DNA from: Thermoanaerobaculia bacterium
Lineage (GTDB): Bacteria; Acidobacteriota; Thermoanaerobaculia; Multivoradales; JAGPDF01
Direction of reading: 5' to 3'
Assembly: GCA_050186295.1 (NCBI GenBank)
Contig: JBFWYP010000018.1
Location: 1,590-65,589 of the forward strand
Length of the DNA: 64,000 bases
Under the pieces are notes generated by a model. That model was not told the origin of the DNA. It ran no database searches and was given only the letters and a program-made list of their open reading frames with translations. A program made the translations under genes and the position numbers. Each line of letters starts with the position of its first letter. Positions within the stretch are counted from its first letter, which is position 1. Shown here in pieces: positions 1-64,000 of this stretch.

Positions 1-2
1 GC

Positions 3-119
3 ATCGTCCTGCGCGCCGCCACCTTCAAGGACCTCTGGGAGCACGTCGCCGCCCTGGCAGCGATCTCGACCGTGCTGGTGCTCGCCTCGAGCCGGGCGTT
101 CCGCAAGACGATCCGCTGA
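3..119 (+). CDS. C-terminal fragment of a probable ABC-2 type permease (truncated by window edge)
   Basis: Hand translation IVLRAATFKDLWEHVAALAAISTVLVLASSRAFRKTIR*: a hydrophobic helix with a basic tail, typical of ABC-2 permease C-termini. Confidence 0.5.
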   Translation: MVLRAATFKDLWEHVAALAAISTVLVLASSRAFRKTIR

Positions 120-196
120 CGCACGGTTCGCGGCCCCGTTGACGTCCATCTCTTCCGCGCGCCGGCCGTTCGCCGGCGCCGGAACGGAGAGAGACG

Positions 197-736
197 ATGC
201 CCTTCGCCGAGATCGCGCTGTTCGGCCTCCTGCTCGCCGCGCCGCTTCCCGAGGGAACAGGCCGTACGGCGGCCCCTGCGGCGGCCGCGGACGAGGACGC
301 TCCCCTGCCGCTCGAGGTGCTCCTCGAGGCGCCCGGCGGCGCGCCGCCCGCGGCCGGCGAGATCACGGTCCGCTGGACGATCCGCAATCTCGGCGGCGCC
401 GCGCTGCCGCTGGCGTCCTGGCAGTTCCCGCTCGATCCGCTCGAAGCCGATCTGTTCGAGGTCGAGCTCGACGGCCGTCCCGTGCGCTTTCGCGGCGGTC
501 CGCCGCCGCGGCACCGGCCGGAGCCGCACGAGCTCGTGACGCTGCCCCCGGGAGGCAGCGTCTCCGGGCGGGTCCGGCTCTCCGGGCTCTACGACTTCCG
601 CCCGGCGGGCGACTACTCGATCCGCTACCGGGTCGACGCGCTCGCCATCGTCGGCACGCGCTTCGTCACGGCGCCGGTGCGCTCGAACGCGGTCCGCCTC
701 CGGCGCGGCTCCGTGGCGACCCGCCCGGATGCCTAG
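197..736 (+). CDS. Secreted hypothetical protein resembling the M35 metalloprotease propeptide domain
   Basis: Hydrophobic N-terminus; motif W-x2-PL..ADLFEV..DG..V.F.G...L.PG.S....V.LS..YD....G.Y.I.Y; GGAG upstream; no HExxH. Confidence 0.6.
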   Translation: MPFAEIALFGLLLAAPLPEGTGRTAAPAAAADEDAPLPLEVLLEAPGGAPPAAGEITVRWTIRNLGGAALPLASWQFPLDPLEADLFEVELDGRPVRFRGGPPPRHRPEPHELVTLPPGGSVSGRVRLSGLYDFRPAGDYSIRYRVDALAIVGTRFVTAPVRSNAVRLRRGSVATRPDA

Positions 737-2838
737 CGGGCGACGCGCACCCGGGCATCGACGGCGACGCCGGGGCCACCGGGGACGGCGACGAACGGAT
801 TGATGTCGAGCTCGACGACCTCGGGAAAGCTCTGCGCCAGCCAGGCGAGGCGGAGGAGTGTCTCCTCGAGCGCGGCGAAGTCGACCGGCGCGTCGCCCCG
901 CACGCCGTCGAGGAGCCGTACTCCGCGGATGCCCCGGATCATCTCCCGCGCTTCGGACCGGCTGAGCGGCGTCACTCCGAAGCGCACGTCGCGGAAGACC
1001 TCGACGTACTTTCCGCCCAGGCCGAACATCAGCACCGGACCGAAGCGCGGATCGGTCGAGATGCCGAAGATCGTCTCGTGCCCCGGCGCCGCCATCTTCT
1101 GGACGAGAAAGCCGGCGAGCGGCAGTCCGGCGGCCGCGAAGCGCTCCGCGAAGGCGACGCTGGCGCGCTCGACCGAAGCGGCGTCGCCGAGATCGAGCGC
1201 GATCGCCTTCGCCTCGCTCTTGTGCACGAGCCCCGGCGAGATCGCCTTGAGCACGACCGGGTAGCCGAGCTCCGCCGACGCCGCGACGGCGCTCCGCGCG
1301 TCGGCGACCACGCGCCACGGCACGACCGGAACCCCGATCCGTTCGAGGAGCCGGCAGGTCGCGCCCGGATCGAGATAGCCGTCGGCCCCGGCGCCGGCGA
1401 GCAGGGCGCCGATCTCCTCGCGGCCGATCGCGGCGAGTTGCGCGTCGACCGCGTCCGCGGGCTCGCGGTCCGGCCGGCGTTTCCATTCGGCGTAGCGGAC
1501 GAGCTGCTGGAAGGCGCGCGCCGCCGACTCGGGAAAGCGGTAGACCGGCGGCAGGTCCTCGCGCCCCTTGAGCCAGTCGTAGAAGCCCTCTTCGGCCATC
1601 ATCACCGCCAGCACCGGCTTGCTCGAACCGTTTCCGGCCCGCGCCACCGCCTCGAGCACGTCGCGCGGATCGGAGAGGAGCGGCGTCACGTTGATCACCA
1701 GGGCACCGTCGACGCCATCGTCGGCGAGCACCGCCGCGACGGTCTTCTCGTACTGCGCGGCGGTCGCCGAGGCGATCATGTCGACCGGATTGACGGCCGA
1801 CGCCGACGCCGGGAGGAAACTCCGCAGCTGCGCCTCGGTCGCCGGGGCGAGCACCGCCGGCGCGAGTCCGAGATTGACGCAGGCGTCGGTCGCCATGATC
1901 GCCGGTCCGCCGGCGTTGGTGACGATCGCTACCCGCCCGCCCGCCGGCAGGGGGCAGTGATCGAGCGCCCGCGCGACGTCGAACAGCTCCTGGATCGTGT
2001 CGGCCCGGAGGACGCCGCAGCGCTCGAGGAAGGCCGACACGGTGACGTCGGTGCCGGCCATCGCGCCGGTGTGGCTCGACGCGGCGCGCGCCCCCTCCGC
2101 CGTGCGCCCCGACTTCACGATCAGGATCGGCTTGCTGCGCGTCACCCGCTTGGCGATCTCGGTGAAGCGCCGCGGGTTGCCGAACGACTCGAGGTACATG
2201 CAGATGACCCGCGTCGCCGGATCGCTCTCCCAGAGCTCCAGGAGATCGTTGCCCGAGACGTCCGCCTTGTTCCCCATCGAGACGAACTGCGTCAGTCCGA
2301 TGCCGAGCTCGGCGGCGACGTTGAGGATGGCGACGCCGAGGGCGCCCGACTGGCTGACGAAGCCGACCGACCCGGGCTTGGCCGGCGTCGGCGCGAAGGT
2401 GGCGTCGAGCGAGATCGCCGGATCGCAGTTGATGATCCCCATGCAGTTGGGGCCTATCATGCGGATCCCGGCGGCGCGAACCGTGTCGCGGAGCGCGACC
2501 TCGAGCGCCCGGCCCTCGGCGCCGGTCTCGCCGTAGCCGGCGGTGATGACGACCAGGCCGCCGACGCCGTGGGCGATCGCCTCTTCGACGACCTGCTGGA
2601 CGAGCGCGCGCGGCACGGTGACGACCGCGAGATCGATCGGGTCCGGGATCGCCGCGAGCGACGGATAGCAGCGCAGCGAGTGGATCGCCTTCGCCTTCGG
2701 ATTGACGGGATAGATCGCGCCGGTGAACTCGCCGCGAACCAGATTGTGGACGATCGAATAGCCGATCGACGAGCGGTCGCGCGACGCACCGACCACGGCG
2801 ACCGACGACGGGCGGAAGAGGGCGTCGAAGGAGCTCAT
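733..2838 (-). CDS. Acetate/acyl-CoA ligase (ADP-forming) family protein, fused alpha/beta
   Basis: CoA-binding AVVGAS..YPVNP, GPNCMG, SQSGALG, SMGNKAD, SHTGA phospho-His motif, C-terminal ATP-grasp (HKSE, ELDINP). Confidence 0.9.
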   Translation of the reverse strand: MSSFDALFRPSSVAVVGASRDRSSIGYSIVHNLVRGEFTGAIYPVNPKAKAIHSLRCYPSLAAIPDPIDLAVVTVPRALVQQVVEEAIAHGVGGLVVITAGYGETGAEGRALEVALRDTVRAAGIRMIGPNCMGIINCDPAISLDATFAPTPAKPGSVGFVSQSGALGVAILNVAAELGIGLTQFVSMGNKADVSGNDLLELWESDPATRVICMYLESFGNPRRFTEIAKRVTRSKPILIVKSGRTAEGARAASSHTGAMAGTDVTVSAFLERCGVLRADTIQELFDVARALDHCPLPAGGRVAIVTNAGGPAIMATDACVNLGLAPAVLAPATEAQLRSFLPASASAVNPVDMIASATAAQYEKTVAAVLADDGVDGALVINVTPLLSDPRDVLEAVARAGNGSSKPVLAVMMAEEGFYDWLKGREDLPPVYRFPESAARAFQQLVRYAEWKRRPDREPADAVDAQLAAIGREEIGALLAGAGADGYLDPGATCRLLERIGVPVVPWRVVADARSAVAASAELGYPVVLKAISPGLVHKSEAKAIALDLGDAASVERASVAFAERFAAAGLPLAGFLVQKMAAPGHETIFGISTDPRFGPVLMFGLGGKYVEVFRDVRFGVTPLSRSEAREMIRGIRGVRLLDGVRGDAPVDFAALEETLLRLAWLAQSFPEVVELDINPFVAVPGGPGVAVDARVRVAR

Positions 2839-2913
2839 GACGGAGCCAACCTATCGCGCTCGGGCGCCCGCCACACCGTACCGACGGGTAGTCCGGCGGC
2901 GGAGCGCCCGCGA

Positions 2914-2943
2914 TTGACAGCCCGGCCCCGCTCGGGCGACACT
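2914..2943 (+). promoter_or_regulatory. Putative sigma70 promoter for the DsbA-like gene
   Basis: TTGACA (2914-2919), 18 nt spacer, GACACT (2938-2943). Confidence 0.4.
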
Positions 2944-2985
2944 GCAACGCCGTTCTTCCCCGCCAACCCCTTTCCAGGTGACCCC

Positions 2986-3912
2986 ATGACCCGAACGCTC
3001 CGGACTCTCGCTGCCCTCGCCCTCGGTTTCGCACTCGCCGCCGTCGCTCCCGCTGCGGCGAGCGCGACGGAAGGGCCCGCCGCTCGCGGCGAGCAGATCC
3101 TCGCCAACCTGCGGCAGACCTTTCCCGGCCTCGCCACCCGCAACGTGGTCATGGGTCCGATCGAAGCCAGCCCCTATGCCGGCCTCGACCGCGGCTCGTT
3201 CACCGTCGACGGCGTCCAGGTGCAGAACTTCTTCGTCACGCGCGACAACAAGGCGCTCTACTTCCTCTCCGAGGCGATCGACGTCAGCCGCTCGGCGAGC
3301 GAGCTCGCCGCCGAAGCGGCGCGCGAGTCCGCCGCCCGCGTCGCCGAGCTGACGGCGGCGATCGTGGGGGAACCGTTCCGCGGCGGCGCCGCCGCACCGG
3401 TGACGATCGTCGAGTTCTCCGACTTCCAGTGCCCCTACTGCTCGCGCGCCGCCCAGACCGTGCACGAGATCCTCGCCCGCTACGGCGACGACGTGAAATT
3501 CGTGTTCAAGCACTTCCCGCTCGACTTCCATCCCTGGGCGCGGCCGGCGGCGATCGCCGCCGAGTGCGCCGCCGCGCAGTCGGGAGAGGCGTTCTGGAAG
3601 CTGCACGACGGCTACTTCGGCGCGCAGCAGCAGCTCACTCCGGAGAACGTCCTGGCGCGGAGCCGCGACTATCTCGCCGGCTCCGGCGTCGACATGGCGG
3701 CCTGGTCCGCCTGCGCCGAGAACAGCGGCTCCGAGAGCTACCGCGCCGCTGCCTCGGCGGTCGAGTCCGACCTCCGCTTCGGCCAGCAGCACGGCGTGAC
3801 CGGAACTCCGGGCTTCTTCGTCAACGGCACGTTCGTCAACGGCGCGCAGCCGATCGAAGCGTTCGTGCCGCTGATCGAAGCCGCCAGGTCCGCCGCGAAG
3901 CCGGCGAAGTAG
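2986..3912 (+). CDS. DsbA/DsbG-like thioredoxin-fold disulfide oxidoreductase, exported
   Basis: Signal peptide; EFSDFQCPYC, FKHFPL, GVTGTPGFFVNG; true start is ATG 2986 within the long 139..3912 ORF. Confidence 0.88.
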   Translation: MTRTLRTLAALALGFALAAVAPAAASATEGPAARGEQILANLRQTFPGLATRNVVMGPIEASPYAGLDRGSFTVDGVQVQNFFVTRDNKALYFLSEAIDVSRSASELAAEAARESAARVAELTAAIVGEPFRGGAAAPVTIVEFSDFQCPYCSRAAQTVHEILARYGDDVKFVFKHFPLDFHPWARPAAIAAECAAAQSGEAFWKLHDGYFGAQQQLTPENVLARSRDYLAGSGVDMAAWSACAENSGSESYRAAASAVESDLRFGQQHGVTGTPGFFVNGTFVNGAQPIEAFVPLIEAARSAAKPAK

Positions 3913-3933
3913 ACCCGCGGCCGGCGCGCGGGC

Positions 3934-5565
3934 TCAGCGCTGCCCGGGCCGCCGCCTCTCCAGAGCCAGGGCCGCGGCGCCGGTCGCCGCGACCAGGAGG
4001 GCGAAGAGTCCGAGGGCGAAGGGCCCGGCGGCCACGACGCCGGGCATCCGCAGGAGACCCGTCACGTCGCCGCCCGGCAGACCGTTGAGCGCCAGGTAGA
4101 GACCGGTCAGCTGGAGCACCGCGAACAGCTTGGCGCCACCGGTGAGCGCCCCGCAGGCGGCAGCGAAGCAGCCGAGGAGCGCCGCCCCGACGACGGCGCT
4201 CGCCGCGGCGAGCGGAGCGGAAGAGGCCAGTCGGAGAGCCGTGGGCGCGACGAGCAGCACGGCGAAGCCGGACATGCCGGCACTTTTCCAGAGCACGAGC
4301 GAGAGCGGCAGACCCGGCTGAGCGCGCAGCAGCGCGGTCGTGCCGCTCTGCGCTTCGCGCGCTCCCGCCACCGCGAGGATCGGCGTCGCCGCGAGCAGCA
4401 GGAGCAGACGCAGCGGAATCCCCGGCACGACCGCAGGAGCCAGGGCCAGCGCCAGCACCAGCCAGCGCCAGCGCCCGAGCACTTCGAAGGTGAGCCGGAT
4501 CTCCGCGGCGATCGAACGCAGGGTCGACGGGGCGAGGACGACCGGAGGCAGCGCCGCCAGGCCGCGGTGGTGCACGGTCGTCGCGTCGACCGGCCCGCGC
4601 TCCGCCGCGTGCCGCGCCGGCACGATCGCCGGCTCCGGACCGCCTCTCTTGCCGCGCCGGCGGGAGGGGTCGAAGCGATCGAAGAACAGCACCGCCAGCC
4701 CGAACGGCAGGAGCGCCTGCAGCAGCGTGCCGAGTCGTTGCAGGCGGAAGCCGGCGGAAAGCTCGACGCCCGGCCACTCGACCTTCTCGGGCGCCTCGCT
4801 GTGGACGACGAGTCCGCTCGACACCGTGCCGCGCGCGGCCTCGGGGAGCGACTCCGTGACCAGTCGGGTGAGGCCGGCGATCCCCGTCGGGTCCCAGACG
4901 ATCGGGCGCGCGACTCGCGCTTCGGCCGGGGCCCGCGTCTCGCGAACGATCGTCGTCACCACCGGCAGCGCCAGCATCAGGCCGACGAAGAGGAAGTACC
5001 AGGCCACCCATCCGCCCGCTCCCCGCAGACCGGGCGTGACGTCGAAGAGGATCGCCAGCGTGGCCACGAGCAACGCCATCGGCAGGGCGGTCCAGATCGC
5101 CGGCTCGACGAGATGGAGCGGCTCGATCGGCGCGTCGCTGCGCACGGCGAGAGTCAGGATGCCGGTGAGGACGCCGAAGCCGGCGAGGGTCGCGAGATAG
5201 GCGGCGTGCGCCAGACTCTTGCCCGCGAGGTAGGTCCAGGAAGGCAGCGGCGTCGCTGCCAGGATCGGTCCCAGACCGCGGCGCGCATCGCCCTTCACGG
5301 TGCCCGCGATCAGGTAGAAGCCGACCAGTCCGAGGATCACCCCGCAGAGCTGGCCGCAGGCGATGCCGACCAGCCGGGAGGTGAGGAACGGCGTCTGCAG
5401 CTGGCCGTCGATCGTCCGCCAGGACAGGTTGACCGAGTGGCCGTCCGCCGAAGGGAGCCAGAACCAGAAGCCGGCGACGAAAGCGGCGAGCGCCACCCAG
5501 GTGGCGCCCGAACGGAGTCGCAGACGGAACTCGGTCCCGACCAGGGCCGCGAGCTCCTGCCTCAC
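3934..5565 (-). CDS. ABC transporter permease-like membrane protein
   Basis: Many TM segments, ATPLPSWTYLAGK motif; overlaps the upstream ATPase stop by 4 nt. Confidence 0.75.
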   Translation of the reverse strand: MRQELAALVGTEFRLRLRSGATWVALAAFVAGFWFWLPSADGHSVNLSWRTIDGQLQTPFLTSRLVGIACGQLCGVILGLVGFYLIAGTVKGDARRGLGPILAATPLPSWTYLAGKSLAHAAYLATLAGFGVLTGILTLAVRSDAPIEPLHLVEPAIWTALPMALLVATLAILFDVTPGLRGAGGWVAWYFLFVGLMLALPVVTTIVRETRAPAEARVARPIVWDPTGIAGLTRLVTESLPEAARGTVSSGLVVHSEAPEKVEWPGVELSAGFRLQRLGTLLQALLPFGLAVLFFDRFDPSRRRGKRGGPEPAIVPARHAAERGPVDATTVHHRGLAALPPVVLAPSTLRSIAAEIRLTFEVLGRWRWLVLALALAPAVVPGIPLRLLLLLAATPILAVAGAREAQSGTTALLRAQPGLPLSLVLWKSAGMSGFAVLLVAPTALRLASSAPLAAASAVVGAALLGCFAAACGALTGGAKLFAVLQLTGLYLALNGLPGGDVTGLLRMPGVVAAGPFALGLFALLVAATGAAALALERRRPGQR

Positions 5566-6446
5566 GCCGCGCTCCCCTCGCGGCGCAGCCAGAGATAGGC
5601 GTCTTCGAGCGTCGGATCGACCGCGACCGCGCCAGCCGGCGGCTCGCCGGCGCAGACGAAGCGCACGTGAGCGCCGTCGGCACGCTGCACCAGGCTCGAG
5701 ACATGGACGCGTTGCTGCAGCTCGGCGAGCCGGTCGGAAGCGACGCGGAGCGAGAAGACGTGCCCGAGCGCGCGCGCCAGCAGCTCTTCGGGGGTCGCCA
5801 CGGCGAGCAGCCGGCCCTCGCGCAGCACGGCGAGAGTCGTCGCCACCGCTTCGACGTCGGAGACGATGTGCGTCGAGAGGATCACGACGCGGTCGTGGGC
5901 GATCTCCGCCAGGAGGTTGCGGAACCGCACCCGTTCGTCCGGGTCGAGGCCGACGGTCGGCTCGTCGACGATCAGCAGCTGCGGCTCGCCCAGCAGCGCC
6001 TGCGCGATGCCGACCCGCTGCCGCATGCCGCCCGAGAAGCCGCCGAGCGGCCGCTGCGCGGCGGCGTGCAGGTTGACCAGCTCGAGCAGCCCCTCGACGC
6101 GCGCGGCGAGCGACCGACCGCCGAGGCCCTTCAGCCGTCCGAGGTAGAGCAGGAACTCGGTCGCTGTGAGGCGTTCGTAGATGCCGAAGTCCTGCGGCAG
6201 GTAGCCGAGCTCGCGCCGCACCGCCAGCGGATCGCGCACGCCGTCCCGCCCGCGCCAGCGGAACGTGCCGGAGGTCGGTCGCGTGACCGTCGCCAGGATC
6301 GACATCAGGGTGCTCTTTCCCGCTCCGTTCGCCCCGAGGAGGCCGACCACCCCCGGTCCCAGACGCAGGTGGACGTCGGCGAGCGCAGTGTGGCCGTTGC
6401 GGTAGGTCTTGGTGAGGGCTTCGATCTCGAGGACGGTCTCCGACAT
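5562..6446 (-). CDS. ABC transporter ATP-binding protein
   Basis: Walker A GANGAGKST, signature FSGGMRQR, Walker B LLIVDEPT, H-loop STH; start reassigned to MSETVLEI. Confidence 0.92.
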   Translation of the reverse strand: MSETVLEIEALTKTYRNGHTALADVHLRLGPGVVGLLGANGAGKSTLMSILATVTRPTSGTFRWRGRDGVRDPLAVRRELGYLPQDFGIYERLTATEFLLYLGRLKGLGGRSLAARVEGLLELVNLHAAAQRPLGGFSGGMRQRVGIAQALLGEPQLLIVDEPTVGLDPDERVRFRNLLAEIAHDRVVILSTHIVSDVEAVATTLAVLREGRLLAVATPEELLARALGHVFSLRVASDRLAELQQRVHVSSLVQRADGAHVRFVCAGEPPAGAVAVDPTLEDAYLWLRREGSAA

Positions 6447-6498
6447 CCGGAGCCCTACGTCGTCCGGTCCGTACGGTTTCGCGGCAACGGGAATCTCC

Positions 6499-7368
6499 TC
6501 AGGGAGTGAGCAGCAGGAGTCGTTCGTCGGCGAGCTCGACGTCGATCGGCAGCGACGGAACGAACGGGTCGCCATCGTACTGCAGCGGCTGTCCGGCCGG
6601 AGAGAGGACGCGCACGCGGCCGACACGGCGGATCTCGACGTCGGCGCGCGCCGCGTGCCGGCCGCGCACCAGGTCGATGGCGAAGCCGAAGGCGTCGCGA
6701 CGGCGATGGCCGCGGAAGAGGAGGATCTCGAGCTGACGGTCGTCGGCGCGCGCGCCGGGCACGATCTCGTAGCCGCCGGCGTACTGGGCGAGATTGCTCA
6801 CCACGAAGCCGGTCGCGGTGAGCCGCTCGCCGTCGACCTCGAGCCCGATCTCCGGAAAGCGGTAGCGCCGCCACTCGCGGAAGCCGGCGATGGCGATCGC
6901 CCCTTTGCCGAGCCGCTTCTTGAGGCGCGGGTCGGCGGCCGCCATGATCGTCGCGTCGAGGCCACCGGAAACCTGCATCAGGAACGGCTGGTCGCCGCAG
7001 CGGCCGAGGTCGGTCGCGTGCGGCGTCGCCGCCGCCAGGAGGCGCGCCGCCGCCACCGGATCCATCGGCAGTCCGAGCGACAGCGCGACGACGTTGGTGG
7101 TCCCGCCGGGCAGGGCGCCGACCGCCACGCCGCTCCCGGCGAGGACGCTCGCCACCACGCGCAGCGTCCCGTCGCCGCCGAGGACGAAGAGCGCGTCGAG
7201 CGCTTCGCTCCTCGCCCGGGCGGCGAGCGTGCGGCAGTGCTCCGGACTGTCGGTCGGATCGAATCGCAGGTCGAACGCCCCGGACAGCGCGGCGCGGATC
7301 GCTTCCAGCCGCTTGGCGCGGTGCGCGCCGGCGCGCGGGTTGAAGAGCAGCGCGGCGCGGCGCTTCAA
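6499..7368 (-). CDS. Diacylglycerol kinase (DagK/YegS) family lipid kinase
   Basis: NPRAG, GGDGT, LPGGTTN, QYDGDP motifs. Confidence 0.9.
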   Translation of the reverse strand: MKRRAALLFNPRAGAHRAKRLEAIRAALSGAFDLRFDPTDSPEHCRTLAARARSEALDALFVLGGDGTLRVVASVLAGSGVAVGALPGGTTNVVALSLGLPMDPVAAARLLAAATPHATDLGRCGDQPFLMQVSGGLDATIMAAADPRLKKRLGKGAIAIAGFREWRRYRFPEIGLEVDGERLTATGFVVSNLAQYAGGYEIVPGARADDRQLEILLFRGHRRRDAFGFAIDLVRGRHAARADVEIRRVGRVRVLSPAGQPLQYDGDPFVPSLPIDVELADERLLLLTP

Positions 7369-8915
7369 AGGGCGACCGCCGGCGCGGCGACGAGCGCAGC
7401 GAATTCTTGTTCCCTCTGGCGCGCGTGCTCGAGCGCCTTCCGGAAGCGCTCCTCCCCGGCGATCGACCCGAGAGCGGGCGCGCTCTCGAAGCAGCGCGAA
7501 CAGAAGAATCCCTGGGCGACGGCGCGCTCGACTTCGGTCAGCGCCAGCTCACGATCTCCCGCCGCGGCGAGGAGCTCGGCGATCCGTGCGGTGAGCTCGC
7601 CGTCGGTCGCCAGGAGTCGCGTGCGTTGCAGCGCGAGCTGACCGAGCAGGAGACGACCGTCGGTCGCGCGCCCCTCGATCACCGCCACCAGTCCCTCGGC
7701 GAGACGTGCGAACGGGTCGCTCGGCCGTTCGCGGAACGCCGGCGCGAGCTCCTGGAGTGCCGCCGACGAGCGGCCACCACGCCACAGCGCGTAGCCGCGG
7801 TAGAAGCGGACGAGTGGCGTCGAAGCCTCGGGCAACAGGGCGAGAAAACGGTCGACGTCGCCGAGGTAGAGCAGCGCGTTCGGTGTCCACCCTTCGCGCG
7901 CGAAGAAGGTGGCGTCCGTCGACGCCACCGCGTCGATCCGCGTGCGCGCCGCCTCGAGCGCACCGCCGTAGGTCGCAGCGTACGCCGCGAGGAAGGCGAT
8001 CTGCGGCGACTCGACGGTGCGCGGTGCGGCGAGCGCCCAGGCCTCCTCCGCTCTCCCGGTTTCGACGAGGACGGCGGCCTTGAGGGCGAGCGCCTGGGTG
8101 CTCCCGGGTGCGAGCTCGAGCGCCCGTTCGGCGGCGCGGATGGCATCGGCGTAGGACGCCCCCGACTCGCCGCACGACGAGACCAGGTTGTACTGCGCCC
8201 AGCCGTACTGCTCCCAGGCCTCGGCGAACGTCGGGGCGAGCGCCAGCGCCCGCTCGAGATCGGCGATCGCCTGGTGCGCGACGCAGCTTCCTCCCGCGAG
8301 CGCCTGCTGCGCCGAGGAATAGAGCCGGAACGCCTCGGGCGGAACCGCGGCGGCCGCGCTGCGGCCCGGCGCGGGACGCAGTTTCGGCCAGAGTGCGAAC
8401 GCGGCGACCACCATCAGGAGCCCGAGGAGGACGAGCTCCCGGCGCGGCGATCGTTGCCGCGACTCCGGCCCGACCGGCTCGGCGGACGCCGCAACGCTCG
8501 TCGGCGGCGCCGCGACCGGCTCGGCCGACGCCGTCTTCTCCGCGGCCTCCACGCCACCTGCCTCCCACACTTCGACCGGAGCGATCAGACGATAGCCGCG
8601 ACGAGCGATCGTCTGGATGTAGCGCGGCGCCTTCGGATCGTCCCCGAACGCCTTGCGGAGCTCGGAGACCGCCCGCGTGACCACCGCCTCGACCACGAAC
8701 TTCCCCTCCCAGACCTCCGCCAGGAGCTCCTCCTGGCTCACCGTTTCGCCGCGGCGGCGGGCGAGCACCAGGAGAACTTCCATGATCTTCGGTTCGAGGT
8801 GGCTCTCGCCGCCCGCCCCGGTGAGGGTGTCGAGGCCGGGATCGGCGACGAAGTCGCCGATGCGGAGCGGCGGGACGTTTCCGGAGGCAGGCATATCGGA
8901 GGGCCGGGTGCGCAT
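7365..8915 (-). CDS. CadC/ToxR-like membrane-anchored winged-helix regulator with TPR region
   Basis: LEPKIMEVL..VSQEELLAEVW..VTRAVSELRKAFGDD..YIQTIARRGYRL, one TM helix, helical TPR-like C-terminus. Confidence 0.85.
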   Translation of the reverse strand: MRTRPSDMPASGNVPPLRIGDFVADPGLDTLTGAGGESHLEPKIMEVLLVLARRRGETVSQEELLAEVWEGKFVVEAVVTRAVSELRKAFGDDPKAPRYIQTIARRGYRLIAPVEVWEAGGVEAAEKTASAEPVAAPPTSVAASAEPVGPESRQRSPRRELVLLGLLMVVAAFALWPKLRPAPGRSAAAAVPPEAFRLYSSAQQALAGGSCVAHQAIADLERALALAPTFAEAWEQYGWAQYNLVSSCGESGASYADAIRAAERALELAPGSTQALALKAAVLVETGRAEEAWALAAPRTVESPQIAFLAAYAATYGGALEAARTRIDAVASTDATFFAREGWTPNALLYLGDVDRFLALLPEASTPLVRFYRGYALWRGGRSSAALQELAPAFRERPSDPFARLAEGLVAVIEGRATDGRLLLGQLALQRTRLLATDGELTARIAELLAAAGDRELALTEVERAVAQGFFCSRCFESAPALGSIAGEERFRKALEHARQREQEFAALVAAPAVAL

Positions 8916-8978
8916 TGTACGGCGCGGCGGAGGTCCGGCATCGCCCGCCGAATGAACTGTTTCACAGGAAAACCGCTC

Positions 8979-9017
8979 CCTTCGAGCGCCCTCAGCGTCC
9001 CCTCCGCGGTTCCTCAG
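8979..9017 (+). promoter_or_regulatory. 11-bp-phased direct repeats, candidate winged-helix binding sites
   Basis: CCTTCG 8979, CCTCAG 8990, CCTCCG 9001, CCTCAG 9012 in the divergent intergenic region. Confidence 0.45.
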
Positions 9018-9096
9018 GACCGGAAGGAGCGCTCGGCGGGAGATTCACTCCCCGCCGGGTTCCCGGATTCGGCGGCTCTCGCGAAAGGAGCGTGCT

Positions 9097-11391
9097 GTGA
9101 AGCGATCGAACTGGTGCTGCGGATTCTGGATCTTCTGGCTCGCCGTCTCCGGACTCGAGGCGCAGGTCACGACGCAGCTCGTCGAGCGTCACGACTTCGA
9201 GATCTTCGACTGGTCGGACGACGGCGCCACCAGCGGCGGAGAGACGATGCCGGTCCGGGGTGCCGACTCCTACCTCCGGCTGGTCCACGATCCCTTTCGC
9301 GAAGGAGAGCTCTGCCAGACGAGCCGGCACTGGTTCCGCGACCCGATCGACGCGTCCAATCTCGGCGAGGTCCTCGGCTTCACCTTCTCGTACCGGGTCC
9401 GCGGATCCCACGACGGGGGCCCGGGAACCTCCGCCGGACTGAGGGTCGATCCGCTGGTCCGCCTGGGAGAGAGCGGACGATCCTGGTACCTCGGACCGAG
9501 CTTCGGCTACATCCCGCCGGGAGAAGGAGGCCAGTACGTGTCGTCGGGAGCGCTCGCGATCCCCGGCTACGGAACGGTCTCCGACGGTCGCTCCTACACC
9601 TTCGGCGTCGAGTTCTTCAGCTGCGCCACGGAGCGGATCCGCGCCGTCCGCGCCGACCTCGATGATTTCGTCGTCGACGTCCACACCGCAAACGCCCCGC
9701 GCCTCGACGGAGTGACGTTCGACCTGCGACGCTACTTCCAGCGCCCCAACGGCAGCTGGGTCAACGGGTTCGGCGAAGGGTCGGAAAGCACTTCGAAGGT
9801 CGAGATCCATCTGCTCCGGCGCGGCGACCTCTCCGTTCCGACGAGCCACGCGCTGCGGATCGAGACCCACCCGTTCCCCACGAGAACCCGTACCGTCACC
9901 TGGCCGGCCGGGGTCTCCGAGCAGAGTCTGACGGAGTTCGTCCTCTCGCCGGATCTCTGCTCCTACACTCTCCTCACCGCGACCCTCGAGGAGACTCCGG
10001 GAGGAATCCCGATCCTCCAACCCGCGAGAACGAAGACCTACGTGATCGACCGCCGCTTCGGCAGCAACGGAGCCGTCGATCCGTACGAGCACGCCGGGAT
10101 CTACTGTCTCTGGAACATCCTCGTGCAGCTCTTCCGTTCGCAAGAGGTCATTCCGTGCAATCCGGTCGACCCGCAACTCGCTCCACTCGATGGAGCACCC
10201 CCTCCGTCCGACGCCTCCCTCGACTCCATGACCGCCACGCTGCGCGCCTTTCGCGACCAGGTGATGGCGAGCTCCGAAGCCGGCCGCTACTACGTCAACC
10301 TCTACTACACCTGGTCGAAGGACGCGATCGTCGCCGCCTTCCGCCATCCCGCGATCTTCGCCGAGGCGATGGCCACCGCCCCCGCCTGGATCCAGGGCGC
10401 CGGATCGCTGGTTGCGGGCCAGGGGTCGACGACGTCGGTCTCGGGCCCGATGCTGAACGGTCTCAGACGGGTCCTCGACGGCCTGAAGGCCGCCGGCTCT
10501 CCGGCCCTCGCCCGGGCGATCGCCACCGAAGAGTCGCGACTCGGTCTGGCGAGCTGGGAGGGGCTCTCCTTCGACGCGCTCTGGCAGCGGGTTCTCACGG
10601 CCGGAGGGGCCGCGGCGTGCACTCCGTCCGCGAACTCCCTCTGCCTCAACCATGGACGCTATCGGGTCGAAGCCGACTTCCAGCTCGCGGACGGATCGAC
10701 CGCCCGAGCGCACGCTGTCCCGCTCACCCCGGAAAGCGGCTACTTCTGGTTCTTCGAGCCGGAGAACGTGGAGCTGCTGACCAAAGTTCTCGACGGATGC
10801 GGCACGAACGACCACGTCTGGCAGTACAGCGCCGGACTGACCAATCTCGCGGTCGATCTCACCTTCACCGACACCCTCACCGGCCGTGGCAGGACCTACC
10901 AGAGCGAGCCGGCGACGGCGTTCGCGCCGCTCCTCGACTCCGCGTTCCTCGAATGCGCTTCCCCGGCCGGATCGGAGAGTCCGCTCGACGGCGACTTCCG
11001 CTCCGGCACCGCGACTCTCTCCTCCACCGCCGGCGGCAGCTGCACGCCGGGGCCGGAGGCGCTCTGCCTGGGCGATCGCTTCCGCGTCACCGCCACCTGG
11101 CGGACCGCCGCCGGAGCCAGCGGCTCCGCCCATGCCGCCCCGCTCACCGCCGACACCGGGACGTTCTGGTTCTTCTCCCCCGCCAACGTCGAGCTCGTGG
11201 TCAAGTCGATCGACGCCTGCGGACTCGCCGGCTTCGAGAACTACTGGCTGTTCGCCGCCGGCACGACCGACGTCGAAGTGAACCTCGTCGTCGAAGACAC
11301 CGTCGCGCACGTCACGAAGAGCTACTTCCGTCCTCTCGGGACCCCGTTCGCCCCCGAGCTCGACACCATCGGCTTCGCCACCTGCCCCTGA
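9097..11391 (+). CDS. Large secreted protein with an internal CFI-box-like segment and two tandem Cys-bounded C-terminal domains
   Basis: AGGAG SD, signal peptide, LRAFRD..GRYYVNLYY, two copies of C.P....LCL..R(Y/F)RV...G.FWFF...NVEL..K..D.C. Confidence 0.75.
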   Translation: MKRSNWCCGFWIFWLAVSGLEAQVTTQLVERHDFEIFDWSDDGATSGGETMPVRGADSYLRLVHDPFREGELCQTSRHWFRDPIDASNLGEVLGFTFSYRVRGSHDGGPGTSAGLRVDPLVRLGESGRSWYLGPSFGYIPPGEGGQYVSSGALAIPGYGTVSDGRSYTFGVEFFSCATERIRAVRADLDDFVVDVHTANAPRLDGVTFDLRRYFQRPNGSWVNGFGEGSESTSKVEIHLLRRGDLSVPTSHALRIETHPFPTRTRTVTWPAGVSEQSLTEFVLSPDLCSYTLLTATLEETPGGIPILQPARTKTYVIDRRFGSNGAVDPYEHAGIYCLWNILVQLFRSQEVIPCNPVDPQLAPLDGAPPPSDASLDSMTATLRAFRDQVMASSEAGRYYVNLYYTWSKDAIVAAFRHPAIFAEAMATAPAWIQGAGSLVAGQGSTTSVSGPMLNGLRRVLDGLKAAGSPALARAIATEESRLGLASWEGLSFDALWQRVLTAGGAAACTPSANSLCLNHGRYRVEADFQLADGSTARAHAVPLTPESGYFWFFEPENVELLTKVLDGCGTNDHVWQYSAGLTNLAVDLTFTDTLTGRGRTYQSEPATAFAPLLDSAFLECASPAGSESPLDGDFRSGTATLSSTAGGSCTPGPEALCLGDRFRVTATWRTAAGASGSAHAAPLTADTGTFWFFSPANVELVVKSIDACGLAGFENYWLFAAGTTDVEVNLVVEDTVAHVTKSYFRPLGTPFAPELDTIGFATCP

Positions 11392-11450
11392 ACCTTCCGC
11401 GAACTGGCCCCCATCTCCCGCTTTTTGCGCGATAGAAGACAGGAGGAAGC

Positions 11451-11984
11451 ATGACGACTCCGACGACGCCCTCGGCTTCCCGCACGGCACGGCCGGCACT
11501 CGGCCTGCTGCTCGAGCGCTTCGGACTGCTTTCGCACCCCGATCTCGAACGCGCCCTCGCCCGGCAGGCACGCGAGGGCGGCCGCCTGGGCACCTGCCTC
11601 CTCGACCTCCACCTCCTCGACGAAGAGACCCTCCTCGCCGCTCTCGGCACGCAGCTCGGGGTCGAAGTCGTCCCGCCCGGACGCCTCGACGACGTCGGTC
11701 GCGAGAACGCCCGCCTGCTTCCCGAGCGTGCCGCCTTCCACGCCCACGCCGCCCCGCTCGGCAGCTCGGAGAGCGGCGAGCTCGAGGTCGCGATGATGGA
11801 TCCGACCGATCTGGTGCTGCGTGACGAGCTCACGGCCGTGGCCGGAAGGAAGGTCCGGCCGCGACTCGCGCTCGAAGTCCGGATCGCGGAAGCGCTCGAG
11901 AAGATCTACGGCCGCGAGGAGTCCGAACGGCTCAAGCGGACGCGTGTGCAGCTCGCGCGCCGCGCCCGGCTCGCCGCAGGCTAG
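11451..11984 (+). CDS. Stand-alone MshEN/T2SSE_N domain protein (putative c-di-GMP receptor)
   Basis: AGGAGG SD; [23 protein letters not shown] and [24 protein letters not shown] repeats; VAMMDP. Confidence 0.78.
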
Positions 11985-13015
11985 GAGAAGAGGGTACCGT
12001 TCGGCGCACCGCCTGCGGGCGGCGGGTAGCCGAGATGATCGTAGGCGCGGCGCGTCGCCACGCGGCCGCGCGGAGTGCGCTGCAGGAACCCCTCCTGGAG
12101 GAGGAACGGCTCGCACAGATCCTCGAGGGTGCCGCGATCTTCGCCGACCGCGGCGGCGATCGCCTGGATCCCGGCCGGGCCGCCGCCGTAGACCTCGATC
12201 AGCACGCTGAGCAGGCGCCGGTCGACTTCGTCGAAGCCGAACTCGTCGACTTCGAGCAGGGCGAGCGCCTTGCGCGCCATGTCGAGGTCGATCCCCGACG
12301 GCCTGCCGTCGACCTGGGCGAAGTCGCGCACCCGCCGCAGCAGGCGGTTGGCGACGCGCGGGGTGCCGCGGCTGCGGCGTGCGATCTCGTCGAGACCGGC
12401 GGCCTCGGCGACCACGTTGAGGAGGGTCGCCGAGCGGGTGAGGATCTGCGCCAGCTCGGGCGGCGGATAGAAATCGAGCCGGTGCACGATGCCGAAACGG
12501 GCGCGGAGCGGCGCCGAGATCAGGGCCGCGCGGGTCGTCGCTCCGACCAGCGTGAAGCGCGGCAGATCGATCTTGACGGTGCGCGCCGCCGGTCCCTGAC
12601 CGATCACCAGGTCGAGCTTGAAGTCCTCGAGTGCCGGATAGAGGATCTCCTCGACCGTCGGACCCAGGCGATGGATCTCGTCGACGAACAGGAGGTCGCC
12701 CGGCTGCAGGTTGGTGAGGATCGCCGCCAGATCGCCGGCGCGCTCGAGCACCGGGCCGGCGGTCGTGCGCAGCGGCGCCCCCATCTCGTGCGCCAGGATG
12801 TGGGCCAGGGTGGTCTTCCCCAGACCGGGCGGGCCGAACAGGAGGACGTGGTCGAGCGGCTCGCCGCGCTCCCGGGCGGCGCGGATGAAGACCTTCAGGT
12901 TGTCGACGATCCGCTGCTGTCCGACGTACTCGCCCAGGGCGCGGGGGCGGAGCGTCGCCTCGACTCCCAGCTCCTCTTCGCCCCGTTCGCCCGACACCAT
13001 CCGCTCGCCGTCCAT
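11981..13015 (-). CDS. ruvB: Holliday junction branch migration helicase RuvB
   Basis: [53 protein letters not shown]. Confidence 0.97.
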
Positions 13016-13123
13016 CGGACGATTCTACGGCCCCGGCCGCCGCTCTGCCGGCGGCAGCGCGCCCACCCCCGGAGCGACCCGGTTCCGACCATCCGGAACG
13101 CAGCTGCGAGCGTAAAGCCAAGA

Positions 13124-14374
13124 GTGAGAATCGCCGTCATCGGAGCCGGGATCTCCGGCCTGGCTGCCACCTGGCTGCTGCAACGCCGGCACGAGGTCAC
13201 CCTGTTCGAAGCGGGGGCGACTGCCGGCGGCCACGCCCACACCGTCGACGTCGAGCACGAGGGGCGGCGCCACGCCGTCGACACCGGCTTCGTGGTCTAC
13301 AACGAGACGACCTACCCGCGGCTGGTCGAGCTGTTCGCCGAGCTCGGGGTCGCGACGCGTCCTTCCGACATGAGCTTCTCGGTGCGCAACGAACGGACCG
13401 GCCTCGAGTACTGCGGCTCCGGCTTCCGCACGCTCTTCGCCCAGCGGCGGAACCTGTTCTCGCCGCGCTTCCACAGCATGCTCGTCGACATCCTGCGCTT
13501 CCACCGCACCGTCGAGGCGGCCGCCGAGCGCCTCGGCGAGCGCGCCACGCTGGGCGACCTGGTCGCCCACGAGCGCTACTCCAAGGCCTTCGTCGACGAC
13601 TTCCTGACCCCGATGGTCGGGGCGATCTGGTCGACTCCGGCGGGCCGGATGCTCGACGCACCGGCGCTCTTCCTCGTCCGCTTCCTCAAGAATCACGGCA
13701 TGCTGTCGGTCGACGGCCAGCTCCCCTGGCGCACCGTCACGGGCGGCTCGCGGAGCTACGTCGATGCCCTGGTGGCGAAGCTGCGCACGCCACCCCGGGT
13801 GTCGACTCCGATCCGCGCGGTGCGCCGTCTGGGCGACGCGATCGAGATCGTGCCCGAAGCGGGCGGCCGGGTGCGTTTCCACCAGGTGGTCTTCGCGGTG
13901 CACAGCGATCAGGCGCTGGCGCTGCTCGAGGACGCCGACGACGGCGAGCGCGAGGCGCTCGGCGCCATCCGCTACGCCACCAACGCGGTGACCCTCCACA
14001 GCGACATCTCGCTCCTGCCGCGCCGCCGGGCGGCGCGCGCCAGCTGGAACTTCCACGCCGGCGGTCCGGACGACGACCTGGTGCGCCTCACTTACGACAT
14101 GAGCCGTCTGCAGGGCCTGGCGACCAGGACGCCGCTCCTGGTGACGCTGAACCGCGACGAGGCGATCGCTCCCGAGACGGTGCTGGCGCGCTTCCGCTAC
14201 GCTCACCCGCGCTACGACCTCGCTGCCACCGCGGCGCAGCGCCGGATCGCCGAACGCAACGGCGCGCGCCGCACCTGGTACTGCGGCGCCTGGATGGGCA
14301 ACGGCTTCCACGAAGACGGTCTCGTCTCGGCGCACGCCGTGGCGCGCGCCCTGAGCTACGAGGTGGCGGCATGA
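13124..14374 (+). CDS. FAD-dependent oxidoreductase (UfaD/amine-oxidase-like)
   Basis: GTG start, [39 protein letters not shown]. Confidence 0.88.
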
Positions 14375-15180
14375 GCGTCTCCTCCGCCCTCTACTTCGGC
14401 CGCATCCGCCACCGGCGCTTCACGCCGGTCGAACACTCGTTCCGTTACCCGCTCTTCCTCTCCTACTTCGATCTCGACGAGGCGGCCGCACTGCTCCGGC
14501 GGCGCTGGTTCTGGTCGGCGGAGCGGCCGGCGCTCGCCTGGCTGCGCCGCGGCGACCACTTCGGCGATCCCGAGCGTTCTCTGGCCGAGGCGGCGCGCGA
14601 CCGGGTCGCGGCGGAGACCGGCCGGCGACCGGCCGGCCCGGTCCGGCTGCTCACGCACCTGCGGATGTTCGGCCACGTCTTCAATCCGGTGAGCTTCTAC
14701 TTCTGCTTCGAGCCGGACGGCGAGACGCTCGCCGCCGTGCTCGCCGAAGTCACCAGCACGCCGTGGAAGGAGCGTCACGTCTACGTCCTCGACGCGCACC
14801 GCGGCGAGCGGGTCGGCGACGCCTGGCGCTTCACCAGCGCCAAGCAGCTCCACGTCTCGCCGTTCATGCCGATGGCGGTCGACTACACCTGGACCTTCAC
14901 GCTGCCGGGCGACCGGCTCACCGTCCAGGTCGACAACAGGCGCGACGGGGAGCGCTTCTTCGACGCCACTCTCGACCTACGGCGGCGCGAGATCCGCGGC
15001 GCGACGCTCGCCGGGGCGCTCCTGCGCTTTCCGCTGATGACCGTCCAGGTGCTCGCCGCGATCCACTTCGAGGCGCTCCGTCTCTGGTGGAAGCGGGTGC
15101 CGTTCCATCCCCATCCCGCCCGGAGGACCGGGGGCGACGACACGGCGCCGTCGCGCGCCGCCGAGACTCCCGGCGCATGA
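14371..15180 (+). CDS. DUF1365 family protein (UfaO-like)
   Basis: [47 protein letters not shown]; ATGA coupling. Confidence 0.9.
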
Positions 15181-16469
15181 GCGAACCGGCCTTCGTCCGC
15201 GACCTCGCCGGGGAGCCGGAGCGGATCTCCGTCCGGAGGTCGCTCCTCGACCAGCTGGCGCGCCGGCTCCTCTTCTCGCGGCTGGAGCGCCTCGCGCAGG
15301 GCCGCGTCGTCTGGAGCGAGGCGGGCGAGCCGGAGCGGACCTTCGGGCCGGGCGGCCGGACCGCCGACGGGAACGCGCTCGCCAGCCGCGTCCGCGTGCA
15401 CGATCCGCGCGCCTACCGGCAGATCGTCTTCGGCGGCACCATCGGCGCCGCCGACGCCTACACCGACGGGCTGTGGAGCGCTTCCGATCTCCCTGCGCTC
15501 ATCCGCATCATGGCCCGCCAGCGCGAGATCCACAGCGGGCTCGACCGCGGCGTCGGTCGCGCGGTGGCGCTCGTCGAGCGCGCGGCGCACGCCCTCCGGC
15601 GCAACAGCCGGCGCGGCAGCCGGCGCAACATCGAGGCGCACTACGATCTCGGCAACGACTTCTTCGCCAGCTTCCTCGACGAGACGATGATGTATTCGTG
15701 CGCCCTCTTCGAGCACACCGGGGCGACCCTCGAGGAGGCATCGCTCGCCAAGCTCGACCTCGTCTGTCGCAAGCTCGAGCTCTCCCCGGGCGACCGGGTG
15801 ATCGAGATCGGTACCGGCTGGGGCGGCTTCGCCCTCCACGCGGCGACGAAGTACGGCTGCCGCGTGGTCACTACCACCATCTCGCCGGCGCAGCGCGAGC
15901 TCGCGGCGCGCCGCTTCCACGAGGCCGGCGTCGCCGACCGCATCGAGCTGCTCGATCGCGACTACCGCGACCTCCCGGCGCTCGGCCGGCGCTTTCCCAA
16001 ACTGGTTTCGATCGAGATGATCGAGGCGGTCGGCGAGCGCTACCTCACGCGCTATCTCGAGACGGTCGCGGCGCTGCTCGAGCCGGGCGGGCGGGCCCTC
16101 ATCCAGGCGATCACCGTTCCCTACCGGCTCTACGCCGACTACCGGCGCGGCGCCGACTTCATCCAGCGGCGCGTCTTCCCGGGCTCCTTCCTCCCCTCGG
16201 TCGCCGACCTGCTGGCCCGCACCGCCCGCGCCACCGACCTCGAGCTCGGCGATCTCGAAGAGCTCACGCCGCACTACGCCACGACCCTCCGCCACTGGCG
16301 CGAACGGCTCACCGCCCGCGCTCCCGAGCTCCGGCGCGCGGGAACCCCCGAACGGCTCCTGCGACTCTGGGAGTTCTACTTCTCCTACTGCGAAGGCGGT
16401 TTCGCCGAGCGGGTGATCGGCGACGTGCATCTGCTCTTCCGGCGCCCCGGCGCCGAGGTCGCGGCGTGA
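15177..16469 (+). CDS. Cyclopropane-fatty-acyl-phospholipid synthase family methyltransferase (UfaM/Cfa-like)
   Basis: [51 protein letters not shown]. Confidence 0.9.
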
Positions 16470-17500
16470 GCGACGGCCTCGCGGTCGCCCTCGCCGAGCG
16501 CGGCTTCGTGCCGCTGCCGCTCCTGCGCCGCGGCGTCCGCGCCAGCCTCGCGGCCCGGCTCGACGAGATCGAGGCCGGCGGGCCCGGCGCCGTCGCGCTG
16601 CGCACGGCGCTCCTCGCCGACCAGCTCGCACGGTCGCCGGTGGCGATCGCCACGGAGGAGGCCAACGCGCAGCACTACGAGCTGCCGCCCGAGTTCTTCG
16701 GTCTCGTCCTCGGCGCGCGGCGCAAGTACTCCGGCTGCTACTTTCCAGGACCCGGGAGCAGCCTCGACGAGGCCGAGGTCGCGATGCTCGAGCTCTCCGT
16801 CGAGCGCGCCGGCGTCGCCGACGGGATGGAGATCCTCGAGCTCGGTTGCGGCTGGGGCTCGCTTTCGCTCTTCCTGGCGGCACGCTTCCCGCGGGCACGC
16901 ATCCTCGCGGTCTCCAACTCCGCCCCGCAGCGCGCCTACATCGAGCGCCGGGCGGCCGATCTCGGCATCGGCAACCTCGAGGTCGAGACCGCCGACATGA
17001 ACCTGTTCCGCACCGAGCGGCGCTTCGATCGCGTGCTGTCGATCGAGATGTTCGAGCACATGCGCAACTGGCCGCTGCTCTTCTCCCGCATCGCCTCCTG
17101 GCTCGCCCCGGCGGGCAAGCTCTTCCTCCACGTCTTCTGTCACCGCGACGCGCCCTATCTCTTCGAGGAGACCGGGCGCGGCGACTGGATGGCGCGCCAC
17201 TTCTTCACCGGCGGGCTGATGCCGACCCCGGCGCTCGTCCGCCGCTTCGATCGCGACCTCGAGGTGCTGCGCCAGTGGGAGGTGGACGGCCGCCACTACG
17301 CGCGCACGGCGCGCGCCTGGCGCGAGAACCTCGAGCGGCGCCGCTCCGAGGTGATCCCGATCCTGCGCACGGTCTACGGCGCCGAGGCTTCGCGCTGGTA
17401 CGGCCGCTGGCGGCTCTTCTTCCTCGCCTGCGAAGAGCTCTTCGCGCACGGCGACGGACGCGACTGGTTCGTGTCGCACTCGCTCCTCTCCGGGCGCTGA
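16466..17500 (+). CDS. Second Cfa-family SAM-dependent methyltransferase
   Basis: GTG start overlapping TGA; ANAQHYE.P.EFF, KYS.C, ELGCGWGS, SIEMFEHMRN, WMARHFFTGG. Confidence 0.88.
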   Translation: MSDGLAVALAERGFVPLPLLRRGVRASLAARLDEIEAGGPGAVALRTALLADQLARSPVAIATEEANAQHYELPPEFFGLVLGARRKYSGCYFPGPGSSLDEAEVAMLELSVERAGVADGMEILELGCGWGSLSLFLAARFPRARILAVSNSAPQRAYIERRAADLGIGNLEVETADMNLFRTERRFDRVLSIEMFEHMRNWPLLFSRIASWLAPAGKLFLHVFCHRDAPYLFEETGRGDWMARHFFTGGLMPTPALVRRFDRDLEVLRQWEVDGRHYARTARAWRENLERRRSEVIPILRTVYGAEASRWYGRWRLFFLACEELFAHGDGRDWFVSHSLLSGR

Positions 17501-17532
17501 CCGCGGGGCCCGGGCCACGTAGAATCGCGCGC

Positions 17533-19215
17533 ATGGCAATGCGTCGCTGGCTCCGCGTCTCGCTCTGGATCGTGGTCGTTCTCGCCCTCCTCGTCGCCGC
17601 CGCGGCGGGCTACCTCTACTGGCGGTTCCGCACCACCGATCTCGACTCGGGGGGGCCGATCCGGCCGGCGCAGGCGGCGTTCGACGTCCAGCGCTACGAC
17701 CTCGAAGTGGCGGTCGATCCGGCGACGCGCTCCATTTCGGGTCGCAACCTGACGACGGTCCTCGCGACCGCGGCGCTAGCTCGTTTCGAGCTCCAGCTCG
17801 ACGACCGGATGAAGGTTTCGGCGGTGCAGGTCGACGGCACCGCCGCGACCTTCGCTCACGACGACGGTCTGGTCACGGTCGCGCTCGGCACGCCGTGGGT
17901 CGCGGGGGAACGCCACGCGGTGGAGATCGTCTACGCCGGTGTTCCGAAAGTGTCGCGCAATCCGCCCTGGAACGACGGCTTCGTCTGGGAGGAGACCCCT
18001 TCCGGCCGGCCGTTCGTCGGCGTCACCAGCCAGGGAGACGGCGGCGACGACTGGTGGCCGTGCAAGGACCATCCTTCGGACGAACCCGACGAAGGGATGA
18101 CGATCGCCCTCACCGTGCCGGGCGATCTCGTCGGCCTCACCAACGGTCGCAAGGTGAGCGAAACGACGAACGCCGACGGCACCGTCACCACCCGGTGGAA
18201 CGTCTCCTACCCGATCAACAACTACCTGGTGACGGTCAACATCGCGCCGTACGTACCGATCGAGGAGAAGTACCACGGCGTCGACGGTACGCTCGACGAG
18301 ACGATCCTCTTCTGGGCCCTGCCCGAGCACGAGGAGCAGGCGCGGACGATGTGGAAGCAGGCGCCGAAGATGCTCGAGGTCCTCGGCCGTCGCTTCGGCG
18401 AGTATCCGTTCTTCCGCGACAAGTACTGGGTCGTCGAGACTCCCTACCTGGGGATGGAGCACCAGACGATCGTCGCCTACGGCGCCAAGTTCAAGGACAC
18501 CGAGTACGGCTTCGACAGTCTCCTGCTCCACGAGACCGCGCACGAGTGGTGGGGCAACAAGATCACCGCCCGCGACTGGGGCGACTTCTGGCTGCACGAA
18601 GGGTTCGGGACCTACGCCGAGGGGGTGTTCGTCAACGACACGCTGGGAGTCGACAAGTACCTCGAGTACGCGGCGCGCTGGCGGCGCCACATCCGCAACC
18701 GGAAGCCGATCGTCCAGGGGCGCGACATCACCGCCGGCCAGGCGTACATCGGCGACATCTACAGCAAGGGCGCGCTGGTGCTGCACACGCTGCGCTATCT
18801 GATGGGCGACGACGAGTTCTTCGCCGCGATCCACGATTTCGCCAACGACGAGCGCTTCGCCTACCGCCTTTCGTCGACCAGCGACTTCACCGGCCTCGTC
18901 GAAGCGCGGCTCGGACACGCCATCCCCTGGTTCTGGCAGCGCTACCTCTACTCCGCCAAGCTCCCCACCTACCGCGTCACCCGCACAGCCGGTGGTCCGG
19001 CGGAGCAGGCGGCACCCGAGGCCAGCGGCGAGATCGAGCGCGTGGTCATCGAGTGGAGCGATCCGACCTTCGCCATGCCGCTGCCGGTCCGGGTCGGCGA
19101 GGAGATCCGCCGTGTCGAGATGGCGGGCGGGCGCGCCGAGATCGTCGTCGCGCCGGGGACAGAGGTCGAAGTCGACCCGCAGGGCTGGGTCCTCGCCGCA
19201 GCGGCGGAGAAGTAG
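17533..19215 (+). CDS. M1 family metallo-aminopeptidase, membrane-anchored
   Basis: N-terminal TM; WWPCKDHPSD, GMEHQ, HETAHEWWGN..WLHEGF, YSKG. Confidence 0.9.
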   Translation: MAMRRWLRVSLWIVVVLALLVAAAAGYLYWRFRTTDLDSGGPIRPAQAAFDVQRYDLEVAVDPATRSISGRNLTTVLATAALARFELQLDDRMKVSAVQVDGTAATFAHDDGLVTVALGTPWVAGERHAVEIVYAGVPKVSRNPPWNDGFVWEETPSGRPFVGVTSQGDGGDDWWPCKDHPSDEPDEGMTIALTVPGDLVGLTNGRKVSETTNADGTVTTRWNVSYPINNYLVTVNIAPYVPIEEKYHGVDGTLDETILFWALPEHEEQARTMWKQAPKMLEVLGRRFGEYPFFRDKYWVVETPYLGMEHQTIVAYGAKFKDTEYGFDSLLLHETAHEWWGNKITARDWGDFWLHEGFGTYAEGVFVNDTLGVDKYLEYAARWRRHIRNRKPIVQGRDITAGQAYIGDIYSKGALVLHTLRYLMGDDEFFAAIHDFANDERFAYRLSSTSDFTGLVEARLGHAIPWFWQRYLYSAKLPTYRVTRTAGGPAEQAAPEASGEIERVVIEWSDPTFAMPLPVRVGEEIRRVEMAGGRAEIVVAPGTEVEVDPQGWVLAAAAEK

Positions 19216-19218
19216 CCC

Positions 19219-20214
19219 TCAGCGGATCGGCGTCGCGATCGTCGGCTGGTCGGCGGCGGCGCGGGTGAAGAGAGTGTCGTCGGCGCGGACGCCCGGAGCC
19301 ACGTCGGCACCCGGGCCGACGATCGCGCCGCGCAAGCGCGCGCCCGCGCCGACCGTCGCTCCGGGAAGCACCAGACAGTTCCGGAGCCGGGCCCCGGTCG
19401 CCACCTGTGCGCCGGCTTCGACCACCGTCCGCCGGAGGTCGACGCGCTCCCCGACCTCCGCCCCCCGGACGGCGCGCCACGCCTTCGTCGAGCCACGGAA
19501 GGCGAAGTCGAGAACCCCTTCGAGATAACGCCCCGGCGTTCCGAGGTCGTGCCAGAGGCGCGCCGTCTCGATCGCCAGGAGCGGCGCTCCGTCCGCCAGG
19601 AGCGGCTCGTAGAAGGCCGAGACGAGATCGCTCGGTCCCGGCGAAAGGCGTTCGAGGAGCGGGCGGGCGACGATCTGCGCCCCCGCGAAGACCCGGTGCC
19701 GGCGCGCCCCGGCGTGGGCGAGTGCCGTCGGCCGGAACGCGACGATCCCGCGCCCTTCGATCGCCACGCCGCCGCCGAACGGCCGCGGAGCGATGTTGCG
19801 CGCGACGAGAAGCGTCGCCGCCGGCCGGTGCTTGCGATGCTCGCGGAGCAGCGCCTCGAACGGCCAGCGGCAGAGCGAGTCGCCGTTGACCACCGCGACC
19901 TCGTCGGCCGGGGCGAAGAAGTCGCGGAGCGGCGGCAGGGCGCCGCCGGTACCCAGGAGCTCCGGCTCGTCGGACCAGACGAGCGGCATGCCGCGGAACG
20001 AATCGCCGAACGTCGTGCGGATCCGCTCGCCGAGGTGATGCAGGTTGAGAGCGACCGCTTCGCACCCGGCGTCGCGCAGGCGCGCCAGCGTCCAAGCGAC
20101 GAGCGGCCGGCCGGCGACCGGCAGGAGCGGCTTCGGAACCGTCGCGGTGAGCGGGCGCAGCCGCTCCCCGCGCCCCGCGGCGAGGACGAGCGCGCGCAGG
20201 CGTGGGGCCGGCAT
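19219..20214 (-). CDS. NDP-sugar synthase/nucleotidyltransferase with C-terminal hexapeptide repeats
   Basis: LAAGRGERLRPLT..PKPL, LLGTGG, VNGD, W.DLGTP. Confidence 0.88.
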   Translation of the reverse strand: MPAPRLRALVLAAGRGERLRPLTATVPKPLLPVAGRPLVAWTLARLRDAGCEAVALNLHHLGERIRTTFGDSFRGMPLVWSDEPELLGTGGALPPLRDFFAPADEVAVVNGDSLCRWPFEALLREHRKHRPAATLLVARNIAPRPFGGGVAIEGRGIVAFRPTALAHAGARRHRVFAGAQIVARPLLERLSPGPSDLVSAFYEPLLADGAPLLAIETARLWHDLGTPGRYLEGVLDFAFRGSTKAWRAVRGAEVGERVDLRRTVVEAGAQVATGARLRNCLVLPGATVGAGARLRGAIVGPGADVAPGVRADDTLFTRAAADQPTIATPIR

Positions 20215-20229
20215 CTGTGGGTTGTCTTC

Positions 20230-20799
20230 CTACCTGGACTCTTCGAAGACCATGTCGCGAGGGGCGTCGGGGTGGGCGGCGAGATGGTCCTCGTAGAGCA
20301 TGAGATAGCTCTTCCGCACCGCCTTCTCGACGTCGAAGCCGCAGCGCTTGGCGACCGCTTCGGCCTTGGAGCCTTCGAACTCGACGAAGTCGCCGATCGG
20401 CGTGTGATCGAGGCAGATCGTCTCCGACCCCAGACGCCACTCTTCGCGGATCTTCTGGTAGCGCCGTGTCACTTCGTACCCCAGGGCCCGGAACAGGACC
20501 AGCGCCTCCTCGGCGTCCTCGATCTTGATCTCGAGCTCCTTGCGCACCTTGACGGCGCCCTCGAACGCGGCCGGCCCCTTGAAGGTGATGAGCGCTCCCT
20601 GGCCGTCCTGGCGGACGCGCAGCACGCCGTTCGCGGCGGCCAGCTCACCGCCGCGATCGAGCAGCCAGTTGTCCTCGTCCGAGGGTGGGCCGACCCGCTC
20701 GCACTCGAGCTCGAGGAGCCGCGAGCGCAGCTGATCGAGATCGACGCCGGCGAACTTCAGCTCGCGTTCGATCGACGGCTTCTTCGTCGCGGCGGTCAT
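20230..20799 (-). CDS. CYTH domain protein (class IV adenylate cyclase/triphosphatase-like)
   Basis: ERELK, LRVR, ITFKGP, ELE, YQK.RE, FVEFEG. Confidence 0.88.
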   Translation of the reverse strand: MTAATKKPSIERELKFAGVDLDQLRSRLLELECERVGPPSDEDNWLLDRGGELAAANGVLRVRQDGQGALITFKGPAAFEGAVKVRKELEIKIEDAEEALVLFRALGYEVTRRYQKIREEWRLGSETICLDHTPIGDFVEFEGSKAEAVAKRCGFDVEKAVRKSYLMLYEDHLAAHPDAPRDMVFEESR

Positions 20800-22181
20800 T
20801 GGCTACCGAGCCGATCCAACAATCGTGCCACCGCCCGGATGCCGAGCCGGAAGTGACTGATGTTGAACTTCTCGTTCGGCGAGTGCAGCCGGTCGTCCTC
20901 GAGCCCGAAGCCGAGGAGGAGGACCGGTACCTGGAGCACGCTGGCGAAGGTGCCGACGATCGGAATCGATCCCCCGGTGCGGATCCGCACCGGCCGCCGG
21001 CCGTAGACGTCCTCGAGGGCGTCGAGCGCCGCGTCTGCGATCGCTCCGGTGGCGTCGACCGTGACCGCGTTGGCGCCGTGGAGGAACTCCACCTCGACCT
21101 TCACCCCCGGAGGCGTCACCGCCGCGACATGCGCCTTGAGCGCCTCGGCGATCTTCGCCGGCGTCTGGTTGGCGACCAGGCGGAACGAGACCTTGCAACC
21201 GGCGCGCGCCGGCAGCACCGTCTTCGCCCCCTTGCCCTGATAGCCGCTCCACATTCCGTTGACGTCGCAGGTCGGGCGCGCCCAGGTGCGCTCGACGTAG
21301 GAGTAGCCCTCTTCGCCCGGCAGGGCCGACACGCCGAGATCGGCGCGCTGCTCGGCTTCGTCGAACGGCAGTGCGGCGAACTCCTTGCGCTCCCAGTCGG
21401 CGAGCGGCTCGACGTCGTCGTAGAAGCCGGGGACGAGGCAGCGGCCGCTCTTCGGGTCGCGCAGGCTGGCGACGATCGTCGCCAGGGCGTTGGCAGGGTT
21501 CGCCACGCCGCCGCCGTAGGTGCCCGAGTGGAGGTCGCGGTTCGGCCCCTGGACGCGGATCTCGAAGTAGGCCAGCCCCTTCAGGCCGTAAGTGAGCGCC
21601 GGAACGCCGGGGGCGTACATCGACGAGTCGGAGACGACGACGCAGTCGGCGGCGAGCTTCCGGCCACCGTCCTCGCGCACGAACTTCTCGATCGCCTCGC
21701 CGCCGGCCTCCTCCTCCCCTTCGACGATGAACTTGACGTTGACCGGCAGCCGGCCGCGCTCGGCGAGGACCGCGCCGACCCCTTTCACGTGGCAGAAGGA
21801 CTGCCCCTTGTCGTCGGTGGCGCCGCGCGCCACCAGGAGGTCGCCCTCTTCGGTCGGCTCGAACGGCGGGTTCCGCCACTCGTCGAGCGGATCCGGCGGC
21901 TGGACGTCGTAGTGGCCGTAGAAGAGGACCGTCGGCTTGTCGGGACCGGCGGAGAGATTCTCGGCGTAGACCAGCGGATGCCCGGCGGTCGCGATCTTCC
22001 CGGCCGTCAGTCCGGCCGCCTCGAGCTTGCCGACCAGCCAGCCGGCGCAGCGATCGACCTCTTTGGCGTAGTCCGGATCGGTCGAGATCGACGGGATCCG
22101 GAGGTACTCCTTGAGCTCGTCCAGATAGCCGTCCTGCTCCCGCTCGATCCGGGCGAATACGTCCTTGGAATCCGTGGTCAT
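20796..22181 (-). CDS. M20 family dipeptidase
   Basis: YGHYDVQP, ARGATDDKGQ, EGEEE, DLHSG, HSPNE. Confidence 0.92.
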   Translation of the reverse strand: MTTDSKDVFARIEREQDGYLDELKEYLRIPSISTDPDYAKEVDRCAGWLVGKLEAAGLTAGKIATAGHPLVYAENLSAGPDKPTVLFYGHYDVQPPDPLDEWRNPPFEPTEEGDLLVARGATDDKGQSFCHVKGVGAVLAERGRLPVNVKFIVEGEEEAGGEAIEKFVREDGGRKLAADCVVVSDSSMYAPGVPALTYGLKGLAYFEIRVQGPNRDLHSGTYGGGVANPANALATIVASLRDPKSGRCLVPGFYDDVEPLADWERKEFAALPFDEAEQRADLGVSALPGEEGYSYVERTWARPTCDVNGMWSGYQGKGAKTVLPARAGCKVSFRLVANQTPAKIAEALKAHVAAVTPPGVKVEVEFLHGANAVTVDATGAIADAALDALEDVYGRRPVRIRTGGSIPIVGTFASVLQVPVLLLGFGLEDDRLHSPNEKFNISHFRLGIRAVARLLDRLGSQ

Positions 22182-22295
22182 GGCTCTTTCTTGAGGTCCG
22201 CCGCGGGTACCTTCCAGCGGGATCCGAAGTCTAGCAAACCGGAACCGGTGAGCGGCGCGCTCGCGGCGCCGGCGAACCGGATCGCCGCCCTCGCT

Positions 22296-22916
22296 TTACG
22301 GCCGGCGAACGCTCCGCAGCAGCGCCAGGAACGCCTCGCGTTCGGCCGCGAGGGTGGCGTCGGGACCGGTCAGCTTGAAGAACCAGGGGCCGCCCTCGCC
22401 CTCGACGACGGCGCCGAGGAGGCGCGAGCCGGGTTGCGGCGTCGCCGGACCCGAGCCCATCCCCGACGGCAGGAGAGTGCCACGTGCGTCGATCCAGGAG
22501 ACGCGAAATCCGCCGGCTTCGAAGTTGCCGCGCTCCGGCTTTGCGCCGCCGTCGGATTGCACCTGGCCCAACCAGCGTTCGAAGTTGTTCTCGACGCCGC
22601 CCCCCTGTCCGGGACCGAAGTAGAAGACCGCGAGCTCGCCCGCTCCGCCGGCGCCGGGAACCGTCGCCTGCGCGAGACGCATCGCCGACGAAGGGGTGTC
22701 ACGCTGCCAGGCGGCCGGGAGATCGAACGTCAGCCCGCTCGCGGCGGCCCCGGTGCTCTCCTCCCCGTGCGCCCGCTGCAGGGCGAAGCCGGCCGTGCCG
22801 CCGGTGCTGGACGGTTGTGTCGGCGCTGCTGTCGACGCAGCGGGCTCCGCCTCCTGCTTCGCGCAGGCCATCGTCAACAACAGCAGCAGGGCTCCGATCG
22901 TCGTTGTCTCGCGCAT
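22296..22916 (-). CDS. Hypothetical lipoprotein
   Basis: Lipobox-like LLTMAC; MRLA..GGGVENN..RW..Q and GPWFFKLTG segments. Confidence 0.65.
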   Translation of the reverse strand: MRETTTIGALLLLLTMACAKQEAEPAASTAAPTQPSSTGGTAGFALQRAHGEESTGAAASGLTFDLPAAWQRDTPSSAMRLAQATVPGAGGAGELAVFYFGPGQGGGVENNFERWLGQVQSDGGAKPERGNFEAGGFRVSWIDARGTLLPSGMGSGPATPQPGSRLLGAVVEGEGGPWFFKLTGPDATLAAEREAFLALLRSVRRP

Positions 22917-22925
22917 GGTCGACGG

Positions 22926-23564
22926 CTAGTTTTTCACATCGCCGGCCGCCGGACCGCCCGCCGGTGCGCTCGAGCCTTTCGCCAGGCGGAGCAGATTCAC
23001 GCCGTTGACGAGCACGTGCGCGACGATCGCGCCGCCGAGCGCCCCTCGCCAGGCGACGAGGATCCCGAAGGCGAGGCCGGCCGCGAGGGCGAACAGGCCC
23101 CAGACGCGGAACGCCTTTCCGGGGCCGGAGTGGAGCAGGGCGAAGACCAGCGCCGCCGGGAAGAGGCCGATGGTGTGCTGCAGCGCGCCGCGGAAGAAGA
23201 GCTCCTCGGCGAGCCCGGAGACGAGGGCGAGGGCGACCGCTTCGCTCCGCGTGAGCGGCGCCACCAGCCGCGCCAGCAGCTGCTCGAGCTCGCGCGCCAG
23301 TGCCGAGACCGAACGGAGCGCCCACCAGAACGCCAGGAGAAGGGCCGCGACCGCCAGCCCTGAACCGAGATCGATCCAGAACGTCGCCGGAACGACGAAG
23401 AGCGCGAGATCGATCCGTCCCCGCGCGACGCCGATCCAGAGAAGCCCGGCAACCGCGAGAACGAGGTAGAAGGTGCTCGCGATCCGGTAGAAGCTCCGGT
23501 GTCGCGGCGCACGCGCTCCGGACCCTCCGGGGGGGCGCTCCGGTTCGACCGACGACCCGTTCAC
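22926..23564 (-). CDS. CPBP (Abi/CAAX) intramembrane metalloprotease
   Basis: EELFFRG, FALLH, AH..VN motifs. Confidence 0.88.
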   Translation of the reverse strand: MNGSSVEPERPPGGSGARAPRHRSFYRIASTFYLVLAVAGLLWIGVARGRIDLALFVVPATFWIDLGSGLAVAALLLAFWWALRSVSALARELEQLLARLVAPLTRSEAVALALVSGLAEELFFRGALQHTIGLFPAALVFALLHSGPGKAFRVWGLFALAAGLAFGILVAWRGALGGAIVAHVLVNGVNLLRLAKGSSAPAGGPAAGDVKN

Positions 23565-23642
23565 CCGCCGATCCTAGCCGTCCGGAATCGAGCCGTGTCA
23601 CGAAATCGGACCCTCTCCCGTTCTTCCCGGGGAGGAGGTTCG

Positions 23643-24905
23643 ATGCGACCAACTGTCCTTTTCCTGCTCATTCTCTCGCTGATCCGGTCGGCGTCCGCCG
23701 ACTCTCTGCCCGGTCCGGACGCCTGGTCGGTCGACGCCATCGCCCTCGCGGCACCGTCCGGCATCGCGCCGGCGGCAGTCGATCACGACGATCCCTTCAC
23801 TCTCGCGGAAGAGGAACGTCGCGTGCAGGCCAACATCGTGACGCTCCGCGAGACGGGAAGATATCTCCCGCCCGCGGTCGGCGACGGGCTCTTTCACCCG
23901 CTCTTCGACTGGCCTCTCGAGGACATCCGCTCCGGCGGCTTCGAACCGTGGTTCGTCGGCAACTTCGTCGATCAGGATCCGGCCTGGCCGAACCAGGTCC
24001 TCGACTACGCCTGCGGCAACCGCACCTACGACACCACCGAGGGCTACAACCACACCGGGGTGGACATCGCCCTCTGGCCGTTTCCCTGGCGCCAGAAGGC
24101 CCGCGGAACAGTCGCCGTGGTCGCCGCTGCGGCGGGCCAGATCGTCGACCGGATCGACGGCAATCCGGACGACAGCTGTTCCCTCGCGGGCGGCGTCCAC
24201 AACACCGTCGTGCTCGCCCACGGTGACGGCTCGAAGAGCTACTACCGGCACATGAAGAACGGCTCGGTCACCGCCAAGCAGATCGGCGACACGGTCGCGC
24301 GCGGCGAACGGCTCGGCCTGGTCGCGAGCTCGGGAAACTCGACCGCCCCGCATCTGCATTTCGCCGCGCGCAACGATCTCGAGGAGCTCATCGAACCCTA
24401 CGCCGGTCTGTGCAACGCACAGGCGAGCGGGATCGAGTCGTGGTGGGTCGAGCAGCCTCGATACCGGCCTTACGCGCTGGTCGATCTCATGACCCACTCC
24501 TCGACGCCGACCATCCCTCCCTGTCCCGAGGTCGAGTCACCCCACTTCCGACGTCTCTTCGCGGCCGACGAGACGGTGGTGATCGGTGCCTACTTCCGCG
24601 ACACGACCCCGGAGTCCGGCACCAGTTTCGAGGTGCGCAGGGTCGACGGGACGCTCCACACCTCGTTCGTCGCCAACCACGCCACGACCCAGAACACGCT
24701 CGCCGCCTACTGGCAGTTCCAGCTGCCGACCATTCTGCTGCCCTCCTGGCGCGGTGCCTGGACGATCCGCGCCACCTCGCACAATGCACTGGGCGAGATC
24801 GTGGTGCGCGAGCGAACTTTCTGGGTCGGGGTGATCTTCGCCGACGACTTCGAACGGGTGAGCCTGACGGACGCCGGCTGGATTCAGTCTCTGCCGCTCC
24901 CCTGA
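23643..24905 (+). CDS. Secreted M23 family metallopeptidase
   Basis: GGAGGAGG SD, signal peptide, HTGVD, YYRH, SSGNSTAPHLHF; C-terminal IFADDFE. Confidence 0.85.
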   Translation: MRPTVLFLLILSLIRSASADSLPGPDAWSVDAIALAAPSGIAPAAVDHDDPFTLAEEERRVQANIVTLRETGRYLPPAVGDGLFHPLFDWPLEDIRSGGFEPWFVGNFVDQDPAWPNQVLDYACGNRTYDTTEGYNHTGVDIALWPFPWRQKARGTVAVVAAAAGQIVDRIDGNPDDSCSLAGGVHNTVVLAHGDGSKSYYRHMKNGSVTAKQIGDTVARGERLGLVASSGNSTAPHLHFAARNDLEELIEPYAGLCNAQASGIESWWVEQPRYRPYALVDLMTHSSTPTIPPCPEVESPHFRRLFAADETVVIGAYFRDTTPESGTSFEVRRVDGTLHTSFVANHATTQNTLAAYWQFQLPTILLPSWRGAWTIRATSHNALGEIVVRERTFWVGVIFADDFERVSLTDAGWIQSLPLP

Positions 24906-25489
24906 TCTCGCGCGCCGGCCGCGATCGTCCGCTGTTCGGTGACGACGAGCTGCATCGGGACGTCGTGCGGCTCGACCGGCAGCTCGTCGATGATCTGGCT
25001 CTCGAAGGCGAGTCCGATCGCGGGAAAGGGGCGGCCGGCGAGGAAGCGGTCGAAGTAGCCGGCGCCGTAGCCCAGGCGGTAGCCGCGCCGGTCGAAGCCG
25101 AGGCCGGCGACCAGCGCCACCTCGAGGGTCGAATCGACCTCTTCGGACGGAAGCTCGCTCTCTCCTTCGGCCGGCTGGACGAGACCGAACGAGAGCTGGT
25201 CGAGGTGGCAGGGGAACGGGTGGACGTGCATCTCGGTCTCCCCTCTCCGCACGCGCGGCACGTAGAGCCGCCGGCCGTCGTCCAGGAGTCGCTCGACGAG
25301 ACGCTGCGTGTCGAGCTCGCTGCCGAACGAGAGGCAGAGGAACACGGACCCGGCCGCAGCCACTTCGGGGAGCTCGAGGACGGCGCGGGCCACCGCCTCG
25401 GACGCGGCGTCGCGCTCCGGCGCCGGCATGGCGTCGCGGATCGCCGCGAGCTTCCTCCGCAGGAGCGCCTTCTCGGCCGCCGCGCTCAG
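24884..25489 (-). CDS. 5-formyltetrahydrofolate cyclo-ligase
   Basis: KALLRRK N-terminal motif, [26 protein letters not shown]; likely start is CTG at 25489, overlapping the gyrA TGA. Confidence 0.88.
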
Positions 25490-27996
25490 TGAATCGTCGC
25501 CTGCGGTTCGCTGTCGCCGGGGGCGCCTCCGTCCTCCCCTTCGGGCAGCTCGTCGTCGCGCTCGACGACCTTGGCGATCGCCACCAGCCGGTCGTCCCCC
25601 TCGAGGTTGATCAGCCGCACCCCCTGCGTCGAACGTCCGATCTCGCGGATCGAATCGACCGCGGTGCGGATGATCATCCCGTCCTGGGTGATGAGGATCA
25701 ACTGGTCGCCGTCGGTCACCTTGGCCACGCCGACCACCTTGCCGGTCCGCGCGGTCACCTTGAGGTTGATGATGCCGAGGCCGCCGCGCCCCTGCTCGCG
25801 GTACTCGGCGATGTCGGTGCGCTTGCCGAGCCCCTTCTCGGCGGCGGTGAGGATGGCGCCCTCCTTCTCGAGGACCTCCATGCCGACGACGCGGTCGCCC
25901 TTGCGCAGCGAGATGCCGCGGACGCCGGTGGTCGCGCGCCCCATCGGGCGGCAGTCCGACTCCGGAAAGCGGATCGACTTGCCCTCGGCCGTGGCCAGAA
26001 ACAGGTCCTTGGTGCCGTCGGTGCTCTTCACCGCGAGCAGGCGGTCGCCTTCGCTCAGGTTGATGGCGATGATGCCGCCGGCGCGCGGGTTGCCGTACTC
26101 GGAGAGCGCCGTCTTCTTGATCGTCCCCTGCTCGGTGGCGAAGACCAGGAAGCGGTCCTCGGGGAAGTCGCGCACCGCGATGGTGGTCGCGATCTCGTCG
26201 GCCGAGTCGAGGTTGAGGAGATTGACGATCGCCTTCCCCTTGGCGGCCGGTCCGGCCTGCGGGATCTCGTGCACCTTCACCCAGTAGACGCGCCCCGACT
26301 GGGTGAAGACCAGGACGTAGCTGTGCGCCGAGGCGACGAACAGGTGCTCGACGAAGTCGCCGTCCTTGATCGTCATGCCGGTCCGCCCTTTCCCGCCGCG
26401 CCCCTGGGCGCGGTAGAGCGAGAGTGGCGAGCGCTTGACGTAGCCCGAGGACGAGACGGTGATCACCATGTCCTCGTCCGCGATCATGTCCTCGATCGTG
26501 ATGTCGTGCGCCTCGGGGATGATCTCGGTGCGCCGCTTGTCGCCGAAGCGCTCCTTGATCTCCTCGAGCTCCTTGCGGATCTCGCCCAGGAGGAGCTTCT
26601 CGGAGGCGAGGATGGCGCGCAGGCGGTCGATCAGCTGCAGGAGCTCCTGGTACTCGTCGACGATCTTCTGGCGCTCGAGTCCGGTCAGGCGCTGCAGCCG
26701 CATCTCGAGGATCGCCTCGGCCTGCACCTGGGTGAAGGCGAAGTTCGCCATCAGGCGCTCTTTGGCCTCGGGCGGTGTCTGGCTCTGGCGGATGGTGGTG
26801 ATCACCTCGTCGAGGTGGTCGAGCGCCTTGAGCAGCCCTTCGAGGATATGGGCTCGCTCCTCGGCCTTCCGCAGGTCGAAGCGGGTGCGCCGGATGACGA
26901 CCGTTTTGCGGTGGTTGAGGAAGTGGACCAGGAGCTCACGCAGGTTGAGCACCTTCGGCTGGTTGTCGACGATGGCGAGGAAGATGATGCCGAAGGTCGA
27001 CTGCATCGGGGTGAGCTTGTAGAGCTGGTTGAGGATCACCTCGGGCACTTCGCCGCGCTTGACCTCGATGACGATGCGGATGCCGTCGCGATCGGACTCG
27101 TCGCGGAGGTCGGAGATCCCCTCCACCCGCTTCTCGCGCACCAGGTCGGCGATCTTCTCGATCAGCCGCGCCTTGTTGACCTGGTAGGGGATCTCGGTGA
27201 TGACGATCGCCTGCCTGTCGCCGCGGCGCTGCGTCTCGACGCCGGCGCGGGCGCGCATCTGGATGATGCCGCGGCCGGTGGTGTACGCCTGCCGGATCCC
27301 CTCGAGCCCGTGGATGAACGCCGCGGTCGGGAAGTCGGGGCCGGGGATCGACTTCATCAGCTTGTCGACACCGATCGCCGGGTCGTCGATCAGCATGACG
27401 AGCCCGTCGCACACTTCGGAGAGGTTGTGCGGCGGAATGTTGGTCGCCATGCCGACGGCGATGCCGCCGCCGCCGTTGATCAGCAGGTTGGGAACTTTCG
27501 AGGGCAGGACCAGCGGCTCGACCTCGGAGCCGTCGTAGTTCGGGCCCCACTCGACGGTCTCCTTGTCGATGTCGTCCTTGAGCATCTCCTCGGCGATCTT
27601 CGACAGGCGAACCTCGGTGTAGCGCATCGCCGCCGGGTTGTCGCCGTCGATCGAGCCGAAGTTGCCCTGGCCGTCGACCAGCATGTAGCGCAGCGAGAAA
27701 TCCTGCGCCATGCGCACGACGGTGTCGTAGATGGCGTTGTCGCCGTGCGGGTGGTACTTACCCATCACGTCGCCGACGATGCGCGCCGACTTCTTGTAGG
27801 GCTTCCCGGCGGTGTTGCCCGCCTCCCACATGCCGTAGAGCACCCGCCGGTGCACCGGCTTCAGGCCGTCGCGCACGTCCGGCAGCGCGCGGCCGATGAT
27901 CACGCTCATCGCGTAATCGAGATAACTCCGCTTCATCTCCTCTTCGATGTCGACCTGCACCGGCCGCTCGAAGGGAAGGCTCGTGTTCTCGGTCAT
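25486..27996 (-). CDS. gyrA: DNA gyrase subunit A
   Basis: [23 protein letters not shown] catalytic Tyr, GyrA box QGRGGKG. Confidence 0.98.
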
Positions 27997-28029
27997 CGTC
28001 TCTCGCCAATCTTCCAGTGCTGCAGGAAA

Positions 28030-31630
<3,601 letters not shown>

Positions 31631-31646
31631 GGCGCGCCTCCGCCGT

Positions 31647-32762
31647 TCAGATTCTCATCGGCATGATGACGCAGAGGTAGCGCTCGCCGGCGACGCCCTC
31701 CCCCTCCGCCGCGACCGGCGAACCGACGCACTGACTGTTCTCGTCCTTGAGCTCGAGGTGGACCTTCGAGGTCTCGACGGCGTCGAGGAAGTTGCCGAGA
31801 TAGTCGGGGTTGAGGCCGATCTTGAGCGTCCCGCCGGTGATCTCGCAGGCGAGGCTCTCGGAGGCGTCGCCCAGGTCCGGATTGGCGGCGGCGATCGCCA
31901 CCTCCTGGTCGCCGAACTCGAGCCGTACGCCGCGGTTGCGGTCACCGGTCATGATCGCCACGCGGCGGACCGCGTCGAGCAGCGCCTTGCGGTCGACGAT
32001 CGCCTTCTTGTCGTTGCCGCGCGCGATGACGCGCTCGTAGTCGGGAAAGTTTCCCTCGAGGACGCGGCAGGTCATCTCCCGCCCGCCGACCGTGAAGGCC
32101 AGGTGGTGCTCACCGCGACGGAACGAGACCTTGTCGTCCCCCTCCATGCGCAGCAGCTCCTGCAGCGCCTTGCGTGGCACCAGTACCGAATCTTCTCCGG
32201 CGCCCTTGCCTTCGAGCGGCATCTCGACGAGCGCCAGGCGGTGGCCGTCGGTCGCCACCAGCTCGACGCTCTTGCCCTTGATCTTGAGCAGCGCACCGGA
32301 GAGCTGGAAGCGCGAGTCCTCGCCCGAGACGGCGAAGAGGATCTTACCCACCAGGCGGCGCAGGGAGGCGAGCGGAATCTCGAGCTTCGCCTTCGCCTCC
32401 ACGGTCGGCAGCGACGGGAAGTCGGCCGCCGGCAGGCCGTGGATGCGGAAGCGCGCCTTGCCGGCCTGGATGAGGAGCGAACGCTCGTCTTCGAGCGTGA
32501 TCTTCAGCTCTTCGGAGACCACCGAGCGCACGATTTCGGCGAACTTCTTGGCCTGCACCGCGAGCGCTCCGGGGCGGGCGATCTCGGCCGGAACCGAGCT
32601 GGTGAGCGACACGTCGAGATCGGTCGCCGCCAGACGCAGCCGGTCACCCTCCGCGGCCAGGAGCAGATGCGAGAGGACCGGAATCGTCGTGCGACGCTCG
32701 ACGATCCCCTGCATCGGGTTCAATTCCGAAAGGAAGGTGTCTCGCCGAACCCGCAGTTCCAT
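31647..32762 (-). CDS. dnaN: DNA polymerase III beta clamp
   Basis: TTIPVLS, ATDLD, ATDGHRL, FPDYERVI, IMPMRI. Confidence 0.97.
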   Translation of the reverse strand: MELRVRRDTFLSELNPMQGIVERRTTIPVLSHLLLAAEGDRLRLAATDLDVSLTSSVPAEIARPGALAVQAKKFAEIVRSVVSEELKITLEDERSLLIQAGKARFRIHGLPAADFPSLPTVEAKAKLEIPLASLRRLVGKILFAVSGEDSRFQLSGALLKIKGKSVELVATDGHRLALVEMPLEGKGAGEDSVLVPRKALQELLRMEGDDKVSFRRGEHHLAFTVGGREMTCRVLEGNFPDYERVIARGNDKKAIVDRKALLDAVRRVAIMTGDRNRGVRLEFGDQEVAIAAANPDLGDASESLACEITGGTLKIGLNPDYLGNFLDAVETSKVHLELKDENSQCVGSPVAAEGEGVAGERYLCVIMPMRI

Positions 32763-32986
32763 GTCTCACTCTCCGATGACGAACGAAGCGAAAGATTAAC
32801 ATAGCCGTAGTCGGTAATCGTTGCCCGCGCCTTTGCGGAAAAGGCCCGCCGGGCCACGGCCGCAAGGGGTTCCCGAGAGGGCGCTCTGCGGAAAGCGACC
32901 TGCGGAGAAGGGTGCAAAGGTGAGGAAGAAAACGCCGACTCTCCGCCCAGCGTTCCGATCCTCACAGCTTTTCGACAGCTTCTCCT
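32763..32986. other. Probable chromosomal origin oriC (dnaA-dnaN intergenic region)
   Basis: DnaA-box-like TGCGGAAAA 32834, TGCGGAAAG 32887, TGCGGAGAA 32901, TTTTCGACA 32969; on the minus strand a box is followed by a GC-rich spacer, trio-like ACGATTACCGACTACGGCTATG and AT-rich TTAATCTTT. Confidence 0.75.
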
Positions 32987-34309
32987 TCAGACGAAATGGC
33001 GGATCATCCCCTCGACCGTGCGGTCGAGCTCGGCGTCCGTCGCGCGCAGCTTGGCGATCTTCTCGACCGAATACATCACCGTCGAGTGGTGCTTGTCGTT
33101 GAACTGCCGCCCGATCTCCGGATAGGAGAGATTCGTCAGCTCCTTGCAGAGGAACATCGCCACCTGGCGCGGGAAGGCGATCTGCTTGGAGTTCGACTTC
33201 GACTTGATCTCGCTCACCTTGAGACCGTAGTTGCGTGCCACGAACTTGATGATCTCGGCGGCGGTCGCGCGACGGCCGTCGTCGGGAAGGATGTCCTTGA
33301 GCGTCTCCTTGGTGAGCTCGAGCGACAGCGGCTTGCCGGTGAGCGAGGAGAAGGCGGCCACGCGGTTGAGCATCCCTTCGAGCTCGCGCACGTTCGACTT
33401 GACCTGGTGCGCGACGAAGAGCGCGACGTCGTCGGGAAGCTGGACGCCGTCCTGGTCCGCCTTGCGGCGCAGGATCGCCACCTTGGTCTCGAGATCGGGC
33501 GCCTGGATGTCGGCGATCAGTCCCCACTCGAAACGCGAACGCAGGCGCTCCTCGATCGCCGGGATGTTGCGCGGCGAGCAGTCGGAGGAAAGGATGATCT
33601 GGCGCTGGCTCGTGTAGAGCGTGTTGAAGGTGTGGAAGAACTCTTCCTGCGTGCGCTCCTTGTTGGCGAGGAACTGGATGTCGTCGACGAGCAGCACGTC
33701 GATCGAGCGGTAGCGCTCGCGGAACGAGTGCATCGACTTGAAGCGCAGCGAGTTGATGAGCTGGTTCACGAACTGTTCGGCGGTGAAATAGAGGACCTTG
33801 AGGTCGGGCTGGCGCTTCAGGATCTGGTGACCGATGGCGTGCAGGAGATGGGTCTTGCCGAGCCCGACGCCGCCGTAGAGGAAGAGCGGGTTGTAGCTGT
33901 GGGCCGGACTCTCGGCGACCGCGCGGGCGGCGGCGTGGGCGAACTGGTTCGAGCTGCCGACGACGAACGTCTCGAAGACGTACTTGGGGTTGAGACGGTC
34001 TCCGAGCGGAACCTCGGGGCGCTCCGCGGTGCCGCCGCGGAGCGGCGCGCCGCCGCCGGTGCTCTCCTCGGTGACGATCGAGATCGAGAACAGCTCGTCG
34101 AAGAGGGCGGCGGCCTCGCGGTCGAGCGTGTCGCGGAAACTCTCTTCGAGTGTGTGCGCGAAACGGGCGTTGGGTGCCACGAGGACCAGGCCGTCGGCGC
34201 TCTCGCTGCGCAGCTTGAGCGGCGCGATCCAGGTGTTGAATTCGTCGGCCTCGAGCAGAGCGCGGAGGCGCTCCTGCAGGTGGCTCCATGTGCGCGGCGA
34301 CGTGGTCAT
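32987..34309 (-). CDS. dnaA: Chromosomal replication initiator DnaA
   Basis: YNPLFLYGGVGLGKTHL, LLVDDIQF, QEEFFHTFN, RLRSRFEWGL, NVRELEG. Confidence 0.98.
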   Translation of the reverse strand: MTTSPRTWSHLQERLRALLEADEFNTWIAPLKLRSESADGLVLVAPNARFAHTLEESFRDTLDREAAALFDELFSISIVTEESTGGGAPLRGGTAERPEVPLGDRLNPKYVFETFVVGSSNQFAHAAARAVAESPAHSYNPLFLYGGVGLGKTHLLHAIGHQILKRQPDLKVLYFTAEQFVNQLINSLRFKSMHSFRERYRSIDVLLVDDIQFLANKERTQEEFFHTFNTLYTSQRQIILSSDCSPRNIPAIEERLRSRFEWGLIADIQAPDLETKVAILRRKADQDGVQLPDDVALFVAHQVKSNVRELEGMLNRVAAFSSLTGKPLSLELTKETLKDILPDDGRRATAAEIIKFVARNYGLKVSEIKSKSNSKQIAFPRQVAMFLCKELTNLSYPEIGRQFNDKHHSTVMYSVEKIAKLRATDAELDRTVEGMIRHFV

Positions 34310-34312
34310 GGG

Positions 34313-34401
34313 TGCAGAAAAGTTTGAACAGGTTTTCCGCAGCTTGTGGAAAACCTGTCGGGTGCCCGGCGCAAATGCGTAGGAGCGGCGCGATCATAGC
34401 A
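34313..34401 (-). promoter_or_regulatory. dnaA promoter with inverted DnaA-box pair (autoregulation or bipartite origin)
   Basis: Inverted repeat ACAGGTTTTCC-GCAGCTTGT-GGAAAACCTGT (34328-34358) containing TTTTCCGCA and TGTGGAAAA; extended -10 TGCTATGAT on the minus strand at 34393-34401. Confidence 0.7.
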
Positions 34402-34445
34402 CCGCCGCCCGCCCGCCGAAGGGGCGGCGAAGGGGCGCGGACGGG

Positions 34446-36179
34446 TCACTCGGGGCGGACCAGAGAGAGGAATTCGGGGTCGAGCGAGAGGTCGCCGGGG
34501 AGCGGCGCGAGCAGCCGGCGGGAGAGCCCGAGGAGCGGATTCCGCGCCTGGAGGAGCGCCGCGAGACCGCCCCGGCGCTGCTCGCGGAGCCAGTCCCAGA
34601 GAGTTCCCGGGCGCGGCAGGAAGGTGAGGGCGACGGTCGCGTCGGGCGCGATCCCTGCCTCTTCCCGGGCGAGCTCGATGGCGCGGTCGAGGCCGCCGAT
34701 CTCGTCGACAAGGTGGCGCGGCAGGGCGTCGGCGCCGGTCCAGACGCGGCCGCCGGCGACCGCCTCGACCTCTTCGCGGGGCAGCCCGCGACCCGCCGCG
34801 ACGTGGTCGAGGAAGCGGCCGTAGACCTCGTCGATGCGGCGCCGCATCACCGCCAGCTCGCGCTCGTCGAACGGCTTGAGAGTGGAGTACAGCTCGGCGT
34901 TGGCGCCGCGCGTGAGCGGATCGTAGGTGACGCCGAGGAGCTCTTTCTGGAAGCGTCCGCTGGCGAGCTTGCCCGAGACGACACCGATCGACCCGGTGAT
35001 GGTCGCCTCCTCGGCGACGATGCGGGTCGCCCGCGAGGCGATGTAGTAGCCGCCCGAGGCCGCGACGTCCGACATCGACACGATCACCGGCTTCTTCTCC
35101 ACGAGACGCTCGACTTCGCGCAGGATCAGATCGGAGGCGAGCGCCGAGCCGCCGGGGCTGTCGATGCGCAGCACGACCGCAGCGACCGAATCGTCCTCGG
35201 CGAGCCGGACGAGGTGGCGCGAGAATTCGGTGGCGCCGAGCGCCAGCTCCCCCGAGAACGGATCGGTGCCGCTGCCGCCACGGTAGATCGCTCCCAGCGC
35301 GTAGAGGATCGCCACCTTGCGGCCGGAGGCGGAGCGACGATCGACCCGGGCGGCGTAGTCGGCGAGCGACTCGGCGTCGTCTCCCATCTCCTCCTCGACG
35401 CGGTCGCGGAACTCGTCGGGATACTCGAGACGATCCACCAGCCCATCGGCCAGCGCCTCGCTCGCCGAGAGCGGCGCGCGGTCGACCCAGGCGCGGACTT
35501 CGTCCTCCTGCTTGTCGCGCTCGCCGGCGATGCCGCGGACGATCTGCGAGAAGAAGCCGTCGAGGAGCTCGTCGAGCGCCAGGCGTGCGGCGGGGGAGTG
35601 ACCGGTCTCGGTGAACATCTCGGCGGCGCTCTTGAACGTGCCCGCGGTGAGGAAGCTGGGCTCGATCTTCAGCTTGTCGAGGCCGCCGCGCAGGAACGGC
35701 CCCTGCGCCAGGAGTCCGAGGAGATTGATCTCTCCCGCCGGTGCGAGGGCGATGTCGCCGCAGGCCGAAGCGAGGTAGTACTCGAGCGTCCCGTTCGAAC
35801 CTTCGCCGGCGGTCTCGAGGTAACAGTCGACGCTCTTGCCGGCTTCGCGCAGCAACGTGAGCTGGCGGCGCAGCTCCTGCGCCTTGGCGAGCCCGAAGGC
35901 GGCGTCCTGGATGTAGAGCTCGAGGCCGCGGATCCGCGGATCGGTGCGCGCCGCGCGGAGGCCGCGATAGGCGACCGAGAGGGTCAGCGGCGGCTCGGAT
36001 CCCGGCAGCGGGAGCCCGCCGGCCAGGTCGTGCTCGGCGAGCGGGGAGTCGAGGCGCAGAGTGAGGCGGCGATCGCCGCCGGTGAGGCCGTGGGGGCGGT
36101 CGAGGAGCCAGTAGCCGAGCCCGGCCACGAGGGCGCCCAGGAGGGTGAAAAAGAGCAGCAGATAGGCCAGTCGTCGCAT
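34446..36179 (-). CDS. sppA: Signal peptide peptidase SppA (S49, long form)
   Basis: N-terminal TM; LRIDSPGGSALAS, SMSDVAASGGYY, TITGSIGV, GGRVWTG. Confidence 0.93.
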   Translation of the reverse strand: MRRLAYLLLFFTLLGALVAGLGYWLLDRPHGLTGGDRRLTLRLDSPLAEHDLAGGLPLPGSEPPLTLSVAYRGLRAARTDPRIRGLELYIQDAAFGLAKAQELRRQLTLLREAGKSVDCYLETAGEGSNGTLEYYLASACGDIALAPAGEINLLGLLAQGPFLRGGLDKLKIEPSFLTAGTFKSAAEMFTETGHSPAARLALDELLDGFFSQIVRGIAGERDKQEDEVRAWVDRAPLSASEALADGLVDRLEYPDEFRDRVEEEMGDDAESLADYAARVDRRSASGRKVAILYALGAIYRGGSGTDPFSGELALGATEFSRHLVRLAEDDSVAAVVLRIDSPGGSALASDLILREVERLVEKKPVIVSMSDVAASGGYYIASRATRIVAEEATITGSIGVVSGKLASGRFQKELLGVTYDPLTRGANAELYSTLKPFDERELAVMRRRIDEVYGRFLDHVAAGRGLPREEVEAVAGGRVWTGADALPRHLVDEIGGLDRAIELAREEAGIAPDATVALTFLPRPGTLWDWLREQRRGGLAALLQARNPLLGLSRRLLAPLPGDLSLDPEFLSLVRPE

Positions 36180-36234
36180 CGAGCTCTCCCGGCGCAAAGA
36201 TAGCGCGTCGCTGCCCCCGGGAATGAACCAGGGC

Positions 36235-36250
36235 TGGCACCTGTTTTGCT
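36235..36250 (+). promoter_or_regulatory. Sigma54 (-24/-12) promoter
   Basis: TGGCAC-CTGTT-TTGCT, an exact match to consensus TGGCAC-N5-TTGCW. Confidence 0.75.
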
Positions 36251-36260
36251 CCACAGCACG

Positions 36261-36472
36261 ACAGAGTGTTCACCGTTCCCGAGGAGGTTCCACTCACCTA
36301 AAACCATCCAACCTAGAAGTTTCGAGATCCGGAAGGATCTCCACCCCTCTCGAAACCCAGCCAAAATCCCCTATCAACAGGGGTATAGCCACTTCGAGCC
36401 AACCTTCTAGGAACCCCTCGCACGACGGTTCTCTTGATCGGCCCCGGATGATTCCGGGGCCGATCGCTTTTT
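36261..36472 (+). ncRNA. Putative sigma54-dependent structured small RNA (~210 nt)
   Basis: Bounded by the sigma54 promoter and a terminator; nested inverted repeats; lower GC than the flanks; no SD-led ORF. Confidence 0.6.
36436..36472 (+). terminator. Rho-independent terminator
   Basis: GATCGGCCCCGGA-TGAT-TCCGGGGCCGATC followed by GCTTTTT. Confidence 0.85.
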
Positions 36473-36530
36473 GGGACAGGCCGTTTTGGCCGCACTGCGG
36501 CGCAAATCTGGCCGAGTAGACTCCGCCACC

Positions 36531-37601
36531 ATGGATTCCGGGCGCGAGCTCCTGGCCTGGTACGAGCGGAATCGCCGCGACCTCCCCTGGCGCCGGCGCC
36601 GCGACCCCTACGCGGTCTGGATCTCGGAAATCATGCTGCAACAGACCCGGGTGGAGGCCGCCCGCGGCTATTTCGAGCGGTTCCTGGAGCGCTTTCCCTC
36701 CGTCGAACGGCTGGCGGCGGCGACCACGGACGAGGTCCTGGCCGCCTGGTCGGGGCTCGGCTACTACCGGCGGGCGCGGCAGCTGCACGCGGCGGCACAG
36801 GAGGTGGTCGCCCGCGGCGCCTTCCCCGAGCGGGCGGCGGAGCTCGAAGAGCTTGCGGGGATCGGCCCCTATACCGCGGCCGCGATCGCCAGCATCGCCT
36901 TCGGCGAAGCCGTCCCGGTGCTCGACGGCAACGTGGCGCGCGTTCTGGCGCGGGTCGTCGCCGAGGAGCGCCGCGTGGGCGAGGCGGCGGTCCGCCGTCG
37001 CCTTCTCGCGGCGGCCGCCGGGCTCCTCGTCCCGGGGCGCCCGGGCGACAGCAACCAGGCGATGATGGAGCTCGGGGCGACGGTCTGTCTCCCGCTCCGC
37101 CCCCGCTGTCCCGACTGTCCCCTGGCGACCGTCTGCGCCGCCTTCGGCGCCGGCCGGCCGGAGCACTATCCGGTCAGGGCGGCGCGCCGTCCGCCGACCG
37201 CGGTGCGCCAGCTGGCGGCGCTGGTCGTCGACGGGGAGCGCCTGCTGCTGGTTCGCCGGGGGGAGGACGAAGGGCAGCTCGCCGGGCTCTGGGAGCTGCC
37301 GCTGGTCGAGGCGGCGTCCGCGGCCGCCGGGCGGCGCGGGCTCGCCGAGCGCTACGGCGGAGAGTGGACGCTGGGGCCGGTCGCCGGGCGGGTTCGCCAC
37401 GCCATCACCAGCCGGGCCCTCACGATCGAAGTGCGCCGGGCGGAGCGCCAGACCGCGCCGGGCGAAGTGCGCGAGGGGCTGGCCGGCGCGGACGGCGGCT
37501 GGTTCCCGCTCGCCGAGGCGCGACGGCTCGCCCTGACCGGCGTGGCGCGGAAGATCGTAGAAAAGTTCGCCGCGGAGGCGCTCCGGGAGCGCGACGGCTA
37601 G
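36531..37601 (+). CDS. mutY: A/G-specific adenine glycosylase
   Basis: RDLPWR, VWISEIMLQQT, WSGLGYY, GIGPYTA, DGNV.RV, CLPLRPRCPDCPL Fe-S motif, NUDIX-like C-terminus. Confidence 0.95.
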   Translation: MDSGRELLAWYERNRRDLPWRRRRDPYAVWISEIMLQQTRVEAARGYFERFLERFPSVERLAAATTDEVLAAWSGLGYYRRARQLHAAAQEVVARGAFPERAAELEELAGIGPYTAAAIASIAFGEAVPVLDGNVARVLARVVAEERRVGEAAVRRRLLAAAAGLLVPGRPGDSNQAMMELGATVCLPLRPRCPDCPLATVCAAFGAGRPEHYPVRAARRPPTAVRQLAALVVDGERLLLVRRGEDEGQLAGLWELPLVEAASAAAGRRGLAERYGGEWTLGPVAGRVRHAITSRALTIEVRRAERQTAPGEVREGLAGADGGWFPLAEARRLALTGVARKIVEKFAAEALRERDG

Positions 37602-38584
37602 ATCGAGGAGGGCGCCTCGCCACCGGCGAGGATGTACCAGCCGACGATCTTGTCGTCGAGCTCGCGCAGGCGCTTGGTGACCAGGGCGCAGAGGATCTTG
37701 AGCAGCGGCAGCGACGAGACCTTGCGCACGTCGAGGATCCCGGTCACCACCTCGCCCGGGATGGCGAGGACGACCGCCCCGCGCTCGTGCGCCCGCGCCT
37801 GGGCCGACCGCGGGGCGCCGTCGATCAGCGCCATCTCGCCGAAGTAGTCGCCGCGATCGAGGAAGGCGAGCGCCTCTTCGCCCGCGCCCGGGATGAACTT
37901 GCTGATCAGGATCCGCCCTTCGAGCACGACGTACATCGCGTCGCCGGGATCGCCCTCCTGGAAGAGGACCTGTCCCGGCTTGAGCTTGCGCTCGCGCGAC
38001 AGCGTGGTCAGGAAGTTGATCTCCATCGGCGAGAGCTTCTGTTCGGCGAACAGCTCGCGCTTCTCGCGGATGTCGAGGCGGAATTCGCCGGTCGCCGGGC
38101 GGGCCTCGGCCGGCATCGTCGCCGGCGGGTGCGGCACGTGGGCGAAGAAGCGGGTCAGCTGATCGTTGGTCCGCCGGAGCTTCGACGACAGGCTCTTCCA
38201 GAACGACCAGTAGAGCGCGGTGGCGATCCGCGGGTCGCGCTCCATGAGCTCGCGCGTCGCGGAGAACGGAAAGGCCAGGAGCTCGGCCGCCGTGCGGGTC
38301 ACGGCGTCGCCCGAGCGGGTCGCCGCGTCGATGAAGCTCGCTTCGCCGAAGAGATGGCCGTGGCCGAGCTGCGCCAGGGTGAACTGACCGTACGGGGTCT
38401 TGCGCTGCACCTCGACGAGTCCGCGATCGACGACGTAGGCATCGTGCGTGAGATCGCCCTGGCGCAGCACCGTCGTCTCGGCGGGATAGGCGCGACCGAC
38501 ACCGATCGCCGCGAGCTCGCGGAGCTCGGCGGGGCGGAAGTGGGAGAACAGCGCCATCTGTCCGAGGCGCGCGTCGAGGGCCAA
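37598..38584 (-). CDS. Tandem cyclic-nucleotide-binding domain protein
   Basis: Two cNMP domains (FGEASFID..RS; FGEMALIDGAPRSA); no HTH. Confidence 0.85.
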   Translation of the reverse strand: MALDARLGQMALFSHFRPAELRELAAIGVGRAYPAETTVLRQGDLTHDAYVVDRGLVEVQRKTPYGQFTLAQLGHGHLFGEASFIDAATRSGDAVTRTAAELLAFPFSATRELMERDPRIATALYWSFWKSLSSKLRRTNDQLTRFFAHVPHPPATMPAEARPATGEFRLDIREKRELFAEQKLSPMEINFLTTLSRERKLKPGQVLFQEGDPGDAMYVVLEGRILISKFIPGAGEEALAFLDRGDYFGEMALIDGAPRSAQARAHERGAVVLAIPGEVVTGILDVRKVSSLPLLKILCALVTKRLRELDDKIVGWYILAGGEAPSSI

Positions 38585-38607
38585 AGTGCCGCTATTGTAG
38601 CGCCGCG

Positions 38608-39390
38608 ATGCCCACTTATCGCCTGACCATCGAGTACGAGGGGACCCGTTACCGCGGCTGGCAGGAGCAGAAGAACGCCCGCACGGTGGCCGGCGAGCTG
38701 CGGCGGGCGATCGAAGGGGCGCTCGGCGAGCGGGTCGAGCTCGGCGGCTCCGGCCGGACCGACGCCGGCGTGCACGCGCTCGCCCAGGTGGCGCACCTCC
38801 GGACCCGCGGCCGCGTCAGGATCGACGACCTGCTGCGCAAGGTCGAAGAGGCGTTGCCGGCGGACATCCATCTCTCCGCGCTCGAGCCGGCGGGCGATCG
38901 TTTCCACGCCCGGCACAACGCCGCCTCGCGCAGCTACGTCTACCAGATCTCGCGCCGCCGCACGGCGCTCGCCAAGCGGTTCGTCTGGTGGGTGCGCCGG
39001 CCGCTCGACGTCGAGCGCATGCGCGAGGCGGCGGCGACGCTCGCCGGACGCCACGACTTCGCCCGCTTCTGCGAGAAGCCAGCCGAGCAGACCTCGACGA
39101 TCGTCGTCGTCGAGCGCTGCGAGATCGTCGCCGACGGCGACCTCGTCCTGCTCCGGATCGTCGCCTCGCACTTCCTCTGGAAGATGGTCCGCCGCGTCGT
39201 CGGCGCCCTCGTCGAGGTGGGAAGCGGCGCCCTCTCCGCCGACGAGTTCGCGCGCCTCAGGGAAGGGGAGCCGACCCGGTTCGAGCCCGCGGCGGCGACC
39301 GCTCCCCCTTCGGGACTCTTTCTCGAGCGCGTGCTCTACCCGGGCGAGCCGGGGCTCGGTCCGCTCGTCGCCGTCACGCCGGTCCGCTGA
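38608..39390 (+). CDS. truA: tRNA pseudouridine(38-40) synthase
   Basis: YEGT.Y.GWQ, GRTDAGVHA, FHAR, HDF, FLWKMVR, APPSGLFL. Confidence 0.95.
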   Translation: MPTYRLTIEYEGTRYRGWQEQKNARTVAGELRRAIEGALGERVELGGSGRTDAGVHALAQVAHLRTRGRVRIDDLLRKVEEALPADIHLSALEPAGDRFHARHNAASRSYVYQISRRRTALAKRFVWWVRRPLDVERMREAAATLAGRHDFARFCEKPAEQTSTIVVVERCEIVADGDLVLLRIVASHFLWKMVRRVVGALVEVGSGALSADEFARLREGEPTRFEPAAATAPPSGLFLERVLYPGEPGLGPLVAVTPVR

Positions 39391-39397
39391 GCCGGTC

Positions 39398-39967
39398 TCA
39401 GAGCAGCGGCAGCTGCGGCGGCTCGAGGACCTTCCAGGCGGCGGCTTCGGTCTCGTCGAGCCAGTCGCCGGAACGCGCCGGGTCGAGCTGCAGGGCGGGG
39501 ATCCGGCGCGCCGCGAGCTCGGCCGCGAGCCGGTCGGCGACGGCGCGCTGGAAGCGCGGATCGGCGGCGCGCACGCCGTCGGGAGTCGGCGCGGCGAGCA
39601 TCGGCACGTGGACCAGGAGCGCGTAGGTCGCGAGCCAGTCGTCGACCAAACGGTCGAGCACCGGATCGGCGCCGCCGGCGAGGAGGAAGTAGACGTAGTT
39701 GTCGAGGATGCTGCGGTCGCAGATCACGACCGGATAGCGCGCCGCCGCGACGAGCTCCTCGGCGATCTGCGTGTGGAGGATCCAGCGCTGTGCGTCGACC
39801 GTGGTCTCGGCGTTGATCGGCAGCGGCGAGCGGCGCGCCACTTCGTGCACGATGTCGAGCGCCACGTCGCGGCGCTTGAGACGCGCCGCGAGTCCGTAGC
39901 AGAGCGTCGTCTTGCCGACGCCGTGGGTGCCGATGAAGGCGATCTTGTTGGTGGCGGCCGGGTTCAT
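39398..39967 (-). CDS. P-loop NTPase, NadR/AAA_28-like kinase
   Basis: IAFIGTHGVGKTT, EVAR, ICDRS..DN..Y, DGVR; ATGA coupled to the aminotransferase. Confidence 0.75.
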   Translation of the reverse strand: MNPAATNKIAFIGTHGVGKTTLCYGLAARLKRRDVALDIVHEVARRSPLPINAETTVDAQRWILHTQIAEELVAAARYPVVICDRSILDNYVYFLLAGGADPVLDRLVDDWLATYALLVHVPMLAAPTPDGVRAADPRFQRAVADRLAAELAARRIPALQLDPARSGDWLDETEAAAWKVLEPPQLPLL

Positions 39968-41256
39968 CCGCTTGCCGCCGGTCCGGAGAGGACTTCGACG
40001 ATCGCGGCGAGCGCCGCGTCGAGCAGCGCGGGCGCGATGGTGAGGGGCGGGACGATCTGGACGACGTCGCCGTGGGCGCCGCCGGCGAGGAGGAGGAAGC
40101 CGCGGTCGCGGAGGGCGGCGACGAACCCCCCGGCCCGCGACGGCGAGCCGAACGCCAGGCCCCAGAGCGCGCCACGACCGCGCAGAACGCCCGCGGGAAG
40201 CCGTCCGGAGAGAGCCTGCTCGACCTGCGCACCGATCCGGCGCGCGCATGCCGGGAGATCGACGGACTCGGATTCGTCGAGCAGGGCGAGCGCCGCGGCG
40301 CAGGCCAGCGGATGAGCGACGAAGGTGGCCGTGTGCAGCGCCTCGCCACCGCTCTTCCAGCTCTCCATCAGCTCGGCGCGGCCGGCCACCGCCGCGATCG
40401 GCAACCCGCCGCCGAGCGCCTTGCCGCAGCAGAGGAGATCCGGCCGCACCCCTTCGTGATCGACGGCGAAGAGGGTGCCGGTGCGGCCGAAGCCGGTGAA
40501 GATCTCGTCGGCGACCAGGAGCGCACCGGCCGCACGCGTCGCCGCGGCGAGCGCGGCGAGCCAGCCGGGCGGCGGCACGACGACCCCTTCGCGGCCGACG
40601 AGCGGCTCGACGACGACCGCCGCGGCCCCCGTGAGCGCCGCGCGGCAGTCGTCGACCGGCGCGCCGTACGGCAGCCGCACGACGTGCGGATCGAGATGCT
40701 CGACGAACGGCGCGCGGAAGGCGGGGCGCGAGCTGACGCCGAGCGCTCCGAGAGTCATGCCGTGGTAGCCGGGATCGAAGGCGACGATCCGGGACCGCCG
40801 CGACGGTCGTCCGGCGGCGATCGCCGTCTTGAGTGCGATCTCGACCGCGTCGGCGCCGGAGATCGCGAAGTGGATCCTGGCGCGGTCGACCGGTACCAGC
40901 GCGGCGAGCTTCGCCGCGAGCGCGACACGCGCCGGGTGGGCGGCGACGTCGCCCAGTCCGTGGACGAGCGTGGCCGCCTGGCGCGCGACCGCGGCGACCA
41001 CCGCCGCGGGGCGGTGACCGAGCGCGGCGACGCCGAAGCCGGCGGTGAGATCGACGAAGCGGTTGCCGTCGACGTCGAGGACGTTGGCGCCGAGCGCCTC
41101 CTCCCAGACCAGCGCCGGCCGGTCGTCGGCCCCCAGCGTGTTGATCCCCGGCGCCTCGACGCGCGCGAGCTCGGCCGAGAGGGCGACGCTCCGCGGACCG
41201 GGGAGCGCGGTCGCGAGCTGCGGCAGATCCGCGCCGGTGAGCGGCGGCCGGGGCAC
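39964..41256 (-). CDS. Class III PLP-dependent aminotransferase
   Basis: DVDGNRFVD..AG, SGADAVE.ALK, YHG.T, ADEIFTGFGRTG, GKALGGG, TFVAHP. Confidence 0.9.
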   Translation of the reverse strand: MPRPPLTGADLPQLATALPGPRSVALSAELARVEAPGINTLGADDRPALVWEEALGANVLDVDGNRFVDLTAGFGVAALGHRPAAVVAAVARQAATLVHGLGDVAAHPARVALAAKLAALVPVDRARIHFAISGADAVEIALKTAIAAGRPSRRSRIVAFDPGYHGMTLGALGVSSRPAFRAPFVEHLDPHVVRLPYGAPVDDCRAALTGAAAVVVEPLVGREGVVVPPPGWLAALAAATRAAGALLVADEIFTGFGRTGTLFAVDHEGVRPDLLCCGKALGGGLPIAAVAGRAELMESWKSGGEALHTATFVAHPLACAAALALLDESESVDLPACARRIGAQVEQALSGRLPAGVLRGRGALWGLAFGSPSRAGGFVAALRDRGFLLLAGGAHGDVVQIVPPLTIAPALLDAALAAIVEVLSGPAASG

Positions 41257-41258
41257 GG

Positions 41259-41843
41259 TCAGAGATCGCGGCGGCCGGCGAGCGAGCGGCCGAGCGTCAC
41301 TTCGTCGGTGAACTCGATGTCGCCGCCGACCGGCATGCCGAAGGCGAGACGCGAGACGTGCGGCACCAGCCCCTTGAGGCGCCGCGCGAGATAGAGCGCC
41401 GTCGCCTCCCCTTCGACGTTCGGATTGGTGGCGAGGATCACCTCCTCGACCCCTTCGAGGCGCGAGAAGAGACCTTCGATGCGGAGCTCGCCGGGACCGA
41501 TCCCGCGCTGCGGCGAGAGCGCGCCGAGGAGCACGTGATAGCGCCCGTGGAACTCGCGCGTGCGCTCGATCGGCTGGATGTTGAACGGCTCCTCGACGAC
41601 ACAGAGGCGGGTTGCGTCGCGGCCGGTGTCGGAACAGATCGCGCACGGGTCGACGGCGGTGATCGAGTTGCAGATCGAGCAGTGGAACAGCTTCTCCTTG
41701 ACGTCGACCACCGCGGCGGCGAGCCGCTTCGCCTGGTCGGGGGAGACCTTGAGCAGGTGGTAGGCGAGCCGGGTGGCGGTCCGCGGTCCGATCCCCGGCA
41801 GGCGGGCGAGCTCGGAGATCAGTTGCGCGAGCGGATCGGCCAC
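41259..41843 (-). CDS. recR: Recombination protein RecR
   Basis: LPGIGPRTA, C4 zinc finger, ATNPNVEGEATA. Confidence 0.96.
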   Translation of the reverse strand: MADPLAQLISELARLPGIGPRTATRLAYHLLKVSPDQAKRLAAAVVDVKEKLFHCSICNSITAVDPCAICSDTGRDATRLCVVEEPFNIQPIERTREFHGRYHVLLGALSPQRGIGPGELRIEGLFSRLEGVEEVILATNPNVEGEATALYLARRLKGLVPHVSRLAFGMPVGGDIEFTDEVTLGRSLAGRRDL

Positions 41844-41859
41844 GGACGACGGCGTCCGC

Positions 41860-42153
41860 TCAGGGCATCCCGGGAAGGCCGCCGGCCAGCCCGCCGAGCC
41901 GCGCCTGGGTCTCTTCGTCCACCTTGCGCGCCGCTTCGTTGACCGCAGCCAGGATCAGGTCCTGGAGCATCCCGGGGTCTTCCGGGTCGAGGACTTCGGG
42001 GTCGATGGTGACGCCGAGCAGCTGCTTGTGACCGCTCATGCGCACGGCGACCATGCCGCCGCCGGCGGCCGCTTCGACTTCGAGCTCGGCGAGCTCGCGC
42101 TGCATGCGCTCCTGCATCTGCTGCGCCTGGCGCATCAGCTTCTGGATGTTCAT
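41860..42153 (-). CDS. ybaB: YbaB/EbfC nucleoid-associated protein
   Basis: MRQAQQMQ..GGGMV..LQDLILAAVNEA; lies between dnaX and recR. Confidence 0.93.
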   Translation of the reverse strand: MNIQKLMRQAQQMQERMQRELAELEVEAAAGGGMVAVRMSGHKQLLGVTIDPEVLDPEDPGMLQDLILAAVNEAARKVDEETQARLGGLAGGLPGMP

Positions 42154-43853
42154 CGATCCTCTTCCTCTTTCTCGTCGTCGCTCCCGACGGCCGACACCTC
42201 GCCGCCGAACATTTCGAGCACGGCCTGCACCTGCGGATTCTCCAGCAGTTCGACCTTCTTCGCCTCCGCGACCCGCACCGCGGCCGTGGGGGCGCGCTCG
42301 GCGGCGCGCGCCGGCAGGACCCGCACCTTCGCGCCGCGGCCGAAGACTTTCTCGGCGGCGGCCTCGACCTGCTCACGGTTGTTGGCGCGCGCCAGCGACT
42401 CGGCGCCGAGGCGGTCGTTGGGCTCGAAGCAGAGGGCGCGCTCCTCCTCGTCCCAGCGGATCGTCGCCAGCCCTTCGAGCACGGCGGCGAAGTTCGCGCG
42501 CCGCCGGCCGATCTCCTCGAGGAAGGCGGCGACGGTCCCGGGCGCGGCGCTCGGGCTCTCGTCCTCGCGTGCCGTGCGCTCTTCCGGCGGCGGCTTCACG
42601 ACGCTCAGGCGGGGCGCCGCCGGAACCGGCTCGGGGGCGCTCTCCGCCGGGCGCACCAGTCGCGGCCGGGTCGGCGGTGCCGGACGGGCCGCGGCGCGCG
42701 GCGCGGGCGCTCCGGCGGCCGGCGCGCGGCCGGCGAGGAGCTCTTCGATGGCGATCAGCTTCGGCAGCTCGGCGGCGCGGAGCCAGGCGATTTCGAGCGC
42801 CAGCGCCCCGGCGTCGCTCCTGCGGATCGCCGCCTCGCTCCCCAGGAGGTGGTGGAGAAGGCGGAGGAGGTTCTCGTAGCCGGCGCCCTCGGCCAGCTCG
42901 GCGAGGAGCTTCCCCTCCTGCTCGGGGAGCGCCACGGCGGCCGTCGAGTCGCCGAGCGCGAGATGGACGGCGTCGCGGCAGTAGGCGAGGAAGTTGGCGT
43001 GCACCTGGCGCGGGTCCCAGCCGTTCTCCTCGGCCTTGCGCGCGATCTCCGAGACCGTGCGTGCTTCGCCCGCGAGGATGGCGGCGAGGAGGTCGTGGAA
43101 GAGGGCGAGATCGATGCCGCCGAGGAGGCGGGCCGCTTCGCGTTCGTCGACTTCGCCGTTGCCGAACGTCGCCAGCTGGTCGAGGATGGCGACCGCGTCG
43201 CGCACGCTCCCTTCGCCGGCGCGGGCGATCAGGGCGAGCGCCGCGCGGCTGGCGGCGATCTTCTCCGACTTCGCGATCGCCTCGAGGTGACGCGTGAGCT
43301 CCTCGCTCGAGACGCGGCGGAAGAGGAACTCCTGGCAGCGCGACAGGATCGTCGCCGGCACGGCGTCGATCTCGGTGGTGGCGAAGATGAAGACCAGGCG
43401 CGGCGGCGGCTCCTCGACGATCTTGAGCAGCGCGTCGAACGCCTGGCGCGAGAGACGGTGGATTTCGTCGAGCACCACGACCTTGTAGCGGTCGCGCGCC
43501 GGGCCGTACTTGAGACTCTCGGCGAGCTCGCGCACCTGCTCGACCTTGGAGTAGGTGGCGGCGTCGATCTCGAGCACGTCCATGTCGGCGCCCGAGGTGA
43601 TCTCGCGGCAGGTCGCGCACTCGTTGCACGGTCCGCCGCTCTTGCCGACGCCGAACGTCTCGCAGTTGAGCGCCTTGGCGAAGACGCGCGCCGCCGTGGT
43701 CTTGCCGACGCCGCGGATCCCCGAGAACAGGTAGGCCTGCGCCACCCGCGACTCGGCGATCGCGTTGGTGAGCGCCGTCACCACCGCCTCCTGGCCGATC
43801 AGCGAGGTGAAATCCTGCGGTCGCCACTTGCGGGCGAGAACCTGGTAGGTCAT
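42150..43853 (-). CDS. dnaX: DNA polymerase III gamma/tau
   Basis: YQVLARKWRP, GIRGVGKTT, Zn Cys cluster, DEIH, EEPP, TILSRCQ, GSVRDA. Confidence 0.96.
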   Translation of the reverse strand: MTYQVLARKWRPQDFTSLIGQEAVVTALTNAIAESRVAQAYLFSGIRGVGKTTAARVFAKALNCETFGVGKSGGPCNECATCREITSGADMDVLEIDAATYSKVEQVRELAESLKYGPARDRYKVVVLDEIHRLSRQAFDALLKIVEEPPPRLVFIFATTEIDAVPATILSRCQEFLFRRVSSEELTRHLEAIAKSEKIAASRAALALIARAGEGSVRDAVAILDQLATFGNGEVDEREAARLLGGIDLALFHDLLAAILAGEARTVSEIARKAEENGWDPRQVHANFLAYCRDAVHLALGDSTAAVALPEQEGKLLAELAEGAGYENLLRLLHHLLGSEAAIRRSDAGALALEIAWLRAAELPKLIAIEELLAGRAPAAGAPAPRAAARPAPPTRPRLVRPAESAPEPVPAAPRLSVVKPPPEERTAREDESPSAAPGTVAAFLEEIGRRRANFAAVLEGLATIRWDEEERALCFEPNDRLGAESLARANNREQVEAAAEKVFGRGAKVRVLPARAAERAPTAAVRVAEAKKVELLENPQVQAVLEMFGGEVSAVGSDDEKEEEDR

Positions 43854-43890
43854 GGGCGGTGGACTCTCGGAAGATCGCTGGTGGACCGCT

Positions 43891-44031
43891 GTCCGCGAGC
43901 CGCCGACGAAGGGTTCTGGCACCCCTGGGGCACCCGAAACGAGGACCTTATCGCTGCTCCCTTCCGGGCCTGACGAGATTCGGAACCGCTCGATGCTCAG
44001 GACCCGAACCCTTCGTCTCCGGCTCGCGGGC
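43891..44031 (-). ncRNA. ffs: Signal recognition particle RNA
   Basis: Helix-8 motif TCAGGCCCGGAAGGGAGCAGC; closing stem CCGCGAGCCG..GACGAAGGGTTC / GAACCCTTCGTC..CGGCTCGCGG; upstream of dnaX. Confidence 0.92.
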
Positions 44032-44037
44032 CTCTGC

Positions 44038-44066
44038 ATCGTAAGGTGCCGGGGGCGCGGTGTAAA
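44038..44066 (-). promoter_or_regulatory. Sigma70 promoter of ffs
   Basis: TTTACA-N17-TACGAT on the minus strand. Confidence 0.7.
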
Positions 44067-44114
44067 GCGACGGAGGATGGATCGGACCCCGGCCGTAGGG
44101 TAGACTCCCGCGGT

Positions 44115-44615
44115 TTGGCGCTCGAGGCTCTGATCGGCAGCGACGACGAGAGCCGGATGCGAAGGGCGCTCGAGCTGGCCGCGGAAGCGGCCGGGGCCGG
44201 AGAGGTTCCGGTGGGAGCGCTGGTCGTTTCACCGGCCGGGGAGGTCGTCGGCCGCGGGCGCAACCGCCGCGAGGAAGACCAGGATCCGACGGCACACGCC
44301 GAGCTCCTGGCGATCCGCGAAGCGGCGGCGGTGCTCGGCTCCTGGCGGCTCGTGGACTGCGATCTCTACGTGACGCTCGAGCCGTGCGCGATGTGCGCCG
44401 GAGCGATCGTGCTCTCCCGTGTGCGCCGGGTGGTCTTCGGCGCCGCGGATCCGAAGGCCGGTTTCTGCGGTTCGCTGGGGAACCTGGTCGAGGACGAACG
44501 GCTGAACCACCGCGTGACCCTGGTCCCCGGTGTGCTGGCAGAAGAGTGCGGAGAGCTCCTCAGGAGCTTCTTCGTCGGCCTTCGGGAACGAAGGCCCGGA
44601 TCTTTGAAAGTCTAG
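44115..44615 (+). CDS. tadA: tRNA adenosine(34) deaminase
   Basis: GEVPVGA, DPTAHAE, TLEPCAMC, LNH; likely TTG start 8 nt after TAGACT. Confidence 0.93.
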   Translation: MALEALIGSDDESRMRRALELAAEAAGAGEVPVGALVVSPAGEVVGRGRNRREEDQDPTAHAELLAIREAAAVLGSWRLVDCDLYVTLEPCAMCAGAIVLSRVRRVVFGAADPKAGFCGSLGNLVEDERLNHRVTLVPGVLAEECGELLRSFFVGLRERRPGSLKV

Positions 44616-44623
44616 ATTTTTCG

Positions 44624-44715
<92 letters not shown>

Positions 44716-44735
44716 AAAATCCTGCAGGAACCTGA

Positions 44736-44825
<90 letters not shown>

Positions 44826-44838
44826 TTCTGCGCATCCC

Positions 44839-44873
44839 GAGCCCCCGGCCGTCCGCCGGGGGCTCTTCCTTTT
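44839..44873 (+). terminator. Rho-independent terminator after the tRNA pair
   Basis: GAGCCCCCGGC-CGTCC-GCCGGGGGCTC followed by TTCCTTTT. Confidence 0.85.
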
Positions 44874-44892
44874 GCGGCGATCTCCGGGACGC

Positions 44893-46368
44893 TCAGTGCT
44901 CTCCGGCCGCGGCGGACGACTCGGGCTCGACGTTGAACAGGAACTCCTCGCCCGGCAGCGCCGGCGGGACGGCGAAGCGCTTCCGCATGGCGTCGAATTC
45001 GGCCATCAGCAGGGGCGACTTCTCCATCGCGGCGGCGAGCTCGTTGACCCGGCTCTGCAGCGCGGCCACCCGCTCCGGATTCGCGGCGGCCAGGTTGTTC
45101 GCCTCCGCGGGATCGTGCGCGATGTCGAAGAGCTCGACGAGCGACGGAAGCGGTGCGCGCCAGACGAGCTTCCAGTCGCCCTGGCGGAGCCCGGCGCGGA
45201 ACGACTCGATGTTGTAGACGAGCTCGGTGCGCGGCGACGGGGCGCCGCTGCGGATCGTCGACCAGACGTCCAGGCCGTCGAGCGGCTTGGCCTTGGCAGT
45301 GGACGCACCGGCGAGCTTCGCGAGCGTCGGATACATGTCGACGACGTGGATCATGCCGTCGACGACGCCCGGTTCGACGTGGCCCGGCCAGTTCACCAGC
45401 GCGGCCACCCGCGTTCCCCCCTCGTAGAGCGAGCCCTTGCCGCCCCGGTACGGTCCGTTGTCGCAGGGGATGATCACCTTCGACATGTCGAGCTCGCCGG
45501 CGAACATGGCGTTCCGCGTGCCGCCGTTGTCGCTCTGGAAGACGACGATCGTGTCGTCGCGCATCCCCCGCTTGCCGAGCGCCTCGAGCACGCGACCGAT
45601 CTGGTCGTCCATGGCGGTGATGGCGGCGGCGTAGGCGCGCCGGCTGGGATCGGCGATCGCGGCGTAGCGGTCGAGGTACTCCTGCGGCGCCTGGTACGGC
45701 GTGTGCGGCGCGTTGAACGCGAGATAGAGGAAGAGCGGTCTGGCGACGTCGTGGCGCGTGATCCGTGCCACGGCGTCGTTGCCGAGGAGCGTCGTCGTGT
45801 AGCCCGGCTCGCGTACGACCTCGTTGTCGCGGTACCAGTCGACGACGCCGTGCTGCTCGTGGGTGAAGTAGTCGAGCTCACCGATCAGCGGGCCGTACTG
45901 CGAATCGAAACCGCGCTGCCGCGGCCAGAACTTCGGATCGGCGTGTCCGAGATGCCACTTGCCGACGATCGCCGTCTCGTAGCCGGCCTCGCGGAGCGCC
46001 TGCGGCAGCAGCCACTCGTCGGTCGGCAGACCGTAGGTGTGTCCGGACGGGATGACCAGCGTCTGCAGGCCGTAGCGGAACGGATAGCGGCCGGTCATCA
46101 GCGCCGCGCGGGTCGGCGTGCACATCGGCTGGGCGTAGAACTGCTCGAGCCGGGCGCCGGTCGCCGCCAGACGGTCGAGATTCGGCGTGCGGATGTCCGA
46201 GCCGTGGAAGCCGACGTCCTTCCAGCCCTGGTCGTCGGAGACGATGTAGAGGATGTTGGGTGCCTTGGCCGCCTTCGCCGCCTTGGCGGCGGCGCGGCTC
46301 GGCGCCCCCGGCAGGAACAGCGCGGCGAAGAGGAGAACGGACGCGAGCGGACGAACGGATCGAAACAT
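44893..46368 (-). CDS. Arylsulfatase B-like sulfatase, exported
   Basis: Signal peptide, PNIL..SDDQG, CTPTRAALMTG (formylglycine site), GKWHLG, SDNG. Confidence 0.93.
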   Translation of the reverse strand: MFRSVRPLASVLLFAALFLPGAPSRAAAKAAKAAKAPNILYIVSDDQGWKDVGFHGSDIRTPNLDRLAATGARLEQFYAQPMCTPTRAALMTGRYPFRYGLQTLVIPSGHTYGLPTDEWLLPQALREAGYETAIVGKWHLGHADPKFWPRQRGFDSQYGPLIGELDYFTHEQHGVVDWYRDNEVVREPGYTTTLLGNDAVARITRHDVARPLFLYLAFNAPHTPYQAPQEYLDRYAAIADPSRRAYAAAITAMDDQIGRVLEALGKRGMRDDTIVVFQSDNGGTRNAMFAGELDMSKVIIPCDNGPYRGGKGSLYEGGTRVAALVNWPGHVEPGVVDGMIHVVDMYPTLAKLAGASTAKAKPLDGLDVWSTIRSGAPSPRTELVYNIESFRAGLRQGDWKLVWRAPLPSLVELFDIAHDPAEANNLAAANPERVAALQSRVNELAAAMEKSPLLMAEFDAMRKRFAVPPALPGEEFLFNVEPESSAAAGEH

Positions 46369-46546
46369 GACGGCTCCCCCGAGACGCCCTCCGCCGGAGA
46401 GTGCGACCGGAGCGAGTCCACGGGGCTCGCCGTTCGCGGGCGGGAAGGCGGCGGAAGCCTATTGCAGCGGAGGGAAGAATCAAGGGGGGGGGGGCGAGCG
46501 GCCGGGTCGTCGTATCGTCGGGGAGCAGCGCGAGCGGAGAAAAGCG

Positions 46547-47716
46547 GTGTCCGAGGAGCGACAGTACGAACCCGGAGGGGGGGAGATCGGCTACGACCTG
46601 CCGGCGCGAGCCGGAATGACGCTCGCCGAGGTGCAGACCCCCAGCCTCGTCGTCGATCTCGACGCCCTCGAACGGAACGTCGCGAAGCTCGGCGCGTTCG
46701 TGCGGGAGCGCGGGATCCGCCACCGCGCCCACGCCAAGATGCACCGCTCGGTCGACGTCGCGCGCCTGCAGATCGAGCGCGGCGGCGCCTGCGGCCTCTG
46801 CTGCCAGAAGGTCTCCGAGGCGGAGTGCTTCGCCCGCGCCGGCTTCCGCGACATCCTGGTCTCGCACGAGGTGCGCGATCCGCTGAAGATCGATCGCCTC
46901 GCCCGCCTGCCGCTCCTGGGGGCGCGGACGATCGTCCTCGTCGACGATCCGGCGAACGTCGCCGAGCTCTCGGCGGCCGCCAAGGCGCACGGCACGACGA
47001 TCGAATGCCTCGTCGAGCTCGACTGCGGCGCCGGGCTCTGCGGTGTCGCGACGACCGCCGAGGTGGTGGCGCTGGCACAGGCGATCGCAGCGGCCGCCGG
47101 ACTCGTCTTCGCCGGCATCCAGGCCTACCAGGGAAAGATGCAGCACCTCGGTCCGTTCGAGGAGCGGCGGGCGGCGAGCGCGGCCGCCGCAGCGCGGGCG
47201 CGCGAAGTGGTGACGGCGCTCGCCGCGGCCGGACTCTCCTGCGGGATCGTCGGCGGTGGCGGGACCGGGAGCTACCGGTTCGACGCCGACTCGGGCGTCT
47301 ACGACGAGCTCCAGTGCGGCTCGTACGCCTTCCTCGACGACGAGTACGGGCGGATCCTCGACGCCGAGGGCCGCCGCCTCGACGAGCGCGAGTGGGAGCA
47401 TGCGCTCTTCCTCCTCACCTCCGTGGTCAGCCGGGCGAAGGACGGGAGCGCGGTCTGCGATGCCGGCCTCAAGGTCTGCTCGTTCGACGCCGGGCCGCCG
47501 GTGGTCTTCGGCCGCGACGACGTCGCCTACGTGCGCTGGGCCGACGAGCACGGACTGCTCGACGATCCGGGCGGCGTCCTCCGCGTGGGCGAGAAGCTGC
47601 GTCTGGTTCCCGGCCACTGCGATCCGACCTGCAATCTGCACGACTGGTACGTCGCCGTCCGCGGCGGGACCGTCGAGGCGCTCTGGCCGGTGAGCGCGCG
47701 CGGCAAGTCGCTCTAG
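46547..47716 (+). CDS. bhcC: DSD1-family PLP enzyme, 3-hydroxy-D-aspartate aldolase-like
   Basis: GYD.PA..GM...E.QTP.L..DLDALERN, H.KMH.SVDV, CCQKVSEAE, GGGTGS, LQCGSY, GHCDPTCN; recalled similarity to Paracoccus BhcC. Confidence 0.75.
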   Translation: MSEERQYEPGGGEIGYDLPARAGMTLAEVQTPSLVVDLDALERNVAKLGAFVRERGIRHRAHAKMHRSVDVARLQIERGGACGLCCQKVSEAECFARAGFRDILVSHEVRDPLKIDRLARLPLLGARTIVLVDDPANVAELSAAAKAHGTTIECLVELDCGAGLCGVATTAEVVALAQAIAAAAGLVFAGIQAYQGKMQHLGPFEERRAASAAAAARAREVVTALAAAGLSCGIVGGGGTGSYRFDADSGVYDELQCGSYAFLDDEYGRILDAEGRRLDEREWEHALFLLTSVVSRAKDGSAVCDAGLKVCSFDAGPPVVFGRDDVAYVRWADEHGLLDDPGGVLRVGEKLRLVPGHCDPTCNLHDWYVAVRGGTVEALWPVSARGKSL

Positions 47717-47743
47717 CCGCTGGCCGCGATCCGTGCGCCGGGC

Positions 47744-48286
47744 TCACCGGTGCGGCGGGCGCGAGCGGGTTCCGGAGCTCTGCGACAGGGCGTCCTGCAG
47801 GCGCTTCCCTTTGGCCCGCGACTCCCGCGCCAGCCGCGCCTTGAAGGCCGCGACACGGCGCCGCACGCCGGCATCGCTCGCACCGAGGATCTGCACCGCG
47901 AGGATCCCCGCGTTCCGTCCGCCGCCGATCGCGACCGTCGCCACCGGCACACCCCCCGGCATCTGTACGATCGACAACAGCGAGTCGAGTCCCTTGAGCG
48001 TCGAGCTCTCCACCGGGACGCCGATGACCGGCAACGGAGTGAGGCTGGCGACCATCCCCGGCAGGTGCGCGGCGCCGCCCGCTCCGGCGATGACGACGCG
48101 CAGACCGCGCCCGGCGGCGCTCCTGGCGTAGCGCATCATGTCCTCCGGGGTGCGATGCGCCGAGAGGACGCGTACCTCGGCTTCCAGGCCGAAGTCGGCG
48201 CAGACCTCGGCCGCCGGCTGCATGGTCGGCCAGTCCGAGTCACTTCCCATCACGATCCCGATCAGGGGACGCTCGCTCCGTTTCAT
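47744..48286 (-). CDS. purE: N5-CAIR mutase (class I PurE)
   Basis: [39 protein letters not shown]. Confidence 0.96.
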
Positions 48287-49500
48287 TCTTCGCTCCCGAA
48301 CTGGATTTCGTCCGCGCATCGTCGGGCCAGGGCTTCGGCTTCGGCCACCGTCGCTCCGACCGCGGTCACGTGGCCGAGCTTGCGGCCGGGATGACTCGTC
48401 GCCTTGCCGTAGATGTGCACATGGGCGCCCGGGACCGCCAGGGCCCGCTCGAGACCGGTCACGTGGCCGGGGCCACGGCGGGCGCCGAGGAGGTTGATCA
48501 TGACCGCCGCCGGCTCCCGCATGGCGGGCGAGCCGAGGGGCCAGTCGAACACGGCACGGACGTGGTTCTCGAACTGCGAGCAGACGCAGGCGTCGAGCGT
48601 GTAATGGCCGGAGTTGTGGACGCGGGGCGCCAGCTCGTTGATGGTGACCTCACCCTCCGCGGTCAGGAACATCTCGACGCCGAAGCTGCCGACGGCTCCG
48701 ACGGCGGCGACCGCCCGCTCCGCGACGTCGACCGCGCGCCCGGCGATCGTCCCGGAGACCGCGGCCGGCGCGCGAACGACGTGACAGATGTGGTCGCGCT
48801 GTACGGTCTCCACCAGCGGATAGGTCGCCACGGAACCGTCGCGCGTGCGGGTGATGATGACGGCCAGCTCGGTCGCGAAGGGACAGTAGGCTTCGACGTA
48901 GAGGGCGCGGCCCTCGTCCCCTCCCAGGCGTTGCCAGGCCGCCTCGACATCCGACGGATCCCGGAGCGTCGCGTTGCCCTTGCCGTCGTAGCCGTTGCGG
49001 CGCGCCTTCAGTACCAGCGGCCAACCGAACTCCCGGGCGATGGCGACGACCTCGTCGGGCGAGCTCGCGGCGCGGAACGGCGAGACGGGAAGTCCGGCGG
49101 CGGAGAGAGTCTCCTTCTGGGTCAGCTTGTCCTGCACGAGAGCGATGGTCGCGGCCCCGGGTCGCAGGTGGTGGCCGCGCTCCTCGAGAAGCGCCAGCTT
49201 CGCCGCGTCGATGAACTCGTTCTCCAGCGTCACGGCGTCGGCCAGCGTGGCCAGCGCCAGCAGGTCTTCGGCCCGATCCCAGTCGCCCACCAGGGCCCGG
49301 TGCGCCAGCGACATCGCCGGGCTCAGGGAGTTGCGCTCGAGGACGAAGACCTCGCACCCGAGCTCGAGCGCTGCCATGGCGGTCATCCGCGCGAGCTGCC
49401 CGCCGCCGACGATGCCGAGGCGGGAGCGATTGCGCCGGGTGAGCGCGCTCGTGCGCACTTCGGATTCCGTGGTCTCGTGCATGGCCGCGGTGCCGGCCAC
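48283..49500 (-). CDS. purK: N5-CAIR synthetase
   Basis: [39 protein letters not shown]. Confidence 0.96.
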
Positions 49501-49830
49501 TCAGCGGGCGCGGGTTCGCGCCACGGTCCGACCGCGCTTGCGGGCAGCCGAGGCCGGGCCGATCAGGGAGAGAAGGGCCGCGACCTGGTGGTGCGCCTCG
49601 ATGGGGTGGCGCAGGGGCAGGAGGTCGTTCACCTCGTAGAGATTGCGGCGCCCCTGGCGGGTCACCGCGAGGTAGCCGGCTTCGACCAGGTCGGCGACGA
49701 TCCGCTGCGCCGCGCGCTCGGTGATCCCGACCCTGGTGGCGACGTCGCGCAGGCGGACCAGGGGATCCGCGGCGATGCACAGAAGCACGTGGCCGTAGTT
49801 GGTGAGAAAGGTCCAGCGGTCCGCTGCCAT
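49501..49830 (-). CDS. Small winged-helix (MarR/ArsR-like) transcription regulator
   Basis: WTFLTNYGHVL..RLRDVA..VGITERAAQRIV.DL.EAGY..GRRN.Y; its stop abuts the purK start. Confidence 0.85.
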   Translation of the reverse strand: MAADRWTFLTNYGHVLLCIAADPLVRLRDVATRVGITERAAQRIVADLVEAGYLAVTRQGRRNLYEVNDLLPLRHPIEAHHQVAALLSLIGPASAARKRGRTVARTRAR

Positions 49831-49836
49831 CGCGCA

Positions 49837-49903
49837 ATGGTACTTACTCGAATCGCGAATTTCAACACATGTCTTGCAATACAGGACACACGTAGCGTAT
49901 GTT
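49837..49903. promoter_or_regulatory. Back-to-back promoters with candidate operator
   Basis: Minus strand: TTGAAA-N17-TACCAT (49865-49837). Plus strand: TTGCAA-N18-TATGTT (49874-49903). Imperfect palindrome TGTCTTG-CAATA-CAGGACA at 49870-49888. Confidence 0.6.
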
Positions 49904-49948
49904 TCCGCGGACGGACTTCTCGCCAACGGCCACGGAGCTCTGAAACCG

Positions 49949-50908
49949 ATGCTCGACGTTCTCAAAGCCAACATGCTTTCGCCGATCGTGCTGGCCTTCG
50001 CGCTGGGGATCGCGGCGCGCCTGGTGCGCAGCGAGCTGCGGCTGCCCAAGGACCTCTACACGGCGCTCTCGATCTACCTGCTGTTCGCTCTCGGGCTCAA
50101 GGGCGGAGTGGAGCTGAGTCACGCCTCCCTCGGCGCCATCGCCGCCCCGGCGGCGGTGACGCTCCTGCTCGGCTGCATCACGCCGATCAGCTCGTATCTC
50201 GTCCTGCGGCATCTCGGACGCTTCAGCGACGCCGACTCGGCCGCCATCGCGGCGCACTACGGATCGGTCTCGGCCGTCACCTTCATCGCCGCCCAGACCT
50301 TCGTCACCTCGATGGGAGAGGTGCCGGAGGGGTTCATGCCCACCCTGCTCACGCTGCTCGAGAGCCCCGGTATCCACATCGCTCTCGCCATCGGCGCCCT
50401 GAAAGTGAGCAGTCAACGGTCGGCGCGGCAGACGCTGCACGAGATCGCGACGGGGCGCACGATGATCCTGCTCGTCGGTGGCCTGCTCGTCGGACTGCTG
50501 ATGGGCGGCAAGGGCTGGGAGTCGATCGCGCCGTTCTTCGACGGCGGCTTCAAGGGCGCGCTCACGCTGTTCCTCCTGGAGATGGGCATCGTCGCCGCCG
50601 AGCGGATCGGTGACCTGCGCAAGGTCGGTCCGTTTCTCCTCGGCTTCGGCGTCCTGATGCCGCTCCTCCACGGCGCCCTGGGCGCGGGGCTGGGCAGGCT
50701 GGCCGGACTTTCGGTGGGCGGCAGCACGATGCTGGCGGCGATGGCGGCCAGCGCCTCCTACATCGCGGCACCGCCGGCGGCGCGTCTGAACCTGCCGACC
50801 GCGAACCCGACTTACTATCTGACCGCGTCGCTCGCGATCACGTTTCCGTTCAACGTGGCCGTGGGTATCCCCGTGTACTACTGGGTCGCCAGGCTGTTCG
50901 AGAGCTGA
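49949..50908 (+). CDS. sbtA: Sodium-dependent bicarbonate transport family permease (SbtA/DUF897)
   Basis: LSIYLL..GLKGG, AAHYGSVSAVTF, LESP, FLLEMG, ASASYIAAP, ITFPFN. Confidence 0.92.
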   Translation: MLDVLKANMLSPIVLAFALGIAARLVRSELRLPKDLYTALSIYLLFALGLKGGVELSHASLGAIAAPAAVTLLLGCITPISSYLVLRHLGRFSDADSAAIAAHYGSVSAVTFIAAQTFVTSMGEVPEGFMPTLLTLLESPGIHIALAIGALKVSSQRSARQTLHEIATGRTMILLVGGLLVGLLMGGKGWESIAPFFDGGFKGALTLFLLEMGIVAAERIGDLRKVGPFLLGFGVLMPLLHGALGAGLGRLAGLSVGGSTMLAAMAASASYIAAPPAARLNLPTANPTYYLTASLAITFPFNVAVGIPVYYWVARLFES

Positions 50909-50920
50909 GGAGAGAGAGTG

Positions 50921-51229
50921 ATGAGCCAGCACGCGATGAAGCTGATGGTGATCGTGGTCGAGAGTGTCCTGATGGAGAGGGTGCTCGCCGATCTCAAGCG
51001 CCTCGGCGCCACCGGATACACGATCACGGACGCCCGCGGCGGGGGCTCGCGCGGACTTCGCGTCGGCGAAGTGCCGGGCGACAACAAGCGCATCGAGGTG
51101 CTCATGGACGACGAGACCGCCGGCACCATGCTGGAGCTGCTGTCCGAGCGCTACTTCCCCAGCTACGCCATCGCCGCCTGGGTCAGCGACGTCGTGGTGG
51201 TCCGCGAAGGGAAGTATCTCGGTCGCTAG
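50921..51229 (+). CDS. sbtB: PII-like regulator SbtB
   Basis: GATGYTI..ARG.GSRG, N.RIEVL, V.V.R..KY; directly downstream of sbtA. Confidence 0.88.
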   Translation: MSQHAMKLMVIVVESVLMERVLADLKRLGATGYTITDARGGGSRGLRVGEVPGDNKRIEVLMDDETAGTMLELLSERYFPSYAIAAWVSDVVVVREGKYLGR

Positions 51230-52515
51230 TCGCTCTTCGCCGCCTTGCCGTCGAGCTGCTCGATCGTCGCGATCGACGGCGGGCGCTCCTTCTGCAGGCG
51301 CTTCGCGACCGCCTCGGCTTCGCGCAGGACCCGCAGGACGTTCTCGCCGGCGAGCTTCTTCAGGTCGCCGTCGCTCCAGCCGCGGCGGACGAGCTCGGCG
51401 AAGAGCGCGGGGTACTTCGAAACGTCCTCGAGCCCCTGGACGACGTCGTCGCCCGCCCCCCAGAAGTCGCCGGCGATGCCGATGTGGTCGACCCCCGCGA
51501 CCTTGCGCACGTGCTCGACCTGGTCGGCGACCTGGGCGACGGTGGCGCGCGGCGGCGCGCCGTGCTCGGCGACGTACTGCGTGTACAGGCGCTGGTAGTC
51601 GGCGTCGACGGCGATCCCGGCGGTCTGCTTCTCGAACGGCTCGGACCAGTCGCGGACCTCCTGCGAGACGAACTCGGGGATGAAGGTGACCATCAGCACG
51701 CCGCCGTTCTTGCGCAGCCGCGCGATCACCTGGTCGGGAGCGTTGCGCGGGTGGTCGCTCAGGGCGCGCGCGCAGTTGTGCGAGAAGACGACCGGCGCCG
51801 CGCTCACGTCGAGCGCGTCGTTCGCCGTCGCCGGCGAGACGTGCGAGATGTCGACCAGCATGCCGAGGCGGTTCATCTCGCGCACCACCTCCTCGCCGAA
51901 CGGCGTCAGGCCGTCGTGCTTCGGCGTGTCGAGCGCCGCGTCGGCCCAGTCGAGGGTGACGTTGTGGGTCAGGGTGAGGTAGCGCGCGCCGAGGTCGTGG
52001 TAGGCGCGCAGCGCGCCGAGCGAGTTCTCGATCACGTGCCCGCCTTCCATGCCGAGGAGCGAGGCGATCTTCCCCGCGCGGTGGATGCGCACGACGTCGT
52101 CGGCGGTGAGCGCGAGCTCGAGCGCCTCGGGGTACCTGGCGATCATCCGCTTCGCGATGTCGATCTGCTCGAGCTGGGTCCTGGCGAATCCGGACGGGAT
52201 CTCCCCCGGCACGTAGACCGACCAGAACTGCGCGCCCACTCCGCCGGCGCGGAGGCGCGCCAGGTCGGTCTCGTGCGGCGCCGGCTTGCGGAGGTCGTAT
52301 TTCTCGACGTCCCTCGGTGCCTCTTTCCACTCGCGGATCACCCAGGGGAGATCGTTGTGCCCGTCGACCAGGATCGTCGAGGCGAGGAGCTCCCGGGCGT
52401 GCTGAAGACGGCGTGCCGCCGCGTCGTCCCTCTCCGCGGCGAGGAGGCTTCCGACGGCGAAGAGCGCAGCGACTGCGGTGGCGGAAGGGAGGATCAGGCG
52501 GCTCCGGGAGCTCAT
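51226..52515 (-). CDS. M19 membrane dipeptidase, exported
   Basis: DGHNDLPW, GAQFWSVY, GMEGGH, TLTHN, EMNRLG..DISH, FSH. Confidence 0.92.
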   Translation of the reverse strand: MSSRSRLILPSATAVAALFAVGSLLAAERDDAAARRLQHARELLASTILVDGHNDLPWVIREWKEAPRDVEKYDLRKPAPHETDLARLRAGGVGAQFWSVYVPGEIPSGFARTQLEQIDIAKRMIARYPEALELALTADDVVRIHRAGKIASLLGMEGGHVIENSLGALRAYHDLGARYLTLTHNVTLDWADAALDTPKHDGLTPFGEEVVREMNRLGMLVDISHVSPATANDALDVSAAPVVFSHNCARALSDHPRNAPDQVIARLRKNGGVLMVTFIPEFVSQEVRDWSEPFEKQTAGIAVDADYQRLYTQYVAEHGAPPRATVAQVADQVEHVRKVAGVDHIGIAGDFWGAGDDVVQGLEDVSKYPALFAELVRRGWSDGDLKKLAGENVLRVLREAEAVAKRLQKERPPSIATIEQLDGKAAKSD

Positions 52516-52559
52516 CTTCGGAGCATATCGGCGACGACGCGGAGGGCTACAATGTACGC

Positions 52560-53081
52560 ATGCGTTCGGCGACCTTCTGGCGGACGATCACGGTGGACGA
52601 ATCCGGCTTCCTCGAGCGGCTTCTCGCCAAGCTCGAGAGGTCCGGAGTACCGTACTGCGTCATCGGCGGCCAGGCGGTCAACGCCTACGTCGAGCCGCTC
52701 GTGTCGCTCGACCTGGACCTCGCCATCGCGGCGAACGATCTCGAGCGGCTGCTGCCGGAGCTGGGTTACGAATTCGACGTCGAGCGCTTCGAGCACAGCC
52801 TGAACGTGGCGTCCCGCGATTCGGATCTCCGGGTGCAGTTCCAGCTCGACCCGCGATACGCGGAGTTCGTGCCTCGCCGCGAGATGCGAACGGTGCTCGG
52901 GCACGAGCTCCCGGTCGCGCGGCTGGAAGACGTTCTCGCGGGAAAGGTCTGGGCGGCCTCGGACGCGAGCCGCCGCCCCAGCAAACGGCAGAAGGACCTC
53001 GCCGACATCGCGCGCATCCTCGAACGATTTCCGGAGCTCGCGGCCGCCGTTCCCGCCGAGATTCACGCCCGGCTCGTCTGA
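52560..53081 (+). CDS. Pol-beta-type nucleotidyltransferase (AbiEii-like) protein
   Basis: VIGGQAVNAY, DLDL, K..A..D..RR.SKRQKDLADI. Confidence 0.7.
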   Translation: MRSATFWRTITVDESGFLERLLAKLERSGVPYCVIGGQAVNAYVEPLVSLDLDLAIAANDLERLLPELGYEFDVERFEHSLNVASRDSDLRVQFQLDPRYAEFVPRREMRTVLGHELPVARLEDVLAGKVWAASDASRRPSKRQKDLADIARILERFPELAAAVPAEIHARLV

Positions 53082-53117
53082 GCCGCCTTCGGCCAACCGG
53101 CGAAGAGCGGACGCGCC

Positions 53118-53942
53118 TCAGCCGACGCGCGCGAGTCTCCGGATGGCGAGGCCGCCGCAGAGGACGGTGACGCCGGCGAGGACGGCGGCGGCGAGCGACA
53201 GGGGGATGAAGCGGAACTTCTCCACCCCCGCGAGGCCGAGGGCGAGCTGGTCGAGGTGGAAGGTCGGCCAGACGATCACCCAGCGCTCGAGCGACTTGGG
53301 CAGCGGGATGAACAGACCCGAGAGCCAGATCATCGGCAGGAAGAGGAGGTTCCCCCAGGCGGGCGAGGCCGAAGCCGAGGTCAGCGCGCCGAGGAGGAGA
53401 CCGATCGCCGAGAACGGGATCGTGCCGAGGACCAGCACGACCCAGACGATCGCGAGCCCGGCGAGCGACAGGGTGATCTTGCCGGCGAGGAGCGCCACGA
53501 TCGAGACCAGCGTCACGGCGATCGCCGTGATCGCCATCGCCATCAGCATCTTGGCGACGATCGTGGCGCCGGGCGGCTGCGGCAGGGCGCGCTTGAGCGC
53601 CAGGAGTCGCCCCTCGCGCTCGGTCGCCAGGATGACGCCGCTGAAGATCCCCGGCATCGCCGCCGCGATCACCGCGAAGCCGGTGAAGAGGAAGTCGTTG
53701 AGCGCCGGGCCGTACTCGCTGTTGGCCGCCGCGTTGCCGTTGACGACGACGCCGAACAGCCAGTAGATCGCCACCGGTACCAGAAGGAACGGCAGGGCGA
53801 ACCCCGGCGTGCGCAGCGCCGCCACGATCTCGAGCTTCGCCTCGAGCAGGTAGGCGCGGAGCAGGCGGCCGAACGGCAAGGGTTCGCGCTCCCCGGCGAA
53901 GGTGTCGGGAAGAGTCGTCGTGGAAAGCGTTGGCGTCTTCAT
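53118..53942 (-). CDS. ABC-2 type permease
   Basis: About six TM segments, EREG.L, LSGLFIP, PTFHL; ATGA coupling. Confidence 0.85.
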   Translation of the reverse strand: MKTPTLSTTTLPDTFAGEREPLPFGRLLRAYLLEAKLEIVAALRTPGFALPFLLVPVAIYWLFGVVVNGNAAANSEYGPALNDFLFTGFAVIAAAMPGIFSGVILATEREGRLLALKRALPQPPGATIVAKMLMAMAITAIAVTLVSIVALLAGKITLSLAGLAIVWVVLVLGTIPFSAIGLLLGALTSASASPAWGNLLFLPMIWLSGLFIPLPKSLERWVIVWPTFHLDQLALGLAGVEKFRFIPLSLAAAVLAGVTVLCGGLAIRRLARVG

Positions 53943-56119
53943 GCGGCCTCCTTGGTGAGCTCGGTGAACGCCTCGGCGAGGCTCGCCTGCCGCACCTCGA
54001 GATGTCCGAGGGCGGGGTCGGCGGCGAGCAGCCGGCGGACGACCGACTCGGCGTCCGAGGCGGTGACCTCGACGAGCCCGTCGTGCTCCTCGTTGCGCTC
54101 GACGTCGACGACGCCGGGCCAGCGGCGGATCTCGTCGAGCGCCAGGGCGCTGGTGCAGCGGATCCGCTTGCGGGTGACGAGCGAGCGCATCTCGTCGACG
54201 CTGCCGTCGGCGATCAACCGGCCGTTCGCCAGCACCGCGACGCGGTCGGCGAGCGCCTCGGCCTCTTCGAGGTAGTGCGTGGTGAGCACGATCGAGCAGC
54301 CGTCGCCAACGAGTCGGCGGATGTTCTTCCACATCGTCTCGCGCGCCGCGACGTCGAGCCCGACGGTCGGCTCGTCGAGGAAGAGGAGCCGCGGCCGCCC
54401 GACGATCGCCAGCGCGAACTGCACCTGCCGCTTCTGCCCGGCGGAGAGCTTGCCGTAGCGCTTGCCGGCGAGCTCCTCGATGCCGGCGAAGGCGAGGGTG
54501 TCGGCGACCGGCAGCGGGTCGCGGTAGTAGGACGCCGCGAGCGCGACCTGCTCGCGCGCGGTGAGCATCGGCGCCAGCGTCACCTCCTGCATCATCACGC
54601 CGACCGCGAGGCGGCTCGCGACCTCGAGCGGCGAGCCGCCCATCACCCGCACGATCGTCCGCTCCCCGTCGTCGGGCTGGAGCGTGCCGAGCCAGAGCCC
54701 GATCGCCGTCGACTTGCCGGCGCCGTTCGGCCCGAGCACCGCCAGGAGCTCGCCGGGGCGCACCGCGAGCGACAGATCGTCGAGTGCCACCGTCTTCCCG
54801 TAGCGCTTGGTGACGTGGACCAGCTCGGCGATCGGAGATCCGGTGCTGAGGGCGAGCGCTTCGGCCGGTTCGGCGCGAGAAGCGCGAAGAGGTGTGGTGG
54901 TGGCTCCGCCGTCGGAGGCTTGCGGCGAGCCCTGCGGCTGCCGTGGCATGCGTGGATATCGCCTGCCGTTGAGGATCTCGCCGACGAAGGTCGAGCGCAC
55001 CAGGTAGTGATAACTCGCCAGCAGGAGTCCGAAGGTCACGGCGAGGATGGCCGGGAACTTGAGCGACCAGTGGAGCGGCACCTTCATCAGCAGCACCTGG
55101 AGCGCGAAGACGATCGGCAGATGGACGAGGTAGAACCAGTACGAGGCGTCGGCGAGGTAGCGGCGCGCCGGGCTCTGGCGGGAGAAGAAGCGCACCGAGG
55201 CGCCGAGGAGGCCGAACGTCCAGCACCAGATCGCAAGGGCGTAGCCGGCGGTGTAGGCGAGGCGCAGGGCGACGCCACCGGGGACCGTCGTGAGCTCGAG
55301 GAGGTTCGGCGTCGGACCGATCCAGGCGAGGCAGGCCGCGGTGAGGGCGACGGCGGCGGTCAGGTTCCCCCGCCACTGCCGCTCGAGGGTGGCGAGGAGG
55401 TCGCTCTGCCGATGCAGCAGCCAGCCGAACGCGAAGGCGCTGCCGTAGGCGACGAGCGCCGGGAGCTGCGGCGCGAGACCGGTGTCCGGCGTGTGGATAC
55501 CGAACCAGGCCGCCCAACCCTTGTCCGCGAACAGCACGGCGATCGTCGGCAGGGCGAGCGCCAGCGGGGCGAGGCGGCTCGAGATGGCGGTGCGGACGAG
55601 GCGATCCACGCCGTTCCGGAGCGCCTCGCCGCGATCCAGGGCGACGACGCCGGCGCGGAGTGCGAGGGTCGCGACGTAGAAGAGGCAGAGGTAGTAGAGG
55701 AACCAGAGATGGGTGAGCGGAAAACCCTGCGGCGCCCCGGGCCCTTCTCCGGACGTTGCGCCTGTCGCGTCGGGGAAGGTGCGGGAGAGGCCCCAGATCA
55801 CCGCCCCGATCGTCAGCGGCGCGAGCAGCACCCAGCCGGCGATCATCGGCACGACGATCCGCTTCGCCCGGTCCTTGACGAAGGCGCGCGCCCCGCGCCG
55901 GTGAAAGACGAGGTGGGCGAAGAAGCCGGCGATCAGGTAGAAGACGCTCATCCGGAAGATGTGGATGACGTAGAAGGTGACGGCGAGCGTCGTGCTCTGC
56001 GAGACGTCCTGCGCCGGCAGGAAGAAGAAGAACGACATCGTGGCGTGGAGGACGATGCCGAGCAGGAGCGCCAGGCCGCGCAGGGCGTCGAGCGAGTGGA
56101 ACCGTTCGGTGGTTTTCAT
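53939..56119 (-). CDS. Acyltransferase-3 (OpgC-like) domain fused to an ABC ATPase
   Basis: RFHSLDALRG, HIFRM..F..IAGFF, HLWFLYYL, SYWFYLVH, then in frame GPNGAGKST, LSAGQ, FLDEPT, TTHYLEEAE. Confidence 0.85.
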   Translation of the reverse strand: MKTTERFHSLDALRGLALLLGIVLHATMSFFFFLPAQDVSQSTTLAVTFYVIHIFRMSVFYLIAGFFAHLVFHRRGARAFVKDRAKRIVVPMIAGWVLLAPLTIGAVIWGLSRTFPDATGATSGEGPGAPQGFPLTHLWFLYYLCLFYVATLALRAGVVALDRGEALRNGVDRLVRTAISSRLAPLALALPTIAVLFADKGWAAWFGIHTPDTGLAPQLPALVAYGSAFAFGWLLHRQSDLLATLERQWRGNLTAAVALTAACLAWIGPTPNLLELTTVPGGVALRLAYTAGYALAIWCWTFGLLGASVRFFSRQSPARRYLADASYWFYLVHLPIVFALQVLLMKVPLHWSLKFPAILAVTFGLLLASYHYLVRSTFVGEILNGRRYPRMPRQPQGSPQASDGGATTTPLRASRAEPAEALALSTGSPIAELVHVTKRYGKTVALDDLSLAVRPGELLAVLGPNGAGKSTAIGLWLGTLQPDDGERTIVRVMGGSPLEVASRLAVGVMMQEVTLAPMLTAREQVALAASYYRDPLPVADTLAFAGIEELAGKRYGKLSAGQKRQVQFALAIVGRPRLLFLDEPTVGLDVAARETMWKNIRRLVGDGCSIVLTTHYLEEAEALADRVAVLANGRLIADGSVDEMRSLVTRKRIRCTSALALDEIRRWPGVVDVERNEEHDGLVEVTASDAESVVRRLLAADPALGHLEVRQASLAEAFTELTKEAA

Positions 56120-56145
56120 CGGGTTCTCCATCCGGTTTGCGGGTT

Positions 56146-56835
56146 TCAGACGAAGTCGCGCTGGCGCGACGGCAGGTAGAAGGCGAGTCCGAGCGCGAGG
56201 AGGACGACCGCCGCCTCGATCGCCAGCAGGGCGAGGATGGTCGGGGTCCAGACCGCCACGGCGCCGCCGTTCGCTGCGGCGACGCCGGGCAGGCTGCCGA
56301 CGCGCATCAGGAAGAGCGTGACGAGGACGTTGGTGACCAGGATGCCGACGATCGACGCCGCCTCGGAGGCGGTGATGACGACGACGGCGAGCAGGATGCA
56401 GAAGTTGACGAGAAAGCAGCCCATCAGGGCGACGAAGAACGGGATCGAGCCGGCCGATTCGCCGCGGAGCGCGAGCGCCGCGACGACGCCGACGGTGAAG
56501 AGGGTCCAGGGGGCGAGGAAGGCGAGGAGCGCCGCCCACAGCTTGGCGCGCAGGTACTGCGCGGGCGAGACCGGGAGGCTCAGCACGAACAGGCGCGACT
56601 TCTCCTGGTGCTCCTTGAAGACGCCGAACATGGCGACGAAGATCCCGAAGGTGATGATCGTCGTGATGAACAGGAGGAAGCCGAGGTTGGGGCCGCGGCT
56701 GACCGCGCCGCCGTCGCCCGCGTTCCCGGCGCCGGAGCGCGAGAGGACGAGGGAGAGGCCCCCCGCGACGGTGGCGCCGGCGATGAGCCAGCGCTGGAGG
56801 TAGAGGTCTTTGGCGATCAGACGGCGGACGATCAT
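56146..56835 (-). CDS. ABC-2 transporter permease
   Basis: LIAKDL, E..EK...FVLSLPVS..QY..AK; about six TM segments. Confidence 0.8.
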   Translation of the reverse strand: MIVRRLIAKDLYLQRWLIAGATVAGGLSLVLSRSGAGNAGDGGAVSRGPNLGFLLFITTIITFGIFVAMFGVFKEHQEKSRLFVLSLPVSPAQYLRAKLWAALLAFLAPWTLFTVGVVAALALRGESAGSIPFFVALMGCFLVNFCILLAVVVITASEAASIVGILVTNVLVTLFLMRVGSLPGVAAANGGAVAVWTPTILALLAIEAAVVLLALGLAFYLPSRQRDFV

Positions 56836-57758
56836 TCTCCGCGCTCCTTTCTGCCCTGCATGACGCTCGAGACGAAGATCTCCTCGAGGGTCATCCGCTG
56901 CACGTCGCGGACGGTGCCACCGGCCTCCGCGCAGGCGGCCGCGAGCTCGGGCGTGAAGCGGTCGGCGGTGAGGACGGCGAGGCGCCCGCCCGGCACGACC
57001 TCGGCGACTCCCGGCAGGGCGGCGAGACGCGCCACGGCGCCGGTCGCGGCGGCGCCCGCGGGCAGCTCGATCTGCAGCCGCCGCCAGCGTTCGACGAACG
57101 TCTCCTTGTCGTCGGAGGCGACGACGCGCCCGCGGTCGAGGAAGGCGATGCGATCGGAGATCTGCTCGACGTCGACGGTGTTGTGCGACGAGAAGAGGAT
57201 GGAGCGCTCTTCGTCCTGGACGACCTCCATGAGCTCGCGGAGGAGCTCGTGGCGCGCCACCGGATCGAGCCCGGCGGTCGGTTCGTCGAGAACGAGGAGC
57301 TTCGGCCGCCGCGCCAGGGCGAGGAGCATGAGCGCCTTGACCTGCTCGCCACGCGACAGCCCCTTCACCTTCTGCGCCGGATGGAGATGGAAGCGCTGGA
57401 GGAGGCGCGCCGCGTACTCGTCGTCCCAGGCGGGAGCGATCGACTTCACGAAGGCGAGGTGCCAGGCGAGGGTGGCGCGGCCGAAGAGGCGCATCTCTTC
57501 GGAGACGTAGCCGACGTCGCGCTTGGCGCGCGCCTGTTCGCCGGGCATCCGGCAGCCGAGGAGCTCGACTTCGCCGGCGTCGGCCCGGACGAGTCCCATG
57601 AGGATGCGGATGGTGGTCGACTTGCCGGCGCCGTTGGGCCCGACGAAGCCGAGGATCTGTCCCGGCTCGAGGCCGAGGGAGAGGTTGTCGAGGGCGAAGA
57701 ACGGATAGCGCTTGGAGACGCCCTCGAGTCGGATGGCAGATGTCGCTTCGCTCTTCAT
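56832..57758 (-). CDS. ABC ATP-binding protein (YtrB-like)
   Basis: GPNGAGKST, LSRGEQ, LVLDEPT, SSH. Confidence 0.92.
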   Translation of the reverse strand: MKSEATSAIRLEGVSKRYPFFALDNLSLGLEPGQILGFVGPNGAGKSTTIRILMGLVRADAGEVELLGCRMPGEQARAKRDVGYVSEEMRLFGRATLAWHLAFVKSIAPAWDDEYAARLLQRFHLHPAQKVKGLSRGEQVKALMLLALARRPKLLVLDEPTAGLDPVARHELLRELMEVVQDEERSILFSSHNTVDVEQISDRIAFLDRGRVVASDDKETFVERWRRLQIELPAGAAATGAVARLAALPGVAEVVPGGRLAVLTADRFTPELAAACAEAGGTVRDVQRMTLEEIFVSSVMQGRKERGE

Positions 57759-58147
57759 CGCGGCTCTTCTTTCTGCTGGTTCAGGAGGTCGCGCAGGCGC
57801 CCGTGGAGCTCGTCGCTCCCGAGCCCGAGCTCGCGCCCGACGTCGGCGGCCTTGCGCAGGTGCTGGTCGAGCTCCTGTTCGCGGAGGTCGCGGCCGAGGT
57901 CGACGTGGTCGGCAACGAAGGTGCCGCGCCCCTGGCGGGTGACGAGGACGCCGTCGCGCTCGAGGTCGTGGTACGCCCGCTTGATGGTGATGACGCTGAC
58001 GCGGGTGGCGGCGGCGAGGGCGCGGATGGAGGGAATCTCCTGCCCCGGCAGCCAGTCGCCCACGGCGATGCGCCGCCGCACCTGCTCGATGATCTGCAGG
58101 TACATCGGCCGCCCGTCGGCCTGGGAGATGGTCAACTCACTGTGCAT
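57755..58147 (-). CDS. GntR family regulator, YtrA subfamily
   Basis: PMYLQI, PSIR.LA..VS.IT..RAY..LE..G...GRGTFV; short C-terminus. Confidence 0.92.
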   Translation of the reverse strand: MHSELTISQADGRPMYLQIIEQVRRRIAVGDWLPGQEIPSIRALAAATRVSVITIKRAYHDLERDGVLVTRQGRGTFVADHVDLGRDLREQELDQHLRKAADVGRELGLGSDELHGRLRDLLNQQKEEPR

Positions 58148-58187
58148 GTCAACATACACAGTATACACGGACGGTTCAGCTTTTCAA
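58147..58187 (-). promoter_or_regulatory. Promoter and probable YtrA operator
   Basis: TTGAAA-N16-TATACT overlapping the imperfect palindrome GTGTATACTGTGTATGTTGACA. Confidence 0.6.
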
Positions 58188-58328
58188 AGGGGCGCCGTCT
58201 AGCTCTCGCGGAGAAAAGATCTGAGGTGACATGAACTGGCTAGACATCACTGCAGCACTAGAGGAGCTTCGCCCCCTTCCAATACTCCTATTGGTCGCCC
58301 TTTCCGCTCCCTCCCACTCATTGAGGGC

Positions 58329-58997
58329 TCAACTGCGCGGCAACGTATCTGGGTGCCAGGAGACGGTCATCGGCGGTTCATCCATGGCTACAAGTCGGCG
58401 ATAGGTCCGCTCGAAGCTAGTGCGAAGCTCGTTCTCATCTGGATCGCGAAGCCGCACCAAATAGCGTGAGAGGTGCTTCTCGATAGCGACCCAAAGTTCG
58501 CCAGGATCAACGACGACAGAGTTGCACGGCTTGCTTGAGTCGAATGTGCCGTCCGGCTTCATCGGAAATTCTAGGACGAACGCGGCGCCCATCCCGACCT
58601 TTGTAAAGAAACCGGTACCAGCAACGCCTTCATGGAACAGTCGACAGCGGACCTCTCGATAAAGAAATGCCGCGAGAGTCTTGACCGCTTCCAGTGGTAT
58701 GTCATCCCTTTTCAGAACGTCGATGACGCCATACTGGAAGAACTCGGCAGAGCGTGTCTTGCCTTTCACGCGTGCGCCACTATCGTCGCCTTTCAAATAC
58801 GCAGCAATCGACTCAAAGTACACCGATTGAATGAGCACGCTCGGCAGCGCAAAGCGCGAGTCGACGCACCCAAGAATACGCGCTGGTTCAAGAATCCACC
58901 CTCGCATTCGATCTTCGAACACGTCGATGAGATCGTCGATCTGACCAGTCTCCTGTTTCTCCGGGCCGTAGTTCGGGCTGATTCTGAAGTCAACCAT
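58329..58997 (-). CDS. Hypothetical protein with an Rx4H (HEPN-like) motif
   Basis: Lower GC; helical N-terminus, FESIA, LYREVRCRLFHEG. Confidence 0.6.
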   Translation of the reverse strand: MVDFRISPNYGPEKQETGQIDDLIDVFEDRMRGWILEPARILGCVDSRFALPSVLIQSVYFESIAAYLKGDDSGARVKGKTRSAEFFQYGVIDVLKRDDIPLEAVKTLAAFLYREVRCRLFHEGVAGTGFFTKVGMGAAFVLEFPMKPDGTFDSSKPCNSVVVDPGELWVAIEKHLSRYLVRLRDPDENELRTSFERTYRRLVAMDEPPMTVSWHPDTLPRS

Positions 58998-59081
58998 TCT
59001 CTTCTGATCCTAGGCCGTACTCAATCTTTCTTTTTCGTGATGTGCGCGACCCGCAAGAATTCCGGGCTACTCCCTGTTGGC

Positions 59082-59846
59082 TCACGGTCCTTGATTCGGC
59101 AACGGAGCCGCCTTTCGCGGTAGCACCCTTGGTTTGTTCGCGATTTCAATCTCAATCTCGCCGTCTGGGACTAGTTCTCGTTCTTGGCCACTCAGATCGA
59201 TGCCGGCTGCGCGGAGGGCCGCCTGAACTAACGCTGCACCTTTCGGCGGGGACTTGAGACTGTTTACAAAGAGCCCCATTCCCTCCCGATAGTCGCTAGT
59301 AACCGTAGTTCCCAACCGCGCTTCCCAGCCCGCTTCCTGGAAGGCGCTTTGAATCTGGGCTGCGTAGCCGGCAGCTTCACTTCCGCCACTAACCGTAATT
59401 GTGACTGGAAATCTCTCCTTAAGCTCACGAAGAGCGGTGACTAGTACGACACGGTCGCCTCTGAGAAGAACGCGGGGCGCCACGTCCTCGGCCAAGATTA
59501 GAAGTTTCGTCTCTGCAGCAGCCGCGCGCTCTCGCTGTTCTGCGACCTGCAATTCAAGTGCTCTGGATCTTTCGTTTGTAGCGGCTGCGACGAGCTGGGC
59601 TTGTGCGGCCCCCAGTTTGGCCTCTTCGATCCGTGCGTCGGAATCGAGTTTTGCAGCTGCGATCTTGTACTCTGCATCTTGCATTGCCGCGACGATCTTT
59701 GACGAAGCGTCTATTCGGACAGCGTCAAGGGCGCGGTTATTTGCTTTCCAGGAGAGGTAGCCGAAGAGAATGGCCACCGCGGAGGCAATCAGGTAGATCC
59801 AGAAGTAGCGGCTGTTTGCAGCGGTTGCCTGCTCAATTGCGTTCAT
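59082..59846 (-). CDS. Hypothetical single-TM coiled-coil protein
   Basis: GAGGAG SD before MNAIEQ; TM segment YFWIYLIASAVAILFGYLSW; Ala/Glu-rich coiled coil; lower GC. Confidence 0.6.
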   Translation of the reverse strand: MNAIEQATAANSRYFWIYLIASAVAILFGYLSWKANNRALDAVRIDASSKIVAAMQDAEYKIAAAKLDSDARIEEAKLGAAQAQLVAAATNERSRALELQVAEQRERAAAAETKLLILAEDVAPRVLLRGDRVVLVTALRELKERFPVTITVSGGSEAAGYAAQIQSAFQEAGWEARLGTTVTSDYREGMGLFVNSLKSPPKGAALVQAALRAAGIDLSGQERELVPDGEIEIEIANKPRVLPRKAAPLPNQGP

Positions 59847-60229
59847 CGCCAGCTCCTCGACCGGGCGCTCCATGCACCGGCTTCTGCTGGAGCTGCAGTG
59901 CGCCGAGACCAGGGGCACCGCGGAATGTTTCTACCCGCTCTCAGCAACTAACGTATACCAATCCCGGAGCAGCCGATCGAAACCAGTGCGAAGTCTCGTT
60001 CACCCTCGCATTACCAACCGATTGAACAGTTTGGAAGTTGTGCGAGGAAGGGGAGCTGCTGTGAATTAGCGCCCTCGACGGAGCGCAAGGCGCGGCCGAA
60101 TTGAGGCGAATCCCACTGCCGGGCCGCGAGCCCACGCGGAGGGAGCTTCGAAGGCCACGAAGGGCCAAGAGCTGGAATTGGAGGTCCAAGGAGAGAGTCA
60201 CGGCTCAGCTCTGCGACAATAGGCCCGTC

Positions 60230-61684
60230 ATGTTCGAACAGGCCTTCCGCAACATCGACGATGTCCTCCGGAAGGAGGCGGGCTGCACGACGGAGCTTGA
60301 CTACACAGAGCAGACGTCCTGGCTTCTATTCCTCAAGTACCTCGACGGGCTGGAACAGGATCGCTCGGACGAGGCGGCTCTCAAGGGGAAGAAGTACACA
60401 TACATCCTTGACCGGCAGTTTCGCTGGGAGTCGTGGGCGGCGCCCAAGGGCAAGGACGGGAAGATCGATCACAACCGGGCGCTGACCGGCGACGACCTCT
60501 GCGACTTTGTCAACGCGAAGCTCTTCCCGCACCTGCAGAAGATGAAGCTGAGGGCAACCGGGGCGAATACGATCGAGTACAAGATCGGAGAGATCTTCGG
60601 GGAGATCAAGAACAAGATTCAGAGCGGCTACAACCTGCGCGAGATCATCGACCAGATCGATGAGCTCCGGTTCCGCTCGCAGAACGAGAAGCACGAGCTT
60701 TCGCACCTCTACGAGGCAAAGATCCGCAACATGGGGAACGCCGGCCGGAACGGCGGCGAGTACTACACGCCCCGCCCGCTCATCCGCGCCATCATCCAGG
60801 TTGTCCAGCCGCAGATCGGCGAGAGGATCTACGACGGTGCCTGCGGCTCGGCGGGCTTCCTTTGCGAGTCGTTCGTCTACCTGACCTCGAGAGGGAAGCT
60901 CACCACCAAGGATCGCACGATGCTCCAGTCGAGCACCTTCTACGGCAAAGAGAAGAAGTCGCTCGCCTACGTGATCGCGATCATGAACATGATCCTGCAC
61001 GGCATCGAGGCGCCGAACGTTGTCCACACCAACACGCTGTCGGAGAACCTGGCGGACATCCAGGAGAAGGACCGGTACGACGTGGTGCTGGCGAATCCTC
61101 CGTTCGGCGGCAAGGAACGGAAGGAAGTTCAGCAGAACTTTCCGATACGCACCGGCGAAACCGCGTTCCTCTTTCTCCAGCACTTCATCAAGATCCTGAA
61201 GGCCGGAGGCCGCGGCGGCGTGGTGATCAAGAACACCTTTCTCTCGAACACCGACAACGCTTCGGTGAGCCTGCGCAAGCTGCTGCTCGAGAGCTGCAGC
61301 CTGCACACTGTACTCGACTGCCCGAGCGGTACGTTCCAGGGCGCCGGGGTGAAGACGGTGGTGCTCTTCTTCGACAAGGGCAAGCCGACGCGCAAGATCT
61401 GGTACTACCAGCTCGACCCCGGCCGCAATCTCGGCAAGTCCAACCCGCTCAACGACGCCGACCTGGCCGAGTTCGTCAAGCTGCAGAAGCGCTCCGCCGA
61501 CTCGCCCAAGAGCTGGAGCGTCGACGCCAAGACAATCGACCAGGAGACCTTCGACCTCTCGGTCAAGGACCCCAACGGCAACGAAGAGATCGCCCATCGC
61601 ACGCCAGCCGCCATCCTCCAAGAGATCGCCGTCCTCGACGCCGAGAGCGCCAAAGCCCTGGAAAAGATCAAAAGACTTCTATGA
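60230..61684 (+). CDS. hsdM: Type I R-M N6-adenine methyltransferase
   Basis: GEYYTPR, YDGACGSAGFL, ANPPF. Confidence 0.95.
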   Translation: MFEQAFRNIDDVLRKEAGCTTELDYTEQTSWLLFLKYLDGLEQDRSDEAALKGKKYTYILDRQFRWESWAAPKGKDGKIDHNRALTGDDLCDFVNAKLFPHLQKMKLRATGANTIEYKIGEIFGEIKNKIQSGYNLREIIDQIDELRFRSQNEKHELSHLYEAKIRNMGNAGRNGGEYYTPRPLIRAIIQVVQPQIGERIYDGACGSAGFLCESFVYLTSRGKLTTKDRTMLQSSTFYGKEKKSLAYVIAIMNMILHGIEAPNVVHTNTLSENLADIQEKDRYDVVLANPPFGGKERKEVQQNFPIRTGETAFLFLQHFIKILKAGGRGGVVIKNTFLSNTDNASVSLRKLLLESCSLHTVLDCPSGTFQGAGVKTVVLFFDKGKPTRKIWYYQLDPGRNLGKSNPLNDADLAEFVKLQKRSADSPKSWSVDAKTIDQETFDLSVKDPNGNEEIAHRTPAAILQEIAVLDAESAKALEKIKRLL

Positions 61685-62892
61685 GGAAAGGATGGCAGAA
61701 GAAGAGCCTCGGCGAACTTTGCGCGTTCACCAGCGGTGGGACGCCATCCAAGAGCAACCCGCGTTACTGGGCCGGCAAATTTCCATTCGTTTCCGCCCGC
61801 GACTTGAAGTCGGAGCGCATCGCCAACTCCACGCTCCACATCTCCAAAGAAGCGATTGAAATGTCCGCAACCAAGGTTGCTCCTGTCGGTTCGCTGCTAA
61901 TGCTCGTTCGAGGGATGGGATTGGCGAACGGTATCCAAATCGGCGAGGTCGTCTCCCCTGTCGCATTCAACCAAGATATTAGGGCGCTGCACCCACCGCT
62001 CGACTCCGTCCTTCCGCGCTTTCTCTTGCTCGCTCTAAAGAACTGCTTCGTGAACGGTGGAGGGAATCGGGCGCTGAGTTCCGCGGCGCATGGAACGTTG
62101 AAGATCGACACGGCGGCCTTGCTGCAGATCGCGGTACTGCTCCCCCCACTCCCCGAACAGCAGCGAATCGTCGCCGTCTTAGATGAATCCTTTGCGGGCC
62201 TCGCCACCGCCAAAGCCAACGCCGAAAAGAACCTCCAAAACGCCCGGGCTCTGTTTGAGGATCACGTCCAATCGATCTTCAGCCAAAAGGGGGAAGGGTG
62301 GGTTGAGAAGCGGCTAGAGGATTTGTGTACTTTTAGTAGCGGAGGCACCCCGACGAAGTCCAATCGGAGCTTTTGGAGCGGAAAAATTCCCTGGATCTCG
62401 GGTCGCGACATGAAGGCGACCCGACTTTCTGATTCGTTCCTGCACATATCGCAAGCTGCTGTCGACAGGTCCGCTACTCGAATGGCGCCGGCAGGATCCC
62501 TTCTGTTGCTCGTGCGCGGTATGGGTCTAGCGCATGGCCCCCAGATCGCTGAGCTGATGGTTCCCTGTGCCTTCAATCAGGACATCAAGGGGATTCACTC
62601 TGGGCCCGACCTCGTTCCTCGATTCCTTCTCTTCGCCCTCAGACACCAGATTCAGTCAAATGACAATGTCCTCAGCAGCGCTGCCCATGGAACGCTCAAG
62701 ATCGATGCTGATGGATTGAGGGGTTTAGAGATCCCTGTTCCACCGCGCAAGCAGCAAGAGCGGATCGTAACCACGATCGATGCACTGGCTGCAGCTACCT
62801 CAGATCTCGCTCACGTCTACGAGAGAAAGCTCGTCGCGCTAGATTCGCTGAAGAAGTCGTTGCTACACCAAGCTTTCAATGGGGAGTTGTAG
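61681..62892 (+). CDS. hsdS: Type I R-M specificity subunit
   Basis: Two TRDs with GGTP, PPLPEQQRIV, KSLLHQAFNGEL; overlaps the hsdM stop. Confidence 0.95.
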   Translation: MRKGWQKKSLGELCAFTSGGTPSKSNPRYWAGKFPFVSARDLKSERIANSTLHISKEAIEMSATKVAPVGSLLMLVRGMGLANGIQIGEVVSPVAFNQDIRALHPPLDSVLPRFLLLALKNCFVNGGGNRALSSAAHGTLKIDTAALLQIAVLLPPLPEQQRIVAVLDESFAGLATAKANAEKNLQNARALFEDHVQSIFSQKGEGWVEKRLEDLCTFSSGGTPTKSNRSFWSGKIPWISGRDMKATRLSDSFLHISQAAVDRSATRMAPAGSLLLLVRGMGLAHGPQIAELMVPCAFNQDIKGIHSGPDLVPRFLLFALRHQIQSNDNVLSSAAHGTLKIDADGLRGLEIPVPPRKQQERIVTTIDALAAATSDLAHVYERKLVALDSLKKSLLHQAFNGEL

Positions 62893-62907
62893 GTGCGGGA
62901 GGAAGGC

Positions 62908-63777
62908 ATGAGCCAGTCTGAACCATTCTCGCTCCGGATCTTTGTCGCCGACGGGGACCCGGATGGATTGCGACTTGTCGAGCGCTCGAACTGGATCGGC
63001 AAGGCGGTCATCTTCCCTCGCCCGCTTTTTCCGAAAGTGCGCGGACGGGAGGAATTCCAGCAGACCGGTGTCTATCTCCTGATCGGCCCTCGAGAGCAGG
63101 GTGACGGCGAGCAAATTTACGTCGGCGAAGGTGACCCGGTTCGACCGCGGCTCGAACAGCACTACGCAAAGAAAGATTTCTGGACCAGGGCGGTCTTCTT
63201 CGTCGCGGGGCCCGGGCAGCTCAACAAGGCCCACGTCCAGTACCTGGAGTCACAGCTCATCAAGCAAGCAGCGGCCGCGAAGCGTGTGCCCCTGGAGAAC
63301 GGCAACACACCTGCGGAACCCACCTTGTCCGAGGCCGATCGAGCGGACATGAATGTCTTCCTGGGCAACATCCTGGGAATGCTCCCGGTGCTCGGTATCC
63401 ACGCCTTCGAGCAGTCTTCGCCAAAGGTGGCAAGCGACGGCCCACTTCTAAAATGCCAGGGGAAGGGCGTCGTCGCGAGCGGGCGCGACACGGCGCAGGG
63501 TTTCGTCGTCTATTCCGGTTCGCTTGCGACGAAGGATCACACTCCATCCCTTGCAAAGCACTTCCCTTCGGTGGTGGAGCTCCGCGCTCAACTCGGCAAG
63601 AACGGCGTCCTCGTCGAAGACAAAGGCATGCTGCGATTTACTCAGAACTACACATTTACCTCGCCGTCGATGGCCGCTTCGGTAGCGCTCGGGCGCGCCT
63701 CGAACGGGCGCACCGAATGGAAAGATTCGGCCGGACGGACGCTCAAAGAACTGCAAGAGGCGGAAGCCGAGAAATGA
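62908..63777 (+). CDS. GIY-YIG nuclease with C-terminal DUF4357
   Basis: GVYLL..IYVGE..RL..H..KDFW, YLE; FTSPSMAA..GR.SNG..EWKD..G.TL. Confidence 0.85.
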   Translation: MSQSEPFSLRIFVADGDPDGLRLVERSNWIGKAVIFPRPLFPKVRGREEFQQTGVYLLIGPREQGDGEQIYVGEGDPVRPRLEQHYAKKDFWTRAVFFVAGPGQLNKAHVQYLESQLIKQAAAAKRVPLENGNTPAEPTLSEADRADMNVFLGNILGMLPVLGIHAFEQSSPKVASDGPLLKCQGKGVVASGRDTAQGFVVYSGSLATKDHTPSLAKHFPSVVELRAQLGKNGVLVEDKGMLRFTQNYTFTSPSMAASVALGRASNGRTEWKDSAGRTLKELQEAEAEK

Positions 63778-64000
63778 ACGAAGCCGAAACCCGCGCCGAG
63801 CACATCGACCCCGCGCTGAAGGCGACGGGATGGGGGGTCGTGGAGGGGAGCGTGGTGCGGCGGGAGTACGCGATCGCGCCGGGGCGGATCGAGGCGCACG
63901 GGAAGCGCGGCAAGGCGCTCACCGCCGACTACGTGCTCGAGTACCGCAACACCAAGCTCGCCGTGATCGAGGCCAAAGCGTGGGACCAGGCGCTCACCGA
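63774..64000 (+). CDS. hsdR: Type I R-M restriction subunit (N-terminus, truncated by window edge)
   Basis: MNEAETRAEHIDPALK..GW..REY..GRI..ADYVL..LAVIEAK. Confidence 0.9.
   Translation, partial: MNEAETRAEHIDPALKATGWGVVEGSVVRREYAIAPGRIEAHGKRGKALTADYVLEYRNTKLAVIEAKAWDQALT

Follow-up and report, generated by a model that had tools for sequence, protein, structure and literature searches.

A predicted sigma54-dependent structured small RNA between sppA and mutY, conserved in one order of Acidobacteriota

The 64-kb window analysed here (the whole stretch of 64,000 nucleotides) encodes, between sppA and mutY, an RNA that is very probably a genuine trans-acting sigma54-dependent small RNA. A sequence-only reading of the window had proposed a sigma54-driven, structured small RNA ending at a terminator, and this core proposal is supported by the promoter, the fold, the terminator and covariation across relatives. 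The RNA is a new structured small RNA family of a kind, the sigma54-dependent sRNAs, that is already known. Judging by the genomes searched, its gene appears confined to one order of Acidobacteriota, where it is single-copy or tandemly duplicated. The features of the locus are these:

32987-34309, minus strand: dnaA, left of sppA and 2 kb from the sRNA
34446-36179, minus strand: sppA (Peptidase_S49 gene), the upstream neighbour, divergent from the sRNA
36235-36250, plus strand: sigma54 promoter TGGCAC-CTGTT-TTGCT, with TGGCAC as -24 and TTGCT as -12 element, an exact consensus
36261-36472, plus strand: predicted sRNA of about 212 nt, with ends placed from promoter geometry and terminator
36272-36291, plus strand: 5' strand of stem P1 (ACCGT..CGAGGAGGTTCC), order consensus of the inner part GGGGAGGTTCC
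36307-36313, plus strand: single-stranded motif TCCAACC of J1/2, order consensus UCC(C/U)ACC over 84 copies
36324-36341, plus strand: P2 hairpin GAGATCC-GGAA-GGATCTC, variable in sequence and strongly covarying
36341-36350, plus strand: single-stranded CCACCCCTCT, anti-Shine-Dalgarno-like and C/U-rich
36368-36383, plus strand: P3 hairpin CCCCT-ATCAAC-AGGGG, the element with the highest sequence conservation, its loop ACA near-invariant
36384-36404, plus strand: single strand after P3, TATAGCCAC...GAGCCAACC, order consensus UAgAgCCac...CCAaCC
36410-36429, plus strand: 3' strand of P1 (GGAACCCCTCG..ACGGT), order consensus GGAACCTCCCC
36430-36472, plus strand: U-rich spacer TCTCTTGA, terminator hairpin (36435-36466) and T-run (36468-36472)
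36531-37601, plus strand: mutY (HhH-GPD + NUDIX_4 gene), the downstream neighbour of the sRNA

The promoter had been claimed as an exact sigma54 site, and so it proved: TGGCAY-N5-TTGCW occurs once in the window and was matched in none of 100 dinucleotide shuffles. Across the 3.93-Mb genome (69.6% G+C, 98.7% complete) the strict pattern TGGCAY-N5-TTGC[ATC] has four sites, all intergenic and facing a downstream gene or feature. Placing the C of the GC at -12 predicts a start near 36261, so that the promoter lies at the right distance for a sigma54-dependent sRNA. In an alignment of the genus the promoter is invariant and the DNA upstream of it cannot be aligned, while downstream of it come about 12 variable bases and then the conserved RNA body and terminator. 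RpoN is encoded once in the genome (one Sigma54_DBD gene, 224.8 bits), together with 17 strong Sigma54_activat matches, the enhancer-binding activators. No activator gene adjoins the RNA in the loci examined, and the 300 nt upstream in the genus alignment show no conserved activator site; the only features there are a GATAGCGCG block that is probably the sppA -10 region, a GGAAT, and a palindrome TGCCCCTTGGGGCA in some members.

Promoter and structure were both found to be conserved in relatives. Of 84 homologous copies, 78 have a site fitting YGGCAY-N5-NTGCW ahead of the model start; each of the other six is a second or third copy whose genome holds a sigma54-driven copy as well. Two of these six, L123 and L141, have TTGTGA-N17-TATGAT in place of the sigma54 promoter. 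Promoters of the sigma70-like type alone are found on paralogues at L123 and L141 and in G062, and the sigma54 promoter is overlapped by sigma70-like hexamers at two loci of genus g6, L045 and L050. In three inspected genomes of another genus, g15, TGGCAC-N5-TTGTC lies directly before mutY with the RNA body missing, apparently a promoter remnant left by deletion of the RNA.

At the other end of the predicted transcript lies the terminator. The 13-bp hairpin and U-tract that had been read as a terminator comprise a hairpin of 14 pairs, 10 of them G-C, with a loop of four and followed by CTTTTT (-30 kcal/mol), within which the exact 13-nt arms are 36436-36448 and 36453-36465. The U-rich stretch before the hairpin is UUCUCUUGA in the window and UUCUUUUCUU in the genus. 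Terminators score in 38 of the 84 copies under a strict script that requires a hairpin of -10 kcal/mol or better before at least four T, and further copies have hairpins followed by interrupted T-runs, as judged by eye.

A small protein is rejected as the product of this interval. One plus-strand frame of 70 codons is open across the RNA in the window, but its only ATG precedes the predicted start, and no stop-free stretch exceeds 47 codons in 11 of the 16 genus members. Single-base insertions and deletions separate the copies and no frame is conserved. The earlier statement that the interval has no Shine-Dalgarno-led reading frame therefore holds in substance, since the open frame is neither conserved nor ATG-started inside the RNA.

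Expression was looked for in metatranscriptomes. A wastewater run contains a 165-nt contig that matches 36273-36437 with one mismatch at a depth of 7.1 and lies wholly inside the RNA; in the same run the flanks of the RNA and sppA are uncovered and mutY is touched only by an unrelated 35-nt piece, 90-95% alike. The contig fits a discrete and comparatively abundant small transcript, to which it lends weak support because the strand and the ends cannot be read from contigs and DNA may be present in RNA libraries. Two further runs (X2 and X3) hold only contigs of relatives, 90-99% alike, and are uninformative on expression.

The RNA is predicted to be strongly folded. Positions 36261-36472 have a minimum free energy of -83.8 kcal/mol, compared with -55.1 +/- 4.3 kcal/mol for 200 shuffles (z -6.74); for the reverse strand z is -4.43. 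What is conserved at the core is a three-way junction in which a closing stem, P1, and two hairpins, P2 and P3, are joined by long single strands rich in C and A. P1 has the order consensus GGGGAGGUUCC / GGAACCUCCCC with a freely covarying outer extension; its helices are 85-97% paired, and 13 of its 14 pairs have changed on both sides among the 84 copies. In P2 covariation extends to all five modelled pairs, with 97.4% of cells paired; in P3 the figure is 99.3%, with rare compensatory changes in four of the five pairs.

Taken over the whole 84-copy alignment, 95.2% of cells are standard pairs and 22 of the 24 modelled pairs have changed on both sides, so that the covariation among relatives proposed as a check by the sequence-only reading is present. 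This alignment was fitted to a covariance model and so favours the modelled pairs; RNAalifold on plain MAFFT alignments recovers the same helices. None of 500 shuffles reached any of the measures, and sliding the 3' partners by 1-3 columns lowered pairing to 41-68%. A pairwise covariation scan of the 84 copies for further helices or pseudoknots returned only P1-P3 and one extra pair in P2.

Six nested inverted repeats had been listed in the interval, and all six are present in the window. Two of them do not belong to the conserved fold: none of the 15 other genus members retains CCTAGAAG/CTTCTAGG or GTTTCGAGA/TCTCGAAAC as a complete stem, and both are thus peculiar to the window. The stem CTCGAA/TTCGAG of the minimum-energy fold is likewise not conserved across the genus. 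Stem conservation in the genus was scored by naive column mapping, in which register shifts under-score P1, and P1 was judged instead by consensus folds and the 84-copy alignment.

The single strands are conserved in their own right, with the motifs UCC(C/U)ACC, GCCAAA, UAgAgCCac and CCAaCC recurring over the 84 copies. The J1/2 motif is unpaired in both the minimum-energy and the consensus folds, and the CCACCCCTCT stretch does not vary within the genus and is 50-80% conserved over the order. The strand after P3 holds two of the repeated GCCA / CCA(A/C)C motifs, and the threefold AGCCA reported from the window is indeed there. CCA[AC]C occurs 2.94 times per RNA, compared with 1.41 in first-order Markov simulations, with at least two copies in 72 of the 84 RNAs and at least three in 49, spread over all three linkers; as the 84 sequences are related, these statistics overstate independence.

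To establish how widely the RNA occurs we used a DNA search and two covariance models. In the DNA search 15 of the genus's 16 other genomes matched the stretch at 75-81% identity, and partial matches came from other genera. A first covariance model, built from 26 sequences, gives the window copy 149.8 bits and finds one copy each in 37 of 38 genomes of the family, including all 24 of high quality. With the same model the RNA is found in 106 of 151 genomes of the order (a tally that takes in one unpublished genome, G149), representing 47 of 58 genera, some with 2-3 copies that are often in tandem. Each copy of a tandem array has its own promoter, and terminators too, and the paralogues differ from one another in linkers and promoters. 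None of 22 genomes of g15 match this model. In family f7 one genome that scored negative has, on inspection by eye, a diverged copy preceded by a sigma70-like promoter, so that "no match" in that family is partly a matter of divergence.

Outside the order the RNA is hardly to be found. A phylum-wide sample of 151 genomes gave full-length matches only in the genome of the window and the three others of its order; one marginal partial match (19.9 bits) came from another family. With a second model, based on the 84 copies, 14 of 151 genomes of the class matched, all 14 from the order of the window, and none of the 114 genomes belonging to other orders of the class.

The neighbourhood of the RNA was compared over 76 loci, which together hold the 84 copies. 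The location "between sppA and mutY" given for the window is correct there but describes that locus only; the neighbours that are constant across the order are mutY on the downstream side and dnaA, sppA or rimK on the upstream side. A same-strand mutY follows in 62 of 76 loci, usually 70-260 nt past P1; sppA is divergent upstream in 31, dnaA is the direct divergent neighbour in 21, and a rimK or Zn-protease gene lies upstream in others. The 14 loci that lack a downstream mutY comprise five of family f10 and nine others; in the five f10 loci examined the RNA lies after ligD (four) or beside ku (one), and in all five a convergent DUF3516 helicase gene is downstream. The recurrent neighbours are thus DNA-repair or replication genes (mutY and dnaA, with ligD, ku and the DUF3516 helicase in f10), and stable synteny near the origin may be the sole cause of this.

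The frequency of mutY downstream raises the question of whether the sigma54 promoter is simply that of mutY, with the RNA and its terminator controlling read-through as a cis-acting leader or attenuator. Besides the 62 loci, the g6 loci L045 and L050 speak for this, as there the 5' arm of the terminator overlaps the last bases of P1 (by eye). However, the RNA is not always upstream of, and co-transcribed with, mutY as a riboswitch or cis-leader would be: the 14 loci have no mutY to control, and the tandem copies each have a promoter and terminator. The terminator is mostly a separate strong hairpin, an antiterminator is not evident, and mutY keeps its own conserved upstream motif past the terminator. 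Moreover, the metatranscriptome contig spans the RNA and not mutY, and g15 has lost the RNA body yet kept mutY. We therefore regard a mutY leader as very unlikely, and from the convergent gene in f10 and the separate promoters of tandem copies we take the RNA to be a stand-alone gene.

The upstream side invites a different explanation, in which transcription of the locus, or the RNA itself, would modulate dnaA expression, origin firing or DNA repair. The locus is origin-proximal, given that dnaA, dnaN and a recF-like gene lie to its left beyond sppA and that the cumulative GC skew of the window has its minimum and turn at about 24-26 kb. In 17 of the 21 loci where dnaA adjoins the RNA there are 1-3 DnaA boxes close to the dnaA start, and the remaining neighbours tend to be repair genes, as described above. 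Against this, the linkage could be passive, given that synteny around dnaA is generally stable. Complementarity between the RNA and the dnaA, dnaN, sppA or mutY start regions is absent (dnaA ranks 3100-3201 of 3242), and effects of transcription alone would need no conserved RNA structure. The window has five DnaA boxes at up to one mismatch, the nearest at 34345, and none form a cluster in or beside the RNA. A role of this type is accordingly very unlikely; that the RNA is oriC itself can be rejected, again for want of a DnaA-box cluster.

We searched the window against the 4227 models of Rfam 15, which include GlmY, GlmZ, CrcZ, Qrr and Y RNA. Nothing reached the gathering threshold at the RNA, the matches in the window being an SRP RNA and two tRNAs elsewhere, and at E <= 10 the region gave chance hairpin matches only. 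Fifteen homologous loci also gave no match to Rfam 15, in keeping with the sequence-only reading, which had not recognised it as an Rfam family.

The sequence-only reading had also suggested a 6S-like RNA, and here it was not upheld. An RNA polymerase-binding RNA of the 6S type, or a Y-RNA-like partner of Ro, would share with the window RNA a length of ~170-210 nt and a closing stem formed from the 5' and 3' ends, and the rsr-Y RNA-rtcBA operon of Salmonella is likewise sigma54-driven. But RF00013 and the Y RNA families are unmatched even at E <= 10, and 6S RNA, although alike in length and in its paired ends, is a rod with a central bubble rather than a three-way junction. A canonical 6S RNA is encoded at a separate site in the genome (G000:C7:7345-7533; 51.7 bits, cut-off 46.4), from which it follows that the window RNA is not the 6S RNA. 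Neither TROVE/Ro nor RtcB was found in the 98.7% complete genome, which disposes of a Y-RNA/Ro or Rtc module. Taken as a whole, a 6S- or Y-like identity is extremely unlikely.

The best-supported reading is that of a signal-induced trans-acting riboregulator, as RpoN, 17 activators and Hfq (58.2 bits) are all encoded in the genome. Under this reading the RNA, ~170 nt plus terminator, would be an independent regulatory sRNA with its own sigma54 promoter, at which a closed sigma54-RNA polymerase complex would wait until a signal switches on an enhancer-binding ATPase. The accumulated RNA would expose the C-rich strands UCC(C/U)ACC, CCACCCCUCU and GCCAACC, with their repeated CCA(A/C)C, held apart by P1, P2 and P3. 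These strands could then pair, assisted by Hfq, to G-rich Shine-Dalgarno-like stretches of several mRNAs, and the paired mRNAs would be altered in translation or stability. The full statement, of a trans-acting sigma54-dependent sRNA working by Hfq-assisted base-pairing, is one we put forward tentatively, at somewhat less than an even chance.

Base-pairing is favoured by the module of U-rich stretch, terminator and U-tail, by the anti-Shine-Dalgarno-like motifs and by paralogues with differing linkers. As expected of an Hfq-dependent sRNA, Hfq is encoded and the RNA has a terminator with T5 and an adjacent U-rich stretch. Among known sRNAs, paralogue families such as GlmY/GlmZ are similar to these copies with their altered linkers and promoters.

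Messenger targets were sought in the genome of the window, with home-made gene calls (3273 genes) and RNAduplex of the three linkers. The duplex energies at 3242 start regions are no better than at 2652 intragenic controls, and the best match, a perfect 10-nt match at a start codon, is no more than chance would yield, about six such matches being expected. GGURGGA, the complement of the J1/2 motif, is found in 38 start-region windows compared with 13 and 15 intragenic control windows; this excess largely reflects its likeness to an AGGAG-type ribosome-binding site, and as the gene calls used a Shine-Dalgarno bonus, enrichments of this kind are partly circular. For the complement of CCAACC the start regions show no enrichment (11, compared with 7 and 10 in controls).

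These results bear on a further possibility, that the CCA(A/C)C / GCCA motifs and the invariant hairpin sequester an RNA-binding protein under a sigma54 signal, the RNA being a protein-titrating decoy or sponge, as the sequence-only reading had also suggested. P1 and P3 are conserved in sequence and not in pairing alone, and sequence-conserved helices with a motif repeated at least three times are more typical of protein-bound or tertiary RNAs than of seed-plus-terminator sRNAs. This resemblance to a protein-binding scaffold, together with the lack of a target signal above controls in the genome of the window, is why we consider a decoy a possibility to be kept in view, if on the unlikely side. 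The CCA[AC]C counts given above, with three or more copies in 49 RNAs, suit a protein that binds at several sites and point the same way subject to the relatedness of the sequences, as does the promoter pattern shared with GlmY/GlmZ that is set out below.

On the other hand, there is no candidate protein and no RNA-binding protein gene is consistently adjacent in the loci examined. The distal face of Hfq binds A-rich ARN-type motifs, which CCA(A/C)C does not resemble. CsrA was not found in the 98.7% complete genome and the GGA of the P2 loop in the window is not conserved, on which grounds a CsrB/RsmZ-type CsrA sponge is rejected. In its more specific form, a decoy of a new type would be a sigma54-induced scaffold with at least three CCA(A/C)C / GCCA sites and the CCCCU...ACAGGGG hairpin that captures an RNA-binding protein in a lineage without CsrA, a proposal we rate as rather doubtful. 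The dose of such an RNA would follow replication, since it is encoded in the origin-proximal dnaA-mutY region. If a decoy did prove correct, Acidobacteria would have their first described riboregulatory hub, and a new pair of titrated protein and titrating RNA would be defined.

Whether as a base-pairing RNA or as a decoy, the window RNA has functional parallels in GlmY/GlmZ, CrcZ and Qrr, none of which is homologous to it. CrcZ and CrcY of Pseudomonas are sigma54- and CbrB-dependent sRNAs that titrate Hfq; CrcZ and GlmY both act as sigma54-driven decoys, the latter titrating RapZ. The window RNA is like CrcZ/CrcY in being sigma54-driven, in having paralogues and in carrying several copies of a short single-stranded motif along a structured RNA, but its motif is CCA(A/C)C in place of the A-rich CA motif, it lacks a neighbouring activator gene and it matches no Rfam family. 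C-rich seeds are found in RsaE/RoxS of Firmicutes and in 6C of Actinobacteria. These share with the window RNA unpaired, conserved motifs rich in C, for which G-rich ribosome-binding sites could be pairing partners, although the window RNA is sigma54-controlled and of another fold, and homology was not detected.

The Qrr sRNAs are LuxO-dependent paralogues of four simple stem-loops that act by Hfq-dependent base-pairing. PMC10162802 describes them as sigma54-dependent sRNAs of Vibrio. The likeness extends to the sigma54 promoter, multiple paralogues, a terminator with U-tail and an Hfq-encoding host; the window RNA is, however, twice as long, is a closed three-way junction and matches no Rfam model.

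A further parallel is with GlmY/GlmZ of Enterobacteriaceae, which according to PMC3045617 are homologous sRNAs dependent on sigma54 and GlrR; depending on the species, sigma70 promoters overlap the sigma54 ones or one paralogue has a sigma70 promoter only. The window RNA is likewise a structured sRNA of ~150-200 nt class with a sigma54 promoter, a terminator and homologous paralogues. Its promoters also vary in the same manner as that paper reports, being sigma54, overlapping sigma70-like (L045, L050) or sigma70-like only (L123, L141; G062), so that the pattern is repeated in a distant phylum. It differs in that the GlmY and GlmZ models of Rfam are unmatched, the phylum is another one and no conserved upstream activator sites were found in the genus of the window; the link to glmS and a RapZ-like partner belong to GlmY/GlmZ, and none is assigned to the window RNA.

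In the article texts searched, we found no regulatory RNA of Thermoanaerobaculia and no sigma54-dependent sRNA of Acidobacteria. The comparative support for the present RNA is unusually clean, with promoter, covarying fold and terminator followed across about 47 genera, and it therefore provides a handle on sigma54 signalling and post-transcriptional control in a lineage that is abundant in soil and wastewater and mostly uncultured. The family is ready for an Rfam entry in its present form, while the biological pay-off hinges on the activator and the partner of the RNA. Of 52 loci returned by a pattern scan of assembled contigs, the model confirmed 35, the other 17 being chance matches in unrelated taxa. 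The RNA occurs in public records under the labels Thermoanaerobaculia, Acidobacteria or Acidobacteriota bacterium, and also in one Candidatus Multivoradales and one 'Holophagales' MAG.

Between the sRNA and mutY lies a short palindrome that occupies the same position in most of the related loci:

Window 36479-36491: palindromic motif GGCCGTTTTGGCC

Its consensus is YGCCR-WWW-YGGCR, and in most loci it is found 40-130 nt past the sRNA terminator and before mutY. Tandem copies of the sRNA, up to three per locus, occur in related loci L098, L099, L111, L116 and L136, and a single MAG carrying both L099 and L111 has two loci of three copies each, giving six copies. In these tandem arrays the palindrome follows only the copy closest to mutY, and it therefore seems to be part of the mutY upstream region, as a candidate operator or promoter element. 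Within the genus of the window a hexamer, TAGACT or TACACT, is located approximately 25 nt beyond the palindrome and approximately 8 nt ahead of the mutY ATG, a spacing that hints at a leaderless mutY mRNA or one with a very short leader.

In genus g15, where the RNA is missing, three loci (L169, L170 and L171) retain, approximately 100 nt 5' of mutY, the sequence CTTGGCAC-TTTCT-TTGTC, after which come a T-rich stretch and TTTGGCGGC. In these loci the promoter looks as if it had become joined to the post-terminator flank when the RNA body was deleted. DnaA boxes are found in the same loci another 150-250 nt or so upstream.

On the other side of the sRNA, a second short motif recurs in related loci:

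Window 36219-36224: GGGAAT

The motif, GGGAAT or GGAAT, recurs immediately 5' of the -24 element, with a spacing to the GG of either 1-3 nt or approximately 10-12 nt. In family f1 the motif may serve as a -35-like element for the divergent sppA promoter; alternatively, it may form part of the sigma54 promoter region. Several families besides f1 have it too, and among these occurrences are tandem copies that lack a divergent gene. A palindrome of 14-16 bp, (C)TGCCCCTTGGGGCA(G), is found some 35-45 nt 5' of the -24 element in approximately half of the genus members (L005-L013) but not in the window, and may represent either an activator site or the remnant of a hairpin.

Besides the sRNA promoter, the only strict sigma54 matches in the window's own genome (G000) are:

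Contig C8, 127893, + strand: strict sigma54 promoter match
Contig C13, 90669, - strand: strict sigma54 promoter match
Contig C19, 46331, - strand: strict sigma54 promoter match

Each has a predicted gene 52-106 nt downstream, encoding 75, 336 and 221 aa respectively, and these matches are candidate members of the same or other sigma54 regulons.

In family f10 the sRNA lies inside a non-homologous end-joining locus (L059, L063, L121, L128 and L145). Its neighbours there are ligD (LigD_Prim-Pol and ligase) or ku at one flank and, at the opposite flank, a DUF3516 helicase in convergent orientation. This arrangement is a second, independent association of the sRNA with DNA-repair genes.

The genes dnaA, dnaN and a recF-like gene are located 2 kb to the left of the sRNA locus (window 32987-34445 and 24000-34000), the cumulative GC skew reaches its minimum at approximately 24-26 kb of the window, and a DnaA box is present:

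Window 34345-34353: DnaA box TTTTCCACA, between sppA and dnaA

Taken together, these genes, the skew minimum and the DnaA box indicate that the window probably spans the replication origin region. Ordinary Rfam matches identify three further RNA genes:

Window 43910-44009, - strand: bacterial small SRP RNA
Window 44624-44710, + strand: tRNA gene
Window 44736-44822, + strand: tRNA gene

Follow-up and report, generated by a model that had tools for sequence, protein, structure and literature searches.

What would a bicarbonate transporter have to do with purine synthesis in a bacterium presumed to be a heterotroph, and why would a small regulator gene stand between the two? This question is raised by a 3.5-kb unit in a stretch of 64,000 nucleotides from a Thermoanaerobaculia bacterium (hereafter the window), in which sbtA-sbtB and a winged-helix gene followed by purK and purE diverge from a shared control region. 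To our knowledge, the sensing of inorganic carbon and its supply for anabolic carboxylations are poorly known in heterotrophic bacteria, and the inorganic-carbon regulators that have been studied are LysR proteins of autotrophs. We favor, at a probability of roughly 0.6, the reading that the unit is an accessory low-inorganic-carbon purine-synthesis module under a conserved small repressor.

The five genes that a sequence-only reading had placed around a 118-bp gap are all present, with one single-base correction (Table 1). The arrangement that it described was also upheld: the regulator stop codon abuts the purK start (TGA at 49503-49501, then GTG at 49500), the open reading frames of purK and purE share 37 nt, and there is no other pur gene among the flanking genes scanned (a D-serine-dehydratase-like enzyme, a sulfatase and an M19 dipeptidase). 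The true overlap of purK and purE is more likely to be a 4-nt ATGA at 48286-48283, with GGGAG just 5′ of it. On the opposite strand, the gap between sbtA and sbtB is 9 nt. The GC content of the unit is 0.65-0.73 against 0.696 for the genome, so that composition is not a mark of foreign origin. Relatives carry the M19 flank gene at about 60% identity, and within 1.5 kb these orthologues have no neighbor in common with the window. Among the contigs of other runs, which are short, single contigs of X3, X4 and X7 each reach from inside the regulator gene through the gap into sbtA, and other X4 contigs cross both outer junctions of the module; all of these are uninformative on mobility.

Table 1. 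Genes and predicted control elements of the unit, in window positions
Feature	Position	Strand	Remarks
purE	47744-48319	-	likely start ATG at 48286; AIRC and TIGR01162 matches
purK	48283-49500	-	N5-CAIR synthetase; TIGR01161 and NF004679 matches
winged-helix regulator gene	49501-49830	-	109 aa; HTH_24 match
divergent control region	49831-49948	no strand	118 bp, from sequence
predicted regulator-purK-purE promoter	49837-49865	-	TTGAAA 49865-49860, 17-nt spacer, TACCAT 49842-49837
weaker overlapping matrix matches	49844-49881	no strand	14.7 and 14.6 bits; over the regulator's own promoter
conserved promoter/operator motif (predicted)	49872-49903	-	matrix match 33.0 bits
predicted sbtA promoter	49874-49903	+	TTGCAA 49874-49879, 18 nt, TATGTT 49898-49903; read by eye
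sbtA	49949-50908	+	Sbt_1 match
sbtB	50918-51229	+	P-II match

Judged by its profile match, the product of sbtA is an SbtA-family bicarbonate permease. It matches Sbt_1 (PF05982) with 368.1 bits over profile positions 1-307 of 308 and aligns with the solved Synechocystis SbtA in two stretches (E 9.6e-29; 319 aa against 374), and the gene is single copy in the genome. The sbtB product is, on the same kind of evidence, the PII-like partner of SbtA (P-II, 67.1 bits; E 3e-24 to TTHA0516 and 6e-9 to cyanobacterial SbtB chains). On reading the translation, a Cys-containing C-terminal extension was found to be absent from this 103-aa protein; the C-terminal redox loop is a feature of cyanobacterial SbtB that the wider PII-like family does not require. 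The locus thus resembles cyanobacterial sbtA-sbtB in that an SbtA-family permease has a PII-like SbtB next to it and a transcription factor of its own at the promoter. However, the cyanobacterial regulators are the LysR-type proteins NdhR/CcmR and CmpR and the partner is a carbon-fixing apparatus, whereas the present regulator is a winged helix of 109 aa without a LysR domain, and the partner genes are purK-purE in a host without a full RuBisCO match. The presumption that the host is a heterotroph was given a weak test, in which the sole RuBisCO-family match in the genome proved to be partial (82.9 bits).

The two purine genes are well supported by their profiles. PurK scores 388.7 bits against TIGR01161 (cut-off 318.4) and 394.8 bits against NF004679 (cut-off 326) and is the only match above cut-off, and hence the single copy, in the genome; PurE scores 216.6 bits against AIRC and 214.4 bits against TIGR01162 (cut-off 149.6). 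The nearest solved chains to the module PurE are N5-CAIR mutases, with no solved chain named class II PurE among the matches listed at E up to 1e-20, and the protein looks like a class I-like N5-CAIR mutase. As in the E. coli-type purEK operon, which is under the control of PurR, purE lies next to purK and the translation of the two is coupled; here, however, the order is purK-purE and the genes form an accessory second set with its own regulator and bicarbonate importer. A second purE, the existence of which had been raised as a question, does occur elsewhere in the genome: a stand-alone copy on C4, 55% identical to the module gene, also scores above the curated cut-off and likewise has N5-CAIR mutases as its nearest solved chains. 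PurE is above cut-off in 40 of 41 genomes, PurK in just 11 of the 40 relatives (2 of 16 in the same genus); Sbt_1 is present in two of these relatives and the regulator in three. The second purE in the genome and the lack of purK in most relatives speak for an accessory module. Excerpts of a published study state that PurK consumes bicarbonate, that PurE without PurK requires very high inorganic carbon and that cyanobacterial purK mutants require high CO2 (PMC10880623).

The protein encoded between these two gene pairs matches HTH_24 (23.2 bits, cut-off 21.9) and falls below the cut-offs for MarR_2 (22.6 bits against 27) and HTH_IclR (21.3 bits against 22). The LysR family is not among its profile matches; a LysR-type protein would need a helix-turn-helix plus a substrate-binding domain (about 300 aa). 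An AF2 model (pLDDT 72) contains three helices, a wing and a C-terminal helix, and this model and the profile matches describe a protein of about 100 aa without a separate ligand or sensor domain. A sequence search of solved structures returned no significant match (best E 0.006), and the solved-structure, Foldseek and Atlas look-ups gave generic winged-helix names alone. The nearest folds are the SmtB/ArsR and MarR repressors, by weak and generic matches (E ~2e-3, TM ~0.5). Small winged-helix repressors of these two kinds are comparable in size and fold and act at a palindromic site overlapping a promoter, but the regulator has no significant sequence match to a solved member, and its terminal motifs, an N-terminal WTFLTN and a C-terminal PLRHP.E, are specific to its own family. 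The invariant residues of the family, in and near these motifs in alignment A2, are W6, T7, F8, N11 and H14 toward the N terminus and R74, H75 and E78 toward the C terminus; Cys18 is nearly invariant and, like His14 and His75, counts among the conserved positions. The family is large, highly conserved and unnamed, with at least 7999 relatives (counted as clusters), the best 120 of which are 62-82% identical to the regulator; a tree of 81 of its proteins is poorly resolved (4 of 78 branches starred).

The back-to-back promoters proposed for the gap were borne out on one strand and in part on the other. A consensus scan supported the minus-strand promoter, the sole sigma-70-like site that it listed between 47500 and 51500, where shuffled sequence would yield 0.1. 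From this promoter the regulator-purK-purE transcript is predicted to be nearly leaderless, with its start about 7 nt ahead of the ATG at 49830. The plus-strand site was below the scan threshold but coincides with a conserved motif, and its layout recurs when the motif consensus is reverse-complemented. The matrix for this motif was built from a gap-free alignment of 12 sites from other genomes, the window's own site being excluded, and it gives that site 33.0 bits, whereas no other site on either strand of the 3.93-Mb genome exceeds 15.8; the score in part reflects promoter likeness because the matrix includes promoter hexamers. An imperfect palindrome (inverted repeat I1) lies at 49859-49880, inside the stretch of weaker matrix matches. 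Of 68 non-seed loci, 11 have a matrix site of at least 20 bits in the 350 nt that precede the regulator gene, and in two loci (L101 and L104) the site stands at the head of a string of dab genes and not beside the regulator gene. No site of 14 bits or more was found in the five Chloroflexota loci in which the regulator gene is directly followed by purK or purE (L038, L040, L044, L050 and L068). A strict inverted repeat is enriched about 16-fold upstream of regulator genes (12 in 15.9 kb against 37 in 767 kb); it is absent from the window's own site.

Is this linkage a peculiarity of one genome, an outcome that would have spoken against the sequence-only reading? The neighborhoods of the regulator's relatives indicate that it is not: the purKE linkage recurs in loci of other genomes, and family members stand beside purK/purE, SbtA, DabAB and beta-carbonic anhydrase in several phyla. 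Among the 80 best of 594 confirmed regulator loci (one genome per species, neighbors within 6 kb, counts resting on tblastn and Pfam), 15 have purK/purE, nine DabA/DabB, four SbtA and three beta-carbonic anhydrase. The union of these is 26 of 80, against a rough chance expectation of about 1.2 that was inferred from 5 such genes in 3.93 Mb. Because the census took the top-scoring loci, some of them from close kin, its counts do not represent independent events. Two control queries, the M19 peptidase of the window and its D-serine-dehydratase-like flank gene, matched none of the 80 loci. The arrangements themselves vary: sbtA-purK-purE is divergent from the regulator in L059, dabB-dabA-purK-purE-regulator lie in this order on one strand in L101, and purE-purK-dabA-dabB adjoins the regulator in L049; within the same genus, one genome (G008) has the regulator divergent from purE-purK and another (G010) has dabB-dabA-purE-purK. 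The same census found isocitrate dehydrogenase at 16 regulator loci and TerC at nine; 34 of the 80 have no purKE, Dab, Sbt, carbonic anhydrase, isocitrate dehydrogenase or TerC neighbor, and many neighbors are unrelated transporters or enzymes.

The reciprocal test started from the 80 closest metagenome SbtA loci, of which 20 have purK directly beside sbtA and eight have the regulator. A motif site of at least 18 bits was present in five of the eight loci with the regulator and in one of the 72 without it; one of these SbtA loci (L120) has the regulator, then purE-purK-sbtA-sbtB, with the motif in the gap. Together, the census, the motif scan and this reciprocal test indicate that the arrangement of the module is more than chance. 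The proposal that one regulator co-controls the two arms is strengthened by the recurrence of the linkage and by the motif in the shared gap; the family is not confined to such neighbors and also occurs beside isocitrate dehydrogenase, TerC and unrelated genes.

A role in supplying bicarbonate to biosynthesis has a precedent. According to excerpts of a preprint, autotrophs and heterotrophs alike have DAB/MpsAB pumps that, at air-level CO2, provide anabolic carboxylations with bicarbonate (bioRxiv 10.64898/2026.09.08.750065), the same supply role as that proposed here, and it is genes of this kind, DabA/DabB, that adjoin the regulator family in the nine loci counted above. In the present genome, DabA gave no match at the tblastn threshold used, and the sole DabB-candidate match sits among Mrp/Nuo-type antiporter-subunit matches on C3. 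The literature entries listed for DabA/DabB and regulators mention neither a small winged-helix regulator nor purKE linkage. Nor is the cluster or its regulator described in the openly accessible main-text literature covered on SbtA/SbtB, DabA/DabB, purK and carbonic anhydrase.

These observations provide the basis for a working model of the module. By family membership, SbtA would import bicarbonate and SbtB would gate SbtA; PurK would spend ATP to load bicarbonate onto AIR, and the extra PurE would turn the PurK product into CAIR. The winged-helix protein, probably as a dimer, would bind the conserved site at 49872-49903, which covers the predicted sbtA promoter from -35 to -10 and lies 7 nt upstream of the -35 element of the predicted regulator promoter. 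From this position, the bound regulator may repress sbtAB and tune its own regulator-purK-purE transcript. We guess that low inorganic carbon lifts the repression, preferably with bicarbonate or CO2 as the co-repressor, or alternatively through a metabolite that signals a lack of carbon.

Other explanations compete over the signal to which the regulator would respond. The regulator might report the status of the purine pathway (AIR or N5-CAIR, for example) or some other metabolite, the transporter genes being wired to purine demand. We consider this improbable, though it draws on the facts that purK/purE is the commonest inorganic-carbon-related neighbor in the census (15 of 80) and that the Chloroflexota loci have the regulator followed by purK/purE alone, and AIR would be expected to accumulate when bicarbonate is short. 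Yet no pur gene lies within 6 kb in 11 of the 16 loci that have Dab, Sbt or carbonic anhydrase, no other pur gene appears among neighbor clusters seen in at least three loci, and the isocitrate dehydrogenase and TerC neighbors would be left unexplained. Those TerC genes (9 of 80) would speak for a regulator of the ArsR/SmtB kind that serves ion, pH or metal homeostasis, the bicarbonate genes being part of an alkaline, sodium or metal response, a reading to which we give similarly little credence. It would agree with the nearest folds, with the conserved His14, His75 and nearly invariant Cys18, with the other ion genes near the regulator (Na/Ca exchangers at four loci, CNNM at two, an Mrp-type antiporter and P-type ATPases) and with the occurrence of TerC beside sbtA in 6 of the 80 SbtA loci. 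The fold matches, however, are weak and generic, PurK/PurE and isocitrate dehydrogenase are not ion-handling genes, and ion genes are fewer than carbon-related ones in the census.

Least credible to us is that the regulator controls only itself or an unrelated target and came to lie beside sbtAB and purKE by co-transfer or chance. The size of the family (at least 7999 clusters), the 34 of 80 loci without a related neighbor and the partly ordinary promoter character of the motif would all allow this, but 26 loci against about one expected, a linkage that is kept across phyla while arrangements differ, and a motif that lies over the predicted promoter of the partner gene, or at the head of the dab string in L101 and L104, argue against it. 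The accessory low-inorganic-carbon module thus remains our preferred reading. A bolder version of it, which we put forward as tentative and rather doubtful, is that the family senses bicarbonate/CO2 directly. It would then be the first transcription factor dedicated to inorganic carbon that is widespread in non-photosynthetic bacteria, with one conserved operator and a multi-phylum regulon that would join SbtA/DabAB import, hydration by beta-carbonic anhydrase, internal CO2 production by isocitrate dehydrogenase and PurK-PurE as the most bicarbonate-sensitive consumer. The idea can be tested at the bench because cultured carriers of the regulator exist, such as Cryobacterium ruanii (strain Sr36), in which the regulator is divergent from sbtA-sbtB, with terC following sbtB; Polyangium/Myxococcus strains with the regulator are also candidates.

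The presence of the regulator family beside inorganic-carbon genes in several phyla suggests that non-photosynthetic bacteria have a new kind of switch for their carbon supply. The family is a candidate regulator for which an operator can be predicted, and its putative regulon extends over Acidobacteriota, Actinomycetota, Chloroflexota, Myxococcota and Planctomycetota. We propose that purine synthesis, through PurK, is a main client of the imported bicarbonate, and purK may be seen as a low-CO2 accessory in lineages whose members otherwise have purE alone.

Two divergent strings, 118 bp apart, hold five genes at this locus, and family profiles identified all five, which bears out the back-to-back arrangement of sbtA-sbtB and regulator-purK-purE proposed from sequence alone. 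The minus-strand genes are closely spaced: the purK GTG lies directly at the regulator stop, as that reading had described, and the overlap it reported between purK and purE is most likely an ATGA shared by the purK stop and the purE start. The solved Synechocystis SbtA aligned with the window SbtA at an E value of 9.6e-29, and the window SbtB matched both TTHA0516 (E 3e-24) and cyanobacterial SbtB (E 6e-9). Convergent genes flank the unit on both sides, one D-serine-dehydratase-like and the other coding for an M19 dipeptidase, and sequencing runs of other landfill, wastewater and sludge samples contain contigs covering the same gene arrangement. At 44367-45100 of the window, the summed contig depth rose 10- to 50-fold above the surroundings in four of four runs, as expected for a putative highly conserved RNA gene.

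Genes of the divergent unit, with window coordinates and profile scores
Gene	Position	Strand	Profile match
winged-helix regulator, 109 aa	49501-49830	-	HTH_24 23.2 bits (cut-off 21.9)
purK	48283-49500	-	TIGR01161 388.7 bits (cut-off 318.4)
purE	47744-48319	-	TIGR01162 214.4 bits (cut-off 149.6)
sbtA	49949-50908	+	Sbt_1 368.1 bits
sbtB	50918-51229	+	P-II 67.1 bits

Relatives of the regulator number at least 7999, each about 100 aa long; the best 120 listed share 62-82% identity with the window protein and come from sources that include Acidobacteria/Bryobacterales, Thermoanaerobaculia, Micromonosporaceae, Solirubrobacteraceae and Pyxidicoccus. In an alignment of 24 sequences the HTH core is invariant, as are W6, T7, F8, N11 and H14 at the N-terminus and P72, R74, H75, P76 and E78 near the C-terminus. 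An AF2 model (pLDDT 72) consists of three helices, a beta wing and C-terminal helices; its closest folds, with weak scores, are SmtB/ArsR and MarR repressors. A search of solved structures found no close relative, and an Atlas look-up returned generic names only.

To see which genes accompany this family, we scanned one genome per species and analyzed the best 80 of 594 confirmed loci, counting neighbors no more than 6 kb from the regulator gene by tblastn, with window proteins and Pfam-identified neighbor proteins as queries. Among these 80 loci, purK or purE was present at 15, so the linkage is not unique to this genome; the inorganic-carbon pump DabA/DabB was present at nine, SbtA at four and beta-carbonic anhydrase (CA) at three. 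In this neighborhood test, which the sequence-only reading had proposed, 26 of the 80 carry at least one of these genes; chance alone would give about 1.2, as estimated from how densely such genes occur in the organism's own genome (G000). Two control queries, taken from the genes flanking the unit, gave 0/80. The arrangements vary: the regulator is divergent from sbtA-purK-purE in locus L059, dabB-dabA-purK-purE-regulator forms a single-strand string in L101, and purEK is joined with dabAB in L049 and L102. Regulator-purK-purE is co-directional in Chloroflexota loci, purE-purK is divergent from the regulator in Myxococcota loci and in G008, a genome of the window's genus, and the regulator accompanies dabAB in Actinomycetota loci. 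G010, of the same genus, has a one-strand dabB-dabA-purE-purK string (L115, G010:C1:55000-70000, at about 4534-10086) with neither the regulator nor a motif site. Placing the pur association on a tree of the 81 proteins, which is poorly resolved, takes at least eight changes. In a same-order relative (L011/L112, G031:C36), a regulator homologue with 58% identity and a RuBisCO-like gene (RuBisCO_large, 74 bits) diverge, and an NDH-2-type oxidoreductase follows the homologue.

The same linkage was visible from the transporter. Among the 80 SbtA loci closest to the window's in metagenome contigs, many of them short, purK immediately adjoins sbtA in 20, a CA-like gene is present in 11 and the regulator in eight. 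The nearest SbtA proteins (78-82% identity) lie within purE-purK-(CA)-sbtA-sbtB strings, three of which have a divergent regulator (L118, L120 and L121). The nearest PurKs (60-67%) belong to purK-purE-sbtA strings in which SbtA is about 52% identical to the window's. Because the nearest SbtA and the nearest PurK occur in different string types, the module looks like a mosaic in which the window unites parts of two lineages, and this argues for repeated selection of the pairing.

Sequences upstream of 12 regulator genes from other genomes gave a gapless alignment of about 36 nt. Its consensus, taken on the opposite strand to the regulator, is a sigma-70-type promoter, TTGCAA - 18 nt - TATATT. 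The spacer contains an inverted repeat (half-sites TACGAC and GTCGTA); TTGCAA equals its reverse complement and doubles as the regulator -35 at L031, among other loci. These 12 sites, without the window's own, were made into a matrix that was run over both strands of the whole of G000. The best match, 33.0 bits by scores that include the promoter hexamers besides the repeat, falls at window 49872-49903; the runner-up scored 15.8 bits. Since this match spans TTGCAA (49874-49879) and TATGTT (49898-49903), it overlies the predicted sbtA promoter; 7 nt separate its end from the -35 of the predicted regulator promoter, which is itself overlapped by weaker matches (14.6-14.7 bits). Of 68 non-seed loci, 11 have a site of at least 20 bits in the 350 nt upstream of the regulator. 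Seven such sites lie elsewhere in regulator loci, including one that heads the dab string at the 5' edge of dabB (L101 and L104, close kin that count as one case) and two upstream of terC-regulator strings (L053 and L060). Sites scoring 18 bits or more accompany five of the eight SbtA loci with the regulator versus one of 72 without it, the lone exception being at a contig end. Upstream of regulator genes a strict inverted repeat shows about 16-fold enrichment; the window's own site lacks it, and the five Chloroflexota regulator-purK/purE loci contained no matrix site.

The G000 assembly (69 contigs, 69.6% GC) totals 3.93 Mb, and named homologues of its DnaX are labeled Thermoanaerobaculia, Holophagales or Acidobacteria. 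It has one copy each of purK, sbtA and beta-CA and, for the RuBisCO family, only a partial match (82.9 bits). The proposed search for another purE located one on contig C4, 55% identical to the window copy; the nearest solved structures to both are N5-CAIR mutases. This stand-alone purE belongs to a tight same-strand string (C4:130588-133973; L002 = 132003-135461) of isocitrate dehydrogenase (IDH), a putative Mur ligase ORF and purE, in which the IDH, with a bacterial C-terminal domain, lies two genes upstream of purE. The same IDH type adjoins purE in SbtA metagenome loci L133, L138, L139 and L143. Of the 40 relatives, 39 carry a PurE that passes its cut-off, which makes 40 of 41 genomes once G000 is included; PurK passes in 11 of 40 and in two of 16 in the same genus, Sbt_1 in two of 40 and the regulator in three of 40; two true purE copies occur only in G000, G008 and G012. 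Given this scarcity, the purK-purE pair, the importer and the regulator are accessory in this lineage, the common state being purE alone. Members of the order mostly have a class I-like purE without purK, even in nearly closed genomes (G017, one contig; G022, two; G032, one). According to passages of one published study (PMC10880623), bicarbonate is the PurK substrate, PurE without PurK is functional only at very high inorganic carbon, and cyanobacterial purK mutants require high CO2. The prevalence of purE without purK across the relatives hints at a CO2-rich way of life.

Other neighbors of the family bear on what it may sense. For the 54 loci that lack purK/purE, Dab, SbtA and CA, Pfam was run on the nearest 206 ORFs; tblastn then placed IDH with the bacterial C-terminal domain in 16 of the best 80 loci, mostly divergent from the regulator and with the strongest motif sites. 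IDH releases CO2, occurs together with CA or purEK in L055, L064 and L087, and lies upstream of the stand-alone purE of G000, so these neighbors would fit a carbon-supply theme. TerC is present in nine of the 80, and SulP permeases, CNNM, Na/Ca exchangers and a Mrp-type antiporter in a few each; such ion-handling neighbors keep alive the reading of the protein as an ion, pH or metal regulator, which we consider improbable. Many neighbors are unrelated genes and 34 of the 80 loci have none of the recurrent ones; set beside the 26 inorganic-carbon loci, mere co-location seems very unlikely to us. TerC-family membrane proteins stand beside the regulator in L053, L058, L060, L092, L098 and L106 and beside sbtA in L125, L151, L157, L161, L168 and L173, with strings such as TerC-CA-sbtA-sbtB (L125) and sbtA-sbtB-terC in Cryobacterium ruanii (L093). 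DUF6671 proteins adjoin the regulator in L042, L047, L061, L070, L096 and L097, immediately after it in L047, L061 and L097. In three Actinomycetota loci (L079, L085 and L086), a sulfate-activation pair (PAPS_reduct and a GTP_EFTU-type subunit) is followed by the regulator and then an asparaginase or Bax1-I gene; no inorganic-carbon link was found there.

Based on these results we favor, at a probability of roughly 0.6, an accessory low-inorganic-carbon purine module in which the regulator would repress sbtAB from the conserved site at 49872-49903 and would tune the transcript that it shares with purK and purE. Direct sensing of bicarbonate or CO2 by this protein is a tentative proposal, and a metabolite signal such as AIR is less likely still. 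The open-access literature that we covered yielded no description of the regulator family, its site or purKE-transporter clusters. We place the system with regulator-controlled inorganic-carbon acquisition, to which it would add a new regulator family and a new client pathway.
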